IMG/VR virus record: IMGVR_UViG_3300023174_006147
Location: 20,475 to 84,474 of that record
Origin: a virus
Reading direction: 5' to 3' (one strand)
Length of the DNA stretch: 64,000 bases
Numbering within the stretch: the stretch's first letter is position 1; each line of letters starts with the position of its first letter. Both the position numbers and the translations under genes were made by a program. The notes beneath the pieces are model-generated. The model saw nothing but the letters and a program-made list of their open reading frames with translations, ran no database searches and had not been told where the DNA came from. Shown here one piece after another: positions 1 to 64,000 of the stretch.

Positions 1-154
1 GAGCCATTCAAGAGTATCTCCCTCTTGCCAGCCTACGCTTTCGAGTAAGCCGTCAGGAAAGGGAAGAACAATATCTTCTCCATCTTCTATTACTGTTACT
101 GTCCATGTTGTAGTATTTGTCATGTTGCAATTATAGCAACATTATTGTAGTGTG

Positions 155-364
155 TCAAGTGAACCTGGCTACGACGATTACGCCATAGCGATACATTTCG
201 GTTATACATCCGATTCTTTGTGTGACCAAATTTACCAATGAGATCATTTTAGGGCTATTACCGCATATAATTGTAAGTGGAAAACTTCCCTGGTTTAATA
301 GGATGAAGTTTTCCACTATCATATCTACATCTTGGTGTTTAACGCCATGAAGGTCAAGCTTCAT
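155..364 (-). CDS. Small Smr-like domain protein
   Basis: LDLHG start motif and IICG motif, typical of the Smr fold. Confidence 0.55.
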   Translation of the reverse strand: MKLDLHGVKHQDVDMIVENFILLNQGSFPLTIICGNSPKMISLVNLVTQRIGCITEMYRYGVIVVARFT

Positions 365-366
365 TT

Positions 367-678
367 TTATAGCTTGTTGAAATCATTTTTAATGTCATTA
401 ATAGCCTTGCCAGCTTCTATTAATTGTTCTATTTCCGTCTGACGATATGTCAGCATTAATTTAACAGTGCGCATTACCCAAAACCACCATGCACTGGTTA
501 GTAAGATTCCCAAACTCGCAACAATCCATTCGGAATTATAATATGAAATATCATTCCATTTATAGATAATAATTAAAATTATTAATGAGACAATTCCACT
601 TGATCTGATCCAAAACTGATACTCGCTGTTCAGTTTTTTAAGAGTGAGGAGTATGTATTCTGGTGACATTTTTTTCAT
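367..678 (-). CDS. Membrane protein, 2 TM
   Basis: Two hydrophobic segments; SD GGAGG upstream. Confidence 0.6.
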   Translation of the reverse strand: MKKMSPEYILLTLKKLNSEYQFWIRSSGIVSLIILIIIYKWNDISYYNSEWIVASLGILLTSAWWFWVMRTVKLMLTYRQTEIEQLIEAGKAINDIKNDFNKL

Positions 679-747
679 ATCGCACCTCCTACTAGTTTCT
701 CAATAGTAATTATCTTGAGTTTATATATTATTAACTTGATATAGATT

Positions 748-1350
748 TTAAGACCTTTTATTGACAACCTGGTCAATCAATCCATAATCAAGCGCCTCTT
801 GGGAATTCATAAAGGTGTCACGATCCATATCTCGCTCAAATTCTTCGTATGTTTTTCCCTTTGAATTGTGATTAACATAAATTTGAGTAAGCTCTTGCTT
901 CATTTTAGTGATTTCTTTGTATTGTATCTCAATATCACTCTGCATGCCACTTGCACCTCCTGATGGTTGGTGGATCATGTGCCGTGCATAAGGCAACATA
1001 AATCTTTTGCCAGGAGCTCCGGCTTGTGCAAGTAGGGATCCCATTGAACATGCTTGGCCCATGACATATGTTGCAACATCTGGTCCAATAAATTGCATAG
1101 TGTCATAAATGCTCATTCCCGCAGTGACAACGCCACCCGGTGAGTTAATATAAAAGTTAATATCTCTACTACTGTCCTCGCTCTCGAGGTGAAGTAACTG
1201 TGCAACAATTAGGTTTGCGCTATAATCATCTACGGGCCCATTAAGGAATATAATTCTGTTATTGAGAAGCCTGCTATAAATGTCAAATGCACGTTCGCCT
1301 GTGCTGGTCTTTTCAATAACCATTGGTACTAGACTGTTATTCATATTCAT
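748..1350 (-). CDS. clpP: ATP-dependent Clp protease proteolytic subunit
   Basis: DIYSRLL, YINSPGG, ACSMG catalytic Ser, MIHQP. Confidence 0.97.
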
Positions 1351-1353
1351 TCC

Positions 1354-1728
1354 TTATACTAGATTTGCTAACATTTTATATTGTTCCCACGCTTTTTTGA
1401 CAGCAGGATTCTCATCTTTTACTTCATTGGTAAGAATTAAATCATACCAAATTTCTCTTGACCTGCTTGCGTATGCACCAAACTGTCGAGGCTGATGTAT
1501 TTGGCCATTGTCATACATTCGTTTAGTTAACTCATGAAATTCCTGTTCACGATCTACATATCCTGACCATTCTCGCATTGTAGTATATCCGAGCCAGATT
1601 CCTTGCCATTGCTTGTCATCATGTGGGTTAAAATCAGTTCGTGTAACGATTACCATTACATCTTCTTCGTCAACTTTGCCATCGATGATATCGAGAATGC
1701 AACGGCTATATGACGTTCCAATTTTCAT
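1354..1728 (-). CDS. Hypothetical phage protein
   Basis: Tightly packed ORF with ATGA overlap. Confidence 0.7.
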   Translation of the reverse strand: MKIGTSYSRCILDIIDGKVDEEDVMVIVTRTDFNPHDDKQWQGIWLGYTTMREWSGYVDREQEFHELTKRMYDNGQIHQPRQFGAYASRSREIWYDLILTNEVKDENPAVKKAWEQYKMLANLV

Positions 1729-2966
1729 TTGTATGCCTTTAAAATCATAACTTCGGAGTTGATGCGTCCGTTCATTGTTGTGCCGATTGTTTTAATACCG
1801 TCAAACCAGGTCTGTGTTCGTTTTTGTGTACCAATCGCTTTCAATTCTTTAATTTGAATTTCTGGCTTACGCAATGTCTTTTGAATACTCGTCCTTTCAT
1901 CAAATCCGATAATGGTTGATCCTTTGACCGCCAGTACCTGTGCTCCTTTATCTGCATAGTACACGCCGATTTTTCGAGTTTTCGTGTTAAGTACTACTAC
2001 AGTAGATGCGCCAATAATCTGAGAAGGAGGAACACTAGCAACACCGTACCGATCATCAGTTGCTTTAAACTTGATATTCTTAGTTTGATCTTCTGGACTT
2101 TTTACCTTGATTTTACGAGGCAATCGTGTGATTTTAGCCTCGCCTGCAATTTGATCACATGCGTTAGTAATTTGTGTCAGAAAGTCGTGAAACTTCTTGA
2201 TGTTCTTCTTGCCATAAACTGTATAGCCTTCCATCAAATCCTTGGGACAATCTGAACTTATAAGTTGTGTATATTCTTCTAGATCCTTGGTGTAAAGACT
2301 TTTAATCAACCGTGCATGGCCTGCTTTGGTTTGTTTACCTCGTAATGTTGCCGCAATCTTGTAAGATGCAGGATCAAATGCCTCGGGATCAATAATGTAT
2401 GAATCAATTGCTTCTTCGATAAACTCGGACATTTCATGCGCGACTTCTCTCATACGTTCTTGAATTGAAGGAACATACACGTTCTTTTTCTTTTCAGTAC
2501 TGGATTCTTTGATTACCATGCTATTGCCTCGTTCGATTGAATGAGCAATGTGCAATTTAATAAATTCTGAATGAGGCTTTACAATGCCAGATGTGCCAGG
2601 CAAAGATTCCCAATATGCAGCATATGCAGCATTGTAGTCAGGCATTCCGTCTCGAAGAAGCTTGCAAGTAATTCCTACAGACATGCTAATACCATACGCC
2701 TTAGCAGCTTTGATATCGTTCGTAGTATATTCTTGAGTCCTCATCCATTCCCATACATCCGGTTCAAGATCGGCAGGTTGATAGTTTTCATAATAAAAAT
2801 CACGCGCCTTCTGTTGATTTTTCATGTAATCACTAGGAGACCAGGATTCCCATCCATCAAAGCTAGGTCCAATCTTTTTACCATTGCGGCGAGCAACTGG
2901 TAATTTTGCAGTTTTCTTTTTGCGTACAGTAAGGCCTTTTGGTGCTGATTTGGCTCTGAGTGCCAT
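1725..2966 (-). CDS. Hypothetical phage protein, 413 aa
   Basis: Long ORF with SD AAGGA. Confidence 0.8.
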   Translation of the reverse strand: MALRAKSAPKGLTVRKKKTAKLPVARRNGKKIGPSFDGWESWSPSDYMKNQQKARDFYYENYQPADLEPDVWEWMRTQEYTTNDIKAAKAYGISMSVGITCKLLRDGMPDYNAAYAAYWESLPGTSGIVKPHSEFIKLHIAHSIERGNSMVIKESSTEKKKNVYVPSIQERMREVAHEMSEFIEEAIDSYIIDPEAFDPASYKIAATLRGKQTKAGHARLIKSLYTKDLEEYTQLISSDCPKDLMEGYTVYGKKNIKKFHDFLTQITNACDQIAGEAKITRLPRKIKVKSPEDQTKNIKFKATDDRYGVASVPPSQIIGASTVVVLNTKTRKIGVYYADKGAQVLAVKGSTIIGFDERTSIQKTLRKPEIQIKELKAIGTQKRTQTWFDGIKTIGTTMNGRINSEVMILKAYK

Positions 2967-3007
2967 GATTTATCCTTTAAATTAAATGATTTTCTATTAT
3001 ATTACAA

Positions 3008-3496
3008 TCAATCTGTGATGTCAATAGTTGCAATTGTCCAACCTAGTTGCTTAAAGTCTTCTTTGATTTCGCCTGTTACTATACCTTCGTCGCCTGTACA
3101 ATACCAATCAATATAGTCACCTTCTTGGCGCATGTGCGCAATAATGCCACCTGCATATCTCCAACTACATGACCATTTTCTTTCTTTAAGAATAGACCAT
3201 AGATCTAATTTTATAAAATCATTGTTGCATAATGCGGCATACAAATCTTTTGCATAACTATCAGAATTGCGAACTTTTTCTAAAATCCACTGAGTAGAAC
3301 GGAGATCATATTCTAAACTATATTCTCTCCATTCCGATGTGCTTTCTTTAATAATTTGCCTAGTATGAATGTCTTTATACATTTGAATAATAGAATCGTC
3401 TACTGGTAAATCCCGTTCTTGTTGATTTTTAATGTAACAATCTAATTGAAATGTATCTCTGTCCGGACTAGTACTGATATCCAGGTTCTTCGTCAT
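3008..3496 (-). CDS. Hypothetical protein (SWRYAGG...YIDWYC motif)
   Basis: Start moved to MTKNLD to limit overlap with the upstream ORF. Confidence 0.7.
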   Translation of the reverse strand: MTKNLDISTSPDRDTFQLDCYIKNQQERDLPVDDSIIQMYKDIHTRQIIKESTSEWREYSLEYDLRSTQWILEKVRNSDSYAKDLYAALCNNDFIKLDLWSILKERKWSCSWRYAGGIIAHMRQEGDYIDWYCTGDEGIVTGEIKEDFKQLGWTIATIDITD

Positions 3497-4148
3497 AATC
3501 TTCTGGACCTTCGTAAATTTCAGTTTCATTATCTTTGAGAACTTTGATAAACGTGAATATAACATCTTCACTCTCGACATAAAACCCACCATCGTCTTCA
3601 AGGTCATCTCCGTTATAAGAAATTCCGGAAAATAGATACCATCCTTCGATCTCACTATACATAATAGAAAGTTTTGATGGATCAAACGGCGCTTTAAGGT
3701 CTATCTCCTTTTCAAAGAATGTGCCCTTCATGTCACTTTGACCGTAAAATACCGTTGTTTCTGGAGAAAGGTCCTCAACCATGCACTCATTGACACAGTC
3801 AACATTGCATCCAGCTTCTTCAAGGACATCTGGAGACATCGTGCTTGACCAAATAGTTTCACCTTCAGAATTTCTAACTTCTATAAATGATTTTTCATCC
3901 ATTTCTGCACCGTGCTCGTGTGCAATGTCATTGCATTCAAGCCAATTGTGTGGAGCATACGGCTGAAACTCAGTAGGAACGCTTACTGCGTGAATATCAT
4001 ATGAATACTCAAAAATATCAATTGAGTTGTTCTTGAAGTGTTCATATGTTCCAGGTGAAATAGTTCCTATAACTACTTCGCCTCCGTTTCCATGTATAGT
4101 AATAGTATGAATTTTAGAAGATTCTACTTGTGCTTCATGAGTTGTCAT
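3468..4148 (-). CDS. Acidic hypothetical protein
   Basis: ORF in operon. Confidence 0.7.
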   Translation of the reverse strand: MTTHEAQVESSKIHTITIHGNGGEVVIGTISPGTYEHFKNNSIDIFEYSYDIHAVSVPTEFQPYAPHNWLECNDIAHEHGAEMDEKSFIEVRNSEGETIWSSTMSPDVLEEAGCNVDCVNECMVEDLSPETTVFYGQSDMKGTFFEKEIDLKAPFDPSKLSIMYSEIEGWYLFSGISYNGDDLEDDGGFYVESEDVIFTFIKVLKDNETEIYEGPEDYDEEPGYQY

Positions 4149-4152
4149 TTCT

Positions 4153-4512
4153 TTACCTTTCGTTACGGTGCAAAATTAATGTCTTTAATTCTTCAAATGG
4201 AACAATTTTCCAATCGGTATTGGATGCAATTCCGCCCCTATCTGTTACCAGAAATACATGATCTGGAAATCTAGACTTTATTACGGAAATAACTTCATCG
4301 TCATTTTTACCCTGTGCTAAAAACAATGACTTATCAATATCAAACCAATAATCAATACCATCAATTTTTTCTATGCTCACTGAATGAACAATGTTGTTAA
4401 GATAATCAATTAATTGAGTTTTTCTAGTACTATTGGCCGTATGATACAAGTGCCTGATATAAAATACTATGAGAACTATAATAGCGCAAGTTATAAATGT
4501 CATCAAGTCCAT
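4153..4512 (-). CDS. Hypothetical protein with N-terminal TM anchor
   Basis: ORF with hydrophobic N-terminus. Confidence 0.65.
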   Translation of the reverse strand: MDLMTFITCAIIVLIVFYIRHLYHTANSTRKTQLIDYLNNIVHSVSIEKIDGIDYWFDIDKSLFLAQGKNDDEVISVIKSRFPDHVFLVTDRGGIASNTDWKIVPFEELKTLILHRNER

Positions 4513-5318
4513 AGGCCATTCCTCACTTTGATTAATCTGATCATCATTTCTTCGTCTTCTGCTTCATATTTTGCTTCAAGGTCATGCAGTGTATTTAAAA
4601 GCCTGCGAGATTCTTCCTTATTCTCCAGCGGATCGGTTTCGAGAACGTCAATACCGCGCTTACGCTTTTCATCGCAGTATGCACTCCAACCGCTTACATC
4701 GTAGGGATCCGGACGGTTAGGATAGACTTCAGTCCACCAAAGGTAAAGCGCCTTGATTTCCATTGCCTGCAAGGCTTGACGTGTAGGCTTACCGTAGTTA
4801 GGATCGTCTTCGCTGACCCATTCTTCGTTGTGGGTAAGGCTAGCAGCCCAATCAAGGTGTGCGAGTCCTGCTTCACGACTGCGCCATGTACGCCAGCCCT
4901 GACGACGGAGCCATGAAGTTTTGTATTTTTTACTGGCTTTCTCGTCCCAAACAACATTCATCCAGGCGGTTTCGATTTCAACAAAGTCAACCAACTCATT
5001 AAATAGGCAAGGAAGGAATCTATCCCCCACATCACGCCAACTACCAGGACAAATATCCCGGCGATGAGCAGTAAGAGCATGGCTCCTAGTAATAAACCGA
5101 TTGTTAATATAATATCGAACACTGCGAATTTTATCCGGGACATACATGTAAACATCTTGTAAATAATCTAACCCCTCTTCTGCAATCCACCATCGAATAG
5201 GATGTGCTGCCTTAGCCTTGATTTTCCATTCTTTCCAATCGTCGCCTGTGCCCCATTTAGGCTTGGCGGTGCCACGAAGCCAGTCAGCAAACGGACCACA
5301 TGTCCAATAATTTCTCAT
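4503..5318 (-). CDS. Trp-rich hypothetical phage protein
   Basis: Long ORF overlapping neighbours in operon style. Confidence 0.75.
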   Translation of the reverse strand: MRNYWTCGPFADWLRGTAKPKWGTGDDWKEWKIKAKAAHPIRWWIAEEGLDYLQDVYMYVPDKIRSVRYYINNRFITRSHALTAHRRDICPGSWRDVGDRFLPCLFNELVDFVEIETAWMNVVWDEKASKKYKTSWLRRQGWRTWRSREAGLAHLDWAASLTHNEEWVSEDDPNYGKPTRQALQAMEIKALYLWWTEVYPNRPDPYDVSGWSAYCDEKRKRGIDVLETDPLENKEESRRLLNTLHDLEAKYEAEDEEMMIRLIKVRNGLWT

Positions 5319-5644
5319 CGTTTAAACTCCTTGATATCGGTGATTGCTCGTTTAAGTGCCTCTGCGTAATTCAGTGCCTGCTGCTCACGCATAATGAGTG
5401 CAACATTATATTTAATAGTACCTTTTGTTAAAAGTTGCCAAATCAACTTCCAACGAGAAATTCTCCACGAGGGAGTTTCCGCAGTTGTCCAAATTTCTAC
5501 AGTAACTCCAAAATCTTCGTCAGCTGATACATCTACGGTATGTGCATGGTTAGGATCAGTGCATTCACATTCAACGTGGTAGGTTTTAGCATTACCCCAA
5601 TCTCGTTGGAGTAAAATACCTTCTGCCGGTAATTGCGAGTTCAT
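5315..5644 (-). CDS. Hypothetical protein (CxC...H motif)
   Basis: Start at MNSQLP after SD AAGGA. Confidence 0.65.
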   Translation of the reverse strand: MNSQLPAEGILLQRDWGNAKTYHVECECTDPNHAHTVDVSADEDFGVTVEIWTTAETPSWRISRWKLIWQLLTKGTIKYNVALIMREQQALNYAEALKRAITDIKEFKR

Positions 5645-5654
5645 CGTGGATTCC

Positions 5655-5864
5655 TTAATTGATTGTTTTAGGAGACTTGTTAAAAATTTCTCTAATCTCT
5701 TCTGCCTCGTCATCTTCAATGATTTCGACATTATCATCATTCAATTTGCTCAAAAAGCCATCACTACTGAGCAATTCTGTGATCTTGGCAACAAATGCAT
5801 CCAGTTCCGACTGGGTACCTTCAAAATCATCAAATGATCCTGGCTCAAATATAATTTTAGTCAT
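5655..5864 (-). CDS. Small acidic hypothetical protein
   Basis: ORF in operon. Confidence 0.6.
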   Translation of the reverse strand: MTKIIFEPGSFDDFEGTQSELDAFVAKITELLSSDGFLSKLNDDNVEIIEDDEAEEIREIFNKSPKTIN

Positions 5865-5866
5865 TA

Positions 5867-6406
5867 TTAAAAACTCCCACTACGCATTAAGTATAACATA
5901 TGATTATATATCCTAAAAGTATTTTCTGCATCCGTTTGTGCATCGTGTGCTTCACCTTGGAATTTTAGACCAAATCGTTTCATGGTAGTACTAAGTCCGC
6001 CACTGAGTACTCGATCCTCGCGAACGATCATTCTGGTCACTGCAACAGTTTTTGCATCAATCCACCTACGCCCAAAACACCAATCAGTGCGAACAGTAGG
6101 ATCAAGTTGATCAAATAACTCTTGACTATCAGCACCACCCCATGTCACTGGATTAATAAAGTCCGCATTTTTGTGAAAATCTTTTAATTGAATGTATGCT
6201 TCTTCTAAACTTAGACCATTATCAACTTGCTCTTGTGAGATTTTACACAAATTTATAATATCTGGATTAAGGAGCTCATTGGGATTTACATAAATTCGAA
6301 GTCGCCCAGAAATAACTCCAGAACTGGTGTCGCCAATAACTGCACCAATTTGAATTATCTTGCCACTTGGCTGATTCATTTCAAGGTCTAGACAGGTTAG
6401 TTTCAT
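5867..6406 (-). CDS. DEDDh 3'-5' exonuclease
   Basis: LDLEM ExoI, WGGAD ExoII, HDAQTDA ExoIII motifs. Confidence 0.88.
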   Translation of the reverse strand: MKLTCLDLEMNQPSGKIIQIGAVIGDTSSGVISGRLRIYVNPNELLNPDIINLCKISQEQVDNGLSLEEAYIQLKDFHKNADFINPVTWGGADSQELFDQLDPTVRTDWCFGRRWIDAKTVAVTRMIVREDRVLSGGLSTTMKRFGLKFQGEAHDAQTDAENTFRIYNHMLYLMRSGSF

Positions 6407-6442
6407 CTAGGTATTTTAACAACTAATGTATTGTAAGTCAAG

Positions 6443-6772
6443 CTATTTCCATTTAAGATAATACATGGTCTTTGTAGGTTCAGCAAACGTTGCTACGATT
6501 TTGAATTGTTCTCCATTGCGATCATATTCTTTATAGCTATTGTACCATAGGTCATTATATGAGTTTTCTAGAACCCATTTACCTTTGTCAGAATTTAGAA
6601 ACATGTTAAACATTTCTGCAATATGATTGAGAGAATTAAAATTTCTAATATCATCAGGAACAAAGAACTGGTAGACAACGCATTGACTTAATTTAATTAG
6701 TCGGTTGTCTACCAGTTTATATTCTTTGAATTCACTTGCATTACGCCAATGTATTAGCGATTTTTCTTCCAT
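6443..6772 (-). CDS. Hypothetical protein
   Basis: ORF. Confidence 0.6.
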   Translation of the reverse strand: MEEKSLIHWRNASEFKEYKLVDNRLIKLSQCVVYQFFVPDDIRNFNSLNHIAEMFNMFLNSDKGKWVLENSYNDLWYNSYKEYDRNGEQFKIVATFAEPTKTMYYLKWK

Positions 6773-7185
6773 TAAGATGATTTTTTCTTCTTACGATAAT
6801 AGTGTTTTTTATTATTTTTAGGAAGAACTGTAGTCGAAGTGTTTGCAGATTTGGTAGTATTTGAATCATGCCATTCCTCAAATTGAGGAATTGGCAATCC
6901 TACTTTTCGCAGAAAACGATTAGCGCCTACTAATCCCTCTCTACGAAAAAGTGCAATTGGTCCCTGAGAATCTGGACTAATTTGCGCAAATTCTCTGACT
7001 TCATATACTGGATCGATTCCAGTTTGTACTTGAATTACATAAAATTCGTTGTCTGGACTATGCCCCTCATTGAGGTGTTCAAAGTCGATAATCTCAACAA
7101 TACGACCTTTGGTGAGTTTTTTCTCTCCCATATGAATCCAGACTGTGTCTTTAATGTTATATTCTTTTTTTATAATATCAGGCAT
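6772..7185 (-). CDS. Hypothetical protein (SH3/KOW-like N-terminus, basic tail)
   Basis: ORF. Confidence 0.6.
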   Translation of the reverse strand: MPDIIKKEYNIKDTVWIHMGEKKLTKGRIVEIIDFEHLNEGHSPDNEFYVIQVQTGIDPVYEVREFAQISPDSQGPIALFRREGLVGANRFLRKVGLPIPQFEEWHDSNTTKSANTSTTVLPKNNKKHYYRKKKKSS

Positions 7186-7345
7186 CGTCTAATACTTTCC
7201 CTTCGAGTAAATCTTTGACAAATTTTAGTGCTTTTTTTGTAGTATCAAACACGTATTCATCGTCCTCGTCGATGGTGCGCAAAGCAATAACGACGCCATT
7301 TTTGACTTTACGCAACTCGACTGATTCAAACTCCATATAGGATCC

Positions 7346-8068
7346 TTATTGTGGAACTGATAAATTATAATTAAAGTGAAAAATTCCAATATGTGAAATT
7401 TCTTTGCTTAACTCGTGGTCACACCACACTTGGAATCCATTTTCTCTGGCTTTCCTGCAGAAATAAATGTCTTCTCCAATTTCAAGATTCATATCTGGTA
7501 CAAAGTCCTGAATATAATGAGGCTGTGGAATTTTTTCATATACTGAGCGATGCACCAAAACACATCCGTGTGGAAGCACATCAACGTCTTGCATTGCGGG
7601 GCTATTGTCGTCGGTAATCAGTTCTTGGAAGTTGCCAGGCTGACCCATCATTCCAGTAAATCCTGGATTTGGAAATCTACGGCGACGATAATTAGCTCCA
7701 ACTAGTGGAACATTACGATTTAATAGACGAATTGGCGCGTCGATTGGAAACTTCATGTCTGAGTCTACCCACCATGCATAGTCAAAATCACTTTTCATAA
7801 AAATGTCAGTGAGGTTTCGTCTTGCAATTGTAATCACACTTCCGATATTAAATGCACAATTAATTTTAATTCCGTTTGCAACTAGATTGGCACATGCCAT
7901 GGCAAGATGCTGTGCAAACTCTGCGTTTACCATTTCCATTGCAGGAACCAGTATCATCACGCTAGGTTGTTTGTTATTCTGCGGTTGCATTACGGGATTA
8001 GGAGTGGCCGCTTGCGGAACTGGTGAAGCTTTGCGAGCGGGAATTTGTAGTTTGCCTTTGTTTTTCAT
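7346..8068 (-). CDS. GT-A fold glycosyltransferase
   Basis: ARRN, WVDSDM (DxD), GEDIYFC, HIG motifs. Confidence 0.8.
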   Translation of the reverse strand: MKNKGKLQIPARKASPVPQAATPNPVMQPQNNKQPSVMILVPAMEMVNAEFAQHLAMACANLVANGIKINCAFNIGSVITIARRNLTDIFMKSDFDYAWWVDSDMKFPIDAPIRLLNRNVPLVGANYRRRRFPNPGFTGMMGQPGNFQELITDDNSPAMQDVDVLPHGCVLVHRSVYEKIPQPHYIQDFVPDMNLEIGEDIYFCRKARENGFQVWCDHELSKEISHIGIFHFNYNLSVPQ

Positions 8069-8111
8069 GTTAGTCCTTTTTTAACATTCTATTATCTTAA
8101 ACCAAATCTGT

Positions 8112-8789
8112 CTATTTGTCAAGCTTTTTGTATACTTTTTTGAGTAATCGTCGTAAAATTGGCTGTGTTAAATCACTTCCAAACACATTAAAATATACCC
8201 AGAGATTTATGCTTTCTTTAATGGTTATTTTTGACGGTTGATTTAATTTTTCTAAAATTATTGCACTGTCATTCAATTCGGTTGCAATATTATGTGCATA
8301 TGCGTCAATTTCATCTGGATTTGCTAGATATTCAAATCCTTCATCGGAATAATATTGGCATCGATGATCTATTTCAATAAAATCTCTTGTTCTTGCCTGT
8401 TTCATATGAATCAGTTCATGAGCAAGTGCGTCTGATAAATTATTGACAAATCGTTTATAACAATCTTTGTCAAAAATTATACATGTTTCTCTGGGATGTG
8501 TTATCAAAACAATATCTATAGAAATTTTACATGCTTCATCTTCTTCAGAGTCATAGTATGCGTTTAAATTAACATCTCCTGGATCAACTTCTGGAGATGT
8601 GGCACAAAAAACGTTTACACTAAACCTGTTGGCAATAAATTCACCAATTTCTTTGACAAAATCATCGACCGCAAAAACTCGATTTATTGCCAGATCTTTG
8701 ATATCATTGAATACGTTATGTATAATTTCTCTTGTGGGAATTTTTACACGCTCATCAAATTTTGGTGCACAATTAAATCTAGTCGCCAT
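8112..8789 (-). CDS. HExxH metallopeptidase-like protein
   Basis: AHELIH followed by YLANPDEIDAYA. Confidence 0.65.
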   Translation of the reverse strand: MATRFNCAPKFDERVKIPTREIIHNVFNDIKDLAINRVFAVDDFVKEIGEFIANRFSVNVFCATSPEVDPGDVNLNAYYDSEEDEACKISIDIVLITHPRETCIIFDKDCYKRFVNNLSDALAHELIHMKQARTRDFIEIDHRCQYYSDEGFEYLANPDEIDAYAHNIATELNDSAIILEKLNQPSKITIKESINLWVYFNVFGSDLTQPILRRLLKKVYKKLDK

Positions 8790-9209
8790 TTAAAGTTTCT
8801 CTACAGATACATTAGACTTTTTTAAGAATTGAATTCCGGAGTCGTCTCTATATACCGTTTTATAATAAACGCTTTTGATACCAGATTGAAGAATCAATTT
8901 TGCACAATCAAGGCAAGGACTTAGCGTAATATAAAGATCCGCGTTCTCGCCTGATTCAGTGGATTTTGCTAATTTTGCAATACAGTTGCTTTCTGCGTGA
9001 AGTACTTCTGGTCGTGTTAGTAAAGAACCATCATCTAATTCAATTTCGCAGTTGTTATCCCATCCACTGGGCATTCCGTTCCACCCAGTTGATATAATTC
9101 TACCATTTTTGACAATAATAGATCCTACTTTACGCCTACGTGCATGACTTTCTTGTGCAACTCGTTCCGCAATATCAATATACAGAGAGTGCCGAGGTCT
9201 GTCGGTCAT
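8790..9209 (-). CDS. dCMP deaminase
   Basis: GWNG, HAE and SPCLDC motifs; start at MTDRPR because the upstream extension lies in a tRNA-like RNA. Confidence 0.9.
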   Translation of the reverse strand: MTDRPRHSLYIDIAERVAQESHARRRKVGSIIVKNGRIISTGWNGMPSGWDNNCEIELDDGSLLTRPEVLHAESNCIAKLAKSTESGENADLYITLSPCLDCAKLILQSGIKSVYYKTVYRDDSGIQFLKKSNVSVEKL

Positions 9210-9224
9210 TTTATACCTTTGTAA

Positions 9225-9328
9225 TGGTGCGGCCGGGAGGGCTTGAACCTCCAAGGACTGTGTCTAAGACGTTGTCCCATCCTCGTCCAGAAGGATCGAG
9301 AGCTTTGCCATAATTTGCTCACGGCCGC
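9225..9328 (-). ncRNA. Non-canonical Leu-like tRNA with aberrant anticodon arm and very long variable arm
   Basis: Acceptor GCGGCCG/CGGCCGC-ACCA, T arm GGAGG-TTCAAGC-CCTCC; no 7-nt anticodon loop. Confidence 0.7.
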
Positions 9329-9358
9329 ATATAATATATAATTATACAAAATTTTACT

Positions 9359-9730
9359 TTAATCCGCAACTGATTTTTGACTATCGCCTGGCATTACGCG
9401 ATAATTGTCTTCGACACTATCTGGAGTACTTACTTCAATGATTGTTCCTGCTTCGATACAAGTAACTCGGTGTGGAACTAATGGAGGAATGTGTTGTGTA
9501 TTGCCTTCGATCAGCGTAATTTTTCTTATACTAGCATCTTTTGTATCAATCATTTCGACTTCAAATACGCCACTTAGTACAAACCAAGTTTCATCTTTTT
9601 CACAGTGAAAGTGCATGGAAAATTTTGAACCTTTATTAAATTCCATCATTTTTCCGCAATACTTGTCGTTAGTTGCCCATATTAATTCATGGCCCCAACC
9701 TTTTTTTACAAAACCTTCTAACCGAGTCAT
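9359..9730 (-). CDS. Cupin (mannose-6-P isomerase-like)
   Basis: KGWG, SMHFH..KDETW, PH, EVST motifs. Confidence 0.85.
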   Translation of the reverse strand: MTRLEGFVKKGWGHELIWATNDKYCGKMMEFNKGSKFSMHFHCEKDETWFVLSGVFEVEMIDTKDASIRKITLIEGNTQHIPPLVPHRVTCIEAGTIIEVSTPDSVEDNYRVMPGDSQKSVAD

Positions 9731-10500
9731 TTTATTTCCTTTAATCTAGGTGCATATACTCCGGGATGTTGTACTGTGAGAGCACTAGCACGATTTGCAA
9801 AATCCATGGAGTCTGCTATGCTATTAGTATTTAAATAGCTGTAAACTATGGCAGCTAAAAATGTATCACCAGCACCGCACACGTCAACTACTTCGGTAGG
9901 AGCAGCAGCATAAATCTTTCCTTGGTATTCAGAACCACGATCTCCTAGTGTAGTGATAATATTACTACATATACTTGTAGCCGCTGCTCGTTCTTTTTCA
10001 TTTATTTTAACGTAGCAACCTTCAAAATATTCCAAATCTGTTTTTTTAGTGTCAACAAAAATAGGACCGGTGAATGTATCTCGTAAATCTCGTATTGAAG
10101 TATACCCTATAAATCCTTTGTTATAATCACTGATAACTATGGCATCAAAGTCATGTATATTACTGATTTTAGATTCAATGTATTCAATAGTCACCGGATC
10201 ACTGGCAACATCATCGTCTAATCTTAATAAATGTTGTCCTGACCTACTGTCGATCATTCTAGTTTTTTTACTGGAGTTTCCAGTAATACAAACAACATTG
10301 CAATTTAAATTTAATAGATTAATTTCTACATTACTTGCCATTCCTGGCAAAGTATATTCATGTGTAAATTTAAATACAGGAACAGGTGCTTCTGGACTAA
10401 TTCTGTCCACAACTCCGTACTTGTATACGTCTAAACACGTATCACCTAGAAGTAATATCCTGAATTTTTTTGGTTGTTGAAAAATGCTTAAGTCGCTCAT
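9727..10500 (-). CDS. PfkB-family kinase (RfaE/HldE kinase domain)
   Basis: RISPEAPVPV, ISDYNKG, DVCGAGD. Confidence 0.9.
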   Translation of the reverse strand: MSDLSIFQQPKKFRILLLGDTCLDVYKYGVVDRISPEAPVPVFKFTHEYTLPGMASNVEINLLNLNCNVVCITGNSSKKTRMIDSRSGQHLLRLDDDVASDPVTIEYIESKISNIHDFDAIVISDYNKGFIGYTSIRDLRDTFTGPIFVDTKKTDLEYFEGCYVKINEKERAAATSICSNIITTLGDRGSEYQGKIYAAAPTEVVDVCGAGDTFLAAIVYSYLNTNSIADSMDFANRASALTVQHPGVYAPRLKEIK

Positions 10501-10846
10501 AAAAATAAATTTCTTTACAGTATTCTGCACCTAAAATCATGGTGCCACGATAATCACTGCCTTTGACCATTACGTCTGGATCAAATGCACGAATATTAGC
10601 AACGAGTTCTTCGTCACTGTCAAAAGTATTTACATAGTCAACATACCTTAGTGCCAATAACATGATTTTACGTTCTTCGGCAGTATTGATTGGTCTGCTC
10701 GGACCCTTGAGTTCGCTGACTCTTCTATCTGAATCAATTAAAACCAATACTCCTGAATTGGGATATGCAGTTTTTGCATGTCGGAGCAATTCAAGATGTC
10801 CGACATGCAAAATATCAAAGGTACCGTTTACTACAACTCTAGTCAT
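10442..10846 (-). CDS. RfaE/HldC-type nucleotidyltransferase
   Basis: GTFDILHVGH, LKGPSRP, KGSDY, STT. Confidence 0.9.
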   Translation of the reverse strand: MTRVVVNGTFDILHVGHLELLRHAKTAYPNSGVLVLIDSDRRVSELKGPSRPINTAEERKIMLLALRYVDYVNTFDSDEELVANIRAFDPDVMVKGSDYRGTMILGAEYCKEIYFYERLKHFSTTKKIQDITSR

Positions 10847-11336
10847 TGCCTAGTACTAGGCCCTTAAGGATATCTAAGGTTTCTAGCAGGTTGCCTGTGT
10901 GCAAGATGCCATTGCCGCCAACTTCAGTCCATTCGACGATATTGCTGGGCTTGTCGTCGATAAGAATATCGCCCGGCTTACAGTGATCCTTCTTGTTCTT
11001 GGCAAACGGGCCAAAGTGAACAGGAATATCCGGATAATGCTTCTGTCCCCAGAGCACCTTATCGTAAAACGCCCAATGAACATCGTTGCCCTTGGGAACA
11101 GCAGTTAAGAACAACAGTTCATAATTGCGGGTGTCTCGTAAATACCGACAGTATTCGACCAACGCATCTGCTTCCTTTGTTTTTTCAAGAAGAAAGTAGA
11201 TGCGAGGATCGCGGATAATGCTGCTCCAGACTTCATCAGGCCAGCGCCCATCAGGAGCAGGTTGTCCAAGTACCTTGCTGGCGTAGCCGTCAAAATCGGC
11301 AACTACACCATCCATGTCCAGAAAAATTGTGGTCAT
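10839..11336 (-). CDS. 5'(3')-deoxyribonucleotidase (HAD)
   Basis: DMDGVVADF, LIDD. Confidence 0.85.
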   Translation of the reverse strand: MTTIFLDMDGVVADFDGYASKVLGQPAPDGRWPDEVWSSIIRDPRIYFLLEKTKEADALVEYCRYLRDTRNYELLFLTAVPKGNDVHWAFYDKVLWGQKHYPDIPVHFGPFAKNKKDHCKPGDILIDDKPSNIVEWTEVGGNGILHTGNLLETLDILKGLVLGND

Positions 11337-11340
11337 AATT

Positions 11341-11850
11341 TTAATTCCCTTCTAAAACTTCCACGTCTGCAAAAGAATTCACTACCGTAATTTCACGAAA
11401 TCCTTCATCATGCGTAGGAAACTGAAACGATGCAAGCATGGACTGAATCACGTTTCCAGGAATCGTCTTACCCGGACGCGAGTTTAGGCGACGATTCCAT
11501 TCCGAGCGATCTTCAGGAACATCAAACACCACAGCGTTGAAAGTGTATCCATACTTTGCAAGAAAATCAATAAACTTACGACGGCTCTTTCTGCTCATGT
11601 TAGTACGATCAATGATAATCGGATCACCGTCCTCGGCGGTCATCTTAAGATCATTCCACATGACCTTGTCAGCGAAACCAACAAGTTCTTTGAACCCGTC
11701 ATCGTAGGTCATGCCATATTCATGAGCAATATCTTCGATGATTGAATCAGTGGATGCAACATAGGTATTTTCAATCCACGGCAAATTATCGACCCAGGTG
11801 CTTTTACCCGAGCAAGGAGCGCCGACGAGAATAGTACAAATCTTAGTCAT
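11341..11850 (-). CDS. Polynucleotide kinase-like P-loop protein (AAA_33)
   Basis: GAPCSGKST, IIDRTN, PTHDEGF. Confidence 0.85.
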   Translation of the reverse strand: MTKICTILVGAPCSGKSTWVDNLPWIENTYVASTDSIIEDIAHEYGMTYDDGFKELVGFADKVMWNDLKMTAEDGDPIIIDRTNMSRKSRRKFIDFLAKYGYTFNAVVFDVPEDRSEWNRRLNSRPGKTIPGNVIQSMLASFQFPTHDEGFREITVVNSFADVEVLEGN

Positions 11851-12071
11851 CTTACATCCTTTCTGTTGGTTGTTAGTGTATTATACACACTTTCTATTGA
11901 GAATACAAATAATTTATCGAGACTCGCCTATTTCCTTCATGAGAATTTGCAAGGCAGTTTCTCTGCGCTTTAAGGCAAATTCATAAGTGGGTCCCCAACT
12001 GAAGTCTTCTTCATCAGGCCCACACTCAAGCAGTGAATCGTAGACACGCTGTAGGTCTTCCTTGGTCATTG

Positions 12072-12245
12072 TCAAACTTCTTTTTTGGTGCTAATCACAA
12101 AAACTGCCTTATTCTTGACAGGATCAACATAGTGATCAATTCCAACGATTTCGGACCCATCCTGCATTGTGAATTCCTTGCCCCAAGCCCATAGAATCTC
12201 GTCCAGTGATACAACAGAAGTATGTTGCTTATATTCAGTCGTCAT
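12072..12245 (-). CDS. Small hypothetical protein
   Basis: Start at MTTEYK overlapping the upstream stop region. Confidence 0.5.
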   Translation of the reverse strand: MTTEYKQHTSVVSLDEILWAWGKEFTMQDGSEIVGIDHYVDPVKNKAVFVISTKKEV

Positions 12246-12528
12246 CTTCGTCCCAATCCCAGCTATTGCTGCCCCATTCTTCCTCCATTTGCTGACGAAA
12301 CGCCTCTTCACGTTCGCGTTCCTCTGCGGCCCACTTTTGTCTACACATTTCGTCATAGACTGCGTTAGAACCATTACCCCAATAGTTGCATTCCATGCCA
12401 CAGTCGGGACAGTATTCACGGCTCACAGTTTCGCGAAAGTTTTCGCTCCCACAATTGGGACAAGGATTGTTATGCAGCTTCTTGCCGTTATCTACCCAGC
12501 CGTTGTGTTCATTGTAATAACTAGTCAT
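12235..12528 (-). CDS. Zn-ribbon protein
   Basis: CPNC...CPDC. Confidence 0.65.
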   Translation of the reverse strand: MTSYYNEHNGWVDNGKKLHNNPCPNCGSENFRETVSREYCPDCGMECNYWGNGSNAVYDEMCRQKWAAEEREREEAFRQQMEEEWGSNSWDWDEDDD

Positions 12529-12682
12529 CTAACCTATCCAAATAATCTTGCCATTCGACTTCTGCCGAACCACCGGCTTGGTATCCGGCATCCCATGCTG
12601 CCTTTGCTACTTGAGAATAGCTGTCATTTTCCAAATCGGGCTTACTGCCATACTCTTTCTCAAACCAACGTTCAAAAGTCAT
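12521..12682 (-). CDS. Small MTF..W/AW(D/E)A family protein, copy 3
   Basis: MTFERWFEKEY...AKAAWDAGY; below the ORF track cutoff. Confidence 0.6.
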   Translation of the reverse strand: MTFERWFEKEYGSKPDLENDSYSQVAKAAWDAGYQAGGSAEVEWQDYLDRLDD

Positions 12683-12683
12683 A

Positions 12684-12824
12684 TCAAATATCCTCTACAG
12701 TTAGATTTTCACGAGAGGCTTCCCAAGCAGATTTACAAATCTCATAGCATTGGATCCGATCCTTGGCAGATTCATCGTCATAATCTTGAGGAAACTGTTC
12801 GTTGAACCATTGATCAAAGGTCAT
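12684..12824 (-). CDS. Small MTF..W family protein, copy 2
   Basis: MTFDQWFNEQF...KSAWEAS. Confidence 0.6.
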   Translation of the reverse strand: MTFDQWFNEQFPQDYDDESAKDRIQCYEICKSAWEASRENLTVEDI

Positions 12825-13024
12825 GTCTTGTCCCTTTCGTCTTGCCAGATTAGTTGACATTCACGAGCAGGGCAAATGTTCTTTGCGGACTCATACCCTT
12901 GATCGTATCCAGTTTCCTATGCTGCACGAGCAATGTTGATCCAAAAGCGATATGCGCTGGTAAGACTACTCCGGTCAGCAGGATGACATTTATCCTGAGT
13001 TGCGATCCATTCATCAAAAGTCAT
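12821..13024 (-). pseudogene. MTF..W family copy 1 with in-frame TAG at the conserved Trp
   Basis: MTFDEW...ARAA*ETGY; the frame continues to a TGA overlapping the next ATG. Confidence 0.6.
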
Positions 13025-13103
13025 TGTTCGTCCTTAAAGTTAGAGGAGAATAATTTTCTGTATAAATAAGTATAGCATAAAACAAGATGCAGTCAAGAAA
13101 AAA

Positions 13104-13161
13104 GTCCTTCGCGGTTCGGCAAAACCCAAGGACACTAACAGTTGTAAAGGAACTATCAGCA
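13104..13161 (+). promoter_or_regulatory. Structured leader of homing endonuclease gene (copy 1), after late promoter TATAAATA
   Basis: Similar to 40065-40122 with compensatory changes. Confidence 0.6.
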
Positions 13162-13860
13162 ATGTATTTATTCATATATAAAACAACCCATAAAAATGGC
13201 AAATATTATATTGGTCGTCATGAAACTGAAAATTTAAATGACGGATATTTAGGTTCTGGAAATTGGATTAAAAATATAAAAGATAAATCTACACTTTCTA
13301 GAGAAATCATAGCAGAAGCATCAACATTTGATGAGTTGTGTAAACTAGAAGAGTATTTCATTTCTCAACACTATGACGATCCAAACTGCATGAATTATAA
13401 AAGAGGAAGTATAGGCTGGACGTCTAAAGACGCGAGAGAGCAATTAGAAAAAGGAATACATCCTTTTTCTAAAGGAAGAAATCCAGGACCCGCAGCAACT
13501 AGTCGAAGAATGAAAAATGGGTCTCATAATTTTATTGGTGAATCTAATCCGGTGCATAAACAATTAGAAAAAGGAATACATCCTTTTGTAGGAGGCGAAT
13601 TTCAGAGATCAAGAGTTGCTGATGGCACACATAATTTCTTAGGTGAAAATAATCCTAATTACGAAAGACTGATTAATGGAACACATAATTTCTTGGGCGA
13701 AAAGAATCCCGGCGGCGAGGCCAGCAGACGAAGAGTTGCCGATGGCACACATAATTTTCAAAAAATGTGGACTTGTCCACATTGTGGGAAAACCGGCCAA
13801 GGGACAAGTAATTTTGCCCGTTGGCACGGCGATAATTGTAAATTAATTATTAAGAAATGA
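13162..13860 (+). CDS. GIY-YIG homing endonuclease with G(T/I)H(N/P)F repeats and C-terminal CxxC
   Basis: FIYKTT..KYYIGRH, YLGSG; SD AAAGGA precedes ATG 13162. Confidence 0.85.
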   Translation: MYLFIYKTTHKNGKYYIGRHETENLNDGYLGSGNWIKNIKDKSTLSREIIAEASTFDELCKLEEYFISQHYDDPNCMNYKRGSIGWTSKDAREQLEKGIHPFSKGRNPGPAATSRRMKNGSHNFIGESNPVHKQLEKGIHPFVGGEFQRSRVADGTHNFLGENNPNYERLINGTHNFLGEKNPGGEASRRRVADGTHNFQKMWTCPHCGKTGQGTSNFARWHGDNCKLIIKK

Positions 13861-14718
13861 CCGAATATATTCCAATCTGGATTGTTCGTCCATTTCGTTA
13901 AACTGGTCCTTTATCTCGGACAGATGAGTAACAAGTGGATAAAATTCTTCATTTACTAAAGTTTTGTTTAGATTCATGATATCTTTTTTCCTTGACAATG
14001 CCTTCTTAACCAAATAATACGGCGACTTGATCTTGAATGCATCACCTGATTCAGTGTATGCAACGAATCCTTCGTGGCGGACGGTCTTCACAGCCTTACG
14101 CAGGTCACCTACTGTAGTACGGAAACCTTCTACCGGCAAGCAGCCGAACTGAATACCAAATACCGCAAGAGCATGAGAATCAACCTTTACAGGACTATCC
14201 CATTCCTTCAAACGGTAACCGATCAAGTACATGCCTTCCTCTTCAGGAATGATGTGCGGATCATTACGATGCACACATTCAAACATAAAAGTCAGGCGCG
14301 GATTTGCACGACAAATCTCACGATATGCGCCCACGTCAATAAGCTCACGAGCCATTGCACAGAAGTCGCTGTCCAGGCTACCGGTAGTGCTCACAAGGAT
14401 ATCTCCATCGTGCCAGGTAACCGAAACCATGAAGCCGTTGATCTTGCGATAAGCATCAACAACAGTATCGTCACTGAGCTTAGGAGCCTGCTTCTCAATA
14501 CCGTAGTTGTACACTTTCGTAAATGGCCGCGAAATGAGGTTGAAGTCCTTGTCAATCACAGTGCCGCGACATTCCTCAAGGAAACGATTCCACAAATTTT
14601 TATAAAATACGGTTTTGGAATACTTGAGCACAAACAAGCCTGGATAGTTCACACTTTCGCGCATCTTAACCAGCTTGGGATTCTTTTCAACCCAATTCTT
14701 AAGTTCGATCTTGTTCAT
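13843..14718 (-). CDS. T4 Rnl1-like RNA ligase
   Basis: ECRG, PFTK, KING (motif I), FE, EGFV, KIKS. Confidence 0.88.
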   Translation of the reverse strand: MNKIELKNWVEKNPKLVKMRESVNYPGLFVLKYSKTVFYKNLWNRFLEECRGTVIDKDFNLISRPFTKVYNYGIEKQAPKLSDDTVVDAYRKINGFMVSVTWHDGDILVSTTGSLDSDFCAMARELIDVGAYREICRANPRLTFMFECVHRNDPHIIPEEEGMYLIGYRLKEWDSPVKVDSHALAVFGIQFGCLPVEGFRTTVGDLRKAVKTVRHEGFVAYTESGDAFKIKSPYYLVKKALSRKKDIMNLNKTLVNEEFYPLVTHLSEIKDQFNEMDEQSRLEYIRSFLNN

Positions 14719-14788
14719 GTCTGTGTCCTTGTGTGTTTAACTTACTTGCACAGTATACTGATTTTACCAGAGGGCGTCAAGCTATGTT

Positions 14789-14983
14789 TTAATTAAACCA
14801 TCCCATCCAATCGCAGAACAAAAATACAGGAAAGACAGGTACCCACCAAAACATGATGATCATGAAATCAGTAGCTCGTTCATCACCTGGTGCCTCATAC
14901 GACTCAGACCATTCAAGATAATCTTGATAGTCTGCTTCCCATTCTTTCTGTATCGCTATCCACCTTTCCTTATAATCATCCAT
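14789..14983 (-). CDS. Small membrane protein
   Basis: Start at MDDYKE after SD; hydrophobic C-terminus. Confidence 0.5.
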   Translation of the reverse strand: MDDYKERWIAIQKEWEADYQDYLEWSESYEAPGDERATDFMIIMFWWVPVFPVFLFCDWMGWFN

Positions 14984-14993
14984 TGCGGATCCT

Positions 14994-15392
14994 TTAGTTG
15001 TTCTTGGGGAAAATAATGTGACAAGGTTTGCTTTTTTTAACAGCATAATCATTGGTATACCAGGTGCCGCCTTGACTCTGGTGACTGTCCTGATAGGGTA
15101 CAACAAGCAGCACATCAGTCTCGTCTACAATGTTGCGATTTCTAGCAAAATAGGACTTAGGTTCACGAATCTCATCTGACTTGTGATAAGCACGAAGCTC
15201 ATCTTTAACAGGAGGATGACACACTGTACGCCAGCCCAACTTTTCAGCAATCTTAGCTGCCTCAACATCAACACCGACGCAATCCCCGTGATGGAATTCG
15301 CCGGTGCCGAGTTCGGTTAAGAGTTCAGTAAACTCTTGTTTTTGACGCTTGTTCATTCCTGAACGTGTGCCAGTTACGCCGACTTTGACCAT
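14994..15392 (-). CDS. SLOG-superfamily nucleotide-binding protein
   Basis: GVTGTR, HGDCVGVD, RNRNIVD, GGTWYT. Confidence 0.75.
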   Translation of the reverse strand: MVKVGVTGTRSGMNKRQKQEFTELLTELGTGEFHHGDCVGVDVEAAKIAEKLGWRTVCHPPVKDELRAYHKSDEIREPKSYFARNRNIVDETDVLLVVPYQDSHQSQGGTWYTNDYAVKKSKPCHIIFPKNN

Positions 15393-15934
15393 TAGTGATG
15401 TCCCTTAATCGCACCCTTGGCAGCATCGGCACAGATGTCGTCCAGCAGTGTAACAACATTGCCAGTAGCATCCATGCCCACATCCCGGGCACGATATGCT
15501 TCTAAGCCGCTAACACCACCATGAACGTGTCCGAACAGGTGGATAGCACCGTGATGCATACGATCCCACTCGGCGATTGGGTAATGAAACATGATCACAG
15601 GCTTCTTGTCGTAGCGCACGGTGTCCAAGTAAACATGAACTTCTTTAAAGCAACGACGGAATACAGGATCCTTGAGCAGCTTCCGATCGTGATTGCCTTC
15701 AATCAGGATCTTATCACCATTCAGCTGATTCAAGATTGCCACAGCTTTGTTTGAAGGCAGGAACGCAAAGTCGCCCAGGATGTAGACAGTGTCCTCTGGA
15801 GCAACCTTGGCATTCCACTCGCGAATCATGCTCTGATTCATATCTTCAACGTCCTTGTACTTTCGAGTCTCAGGACAAAATTTCATGATGTTAGTGTGAC
15901 CAAAGTGCAGATCACTTGATACCCAAGTTTTCAT
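15392..15934 (-). CDS. Calcineurin-like metallophosphoesterase
   Basis: SDLHFGH, LGD, GNHD, GHVH. Confidence 0.9.
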   Translation of the reverse strand: MKTWVSSDLHFGHTNIMKFCPETRKYKDVEDMNQSMIREWNAKVAPEDTVYILGDFAFLPSNKAVAILNQLNGDKILIEGNHDRKLLKDPVFRRCFKEVHVYLDTVRYDKKPVIMFHYPIAEWDRMHHGAIHLFGHVHGGVSGLEAYRARDVGMDATGNVVTLLDDICADAAKGAIKGHH

Positions 15935-15945
15935 TATCTAATTCC

Positions 15946-16167
15946 TTAATCTACGATCTTGCAGTAGCGAACCTGAAAGCCGAATGCATCCTTACGCATT
16001 TTGCCAAACTTTGATTCGTGCCACACATAATCTTCGTTAATTTCTACGATAGTAACTTCGTAGTCGCTACCATCCGCTGGCGCCCAACGCTGACCAACCT
16101 TAACCTCACTAGCAGGAAAAATGTGTCCGCATACGAGCTTTCGTTCATTTACAACTTCAATACGCAT
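15946..16167 (-). CDS. Hypothetical protein
   Basis: ORF with SD. Confidence 0.55.
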   Translation of the reverse strand: MRIEVVNERKLVCGHIFPASEVKVGQRWAPADGSDYEVTIVEINEDYVWHESKFGKMRKDAFGFQVRYCKIVD

Positions 16168-16228
16168 AACAATCTCCTGTGCGTTGTTTACTTACATATT
16201 ATATTAGGTTTAAACACACCAGTCAACA

Positions 16229-16262
16229 AAAAAGCCCTGCTAAATTAATAGCAGGGCCTTTT
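16229..16262. terminator. Intrinsic terminator
   Basis: gccctgcta/tagcagggc hairpin flanked by A and T tracts. Confidence 0.75.
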
Positions 16263-16396
16263 AAATTAGTTAGTTGTAGTATTCTTCTTACGGTTCTTGA
16301 ACATGTAACGTAAAAACAACACCGAAGTTAGTACAACACCTGCAATAAAACTAAAAAAGTTATATTCAAGTACACTTGAGAATGCAGTACAAAGCA

Positions 16397-17053
16397 TTAT
16401 CGATTGTTCCTGATGTAGTTACGAATCTTAACAAAGATCCAAACAAGTGCAGCAATAAATGCAATCAGTGTAAGCAGGTTAACAAAACCCCAAAAGATCA
16501 TTCCAAAGAATCCAGGACCACTGTTGACTACAGGAGCACCGCCTACATAACCTCCTTCGTTATACATAGGAGGCTGTGCATAACCACCGCCGTTAACAAC
16601 GACCGGAGCAGCGTGGTGACCATCTCCAAAAATCATGTTACCAAGAATAGACCCGGTAAAAGCGCCGCCAAACGAACTGGCAAATCCACCGCCGCCGAAT
16701 CCACCGCCGCCAAATCCGCCACCATTGTTGTTATAGTTGTTATAGGTATTACCGCCGCGATTGTAACCATTGTATGGACGCTGAACTACACGAGTCTGCG
16801 CAGGTCGCGAAGTATTGTAGGAAGGTCCCGAACTAAAGCGCGGCTGGGTTGCGGCAGGCCGTGAATACGAAGAGCTAGGACGATAGCTGCTCTGATAGCT
16901 TCTACTGGGACGATAGCTTGAGCCCGAACTATAGCTGCGCGAGCTAGAATACGAACTTCGGCTACTGGAAGAACTACTACCATACTTTCCGGCAAGTGCA
17001 GGCTGAGCAATCATAAGAGCGGCCATAAAGCCAATAACAAACTTCTTAAACAT
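16397..17053 (-). CDS. Secreted or membrane Ser/Gly-rich low-complexity protein
   Basis: Signal peptide (AQPALA) and C-terminal TM. Confidence 0.75.
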   Translation of the reverse strand: MFKKFVIGFMAALMIAQPALAGKYGSSSSSSRSSYSSSRSYSSGSSYRPSRSYQSSYRPSSSYSRPAATQPRFSSGPSYNTSRPAQTRVVQRPYNGYNRGGNTYNNYNNNGGGFGGGGFGGGGFASSFGGAFTGSILGNMIFGDGHHAAPVVVNGGGYAQPPMYNEGGYVGGAPVVNSGPGFFGMIFWGFVNLLTLIAFIAALVWIFVKIRNYIRNNR

Positions 17054-17064
17054 AATAAAATTCC

Positions 17065-17292
17065 TTATTCAGGGGGGAGGATAGTGAGGATCTTGCCTAA
17101 GATGTCTGACTTAGACTCAAAACCATTGGATTCATCAAGTTGGTTAAAATAATCAACTAGCTGGTTGAGAGTATTTTCCTTACCCTCGAGGTACTCAATA
17201 TAATTCTGCGCTTCATCGATGACCTTGCCAACTGCATAGGGCTGTGTTGAGCGAATGTTATTAAAGTCTTCAAACAAACCTTCGTAATTCAT
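17065..17292 (-). CDS. Hypothetical protein
   Basis: ORF with SD. Confidence 0.6.
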   Translation of the reverse strand: MNYEGLFEDFNNIRSTQPYAVGKVIDEAQNYIEYLEGKENTLNQLVDYFNQLDESNGFESKSDILGKILTILPPE

Positions 17293-17304
17293 CTTAATTT
17301 CCTT

Positions 17305-17619
17305 TTACCAAGAGCCACTATCACAACTAGAACTGCTGTCAGAACTACAGCTGGAATCATAACTGGAACCGCTGTCATAACTTGAACTTGAAAGCATATT
17401 AGATATTGCTACAGAAGTAAGTATATCGGTTGTGCTATCATTATATGATGGCGAAGAATAATTTTCACGACTTGCGGGATGAACAATTCCTTTTGACTTT
17501 ACATCTGATCTGAATTTGTTTGCTTCTTTTTCAGTTAATGGCTTCATATGAGGAGCCACAGTGGGTTCTATAACAGAAACTAGTTCTTTTTTCTTCTTAC
17601 GCTTAAAAAATGAAAACAT
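17305..17619 (-). CDS. Hypothetical protein with Ser-rich tail
   Basis: Start at MFSFFKR after SD. Confidence 0.6.
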   Translation of the reverse strand: MFSFFKRKKKKELVSVIEPTVAPHMKPLTEKEANKFRSDVKSKGIVHPASRENYSSPSYNDSTTDILTSVAISNMLSSSSYDSGSSYDSSCSSDSSSSCDSGSW

Positions 17620-17679
17620 AAATGTTCCTTTATTGTTTACACATATAGTATACAAAACTTATTACATGGAGTCAAGACA

Positions 17680-17715
17680 AAAAAATAGCTCTGGCAAATT
17701 AATGCCAGAGCTATT
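17680..17715 (-). terminator. Intrinsic terminator after the DUF2828 gene
   Basis: atagctctggca/tgccagagctat hairpin plus U tract on the minus strand. Confidence 0.8.
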
Positions 17716-17724
17716 AGGGAAGGA

Positions 17725-19143
17725 TTAGATATCGTAACGAGGATTCATGATGGCCTTCATCATAATTCCAGTAGGAGTAAACTCCTGCATATCAGCAGCA
17801 AGCAGTGCCTTGACAATGCTTGGGCTGAAACCGCTCACGAGTGCAGCACCCGACTTGTCTGCTTTCACCGGAACGTTATCACTAGCGTTCAGGTTCCAGA
17901 AGACAACCTGCGGAACAGTATAACCTGCTTCTGCGTACTTACGTTCGATCATCTGAATTGCAGTGTCGTCGTAGTTACTGCAACAATTAAACTGCATGTC
18001 CGAGAGGATAAGCAGCATTTCAGGCATTTCACCCTGAGGTACACCGTTCTTGACTGCAACATCAAGGATCTTGTTGAATGCAGCGTGTAGGTTAGTACTC
18101 ATGCCCCATTCGCTCTTGGCCATCTGTGCAGCCTTTTCAACAACATTGCCCTTGAGAGTAACTAGTTGAGGACTGGAACTGAAAGTAAGGAAAGTGTCCT
18201 TGAACTTGCCAGTGTTCTTGTCCGCAAGATAGAGACCCAGTGAAACTGCAACGTCAAGGCAAGTAACCTCACTCTTAGAAGAGCTACCACCTGCACGACA
18301 AGTCATAGAACCCGAAACATCAACAAGTGGAAGAATGTTTGCATCCCCAACATAGTTAGGAAGTGCATTCCACTGTGCCACAACGTGATCAAGCTCAGTC
18401 TTACCCAGCGAAGGACCATAGTGACGAATGACGCCCTTAAGAACATCATACGGATATACTGCACCAGCGTTGACCTTGGCAGTAGGATCACCCTTTACCA
18501 GCTTGGCAACGTACTCAGCAAACTTAGGAGTATTGCGAGTAAATGCCTTCTTGTAGCGCGAAGCTGCAAGACTAGGAACATGGTTAAAGTTGATGTTGTC
18601 CCAATCCTTAGCACACATCTGAGTTTCAACAACCTTGGTCAGGTTAACCAGAGTCTTACGATACTGCTTAGGGCTCATACCAAGTGCAGATCGAAGTTCT
18701 GCTGCCACTGCGCCCTTGCGAGGCATCCACTTGGCGCAAAGACCATTGCCACTGGCAAGTGCTTCTGCGATCAGTGCGTATGCTTCGGTCTTGAGATCGA
18801 TGGTTTCAAAGACGAGTAGATCGTCCCATCGGCCAATTTCTGGTACCTTTGCAAGAAGTGCCTTTGCTGCATCGGGGTCAGTCTTTTCCAGCTGAACAAG
18901 GATGTCACGGAAAATCTTACGTTCGCCTGCACCGCCACGAGCGTCACGCGCCCACTGTGCAACGCGCAGTGCAATTTCTCGATTTTCCACGAATGCACCA
19001 GTAAAGGCAGGGACGATATTCTTGCCACGGCTCGCGCCAATTGCAAAGAAAAGGTCAACGTTCTTGGACGCTGACGACTTAAGAGCCCGCATGCCGTTAG
19101 TGGTACGAGCTTCCTGGTTTGCTACTGCTTCTACAAAATTCAT
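17725..19143 (-). CDS. DUF2828 / TROVE-like helical + vWA protein (Ro60-related)
   Basis: RDARGGAGER, GRWDDL, AKWMPR, MIDAS DVSGSM, LSDMQF, VFWNL, SGFS. Confidence 0.85.
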   Translation of the reverse strand: MNFVEAVANQEARTTNGMRALKSSASKNVDLFFAIGASRGKNIVPAFTGAFVENREIALRVAQWARDARGGAGERKIFRDILVQLEKTDPDAAKALLAKVPEIGRWDDLLVFETIDLKTEAYALIAEALASGNGLCAKWMPRKGAVAAELRSALGMSPKQYRKTLVNLTKVVETQMCAKDWDNINFNHVPSLAASRYKKAFTRNTPKFAEYVAKLVKGDPTAKVNAGAVYPYDVLKGVIRHYGPSLGKTELDHVVAQWNALPNYVGDANILPLVDVSGSMTCRAGGSSSKSEVTCLDVAVSLGLYLADKNTGKFKDTFLTFSSSPQLVTLKGNVVEKAAQMAKSEWGMSTNLHAAFNKILDVAVKNGVPQGEMPEMLLILSDMQFNCCSNYDDTAIQMIERKYAEAGYTVPQVVFWNLNASDNVPVKADKSGAALVSGFSPSIVKALLAADMQEFTPTGIMMKAIMNPRYDI

Positions 19144-19156
19144 GTTTATTTCCTTT

Positions 19157-19209
19157 CAGGTTAATTTGGTTTGCTTTATGAATGCAAGTTTCTGTGCTGT
19201 TTTTAACCT
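19157..19209 (-). promoter_or_regulatory. Family-A RNA motif in the 5' UTR of the DUF2828 gene
   Basis: AGGTTAA-AAACAGCA...TTAACCTG abutting SD AAAGGA. Confidence 0.7.
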
Positions 19210-19236
19210 ATTAAACAATGTGCTTAATATGTGTGT

Positions 19237-19265
19237 ATTATAGTGTATTGTGTTGACTGCGTCAA
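19237..19265 (-). promoter_or_regulatory. Sigma70-like promoter
   Basis: TTGACG-N17-TATAAT. Confidence 0.75.
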
Positions 19266-19275
19266 CATATATTTT

Positions 19276-19384
19276 ACAGGATGTTGTGACATTAAAAGAC
19301 CGGGAGTCGAACCCATTGTCACTGTCCCCACTGGACTGGCCCGCTAGTTTTGAGAGCGAATAATGATTGCGGTAATCATCCTAA
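19276..19384 (-). ncRNA. Family-A Y-like RNA with T-arm cargo
   Basis: AGGATG-ATTACCGCA...GGGTTCGACTCCC...CATCCTG. Confidence 0.7.
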
Positions 19385-19401
19385 AATATGATTTGAATTA
19401 A

Positions 19402-19467
19402 ACAGGATGCCTTTTTTGCTTTTTTGATTACAAGTCAAGTGCATAAAGGTTTGCTGCAGGCATCCTT
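19402..19467 (-). ncRNA. Family-A Y-like RNA with Thr(UGU) anticodon-loop cargo
   Basis: AGGATGCC-TGCAGCA...TTGA-CTTGTAA-TCAA...GGCATCCTG. Confidence 0.7.
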
Positions 19468-19474
19468 AAACTTA

Positions 19475-19873
19475 TTAGGTAAACGTCTTTAACGCTTTGA
19501 TATCGTCACCAACATTGTCTTCCAAAATTGGTCCAAGACCTAAGCAAGTAGTTGTTGGTTCATCGAATACTGTGAAACCAGCATCAGTCACAAGACTAGT
19601 ACCACAGATATCCTTGTACTTTTCTTGTAGAGCCTTAAGCTCTTCGACGGTATCGACAATTAAGGTAATTTTATAAGCACGATCACCATTCTGGTACTTT
19701 TCTGCATCACTAGGTTCGTCAATGGCAAATCCATGTTCACCAGGAAATCTTTTTACAGAATCCCAAAAACTGTGAAGATAGGCGTGTCCTGCCTGAGTAC
19801 ACATCTTACCACGAATACCGTTCATTTTCTTTACCGATTCAAGGGCAAAGATACAGTACATTTTAACTTTCAT
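19475..19873 (-). CDS. Peptidyl-tRNA hydrolase PTH2 family
   Basis: GKMCTQAGHA, KITL, DAGFT, TCLGLGP; start at MKVKMY. Confidence 0.88.
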   Translation of the reverse strand: MKVKMYCIFALESVKKMNGIRGKMCTQAGHAYLHSFWDSVKRFPGEHGFAIDEPSDAEKYQNGDRAYKITLIVDTVEELKALQEKYKDICGTSLVTDAGFTVFDEPTTTCLGLGPILEDNVGDDIKALKTFT

Positions 19874-19891
19874 ATCTCTACCTTTCAAAAT

Positions 19892-19969
19892 TGGAGCGCC
19901 GGGCGTGATTCGAACACGCGGTGTTACTGCTTTGCAGGCAGTTGCATTGGGCCTCTCTGCCACCGACGC
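19892..19969 (-). tRNA. tRNA-Cys(GCA)
   Basis: Cloverleaf with encoded CCA. Confidence 0.9.
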
Positions 19970-19982
19970 ATTATTTAAATTC

Positions 19983-20070
19983 TGGCGGAGCGTGTGGGAA
20001 TCGAACCCACTCTACCCATTTAGGTAGTACAGATTAGCAGTCTGCTGCATTACCGGCCTGCCCACGCTCC
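19983..20070 (-). tRNA. tRNA-Ser(GCT)
   Basis: Cloverleaf, long V arm. Confidence 0.9.
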
Positions 20071-20122
20071 GTATTTGTTGTTGCAATTATAGTACTATTT
20101 ATTAGTAGTGTCAACGCTAAAT

Positions 20123-20539
20123 TTACAATCCTGCCTTTTTTACTAACTCTTTATATCCAGCCCAGCTAGGATGAATATGATCAGGTTGTACACGCTTAGT
20201 TGCAATAATCTGATCGCCATATTCGTGTGCTAGTTTCTCAACAATTGCATTTACATTTGCTTTACAAAACTTTTCATTGCAGGGCGGCATAATCCATACA
20301 ACACGATTCGAGTGGACACGATTTCGCATCTTACGAAGTTCTGCTTCAGTATGAATGAACTGATGATCATTAGTGCCAAGACTAATGACAACTAGCTTAG
20401 AATCAAGAGCAGTATTGCCCCACTTCTTGTTCCACTGCCACGTGTTATATCCACCTTTAGCATATGAAACACATTGCTTAGGTGCAAACATTTCAGTACC
20501 AACGGCGATACTATCGCCGATAATTAAACATTCCAACAT
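20123..20539 (-). CDS. SGNH/GDSL hydrolase-like protein
   Basis: GDSIA, LGTND, DHIHP. Confidence 0.8.
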   Translation of the reverse strand: MLECLIIGDSIAVGTEMFAPKQCVSYAKGGYNTWQWNKKWGNTALDSKLVVISLGTNDHQFIHTEAELRKMRNRVHSNRVVWIMPPCNEKFCKANVNAIVEKLAHEYGDQIIATKRVQPDHIHPSWAGYKELVKKAGL

Positions 20540-20679
20540 TAATCATCCTTTACTGTTTTTGCTTTGCCGTCTTTTACTAGCTTGTGCCTAGCTTTGTTGA
20601 CCTTTGGTGTAGGCGCATCGCCACCGGCAAATTCATGCTTGGTAAGCAATAGGTCTTTATGTTGAATAAATTCTTCCAT
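20539..20679 (-). CDS. Small hypothetical protein
   Basis: Start at MEEFIQ; TAATG coupling to the next gene. Confidence 0.45.
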   Translation of the reverse strand: MEEFIQHKDLLLTKHEFAGGDAPTPKVNKARHKLVKDGKAKTVKDD

Positions 20680-20773
20680 TATTTTAAAATCGCAATCAGC
20701 AGCAATATAAATGCCATTATGGGATGTGAAGGAAAAATTACAAATGCAATAATTAACAACAAACAGCCCACTA

Positions 20774-21181
20774 TTACCTCCGCATCTTTGCAATTTCTTC
20801 CGCGTCACTTTGTTCAAAAATTGGCACCATATTTGATTTATGCATCGTGCCAATTCCAATTAGTTTGCGCGCACCGGAATATTGCATTGGCGCCTTGGCA
20901 AATCCATTACCCACGCCGTTGCCGCTGGGGATAACAGGACTTGATCGACGGTATGTTTCTGTTTTGAATGGATCTTTGACGATCTTAGGTGTATACTTAC
21001 TCTTGCCCTGCTTGTAGGCAATGTACTCATCAACCGTCTTTTCCTTGAGACCAAGTCTGCGCATCTGCTTGTTATAAGTGCGAAACTCTTCTGCAAGTTT
21101 TGCAGTTATTGTAACAGGCTTAGACTTTTTACGCTTAGTAGAAGTAGTTGATAATCCTGGTCCACAAAGATGCATACTCAT
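20774..21181 (-). CDS. Basic phage protein (GIGTMHKSNMVP motif)
   Basis: ORF with a motif common in T4-like phages. Confidence 0.7.
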   Translation of the reverse strand: MSMHLCGPGLSTTSTKRKKSKPVTITAKLAEEFRTYNKQMRRLGLKEKTVDEYIAYKQGKSKYTPKIVKDPFKTETYRRSSPVIPSGNGVGNGFAKAPMQYSGARKLIGIGTMHKSNMVPIFEQSDAEEIAKMRR

Positions 21182-21190
21182 AAAAATTCC

Positions 21191-21910
21191 TTATATACTA
21201 AATTCTTTGCATTGTTGCAAGGTAGTTATTATAACAATATTGTTATACTGGGTCAATAGTATATCTAATTTTTCTTTCTGAACTTTAAATGCATGTGGAT
21301 TTTTCGGATCTAAATATAAATTATGTTCTGGTAAATAAAAATCCGGAAAGTAATGATGCTCGATTCCACTATTATCAATCCATTTTAGTGGAGCAGGCCT
21401 CGTCCATTTTACATTAATACTGTCTAAACGTCTTGCAAGTTCTAATTCCCAAGTGGAATCTAACAATACGCCATTATACATTACTGTATGTTTCTTTAAC
21501 CTTCTATGAGGTGAAGAAAGTGCTTTATCACGTAGTATCTTTTTTGTTTTATCTGTATGTGTTTTTCCAAGAAATGTTTTGCGATCAATATGGTCATATT
21601 TTCCTTCTGCATGGGCCAGTGATATGGAAATAGAACATTTCTTTTTAGATTCCTCAGTTATTCCAGCTCTCATTTTTTCAGTATTTTTATTATACTGATC
21701 ACGCATTGGATTTTTTTTACACCATCTTGAATGATTTGCCATCCATCCTAGTGACTTGGTGGTCAAATCAAAGAATTCATTACAATGAATGCAAATTCCT
21801 TTAGATTCTGGATTTTTATAATTTCCTGAACATGCATCATAATGCCGTAAAAAATTGCCGCCTCTGTTTGAGAATTCAAATCCACATTTATCACATTTAA
21901 TCTTTTTCAT
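21191..21910 (-). CDS. Putative homing endonuclease (Zn fingers, NUMOD3, PD-(D/E)xK C-terminus)
   Basis: GKTHT..TK, STWE, YFPDFYL, DPK. Confidence 0.75.
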   Translation of the reverse strand: MKKIKCDKCGFEFSNRGGNFLRHYDACSGNYKNPESKGICIHCNEFFDLTTKSLGWMANHSRWCKKNPMRDQYNKNTEKMRAGITEESKKKCSISISLAHAEGKYDHIDRKTFLGKTHTDKTKKILRDKALSSPHRRLKKHTVMYNGVLLDSTWELELARRLDSINVKWTRPAPLKWIDNSGIEHHYFPDFYLPEHNLYLDPKNPHAFKVQKEKLDILLTQYNNIVIITTLQQCKEFSI

Positions 21911-21926
21911 AGTATCTCTGTAAAAT

Positions 21927-22002
21927 TGGTGCCCTTACCAGGACTCGAACCTGGAACACAAGTTTAGAAGACTAGGATGATCTCCGGTTTCACCATAAGG
22001 GC
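21927..22002 (-). tRNA. tRNA-Arg(TCT)
   Basis: Cloverleaf. Confidence 0.88.
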
Positions 22003-22053
22003 GGTAATCTTATTTATATAAATTAAGCCTGATACTATATCCAAATAAGCTAA

Positions 22054-22242
22054 CTATGCCTGACCGTTTTTCCAGTCATCTTCGGTGATTTCAAAATCGG
22101 CATTTTTAACAGACTTAATGGCTCTAAACACGGTTACTGCACCTAAACACACAGCACCGGTTACACCAAATACTGCAAGAAATGCAATCTTTGGACCCAG
22201 AGTCCTTGCCTGTTCATATACTAAATGTTTGATCTGTTTCAT
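22054..22242 (-). CDS. Small membrane protein
   Basis: ORF with a TM segment. Confidence 0.6.
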   Translation of the reverse strand: MKQIKHLVYEQARTLGPKIAFLAVFGVTGAVCLGAVTVFRAIKSVKNADFEITEDDWKNGQA

Positions 22243-22357
22243 TGCGATAACCTTATTTACTCATCAAGTAAAACACACCAAATACTGCAAGAACTGCAAT
22301 CTTTGGACCTAGAATTCTTGCTTGTTCATATACTGCATGTTTGATCTGTTTCATTGT
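22163..22357. repeat. Imperfect tandem duplication (~85 bp) of the 5' half of the small membrane gene
   Basis: caaatactgcaagaa...gatctgtttcattg occurs twice. Confidence 0.85.
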
Positions 22358-22463
22358 GGTAGCCTTTGTAATTGCTATTTACTTGACAAGTATAAAACAC
22401 CATGATGGTATTGTCAATATTAAAATTAATAAATAGTATGATTACATTGGAGAAATGTGTACC

Positions 22464-22940
22464 ATGAATATTAAAGAACTTCTTAACATTTCCGAAGGAG
22501 AAATTGTTGATTTTGATACCGCAAAACAAGACAAAGAATTGCGCGGATTTCATAAAGATTTCATGGGAAAAGTTCAACAACGTGCCGGTGGCATGAATGC
22601 AGTAATGTCAGTGATGAAAGAAAAAGGAATCTTTGATGATCTTCCTGTTGGAACTAGAATTCGTCTACCAAAAGGCGGAAGTTACAAAGTTATCCGACAT
22701 GGCGTAACACGATCAAAAACTGGCATGGAAAACTCATTCTCAGCAAATTTTCGAAAAGAGCATGGATTCGGACCAGCTTATTTTTTGCCTACAGAAGACG
22801 GATTCTATACACCACTAGTGTATCTTAGGAAAGAAGAATCAAACGGCGATTATGAAGAAGGTGGTTTTAATCTTGATAGACTTGTGAATTTTGAAACTGG
22901 TGAAAAACGTTACACTAAGTTTACCGGTCCGCAACGGTAA
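22464..22940 (+). CDS. Late gene, MNIKELL-type hypothetical protein
   Basis: ATAAATA upstream; N-terminal motif shared with other genes in the array. Confidence 0.7.
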   Translation: MNIKELLNISEGEIVDFDTAKQDKELRGFHKDFMGKVQQRAGGMNAVMSVMKEKGIFDDLPVGTRIRLPKGGSYKVIRHGVTRSKTGMENSFSANFRKEHGFGPAYFLPTEDGFYTPLVYLRKEESNGDYEEGGFNLDRLVNFETGEKRYTKFTGPQR

Positions 22941-22941
22941 T

Positions 22942-23018
22942 TGGTGCTCCTAACAGGATTCGAACCTGTGGCCTCAAGATTAGGAATCGTGCGCTCTATC
23001 CTGCTGAGCTATAGGAGC
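22942..23018 (-). tRNA. tRNA-Arg(CCT)
   Basis: Cloverleaf. Confidence 0.9.
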
Positions 23019-23020
23019 AT

Positions 23021-23094
23021 TGGTGCCTCATGACAGGATCGAACTGCCGTACTCTGATTACGAAACAGATGTAATACCACTATACGAATGAGGC
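23021..23094 (-). tRNA. tRNA-Thr(CGT)
   Basis: Cloverleaf. Confidence 0.88.
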
Positions 23095-23095
23095 G

Positions 23096-23180
23096 TGGTG
23101 CGCCCGGCCGGACTCGAACCGGCACTCCCGAAAGAACGAGATTTTAAGTCTCGCGTGGCTACCTATTTCACCACGAGCGC
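23096..23180 (-). tRNA. tRNA-Leu(TAA)
   Basis: Cloverleaf, long V arm. Confidence 0.92.
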
Positions 23181-23197
23181 ATGTACTACTATTTAAC

Positions 23198-23283
23198 TGG
23201 AGGAAGATGATGGCATCGAACCATTGACCTTTCAGTCACTACTGCTTTCGAAACAGTGTGGGGAGCCAACCCCAGCATCTTCC
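23198..23283 (-). tRNA. tRNA-Ser(CGA)
   Basis: Cloverleaf, long V arm. Confidence 0.85.
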
Positions 23284-23290
23284 ATTAATT

Positions 23291-23373
23291 TGGTGCCCAG
23301 GAAGGGGATCGAACCCTCAAACATATCACTTGACTCTCGACCAAGCCGCTTTACCAGAATTGCGTACCTAGGC
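23291..23373 (-). tRNA. tRNA-Leu(GAG)
   Basis: Cloverleaf; C33 instead of U33. Confidence 0.85.
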
Positions 23374-23380
23374 ATTTTAT

Positions 23381-23468
23381 TGGAGGAGTCGGAGGGATTC
23401 GAACCCTCGGTACCTTTCGGTACGCTACCTTTCCAAGGTAGTTCAATCGGCCGCTCTGACACGACTCC
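23381..23468 (-). tRNA. tRNA-Ser(GGA)
   Basis: Cloverleaf. Confidence 0.92.
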
Positions 23469-23477
23469 AAAATTTCT

Positions 23478-24221
23478 TTATTTTGTAATAACAGGCTGTC
23501 CTGCGGCACCTACCGCTTGAGTAGTTGCAGTCTTTCCGACATTAGCTCCAAATGATAGTTTTCCTTTAACATAAGTTAAAATGTCTAAGAAATACTTTTT
23601 CACAGTTGCCATATGATCGAAAAATCCCATAAATCCTGGCATAGTAACATTTGTAATGATTCCTGCAAATTCTTTAACTTTGTCTACTATAACATCGGTG
23701 GCTGTTGAAATTGCAGTTTGAGTCATAGTTGCTGCTTTTAATAGCATATCTTTAAGATAGCTTAAGAAGCCATATAGTCCCAATTTTGCCAAAAATCCTT
23801 TCCATCCAGTAGTTTGCATAAAACTATTAATAGAAGGTTGTAACATATTCCATAATTTTTCAACAACAGGCGAAATTGCAGGAATTTTTGTTTTAATTTC
23901 AGTAATTAATGCAACTACTGTTTTTTGTACATTACGGCACTGTTTGCCTAATTGCGCTACTGTACTGTCCATCATTGCTTGATCGGAAACAACGTCTTTG
24001 ATCAAAATTGCCGCAGTTTTAACATCCGTTATAGCACCCTTGATATCATTGACGGTTTTCGTATACTGATTGCCCAAGTATTGTTTGGCCGAATCTAAAA
24101 ATCCCTCATAGATTATTTGCTCGGTTAATATACTTTTACTGTAGTAAACACCTTCGCAAAGGTATAGATTTTTTAATACAGTATTCTGATTTTCGTAAAG
24201 GATTTCATTTATACGCATCAA
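23478..24221 (-). CDS. Late gene, MRINEIL-type helical protein
   Basis: ATAAATA upstream; EGFLD motif. Confidence 0.75.
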   Translation of the reverse strand: MMRINEILYENQNTVLKNLYLCEGVYYSKSILTEQIIYEGFLDSAKQYLGNQYTKTVNDIKGAITDVKTAAILIKDVVSDQAMMDSTVAQLGKQCRNVQKTVVALITEIKTKIPAISPVVEKLWNMLQPSINSFMQTTGWKGFLAKLGLYGFLSYLKDMLLKAATMTQTAISTATDVIVDKVKEFAGIITNVTMPGFMGFFDHMATVKKYFLDILTYVKGKLSFGANVGKTATTQAVGAAGQPVITK

Positions 24222-24228
24222 CTATTTA

Positions 24229-24408
24229 TTAATCAATATCAATGTTGCGGTTCAGCAAGTGGCGAGCTACGCGATGTTCAAGTTTCTTATCGCGGCTACG
24301 AGCCTTCTTTGAACGACGATTGTTATAAGTTTCAGTGGGGAAAGTATCATGTCCAGGGCAGCAACGACCGATGCTACCGGGCTTGGCAAAATGGATATCA
24401 CGCTTCAT
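24229..24408 (-). CDS. Small basic protein (CCPGHD)
   Basis: Start at MKRDIH after SD AGGAG. Confidence 0.6.
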   Translation of the reverse strand: MKRDIHFAKPGSIGRCCPGHDTFPTETYNNRRSKKARSRDKKLEHRVARHLLNRNIDID

Positions 24409-24424
24409 TTTACTTCTCCTATAA

Positions 24425-24499
24425 TGGTGTGCGATGAGGGATTTGAACCCCCGACTTTCACCGTGTCGAGGTGACACTCTACCGCTGAGTTAATCGCAC
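24425..24499 (-). tRNA. tRNA-Val(GAC)
   Basis: Cloverleaf. Confidence 0.9.
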
Positions 24500-24506
24500 A
24501 TTAAAT

Positions 24507-24631
24507 TGGTGGACCCGACTGGATTTTCACCAGTATCTCTGTTGTTCATCGGCACTAAGTTTATCCGGAAATCTCAATGTCGGTATCTGGTGCTTTGATT
24601 ACTTCCGTCGAAGGTTTTAAGCTACAGGCCC
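24507..24631 (-). ncRNA. Expanded tRNA-like RNA with Ala identity (G3:U70, A73, CCA)
   Basis: GGGCCTG/CGGGTCC-ACCA, T stem ACTGG/CCAGT, enlarged interior. Confidence 0.7.
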
Positions 24632-24637
24632 ATAATT

Positions 24638-24722
24638 TGGTAGGGGTAGAGGGACTTGAACCCCCACGCCTTGCGGCAAAGCATTTTGAGTGCTCCGAGT
24701 CTACCGATTTCACCATACCCCC
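24638..24722 (-). tRNA. tRNA-Leu(CAA)
   Basis: Cloverleaf. Confidence 0.92.
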
Positions 24723-24758
24723 ATTTATTCTTTAAAATCTATTAGTGTTCTTTGACAA

Positions 24759-24846
24759 TGGAGGAAGCGCAGGGATTCGAACCCTGGGTACCTTGCGGTA
24801 CTTCTGATTTCAAGTCAGACGCAATCGGCCTCTCTGCCACGCTTCC
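24759..24846 (-). tRNA. tRNA-Ser(TGA)
   Basis: Cloverleaf. Confidence 0.92.
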
Positions 24847-24886
24847 GGTTAATATGTTATTATTATAATACAGACATTGTCGTCTG

Positions 24887-25618
24887 TCAAGAATTTTTGT
24901 TTAAAATTCCAAGAATATGTAATGTTGCCAAGTATTTGCCATGGCGATCACCTAGGCCCCGTAATGCACTGTTGATAGACCGTGTTGCGGCCTGTGTATT
25001 GTCAAAATTGTCAATTTTAGGACTGACCCGATTTTTCCAATACCAAACCGAAACTTTTGCGGCAACTTCTGGTTTTTCAAGAAGTTCAGGATGTTGCTCA
25101 AGTGGCAATCCCAGTGCATTGCCTGCTTTGCGATAATTCTCTCTGCCAGTTAATTGAATATATCCTCTACCTATATACCGTTGACCGTCTCCTGGCCGAG
25201 TATTGCCTAATCTTTTTGCTTTTTCAGGATTATGTTTTATATCGTATTTTTTAAAATATGCACTATTGCCTATTTCTCGCAATTTCGAAAAATTTAAAGA
25301 TTCATGTGCGCATTGTGCTAAAAATTGTGCAAGTTCTCTGCCCTTTAATCCGGCACCTCGCGCAGCACTGACTAAGGTCTTTCCAGCAACGGTATTAAAA
25401 GCAGCTAACAACTCACTGACCTTTTCAGGATTAGCTTTAATTTTTGGTATTTCCAATTTAACGGAGCTAGATTTTTCCGATGCAGGAGTTGGATTATTTT
25501 GCATTGCTGCATATCCTCCAAGTGCAGCAGTGCCTAATGCTCCTGCTGCAACTGCACCCTTGGCCCATTTAGACAGAGCTTCGTCAATTTGCTCTTCTAT
25601 GAGTTCTGAAATTCGCAC
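24887..25618 (-). CDS. GH19 lysozyme/chitinase-like protein with MRISEL leader
   Basis: [29 protein letters not shown]. Confidence 0.9.
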
Positions 25619-25621
25619 TAA

Positions 25622-26179
25622 TTATCTGGAGTTTGCTATACTGGTCAACAGTGCTTTTACTCTTCCAAATGGCATTTTGTCAATATTCTGAATGAATTTT
25701 GGATCAAATGGCAACTTTGTTAGTGTTTGTTGCACAGATTGCAGTGATGCCAGTGTTTTCTTTGCTGTTGCACGTTGTTCGCCTGCTTGATATGTATTAG
25801 CAATTCCTTGTGCTGCTCCAGTTGCTGCTCCGCCAATTGCTTTTCCTGCCTGCTGTGCTGCTCCAGATGCTGCCTGACCTGCTTGCTGTGCTGCGCCGCC
25901 AATTGCCTGTCCTGCTTGCTTCAATGCACCACCAACTGCTTGACCAGCGCCTGCAGCTGCCTGACCGACACGGCTTGCCGCGCCGCCCACTGCTCTTGAA
26001 GCTGCTCCACCAAGCGCACTAAGGCCACCCAATAATTCACTCAATTCAGCTTCTGATAATTCACCGGATTCGATCATCTGGGTGATTCTGTTGGACTCTG
26101 AAAGTGCTTGTGTTTTTACATCAGGCGCAACATCTTCCATTGTTTCAATAAATTTAACTAAATCTCTCATGGAATCCAT
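25622..26179 (-). CDS. Ala/Gly/Gln-repeat putative virion protein
   Basis: Approximately 11-aa repeats such as AGQAIGGAAQQ. Confidence 0.7.
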   Translation of the reverse strand: MDSMRDLVKFIETMEDVAPDVKTQALSESNRITQMIESGELSEAELSELLGGLSALGGAASRAVGGAASRVGQAAAGAGQAVGGALKQAGQAIGGAAQQAGQAASGAAQQAGKAIGGAATGAAQGIANTYQAGEQRATAKKTLASLQSVQQTLTKLPFDPKFIQNIDKMPFGRVKALLTSIANSR

Positions 26180-26239
26180 GACAATATCTCCTTTTATTTT
26201 ATTTATGCGATTAAACACATAATATAAAATTAGAAGAAA

Positions 26240-26311
26240 TGGTAGCTCGTGCAGGTACTGCCCCTGCCTAGACTCCCGTATGAGAGGAATCCGTCCACTT
26301 AGACCCGAGCC
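26240..26311 (-). tRNA. tRNA(CAT), Met or Ile2, atypical T loop
   Basis: Anticodon loop CTCATAC, T loop GGCAGTA, CCA. Confidence 0.7.
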
Positions 26312-26339
26312 ATGGTTTTAAGAATTAGTTCACTGATTT

Positions 26340-27698
26340 TTATGACCAGTCGTCTTTGGGAACTTCTTTTTTATAGCTTTGAAGATGCTTGACAATCTTT
26401 TTCAAATATAGCTTCCAAACTTTTAAAAATTGAAGTTCTCTAGCAGATGGATTTGAATTTTGCATTGCCTGCTTTGCTGTAGGAGCAATTATTGATGGAT
26501 AAGTATTATTTGGAAAATATCCCCACTTGACATCCTCAATCGCCGAATCAACGAATTCATTGACCTGACGCTGTTTATCATTTGTGGAATATGAATATCG
26601 AAAAGGCTCATTAGAGATGAAGTCCGAGTACAACTGGGTGGCAGCGTGTGAAGCATGTGCTTCAATTTCGTTGACAGAACCTAAATATGCTGCCCAGCGA
26701 TCTACATTGTATCCAAAATTGTCAGCATCATATGCATTTTGACCTCTCCTACCACCACGATATTTTCGGCGCCAGTCGTCCTTTTGACTGTCTTTTCCTC
26801 GCTGATCATTCTTGTCAGAAGCATAAAGTTTCGGCCTAGGAACACTTGGATCAGGAATCTTGGTGTAATCGCCTTTTCCAAATCCACGGTCAGATGACTG
26901 CATCTTGATATTAGCACGAGCATTCTGATCCATGTGAACAACTTCGTGTACGTAAGTACTGACTAATTCTTTAAGAAATGCAGGGACAGGATTATCAACG
27001 CCACTATCTCCATAACGATTTACGGAATCCCTTTCCAATAATCTGTGGGTTAATACAGTCCATAATTTTTCTTTAGAAGTATATATATTGATGTGCTGCG
27101 CAAGATCGTTCTGCCAATCAATTTGCTGTGATGATCTGCTATGTAAAGTGGATTTTTGTGGATGACGCTGAAAATACCCGCCACCAGTCTTTGGTTCGCC
27201 AGTGTGTTTATTTTTGCCAGTTGTATCAAGTTGAACAATGATGTGCTGAAGCCAATACAGGTTCTTCTTTCTGTTTTCTTCCCATGGCTCATCATTTTTA
27301 TATTGTTCAATCTTACCAAACTGTGCTTCCATGTAATCACGAGCCAAATCCTGTAGATGAAGTTCCATTACATCAATGAATTCATCTACAATATCAGTAT
27401 TCGGCTCACTTTTGTATAGTTTTGATTGCACGATGCCACTGAGATCTTGTGACTTATATTGAAGATTGGATACAAGTTTATCTTCCTCACGCCAATCTAA
27501 TCCACGGCCACGAATTTCTTCAACTCTATTTTCAAGAGAACTCATCTTTTTTAAGTAATCGCCTTCTCCTACTGAATCAAAAATAGATTCAGCATTCCAC
27601 CTAATAAATTGATCGATTTCTCGGGTAAGAAGATCATATGTAGCCTGAGTTAAGCCTGCTGTTTGATCGATTGCTTCTATGAGTTCTGTAATACGCAT
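26340..27698 (-). CDS. Late MRITEL-type protein with HExxH motif
   Basis: YVHEVVHMDQ followed by YLGSVNEIEAHA. Confidence 0.75.
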   Translation of the reverse strand: MRITELIEAIDQTAGLTQATYDLLTREIDQFIRWNAESIFDSVGEGDYLKKMSSLENRVEEIRGRGLDWREEDKLVSNLQYKSQDLSGIVQSKLYKSEPNTDIVDEFIDVMELHLQDLARDYMEAQFGKIEQYKNDEPWEENRKKNLYWLQHIIVQLDTTGKNKHTGEPKTGGGYFQRHPQKSTLHSRSSQQIDWQNDLAQHINIYTSKEKLWTVLTHRLLERDSVNRYGDSGVDNPVPAFLKELVSTYVHEVVHMDQNARANIKMQSSDRGFGKGDYTKIPDPSVPRPKLYASDKNDQRGKDSQKDDWRRKYRGGRRGQNAYDADNFGYNVDRWAAYLGSVNEIEAHASHAATQLYSDFISNEPFRYSYSTNDKQRQVNEFVDSAIEDVKWGYFPNNTYPSIIAPTAKQAMQNSNPSARELQFLKVWKLYLKKIVKHLQSYKKEVPKDDWS

Positions 27699-27711
27699 GT
27701 TGTATTTATCA

Positions 27712-27787
27712 TGGTGCTGTATGACGGAATCGAACCGCCGACATCCTGATTACTAAACAGGTACTCTACCAACTGAGTTAATACAGC
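27712..27787 (-). tRNA. tRNA-Thr(AGT)
   Basis: Anticodon loop TTAGTAA. Confidence 0.85.
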
Positions 27788-27795
27788 ATTAATTT

Positions 27796-27872
27796 TGGTG
27801 GGCCCGGAGAGATTCGAACTCCCGACATCCTGGTTCGAAGCCAGGCGCTCTATCCAGCTGAACTACGAGCCC
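27796..27872 (-). tRNA. tRNA-Arg(TCG)
   Basis: Cloverleaf. Confidence 0.92.
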
Positions 27873-27889
27873 ATTTTTTATATGATAAT

Positions 27890-28078
27890 TTATCGAAAAG
27901 TTTTTCGACGAGGACCTTTGTCCCTATTAGGAATGGCATGATGTCTGGCCCAGGCCTCGTCTGTAAAACCAGGACCGTACTTTGCCAGAAGAACTTCTGC
28001 TTCACCTGAACTTACCAGAGACATCCATTCCTGATGATCATATCGTACTCCTGACTTTGATAATGTAATAGCTGGCAT
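27890..28078 (-). CDS. Small hypothetical protein
   Basis: ORF with SD between tRNAs. Confidence 0.6.
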   Translation of the reverse strand: MPAITLSKSGVRYDHQEWMSLVSSGEAEVLLAKYGPGFTDEAWARHHAIPNRDKGPRRKTFR

Positions 28079-28097
28079 TCTTTCTTCCTTTATTTGA

Positions 28098-28173
28098 TGG
28101 TGCGCATGGCAAGAGTTGAACTTGCGACCTACGAGTTATCAGCTCGTTGCTACTACCACTGAGCTACACGCGC
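28098..28173 (-). tRNA. tRNA-Ile(GAT)
   Basis: Cloverleaf. Confidence 0.9.
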
Positions 28174-28179
28174 ATTTAA

Positions 28180-28377
28180 TTAGTTTTCAATTATTCCTGT
28201 TACCCAATTTTCAGCAGTATCTTCTGCGTACCGCATTGAATGTTCAGAAACATCGATAAGTTTAACTGGATATTGTTGAACATAACATTCAACTTTTAAT
28301 CCCGCTTCGTCTTTGAAAATAATGGCACTGCGATCACTGTTATCAGAATCGCCATTATACTTTGAAATAATTTCCAT
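28180..28377 (-). CDS. Small phage protein (YAEDTAENWV)
   Basis: ORF between tRNAs. Confidence 0.6.
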   Translation of the reverse strand: MEIISKYNGDSDNSDRSAIIFKDEAGLKVECYVQQYPVKLIDVSEHSMRYAEDTAENWVTGIIEN

Positions 28378-28395
28378 TACTTAACTTTCATATTT

Positions 28396-28471
28396 TGGAT
28401 CGGCCACTAGGGTTCGAACCTAGAGTCTCCAGAATCAAAATCTGGCGTGTTGCCAATTACACTATGGCCGA
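28396..28471 (-). tRNA. tRNA-Gln(TTG)
   Basis: Cloverleaf. Confidence 0.9.
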
Positions 28472-28526
28472 ATGAATCTTTAATTGCTTGTATATTATAT
28501 ACTGTTGACCAAGTTGTCAACTGATA

Positions 28527-29192
28527 TTATTCAAATTTTTTTATAATTCTTCCTTTATTCCAGCCAGGTGGAATAATATCTGTTTTTTTAATTTTTTTAT
28601 TTACGTGACCATTCGTGATCCAAATAGATCCAAATTGAGAATTGTTTTTGCCCTTATTTTTTGATTTTCGAAGTTTTGCTAAAGTTTCTTCTGAATGCTT
28701 TTTACCAAAAAATGGATTACCACTTCCTGCATTTCTTTTCTTTGCAGCCAAGGAACGAGCTTCGCGATTTCTTTTTGCCCATTCTCCGTTTTCTTCTTTA
28801 AGTTTTTTTTGAGTATCTCTGCCTCTTTTTAGAGCATCTATAAAAATGAGCCGATATTCTGTAATTTTCATAGTGTTTTCGGTTCCGTTTCTGATATCCG
28901 ACTTGTTTATATGACCAAATCCTCCTTGACCTCCAACACATAAGTTATATGTGTCGTCCCGATCACAAAATTCCTCCGTCACTAATTCTTTCTCTTTAAC
29001 ATTCATCTCGAATTCAGAATCAAATATATATAATAGCTCTTTTTTAAAATTTTCTATTCCGTACTTTTTAATCGCAGCTTTTAATAATTTCCCGGATCCC
29101 ATATACTCGTCATCTAGGTTCATAGTCTGATGCTTGCCTATGTAAATTTTATTATTGATTATATTTGTTATTTGATATATCGTGTAAAACAT
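28527..29192 (-). CDS. GIY-YIG homing endonuclease (Seg-like) with NUMOD3
   Basis: TIYQIT..KIYIGKH, YMGSG, NPFFGKKHSEET. Confidence 0.9.
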   Translation of the reverse strand: MFYTIYQITNIINNKIYIGKHQTMNLDDEYMGSGKLLKAAIKKYGIENFKKELLYIFDSEFEMNVKEKELVTEEFCDRDDTYNLCVGGQGGFGHINKSDIRNGTENTMKITEYRLIFIDALKRGRDTQKKLKEENGEWAKRNREARSLAAKKRNAGSGNPFFGKKHSEETLAKLRKSKNKGKNNSQFGSIWITNGHVNKKIKKTDIIPPGWNKGRIIKKFE

Positions 29193-29230
29193 TTTTATTC
29201 CTCACGATATTTATCATTGTAAAGTTAGTG

Positions 29231-29303
29231 ATGCTCTCCCAGGGGTCGAACCTGGAACCTTCTGAGTCAGAGTCAGACGTGCTGCCAATTGCACCAGAGA
29301 GCA
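29231..29303 (-). tRNA. tRNA-Gln(CTG), CCA not encoded
   Basis: Cloverleaf; 3' end reads TCAC next to the endonuclease gene. Confidence 0.85.
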
Positions 29304-29308
29304 ATAAA

Positions 29309-29788
29309 TTATTTTTCTTGCCTTGAGGAAAAAACTTCTATTGCGGCTAGAATGTGTTCATCCCGCAGGCCTTCACCGTCTTCAATATACACTAGCCGTT
29401 TAGATTCAGTAAACTTTCTGTCATCAAAGCAAACCCAATCGCATTCACCATTGTCAGCGATCCACTGATTAATGGCAATTAATCTACCAATACCACGAAC
29501 AGTGCTTGTCACATCTGTATAATCAATGTTTGGAAAAATTGTTCTCCAATCATTGTGAAAATGTGTTGGATCAATCCCCCAATGTATTAAATCTTCTTTT
29601 AAAGTTTTTCCATAGGGCAAGTGATAATTGTGCATTGAGTTGGTTACAATTTTTGCACCAGACTCAATGCACAGATCATTGAGCAATTGAATTGAAACTT
29701 TATTACAAGCTAACCGCAGTTCAGATACCATGACTGGAGAACTTACATTAATTATTGGACCATCAATATCTAAAAATATTATTCTCAT
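29309..29788 (-). CDS. HAD-family protein (RNA-repair-associated type)
   Basis: FLDIDGP, CFDD. Confidence 0.75.
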   Translation of the reverse strand: MRIIFLDIDGPIINVSSPVMVSELRLACNKVSIQLLNDLCIESGAKIVTNSMHNYHLPYGKTLKEDLIHWGIDPTHFHNDWRTIFPNIDYTDVTSTVRGIGRLIAINQWIADNGECDWVCFDDRKFTESKRLVYIEDGEGLRDEHILAAIEVFSSRQEK

Positions 29789-44510: not shown

Positions 44511-45134
44511 TTACAATTTAGGCAGTCTACCCATCCGAGTAATTTCTTCATCAGTTCGTTTGCGCACTATAAATTCAATGGCACATTCTGATATTCCATG
44601 ACATGTTTGATCATATCGCCTAGTGCCGTAAATGAATGCCGAGTTAATTAATTCAATCTTTAAAATCTCAATCTTGTCTTTAAATTGATACAGAAATTCT
44701 AAAAGATTGATGCTTGAACGGCTCCAACTCTTATCTTTTATTATAGTCCAAGAAGTTTTGTGGTCTGCATTGGTTGTGCTTGGCCATATTCCTTGTTCAT
44801 ATAGATCCTCATCAGGAATAGTAGTAATTATGTGTCCACCTGGCTTGCATATTCTAATCCAATTATCAAATCCCTCGTAGGGATCATATAGATGCTCTAA
44901 ACAATGACTACTATGAACGAAGTCAAAAGAATTATCGGTCGCACTGGCCATTTTTTGAGCATCACCGTCTGGGAGATCCCATGTCTTTAGAGATGTCATT
45001 AATGGAAATTGATTTGCATATTTTGATATTGGATCATCTCCGCATCCAATATCAATGCCGTCGCCTACAAAATAGGTATTGACGAACCTGGCATCCTGCA
45101 GTCTACGAATAACTGCTTTAGATGTTTCTTTCAT
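44511..45134 (-). CDS. SAM-dependent methyltransferase
   Basis: DIGCG, FDFVHSSHCLEH, KPGG. Confidence 0.88.
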   Translation of the reverse strand: MKETSKAVIRRLQDARFVNTYFVGDGIDIGCGDDPISKYANQFPLMTSLKTWDLPDGDAQKMASATDNSFDFVHSSHCLEHLYDPYEGFDNWIRICKPGGHIITTIPDEDLYEQGIWPSTTNADHKTSWTIIKDKSWSRSSINLLEFLYQFKDKIEILKIELINSAFIYGTRRYDQTCHGISECAIEFIVRKRTDEEITRMGRLPKL

Positions 45135-45226
45135 ATTAAAAATTTCCTTTGGTTCTAGTATTTTTTATTTTTATTGGAGTTGGAATTAGCAGAGCTACTC
45201 TCACTTAATATTTCCATGTGCCTATT

Positions 45227-46063
45227 TCAAATATCAATATCTTGCTTATGATTTATGTACTCTCTAAGATCGGATAGTTGTGTGTTGTAATCAGGAATAA
45301 ATATATTCAATGTCTTTCGAGTATCAAGTAAAATTTTGTTTATATATTTTGTCCCTGAATTTTCTTCTATCGTTTTTTCTAACTGAAATATTTCATTAAT
45401 TTTTTTCAATAATTCATACTTGTTAATTGAAACTGACGGACAAGTTAAATGATATATGCCTGTTTCAACGGGATTATCAATATATTTCTCAATACATTTT
45501 GCCAATTGTAATGTTGTCATACCGTTCCACCATGCATTGGACCATCCTTGAATAGTATTAGATGAGTTATTAACTACCCAATTGAATAATCCAGTTCCTG
45601 ATTCATGTAATTCTGGACCAATGATACTCATTCTAAATGTAATATCTTTGCTGTTATTCAGTTCCCCATGGAGTTTAGATCGACTGTACGAATCAGTTCC
45701 ACTATGGTGTGCAGTGTCTTGTTCTGTATAAAAACCTCGATCTCCATTAAACACGCAGTCTGTTGAGAGATGTATAATTCGTGTGTATGACTCTTTTAAA
45801 ACATATTCTATATATCGTGGAAACCAACTATTGATCATTACTGCTCTATCTGGTCTATTACAGGAATCGGCTACCAATAATCCGATACAGTTGATTAAAA
45901 AATCTCCGCAATCATGATTGGCAAAATATTTGTTAACGGAATTAATATTTTCAACATCAATTTGTTGCCTAGTGACAGGCACCACATTGTGTCCCATATC
46001 TCTAAGATATTGAACTATCATATGCCCCGCCATACCAGTTGCACCCAGGACTGTTATTTTCAT
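45227..46063 (-). CDS. RmlD-like sugar nucleotide reductase
   Basis: GATGMAG, STDCVF, YSRSK. Confidence 0.85.
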   Translation of the reverse strand: MKITVLGATGMAGHMIVQYLRDMGHNVVPVTRQQIDVENINSVNKYFANHDCGDFLINCIGLLVADSCNRPDRAVMINSWFPRYIEYVLKESYTRIIHLSTDCVFNGDRGFYTEQDTAHHSGTDSYSRSKLHGELNNSKDITFRMSIIGPELHESGTGLFNWVVNNSSNTIQGWSNAWWNGMTTLQLAKCIEKYIDNPVETGIYHLTCPSVSINKYELLKKINEIFQLEKTIEENSGTKYINKILLDTRKTLNIFIPDYNTQLSDLREYINHKQDIDI

Positions 46064-47040
46064 ATAAAATTACCTCGAGTTAACATTTCCTTTAATTCAG
46101 CATTTGTTAAAAGAATTGTTTTTGATGTAAATTCATTAAATGTAAATTTTGGAAGATTACTGTATTTGTCCAATAGCGCGCCAGATGCGGTCGGTGGTAA
46201 AATTACAAAATAATTTTTATCATAACAATAGGTTAGGGGAGATTCATGCTTTGAAATTAAAATTTCATCTAACTTTTCACCAGGACGAATTCCTGTTTCT
46301 TTAATTTCTACATTGCCATAAACTTCCATTAATACTTTAGCCAGGTCTGTAATATAACATGCTGGCATATTCATGACAAACGTTTCGCCGCCGATACTAT
46401 TTTCTGCTGCTTTGAATAACAAAATTATAGCTTCTTGCAATGTTAAAAAGAACCGAGTCATGCATTTATCAGTAATGGTAATTGGTCCGCCATTTTTAAT
46501 TTGCTCAATAAAAAGAGGAATAACTGATCCACTAGACCCCATTACATTGCCTCCTCGAATACAAACAAATTTTGTATCTTCAGTAAGTGTGTTAGCGTGG
46601 ATTATAAGTTTTTCGCCTATTGATTTGGTCATTCCATAAAGATTGGCCGCTTCTACCGCTTTGTCGGAAGACACGTCGATTACTTTTTTTACCTTATTTT
46701 TAATTGCAGCTGTAATGATATTTTGAGTACCAACTAAATTGGTTTTAATAGCTTCTTGCGGATAGTCCTCGCAAATTGGCACATGTTTTAATGCAGCCAA
46801 ATGGAATATGTAATCTACTCCTATAGTATGTTGACTAACAGCTTCTTCGTCGCGAACGTCACCAATGACAAACTTTAATTTTGGATTATTAAAATGTCGT
46901 TTCATCAGAACCTGTTGTATTTCTCCTCTTGAAAAACAAATAATTTCTCGCACTTCGTAGCTAGCTAAAAGTAAATGAACCAATGTTTGACCCCAAGATC
47001 CAGTGGCACCACTTATAAATATTCTTGATCCGTTAAACAT
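46060..47040 (-). CDS. UDP-GlcNAc 4,6-dehydratase (CapD/PseB-like)
   Basis: GATGSWG, AALKHVP, SDKA, GNVMGSSGSV, RPGEK. Confidence 0.9.
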   Translation of the reverse strand: MFNGSRIFISGATGSWGQTLVHLLLASYEVREIICFSRGEIQQVLMKRHFNNPKLKFVIGDVRDEEAVSQHTIGVDYIFHLAALKHVPICEDYPQEAIKTNLVGTQNIITAAIKNKVKKVIDVSSDKAVEAANLYGMTKSIGEKLIIHANTLTEDTKFVCIRGGNVMGSSGSVIPLFIEQIKNGGPITITDKCMTRFFLTLQEAIILLFKAAENSIGGETFVMNMPACYITDLAKVLMEVYGNVEIKETGIRPGEKLDEILISKHESPLTYCYDKNYFVILPPTASGALLDKYSNLPKFTFNEFTSKTILLTNAELKEMLTRGNFI

Positions 47041-47596
47041 TGGTATTCTTTAAAATGTGTGCAATTTCATCTGTAGAATAGATTTTAATTGTCTTAAGAA
47101 ACTCAACGAATTCTTCATATGTTAAATTTTGAGATGTTGAGTCTAGGTCGATTTCAGAAAGCGGTGCCTTAAAAAAGGTAGTACCATATTCGTCGCCCAT
47201 TGGAAAAACTTCAAAATTTTCGTTTGTACAAATATGGTGCAAAATTTTATAAGAATCTGAACAAAATCTAGACTCAGTATGCATCTTTGATGGAGGAATC
47301 ATGTCATGCATAATAATCCATCGAGTAGCATGATGTACTGAATTATTAAAATCTCGCAGAGCATATTCATAGTCATGATTTGCATCTATGAAAATAATAT
47401 CAAATAGTTTTCCTGTTCCCTTGATAGACGAAAAATAATCATCGGTGGTTCCGGTGTATATTCCATTTCCGTTCATGTCAACTGACATTTTATTGATGCA
47501 TTGAATATTTCTAAAATTTTCGTTATGTGCAACGCCTAATTCTAAATAGGTGTAGTCGGCTATATTGTCTATTACGTTAATTATTTCGCAGGTCAT
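47033..47596 (-). CDS. Methyltransferase-like protein
   Basis: YLELG, FDIIFIDANH, HD. Confidence 0.75.
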   Translation of the reverse strand: MTCEIINVIDNIADYTYLELGVAHNENFRNIQCINKMSVDMNGNGIYTGTTDDYFSSIKGTGKLFDIIFIDANHDYEYALRDFNNSVHHATRWIIMHDMIPPSKMHTESRFCSDSYKILHHICTNENFEVFPMGDEYGTTFFKAPLSEIDLDSTSQNLTYEEFVEFLKTIKIYSTDEIAHILKNTNV

Positions 47597-47619
47597 ATAT
47601 TATCTCTTTTTAATATTAA

Positions 47620-48192
47620 CTATACTTGGTACGCACCTGAATGGTAGTACGGTAAAGCAATAATACCTAATTTTTCTACAATTTTGGTATTCTGTGCCAT
47701 TGCATAATTTGTGAATTCGTTCTCGATTGGATATTCTTTATCTACATTTCTATTGTACCTATCAAAAAACATTTTCCAGCAACGATATTTCATTGAAAAC
47801 AGGAATGTTCCTAAACTTGCGCCAGCGCCGTAAATATCAGTTGCATACTTGCAGTAAATGTCGTGAGATTGTTGCTGTACATTCTCTAAAAATATAGGTG
47901 ATGTGATTTTATATCGTAAAGTGGTCTTAATAATATCATCATCGTCATTTAACTTATGGTCAATAGTTTTTAAAAAGTTTTCAATCTGAGTAAATTCATT
48001 TACACCTTTATTAGATGAATGTCTAGTGGTATCAACATAATGTTCGCCTAGATAGTCAGTGCCATACGATTCGATAATATAGGGATTAATTTTATAGTGT
48101 TCAATAATTGAAGACAGTCCTTCCAGGTACTGAGTCTTTCGAGTTTCATAATTTTCTGGAAAGTTTGCAGAAGTTGAAAGTACATAGATCAT
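47620..48192 (-). CDS. Putative glycosyltransferase-like protein
   Basis: Cluster context; NKGVNE, KTTLRY. Confidence 0.5.
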   Translation of the reverse strand: MIYVLSTSANFPENYETRKTQYLEGLSSIIEHYKINPYIIESYGTDYLGEHYVDTTRHSSNKGVNEFTQIENFLKTIDHKLNDDDDIIKTTLRYKITSPIFLENVQQQSHDIYCKYATDIYGAGASLGTFLFSMKYRCWKMFFDRYNRNVDKEYPIENEFTNYAMAQNTKIVEKLGIIALPYYHSGAYQV

Positions 48193-48249
48193 TTATAATA
48201 TTCCATACTAGTTCTTATGGTTTCATTATTTCGGTGTTTGTGCATTTTA

Positions 48250-49104
48250 TTATCCTAGATCATGTTCTTGAAAATTGTTTACTGCATAATTGGCAGCAGT
48301 CATGATGCCTTTTTTTCCAGTATTTCCCAATGCATTTTTCAAAAATACAAGACTCATTGGTCCACATCGATCATACTGGTGAACTACCGGTATAATCTCA
48401 CCATTATCGTTTAGTAACTGGCCAGCCCGATTAAAAGTAAGTGTTTGGGAATGATGCATTGTGCAAATCGGGCCATCTGAATTGTGATTAATTCCAAAAT
48501 CTTTAAATATACTATTGTATACTAAATGATTATGAACTGGCTGATCTTCGCCTCCACTCAATTGTCTAAAGTCTTTGTTGAGCCTATCAATTTCCGAAAT
48601 CATTGCAGAAAAATATTCAATAATTCCATCACGGGTTCCCATGGTCGTGCCTGAACAAATAACATATTCGTCAGTAATTTGCTCAACCCTATCTCTGCCA
48701 TAAATTCCTGCTACCCAAGGAGAATTATGTGTACAGTTTTTAAATGTTTCTGGCTCTGCAAAAAATTCCAGAGAATGTTGAGGATATGAGATAAATGGAT
48801 CAGCTTGAAATACAAGATCCCTAACGTCTGCGATTAATATATTCTTTGAATCTGTGAAATGTTCCTCAACACATTCTTTATAAAATTCATATCTCTTAAC
48901 CTGACATGTTTGTCTGACAATGGGCTCAGATGGTATAAAAGAATACACTAAATTCTCTTCAAAGAATTTTTCCAACTCGGGAGTTAGAACATCGATTATC
49001 ATACAAATATCATCTTGATAATGCTGCCGTAACGATAGAATAAATGGCGTTATTTTTTCAACAGGATAGCCAAAAGAAGATCCTAATACTAAATTTTTAC
49101 TCAT
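48250..49104 (-). CDS. Putative glycosyltransferase
   Basis: DVRDLVFQADPF, CSGT, DQ, VHQYDR. Confidence 0.75.
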   Translation of the reverse strand: MSKNLVLGSSFGYPVEKITPFILSLRQHYQDDICMIIDVLTPELEKFFEENLVYSFIPSEPIVRQTCQVKRYEFYKECVEEHFTDSKNILIADVRDLVFQADPFISYPQHSLEFFAEPETFKNCTHNSPWVAGIYGRDRVEQITDEYVICSGTTMGTRDGIIEYFSAMISEIDRLNKDFRQLSGGEDQPVHNHLVYNSIFKDFGINHNSDGPICTMHHSQTLTFNRAGQLLNDNGEIIPVVHQYDRCGPMSLVFLKNALGNTGKKGIMTAANYAVNNFQEHDLG

Positions 49105-49113
49105 AATTTTCCT

Positions 49114-49935
49114 TTAAAAATAATGTCCGTTGGCTCTAGGAAACCAAACATCACCATAGCCGTGATCCGTTTTGATATTTTCGTAGTCAACTCGAACTTC
49201 ACACCAAAATGTTTTTCCAAGACCAATTGCAATACTCAATGGCATACTTTGATTGCCAATATACTGCTCACATCCTTGTATAACTCTGGCCATTTCTAAC
49301 ATATCGGATACCGATTTGTATTCAATATTACATTCATATAAAGAACAAAATGTGTCATGTTCTTTTCGAGTTCCAATAAAAACTGCCATGTCAATTAAAC
49401 TGTCTTCATTTATCCATGATACTAGTTGATTATTCTTTAATGGCATATTGAATGCTTCTCGTCTAATGTGCCTTGCGGTTCTATTAATAATAATAGGCTT
49501 TCCTGGAATTTTAATAGGTTCTACAGGAGTTAGCCAAGAATCAATTAATAATTCTTTGCGATTTTCATGAATATCTAATCCACATAGTGCAGCGTAACAC
49601 TGCGTTTGATTTCCATACCAGTTTTCAAGAATACCATCTCTACGAGCCCATAATTTATATTGATCTCTTAAGTCGTAATCAACTGGGCTATTATTCCAAA
49701 CATTAACTGACGATATATAATCTTGTTTTTCTAATAACGGCATTATAAAATCAATGTCAGATTGTGTATATCTTCCCTGATGATCTCCTCCGTCGCCTCC
49801 TCCCCACATTCTTCTTACTAATTTATCTATACCATTCAATTCAAGATAGAGATCGCCGCCTCCTAATAATTTTATAATATTAAGGGAATAAATCGTATCA
49901 CCAAAAGTTCCTGCGTGAAGAAAACTATTAGTCAT
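49114..49935 (-). CDS. GT9-like glycosyltransferase
   Basis: GTFGD, YIGNQS; paralog of 50859-51638. Confidence 0.65.
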   Translation of the reverse strand: MTNSFLHAGTFGDTIYSLNIIKLLGGGDLYLELNGIDKLVRRMWGGGDGGDHQGRYTQSDIDFIMPLLEKQDYISSVNVWNNSPVDYDLRDQYKLWARRDGILENWYGNQTQCYAALCGLDIHENRKELLIDSWLTPVEPIKIPGKPIIINRTARHIRREAFNMPLKNNQLVSWINEDSLIDMAVFIGTRKEHDTFCSLYECNIEYKSVSDMLEMARVIQGCEQYIGNQSMPLSIAIGLGKTFWCEVRVDYENIKTDHGYGDVWFPRANGHYF

Positions 49936-50719
49936 TTTCTATATTCCATAATTTAGGTATGCTATTATACAAATCTAGAATGTCAAAATAGGGATCTTTT
50001 CCAGACTCTTCCATAATATGAAATCCTATTCCGGGAATTGGACTAAACAACATTACATCTGGTTTTGTCCATACTAGATTAATTGACTTATTCTCTACAA
50101 AAGGAACGCGATTTATTGTCATCGTGGCAACATCTTGAAAGTGGTTACGGTAGGCATCGTATATTTTACGACTTGCTAGGCAAGTGTAGGTTGTATGTTC
50201 TACTGTTCGGTAGTGACGATAAGGACCTAACAGTAGAATACTATGGTAGATCTGATCAACGTATCTGTAAATGTCATCATGTGGATTAATTGCAATCATT
50301 TTGCCGGTATTAATTTCAAACTGGTCAACAGTATCAATCATATCTTGTATCGCACTAGGAACATGAAGATAATCATCTTCAATGTGGTACCAAAGATCAG
50401 TTGCATGTTGCTCAACTTGTTCATATACTCGATGCATTGTGTGACCATTGCCAGATCCGTCTTCTACAGGAATAAATTCTGTAGGAAATTTACATTTATT
50501 CAAGATTTCTTTAATATCAGAAATTGCCTCAGGATCACTATGATCGTCTAGTACTACTAGTTTTATTTCATGATCATGTACCTGATTGATACTATTGACC
50601 AAACTACTTATACAGGTATTAACTAATTCATGTTTTGAAACATTAATGTATCTACTATTGCCATTTACTGCAAAAATTCGTGTGCATGTTCTTGCCACGA
50701 TTAAAAGATTTCTACTCAC
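49928..50719 (-). CDS. GT-A fold glycosyltransferase
   Basis: LDDHS, IEDDY. Confidence 0.75.
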   Translation of the reverse strand: MSRNLLIVARTCTRIFAVNGNSRYINVSKHELVNTCISSLVNSINQVHDHEIKLVVLDDHSDPEAISDIKEILNKCKFPTEFIPVEDGSGNGHTMHRVYEQVEQHATDLWYHIEDDYLHVPSAIQDMIDTVDQFEINTGKMIAINPHDDIYRYVDQIYHSILLLGPYRHYRTVEHTTYTCLASRKIYDAYRNHFQDVATMTINRVPFVENKSINLVWTKPDVMLFSPIPGIGFHIMEESGKDPYFDILDLYNSIPKLWNIEND

Positions 50720-50858
50720 TTGAACTCCTATTTGTTGTATTTAAACATATTCCAACAAGATTGTCAAGAAAATGATTTCAAAAATGTTATTTGCTAAAAT
50801 TCATAGTATAATTAAAATATTGACATTTCAATCATTTTTGCGTATAATAGGGACATAA

Positions 50859-51638
50859 TTGGAGAATTTAATGAACAGTTATTGCCATAGTGGCACACTC
50901 GGAGATTTAATTTATGGATTGGCGATTGCCAAACATTTAGGAACTGGAAAGTTTTATTTAAAACTCAATAATGTTAATAATATAGGTATGAAATATTATG
51001 GCACAATGCCATCTTCATATCAACAGGGACGACACACCGTCGAAGATTTTGAATTTATTAAATCCTTTCTTGAAGAACAGGATTATATAAATTCCGCAGA
51101 AATTTATAATAATCAAGATGTATCTCACGACTTGGACCGATTTCGAGATTTGTTTTTATTCTGGAATGGTAATTATGTTGACTGTTATGCAGCAACATTT
51201 TCTGTGCCGTTTGATCAATGGCCAACTCTAAAAAATACTCCATGGCTAAAAACTACAAAAACAAAAATCATCGACGACAGGGACATCGTGATTAATAGAA
51301 CACCTAGATGGATTCCTGAGGCTGGTAGACAGAGTCAAGTTTGGAATCAATTAAAAGAACAAGATTTAGAAGAAAGAGCAGTTTTTATTGGTCTTTCTGA
51401 AGAACATAAACTTTTTCAACAAACTCTTGGCATCAATATTCCGCGTCATGAATGCAGGGATATGTTGGAGATGGCGGAAATCATAAATGGCTGTACGCAA
51501 TTTATTGGTAACCAAAGCGTTGCTCTTAGTATAGCAATTGGTCTTGGAAAAGATTACTTTATGGAATCTAGGCCAGATAAACATCTATATCAAAATGAGT
51601 GCTATTTTCACGGCAGAGATAATGCCGTTCATTTTTAA
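50859..51638 (+). CDS. GT9-like glycosyltransferase
   Basis: GTLGD, FIGNQS. Confidence 0.65.
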   Translation: MENLMNSYCHSGTLGDLIYGLAIAKHLGTGKFYLKLNNVNNIGMKYYGTMPSSYQQGRHTVEDFEFIKSFLEEQDYINSAEIYNNQDVSHDLDRFRDLFLFWNGNYVDCYAATFSVPFDQWPTLKNTPWLKTTKTKIIDDRDIVINRTPRWIPEAGRQSQVWNQLKEQDLEERAVFIGLSEEHKLFQQTLGINIPRHECRDMLEMAEIINGCTQFIGNQSVALSIAIGLGKDYFMESRPDKHLYQNECYFHGRDNAVHF

Positions 51639-51647
51639 GGATCAAGT

Positions 51648-52580
51648 ATGAAGAAAATATTAGTTACGGGCGGAGCAGGATTTTTAGGAAGCCATCTCTG
51701 CGAAAGATTGGTAAAAGAAGGACATCATGTACTTTGTGTAGATAATTATTTTACGGGAAGCAAGACTAATGTTCATCATCTTTTGTCTTATCCAAATTTT
51801 GAAATCTTAAGACAGGATGTATGTTTTCCACTTTATGTAGAAGTTGACGAGATATACAATCTGGCATGTCCTGCGAGTCCAAAGTATTATCAGCAAGATC
51901 CTATTCAAACTACAAAAACCAGTATCATAGGTGCCTACAATCTCCTAGGTTTGGCAAAGAGAACAGGTGCTAAAATTCTTCAGGCAAGTACTAGTGAAAT
52001 TTATGGAGATCCTGAAATTCATCCTCAACCTGAAGAGTATTGGGGGAATGTAAATCCAATTGGAATTCGTAGCTGCTATGACGAAGGCAAGCGCGCCGCC
52101 GAAACCTTGTTTTTTGATTATCATAGACAACACGGAGTCAGGATCAAGGTAATGAGAATTTTTAATACATATGGTCCTGCAATGGCAGCAGATGATGGTA
52201 GAGTTGTTAGTAACTTTATTGTCCAAGCGTTAAGGGGCGACAATATTACAATTTACGGAGACGGAACTCAAACACGCAGTTTCTGCTATGTGGATGATCT
52301 AATTGAGGGCATGTGCCGTTTAATGAATTCCGATGATTCAATAACGGGGCCAATTAATATTGGAAATCCAAATGAGTTCACCATTGAAGAACTGGCAGAA
52401 AATGTAATTAGATTGACGCAGTCAAAGAGCAAGGTGATTACAATGCCATTGCCAAAGGATGATCCTAAGCAAAGACAGCCTAATATTACAAAGGCAAAAG
52501 AACTATTAGGATGGGAACCGACTACCCAATTAGAGTTGGGACTAGAACGGACTATAGAATATTTTTCAAAGGTAATATAA
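51648..52580 (+). CDS. UDP-glucuronate decarboxylase (UDP-xylose synthase)
   Basis: [29 protein letters not shown]. Confidence 0.93.
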
Positions 52581-52608
52581 AAATAGCCGGAAGTTTCCGG
52601 CTATTTTT
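52580..52608. terminator. Bidirectional terminator
   Basis: aaaatagccgga/tccggctatttt between convergent genes. Confidence 0.85.
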
Positions 52609-53260
52609 AAACTAATGGAAATAAATTTTTATCTACAAATTCATAAGCTTGTTCTTCCGTAAAACCTAGTGTTTGTAAAACTCTTGGAGTATGCGGATTC
52701 TTGCGTTGTTGCAAACAATAAAAGTTTTGTTCTTCTGTAAAATCAAGATCCGCAGTTTCAGGACGTAAATAATTGAGATAGTAATCTAGTGTTGCAAGAC
52801 CTACAGCAGAGAATTTTTCAAGTTCTTCAATACCAACTGCACCAATAGCAACTATGTCTTCACTGAAAATTGGTTTCGCCCATTCCGGTAATTCTCTGCG
52901 ACGATTCCATTCAAGATCAGCAGTTCGTATACGAAACCAATTACAAAGTGGTCCATTGCGATATACTGGGCTGAAATCATGAAAAGCGCCGCCTACTTTA
53001 TTTGGGCCAGAGACAATATCAAAACCATAAATTGGACTGCCATTTTCCACATGAGGGAATACGGTGACATGTAATAGCCAAAGCTTATGGGATTCTCTTG
53101 CATCTATAATAGAAACATGTGCCCTACGAAATGTATCCGACTTAAATACAAAATCGGATACATTGTTGTTAGGTGATATTTCAACAGAATCAGCAGCCTT
53201 GTTTAATCGTTTAACAATCTCGTCTGCTGTTTTTTCGCATTTTTCAAATATCAAAGACAT
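52607..53260 (-). CDS. Ferredoxin-dependent bilin reductase (PcyX/PcyA-like)
   Basis: LHVTVFP, PIYGFD, FHDFSP, RELPEWA..IFS, QRKNPHT. Confidence 0.85.
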   Translation of the reverse strand: MSLIFEKCEKTADEIVKRLNKAADSVEISPNNNVSDFVFKSDTFRRAHVSIIDARESHKLWLLHVTVFPHVENGSPIYGFDIVSGPNKVGGAFHDFSPVYRNGPLCNWFRIRTADLEWNRRRELPEWAKPIFSEDIVAIGAVGIEELEKFSAVGLATLDYYLNYLRPETADLDFTEEQNFYCLQQRKNPHTPRVLQTLGFTEEQAYEFVDKNLFPLV

Positions 53261-53780
53261 TATCGTATTCGTTCATGATTCGAATTGCCCAGTTAAATGC
53301 ACAAATGGCCTCGTCGCCTAGGCTATCATTTAATTTTGCACGAAGTCCTGCTCTAAGCCAATCAACTCTATCAAACTCTAAACTACGATGTGGAGAATCG
53401 ATCAACTTCTTGATCATCTGGCCACCATATAGGTCACCCATATGCCATGTATAAAGATGAGCAAGAATTTTATCAGGTGACAAATCTAATAAGTACTGTC
53501 TATATTCAACAACAGTGGAAAGAACTCTAGTATCAACGGTTACTCGATTTGAAATGTCCTTGAAATCTTCATAAAGCCAGTATGCACGATCAATGCCCTG
53601 CATATCTTTGAGATATCCAAATGCATGACACTTAGATTCAATTGCTCCATAAAAAATCATTCTGTTGTAGGTCCAGTTTCCCCAAACTTCAAGAGGCATT
53701 TTGCCTGCAAATACCGCCCGCATGAAGGCAGTAGATTCTGCTTCTGTATGTTTATCTCGGGTTATTTCCTTGAGACTCAT
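53244..53780 (-). CDS. Heme oxygenase (HemO-like)
   Basis: T..KHTEAE, HLYTWHMGDLYGGQ, EA..AF. Confidence 0.9.
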   Translation of the reverse strand: MSLKEITRDKHTEAESTAFMRAVFAGKMPLEVWGNWTYNRMIFYGAIESKCHAFGYLKDMQGIDRAYWLYEDFKDISNRVTVDTRVLSTVVEYRQYLLDLSPDKILAHLYTWHMGDLYGGQMIKKLIDSPHRSLEFDRVDWLRAGLRAKLNDSLGDEAICAFNWAIRIMNEYDNVFDI

Positions 53781-54079
53781 TCAGACTCTACCTTGACAAC
53801 TAGCGGATAACCATTCTGTCTGGCAAAATTTGTAGTTTCCATGCCTTTTTGTTCTGCAATTTCGTATGCATATACTCCAGCCACCGCTTTGCCCTCATTA
53901 TGAATCTTCATAGTTAGAGTTTCTGCTACCGATTCAGAATGTCTAAAAATCTTCATCAATACTGCTATTACAAAGTCCATTGGTGTAGAATCATCATTAT
54001 AAAAAACTACCTTGAATTTGTCAGGAGCATGTGAAGTGATTTTAGTGGTATCTTTGATTTTGGTAATGGTATCTGCCAT
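53777..54079 (-). CDS. clpS: ClpS adaptor
   Basis: NDDSTPMDFV, IHNEG, EIAE. Confidence 0.92.
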   Translation of the reverse strand: MADTITKIKDTTKITSHAPDKFKVVFYNDDSTPMDFVIAVLMKIFRHSESVAETLTMKIHNEGKAVAGVYAYEIAEQKGMETTNFARQNGYPLVVKVESE

Positions 54080-54142
54080 GATGAATCCTATCTGTTATCT
54101 ATATATTTAATAGTGTGGAAGAATTCTTCCACACTATATGAA

Positions 54143-54568
54143 TTACTTAATATCAATTTTCTTTGGCAACATAGCCTCAGGAACATTACGTACTAGACTG
54201 ATCTTCAGAAGTCCGTTTTCAATCTGTGCATCAGTGACTTCTAGGAAATTCGTAAGTCTAAAATATCGCTCAAAATTTCTAAAAGCAAGACCTCGATAAA
54301 TGTACTCTGCGGTATTGTCGAACGTTTTAGTACCTGTAACAATCAAATGACTGTCTTGGACTGTAAGCTCAATTTCCTCTCGTGCAAATCCAGCAACTGC
54401 TAGTTCAATTTCATAATGATCTTCATCAACCTTGATGACATTATGCGGAGGATAATTATTTTGAATTTGATTAGCAAATCGACTTTCGAAATCATTAAAG
54501 ATTTGGTCAATTCCTACAAGGGTGCGACTTAGCGCACTAGTATCAAAACGAATTACATCGCGACTCAT
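54143..54568 (-). CDS. Small heat shock protein (IbpA-like)
   Basis: YPPHN, IELAVAGF, RNFERYF, NGLL; start at MSRDV. Confidence 0.92.
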   Translation of the reverse strand: MSRDVIRFDTSALSRTLVGIDQIFNDFESRFANQIQNNYPPHNVIKVDEDHYEIELAVAGFAREEIELTVQDSHLIVTGTKTFDNTAEYIYRGLAFRNFERYFRLTNFLEVTDAQIENGLLKISLVRNVPEAMLPKKIDIK

Positions 54569-54624
54569 ATTTTTCTCCTTAAAAAGCAAGATATGTGCGT
54601 GGCCCATTAGGCACCACGCACATA
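54569..54624 (-). promoter_or_regulatory. ROSE-like RNA thermometer
   Basis: Upstream hairpin, then CTTGCTT pairing with AAGGAG. Confidence 0.7.
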
Positions 54625-54634
54625 TTATATAGAA

Positions 54635-64000: not shown

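What the first reader, a model, noticed from the sequence alone, without database searches (positions are those of the whole stretch)
19144..19265. Family-A motif in the DUF2828 5' UTR suggests autoregulation
Between the promoter (19237-19265) and the ATG lies AGGTTAA-AAACAGCA...TTAACCTG, ending immediately before SD AAAGGA. Inference: free protein binds its own leader and represses translation until titrated by the Y-like RNAs. This placement is also the best in-sequence evidence that the motif is this protein's ligand.
Basis: partly seen in the sequence, partly recalled or inferred. Interest (0 to 1): 0.75.

Follow-up and report, generated by a model that had tools for sequence, protein, structure and literature searches.

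The report
Partner-RNA handle in Ro60-like gene's leader
Just before the start of a phage gene for a Ro60-shaped RNA-binding protein lies a stripped-down copy of the short RNA "handle" carried by that phage's Y-RNA-like small RNAs; relatives keep it there, so the protein probably binds its own message, but no binding or repression has been shown.

Summary
On the minus strand a near-consensus promoter (19265-19237) is followed by AGGTTAA-AAA-CAGCA...TTAACCT-G (19209-19157). This ends 1 nt before the SD AAAGGA and 13 nt before the ATG of a 472-aa DUF2828/DUF7788 protein, and a strong terminator follows the gene.

The element is a genuine member of a nine-copy "handle" RNA family in this contig, where about 0.04 are expected by chance. 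The protein model folds like Ro60 (Foldseek top 13 hits, E down to 2e-9).

- 75 of 81 homologous loci carry a handle ending 10-30 nt before the ATG, with compensatory changes in 5 of 7 helix pairs.
- Four of 15 distant cultured phage lineages do too.

Leader copies form a distinct subclass: mostly without cargo, with bare copies under 50 nt found only there, and often with the usual GUU tail replaced by the SD.

Autoregulation remains inference. Felix O1-like phages, mycobacteriophages and a Staphylococcus phage have the handles downstream instead. Another handle here also abuts an unrelated ORF's RBS. Y RNAs co-transcribed upstream of Ro60 genes are known.

This scan has reported the same system, the leader copy and the resemblance to Dictyostelium Class I RNAs on at least 15 other genomes.

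The parts
19237..19265 (-). Sigma-70-type promoter TTGACG-N17-TATAAT. The predicted transcription start is near 19230 (inferred).
   Evidence: 11 of 12 consensus matches. Similar consensus promoters head the tRNA units, for example 20114-20086 with 12 of 12.
19157..19209 (-). Handle element A1. It comprises a 7-bp closing helix (19209-19203 with 19164-19158), spacer AAA, CAGCA (19199-19195), a small inner hairpin (19187-19171), an A-rich 3' segment and the closing G (19157).
   Evidence: The position is conserved in relatives and the helix covaries.
19151..19156 (-). Shine-Dalgarno AAAGGA, starting directly after the closing G of the handle.
   Evidence: Close relatives have the same CCTG|AAAGGA junction.
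17725..19143 (-). Gene for the 472-aa DUF2828/DUF7788 protein. It is predicted to have a Ro60-like helical ring plus a vWA domain with a MIDAS motif.
   Evidence: Pfam; phrog_850 'RNA-binding protein'; invariant D275/S277/S279/T350/D382; model with pLDDT 79.5; Foldseek top 13 hits all Ro60.
17684..17715 (-). Intrinsic terminator (13-bp stem, T run) closing the one-gene transcription unit.
19277..19382 (-). Handle element A2 (AGGATG...CATCCTG) with a T-arm-like cargo. It ends 11 nt before the promoter.
19403..19466 (-). Handle element A3, short cargo, directly after the PTH2 gene.
   Evidence: Rfam RF01414 gives 20 bits, below threshold.
34037..34138 (-). Handle element with a tRNA-like cargo, which ARAGORN calls tRNA-SeC(tca).
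   Evidence: Model R1 scores it 25.5 bits, and it was not in the training set.
34154..34278 (-). Handle element (AGAGTGT...ACACTCTG) with a permuted tRNA cargo.
   Evidence: YrlA RF02553 gives 35.2 bits, below threshold.
35973..36107 (-). Handle element (GGGATGC...GCATCCCG) with a tRNA-like cargo.
36451..36538 (-). Handle element with a tRNA-like cargo. The ATG of a 45-aa ORF (36295-36432) follows 18 nt later.
   Evidence: Model R1 scores it 27.9 bits.
38749..38805 (-). Short handle element.
   Evidence: RF01414 gives 28.8 bits, below threshold.
39496..39617 (-). Handle element with a permuted tRNA cargo.
   Evidence: YrlA RF02553 gives 43.8 bits, below threshold.

Best explanation
A1 is a cargo-poor copy of the 'handle' that marks this phage's Y-RNA-like small RNAs. 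The handle is a 7-bp closing helix, 3 nt, CNGCA, an A-rich 3' strand and a closing G.

A1 is transcribed from its own promoter as the 5' part of the monocistronic mRNA for the Ro60-like DUF2828 protein. The handle is most likely that protein's binding site. Its 3' strand ends 1 nt before the SD and 13 nt before the ATG. A bound ring protein of about 53 kDa would therefore keep the 30S subunit off. That would limit the protein's own synthesis until free handle RNAs titrate it.

Shown here: the element, its family membership, its conserved position and covariation, and the Ro60-like fold. Inferred: binding, repression and titration.
For: - Family and position. There are nine handles, all on the gene's strand. 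75 of 81 homologous loci have a copy ending 10-30 nt before the ATG. Five of the 7 helix pairs change on both sides.
- Leader copies are a special subclass, counted on unique sequences. 44 of 51 are short against 44 of 137 elsewhere. Copies under 50 nt occur only in leaders (5 against 0), for example the 33-35 nt ones in L001, L002 and L005. 14 of 51 have AA instead of UU after the closing G, against 0 of 137 elsewhere.
- A dedicated promoter lies in front of the leader copy and a terminator lies behind the gene. Promoters also precede the leader copy in L001, L002 and the L051 group.
- Distant phages repeat the arrangement. phiN3 has a 36-nt bare handle 15 nt before the ATG. BUCT-ZZ01, NCTC12673 and Lak-C1 also have one.
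- The protein folds like Ro60 over its full length.
- The helix is too weak to fold stably alone, as expected for a site that is stabilised by protein.
Against: - No binding or expression data exist.
- The leader copy is absent in Ounavirinae (Silverhawkium, Bas63), mycobacteriophage Douge, a Staphylococcus phage, Serratia BF and Salmonella PHA46.
- Seven unique leader copies carry full tRNA-like cargo, like free-standing RNAs.
- Most leader copies keep the GUU tail, and the spacing to the SD varies from about 0 to 15 nt.
- Elements in these arrays are packed a few nt apart, and handle 36451-36538 also abuts the RBS of an unrelated 45-aa ORF.
- Y RNAs co-transcribed upstream of Ro60 genes are already known (PMC4201824, PMC12135203).
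- The leader-versus-other statistics are not corrected for shared ancestry.
Confidence: 0.4

Rival explanations
1. A1 is simply the last, minimal partner-RNA gene of the array, like YrlB. It is co-transcribed with the protein gene for co-expression and cut out as a small RNA. Its closeness to the SD reflects tight packing of a compact genome, not regulation.
For: - In M. smegmatis, YrlA and YrlB lie upstream of rsr and come from one precursor (PMC4201824). Thermus phage phiLo has two Y-like RNAs upstream of its Ro60 gene (PMC12135203).
- Handles lie downstream or further upstream in many phages.
- 28 of 51 unique leader copies keep the GUU tail of free-standing copies.
- Handle 36451-36538 abuts another ORF's RBS.
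- Some leader copies carry tRNA-like cargo.
Against: - Bare 33-36 nt handles have no cargo to present, and they occur only at the leader position.
- In this window's clade the tail is replaced by the SD. Excision would leave a 13-nt leader beginning at the SD.
- A dedicated promoter makes a transcript holding only this handle plus the ORF.
Confidence: 0.35
2. The leader handle acts on the mRNA itself rather than on translation. It could be a protein-bound 5' structure that protects the transcript from 5'-end-dependent decay. It could also be a processing site that separates the mRNA from the upstream tRNA and handle transcript.
For: - The element is near the predicted 5' end of the transcript.
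- In many relatives there is no promoter between the upstream array and the leader copy, so processing must occur somewhere.
- Ro60 RNPs work with exoribonucleases (PMC4201824, PMC12135203).
Against: The helix is weak alone. About 20 nt of unstructured RNA precede it in this window, which is a poor design for 5'-end protection. No nuclease site is recognisable.
Confidence: 0.12
3. The resemblance is a chance inverted repeat in an AT-rich leader and has no function.
For: A1 deviates from the other eight copies (AGGTTAA, CAGCAc, GAA tail). It gives no Rfam hit and is not thermodynamically stable.
Against: Shuffles give 0.035 full matches per strand. The same position holds a covarying handle in 75 of 81 relatives and in four distant cultured phages.
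Confidence: 0.02

Closest known systems
Ro60 (Rsr, TROVE + vWA) with Y RNAs encoded next to its gene. Examples are M. smegmatis YrlA/YrlB, D. radiodurans Yrn1/Yrn2, Salmonella YrlA/YrlB and Thermus phage phiLo Yrl1/Yrl2 (PMC4201824, PMC12135203).
   Same: - A ring-plus-vWA protein with a MIDAS motif.
- Small RNAs closed by a terminal helix, several with tRNA-like or permuted-tRNA modules. YrlA model positions 23-87 match at 35-46 bits.
- The RNAs are encoded on the same strand beside the gene, often upstream and co-transcribed.
   Different: - The protein matches Pfam DUF2828/DUF7788, not TROVE.
- The conserved RNA segment is helix-N3-CNGCA(A), not GNCGAA or GGUCCGA.
- No element reaches the YrlA gathering score.
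- I found no description, in what I could read, of a binding-site copy abutting the RBS of a Ro60 gene.
Autogenous translational control by target mimicry. Examples are ribosomal proteins L1, S8 and L20, T4 RegA and gp32, and the MS2 coat protein operator (established knowledge, from memory).
   Same: A cut-down copy of the protein's primary RNA target sits at or next to the RBS of its own mRNA. Titration by the primary target would relieve repression.
   Different: Neither binding nor repression has been shown here. The SD is adjacent to the helix, not inside it.
Bas63 gp130, the Felixounavirus Ro60-like protein that counters the Ppl defence (PhageMaP preprint, PMC11482910).
   Same: It belongs to the same protein family: 39% identity over the full length, E = 2e-101. 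Four handle RNAs lie in the adjoining tRNA cluster.
   Different: There is no handle in its leader. According to the paper the protein works when expressed alone from a plasmid or from T7, so phage handle RNAs are not needed for that activity.
Dictyostelium Class I RNAs (Rfam RF01414; Kjellin et al. 2021, PMC7919456).
   Same: - A short terminal helix whose structure, not sequence, is conserved.
- The helix is followed by ..UUACAGCAA.
- A variable interior and an A-rich 3' part.
- The start is AAG and the end is CUGU.
- Six short handles from four phage lineages match the model end to end at 20-29 bits.
   Different: - All matches are below the gathering score of 41.5, and A1 itself gives no hit.
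- The known binding proteins are different. They are Rnp1A (RRM) and DDB_G0281243, which is an Alba-like protein and not DUF2828.
- I could not test whether Dictyostelia encode a DUF2828 protein.

Membership tests
Phage 'handle' RNA family (this scan's family A; no Rfam entry found) | A 7-bp helix joining the two ends, with sequence free but pairing kept | tested here: met
   AGGTTAA/TTAACCT pair in A1. Across 41 sequences, 5 of 7 pairs change on both sides. The sequences were selected by a pairing regex, so the 100% paired figure is by construction.
Phage 'handle' RNA family (this scan's family A; no Rfam entry found) | A 3-nt spacer then CNGCA(A) directly after the 5' strand | tested here: met
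   AAA-CAGCA is present, but it is followed by C instead of the usual A.
Phage 'handle' RNA family (this scan's family A; no Rfam entry found) | A closing G followed by UU | tested here: not met
   The G is present (19157), but it is followed by AAAGGA. An AA tail occurs in 14 of 51 leader copies and 0 of 137 other copies.
Phage 'handle' RNA family (this scan's family A; no Rfam entry found) | Lies beside a DUF2828 gene on the same strand | tested here: met
   All 182 model hits in the 80 loci are on the gene's strand. Handles lie near the gene in 11 of 15 cultured lineages.
Y RNA / YrlA (Rfam RF02553) | Reaches the family's gathering score (69 bits) | tested here: not met
   There is no hit on A1. 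Other copies score 35-44 bits, over the tRNA-like part only.
Y RNA / YrlA (Rfam RF02553) | Ro60-binding motif GNCGAAN0-1G near the 5' end | tested here: not met
   A1 and the other handles have CNGCA(A) instead. The motif definition is from PMC4201824.
Dictyostelium Class I RNA (Rfam RF01414) | Reaches the gathering score (41.5 bits) | tested here: not met
   A1 gives no hit. A3 scores 20 bits and 38749-38804 scores 28.8 bits.
Ro60 / TROVE protein | Pfam TROVE domain match | tested here: not met
   Only DUF7788 and DUF2828 are found at E <= 0.01. phmmer against PDB sequences finds nothing.
Ro60 / TROVE protein | Helical-repeat ring plus a C-terminal vWA domain with a MIDAS motif | tested here: met
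   The Foldseek top 13 hits are all Ro60 (9kop, 1yvr, 9l5y, 2nvo and others), with E from 2e-9 to 7e-5 and TM about 0.55 over about 500 columns. D275, S277, S279, T350 and D382 are invariant.
Autoregulatory mRNA operator (target mimic) | The operator resembles the protein's primary RNA target and overlaps or abuts the RBS | tested here: met
   The handle copy ends 1 nt before the SD and 13 nt before the ATG. That the handle is the protein's target is itself inferred.
Autoregulatory mRNA operator (target mimic) | The protein binds the operator and lowers its own translation | not testable with these tools
   This needs EMSA, toeprinting or reporter assays.

The most novel reading that the evidence does not exclude
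The Ro60-like DUF2828 protein reads the handle on its own mRNA as a gauge of free protein. Cargo-bearing handle RNAs from the tRNA region titrate it, so protein synthesis is matched to partner-RNA supply. This would be the first feedback circuit described for any Ro60-type RNP.

A bolder add-on is that the same handle is what Dictyostelium Class I RNAs carry, so they too would be partners of a Ro60-like protein. I rate that add-on separately at about 0.1.
Probability: 0.3. Interest if true: 0.7.

Novelty: new variant of a known kind. Interest (0 to 1): 0.6.

Why it matters
Ro60-Y RNA particles are studied from bacteria to humans, where they are an autoantigen. What sets the ratio of protein to RNA is unknown.

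A binding-site copy at the RBS of the protein's own gene would be a simple, testable answer in a phage version of the system.

A family member (Bas63 gp130) was recently reported to counter the Ppl anti-phage defence (PMC11482910). Knowing the protein's RNA ligand and its control therefore bears on phage-host conflict.

The handle family seems absent from Rfam and from the papers I could search. Cultured phages (NCTC12673, phiN3, BUCT-ZZ01, Bas63) offer direct experimental access.

Tried and rejected
- **Megablast of the locus against cultured phages:** no match.
- **Exact-motif search for AGGTTAAAAACAGCA with 3 mismatches:** not above chance. The family is defined by architecture, not by this string.
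- **phmmer against PDB sequences:** nothing. NCBIfam also gave nothing.
- **Literature on 'DUF2828':** only unrelated plant and tardigrade papers.
- **Lead that the unknown Class I RNA pull-down protein DDB_G0281243 is a DUF2828 protein:** rejected. It is annotated as an Alba-like domain protein.
- **Looking for a Dictyostelium DUF2828 protein:** the profile search was swamped by more than 8000 phage relatives and the ESM Atlas gave only viral clusters. This was not resolved.
- **RNA evidence:** one lake metatranscriptome run (contigs only, relatives at 88-97% identity) covers parts of the ORF, A3-A2 and the PTH2/tRNA region. It shows nothing over 19180-19313 and gives no usable transcript ends.
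- **Thermodynamic folding of the leader:** no support for or against.
- **Supplements of Chen et al. 2014** (which phages they listed) are not held, and the Ro60 review PMC10870794 is not held.
- **Model R1 hits on A1, A3 and 38749** are by construction, because these were in the training alignment.
- **Not done:** a control scan of tRNA-rich phages that lack DUF2828.

Full report
**Context.** The window is part of a single 84-kb contig of an uncultured tRNA-rich phage. It holds 41 tRNA genes, all on the minus strand, and has no close cultured relative. The ORF 17725-19143 (minus strand, 472 aa) matches Pfam DUF7788 (2.9e-49) and DUF2828 (4.5e-22). It also matches phrog_850 'RNA-binding protein'. 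The upstream gene is a PTH2 peptidyl-tRNA hydrolase.

**The observation.** Reading the minus strand gives, in order:
- TTGACG (19265-19260), 17 nt, then TATAAT (19242-19237), which matches 11 of 12 consensus positions.
- 27 nt of unstructured sequence.
- AGGTTAA (19209-19203), AAA, CAGCA (19199-19195), a small TTGC/GCAA hairpin, an A-rich stretch, TTAACCT (19164-19158) and G (19157).
- Immediately after that, AAAGGA (19156-19151), then ATG at 19143.
- A 13-bp terminator with a T run after the gene (17715-17684).

The unit promoter-handle-ORF-terminator is therefore self-contained.

- A strict scan finds 7 copies on the minus strand and none on the plus strand. Shuffles give 0.035.
- Two looser copies bring the total to nine, all between 19157 and 39617.
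- Six carry tRNA-like or permuted-tRNA cargo. Two of these match the tRNA-like core of Rfam YrlA below threshold (35 and 44 bits). Two others are mis-called as tRNA-SeC by ARAGORN.
- A1, A3 and 38749-38805 have only a short interior.
- A1 has the helix, spacer, CAGCA, A-rich 3' strand and closing G, but it is the most divergent copy. It has AGGTTAA instead of AGGATnn, CAGCAc instead of CAGCAA, and no UU after the G.
- On its own the leader folds no better than shuffled sequence (z = -0.27).

**The protein.** An AlphaFold2 model built from 43 homologues (pLDDT 79.5, pTM 0.77) was searched against the PDB. The 13 best matches are all Ro60 proteins: Thermus phage phiLo, Xenopus, Deinococcus and human. 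They align over the full length with E from 2e-9 to 7e-5 and TM about 0.55. The vWA MIDAS residues are invariant. There is no sequence-level match to TROVE or to PDB chains. 'Ro60-like' is therefore supported at the level of fold, not of family membership.

80 viral contigs encode proteins 64-90% identical to this one.
- 75 of 81 loci (window included) have a handle ending 10-30 nt before the ATG. Most of the remainder have relaxed or truncated versions.
- The helix differs widely (AGGTTAA, AGATTGA, AGATTCA, AGGATGC, AGAATGT, AGTTTAG and others) but always pairs. Five of 7 pairs change on both sides. The sequences were picked by a pairing regex, so the evidence is the diversity, not the 100% paired figure.
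- A covariance model built from the short copies finds 182 elements in these loci. All are on the gene's strand and 175 are upstream.

**Leader copies are a distinct subclass.** Counts are on unique sequences.

| Feature | Leader copies | Other copies |
|---|---|---|
| Short (70 nt or less) | 44 of 51 | 44 of 137 (Fisher p = 2e-11) |
| Under 50 nt | 5 | 0 |
| Helix begins AGGAT | 9 of 51 | 79 of 137 |
| AA after the closing G | 14 of 51 | 0 of 137 |

- In other copies the tail after the closing G is UU in 113 of 137.
- The closest relatives L001 and L002 (90% and 83% protein identity) have bare 33-35 nt handles with no interior at all.
- These counts are not corrected for shared ancestry. They may partly reflect one orthologous copy inherited at that position.

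**Wider range.** 711 cultured-phage records encode a homologue at 50% identity or less. I inspected 15 lineages.
- **Handle ending 28 nt or less before the ATG:** Synechococcus phage BUCT-ZZ01, Campylobacter phage NCTC12673, Sinorhizobium phage phiN3 (a 36-nt bare handle, 15 nt before the ATG) and Prevotella phage Lak-C1.
- **Last handle 73-124 nt upstream:** Listeria cka16, Bacillus PBC2 and Enterococcus TJE2.
- **Handles downstream of the gene:** Silverhawkium, Bas63, mycobacteriophage Douge and a Staphylococcus phage.
- **No handle nearby:** Serratia BF and Salmonella PHA46. BF has candidates 200 kb away.
- **Only a bare UUACAGCAA before the SD:** two KVP40-like Vibrio phages.

The pairing of gene and handle is very broad, and this is better evidence for a protein-ligand relation than the leader placement. 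The leader placement itself recurs but is lineage-specific.

**Mechanism.** The geometry fits classic autogenous control: a cut-down copy of the target at the RBS. Three points favour an operator role:
- cargo-less copies are exclusive to leaders;
- the tail is lost in favour of the SD;
- a dedicated promoter precedes the leader copy.

Four points count against it:
- the arrangement is not universal;
- some leader copies carry full cargo;
- arrays are packed a few nt apart, and handle 36451-36538 also abuts the RBS of an unrelated 45-aa ORF;
- Y RNAs co-transcribed upstream of Ro60 genes and processed from one precursor are known (PMC4201824; PMC12135203).

I rate autoregulation at about 0.4, a plain co-transcribed minimal partner RNA at about 0.35, and an mRNA-stability or processing role at about 0.12. 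The first two are not mutually exclusive. One metatranscriptome run gave no usable transcript ends.

**What is known.**
- Chen et al. 2014 reported YrlA-like RNAs near Ro60 genes in 254 bacteria and 22 phages, with a GNCGAA motif.
- The phiLo study showed that a phage Ro60 binds two upstream Y-like RNAs.
- The PhageMaP preprint (PMC11482910) reports that Bas63 gp130 is Ro60-like, lies before the tRNA genes, counters the Ppl defence, and works when moved alone into T7. I show that gp130 is 39% identical to the window's protein and has four handle RNAs downstream.
- I found no paper or Rfam family describing the helix-N3-CAGCAA handle or a leader copy.

**Class I RNAs.** Six short handles from four phage lineages match Rfam RF01414 (Dictyostelium Class I RNA) end to end at 20-29 bits, against a gathering score of 41.5. 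The published features are shared: a terminal helix, CCUUACAGCAA, start AAG and end CUGU. A1 itself gives no hit. The untested pull-down protein DDB_G0281243 is Alba-like, not DUF2828. I treat this as a resemblance only.

**Earlier scan notes.** This scan has reported the same protein-handle system on at least 15 other genomes. It has also reported leader copies (e1-5834003, e1-5838123, e1-5594686) and the Class I resemblance. One later check priced a report's bold reading at 6 in 100 (e1-272486). I took it to be the Class I link, which is why I keep that link low. These notes are not independent evidence.

**Verdict.** This is a new variant of a known kind (Ro60/Y-RNA particle; target-mimic operator). 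Interest is 0.6.

Noticed in passing
window 36295-36538 (-): Handle 36451-36538 is followed by TTTAATTTAGGAGATATC and the ATG of a 45-aa ORF (36295-36432), 18 nt after the closing G. This is a second case of a handle abutting an RBS, at a gene unrelated to DUF2828.
   Followed up: partly
window 34046-34117 and 36458-36528 (-): ARAGORN's two 'tRNA-SeC (tca)' calls lie inside handle elements. They are tRNA-like cargos with a UCA anticodon-like loop whose acceptor stem is replaced by the handle. They are not selenocysteine tRNAs.
   Followed up: partly
window 38656-38855 (-): There is a sub-threshold match to Rfam RF02956 (DUF2693 RNA): 30.7 bits, E = 0.0046, over the full model. It spans tRNA-Thr plus handle 38749-38805.
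   Followed up: no
L087 (Bas63, MZ501086) 32695-32908: Two Bas63 handle RNAs (32695-32763 and 32782-32908) overlap small 'hypothetical protein' CDSs annotated on the opposite strand (bas63_0137 and bas63_0138). These are therefore probably mis-annotations.
   Followed up: no
L083 (Vibrio phage D525) and L095 (Vibrio phage PG216), about 35 nt before the DUF2828 ATG: Both KVP40-like phages have a promoter, then a bare ..ACATT(A/T)TACAGCAA.. 10-12 nt before the SD, with no closing helix. This may be a half handle in the leader. L046 and L047 show the same (AGATTGATAACAGCAAAGGAG).
   Followed up: partly
L045 2632-3000: The leader handle and its SD/ATG context are kept, but a small ORF of about 90 codons lies between the handle and the DUF2828 gene. 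The element therefore heads a different gene there.
   Followed up: no
leader handles of L019, L024, L032, L038, L044, L049 and L070: The short interior is a hairpin with a covarying 4-5 bp stem and a constant 7-nt loop CUUGAAA (CUUGUAA or CUUCUAA in others). It looks like an anticodon loop (U33, purine 37).
   Followed up: no
window 19325 (inside A2): One metatranscriptome contig ends at 19325 directly against Illumina adapter sequence. This is a cDNA end in the middle of A2's cargo. It is a single contig from a relative, so it is not interpretable.
   Followed up: no
window 22163-22366 (+ coordinates): Two 92-nt direct repeats, 89% identical and 112 nt apart, cover the starts of two small minus-strand ORFs. 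These are probably tandem paralogues.
   Followed up: no
window 25794-25993: A 33-nt periodic repeat (5-6 copies, 62-75% identical) lies inside a coding region.
   Followed up: no
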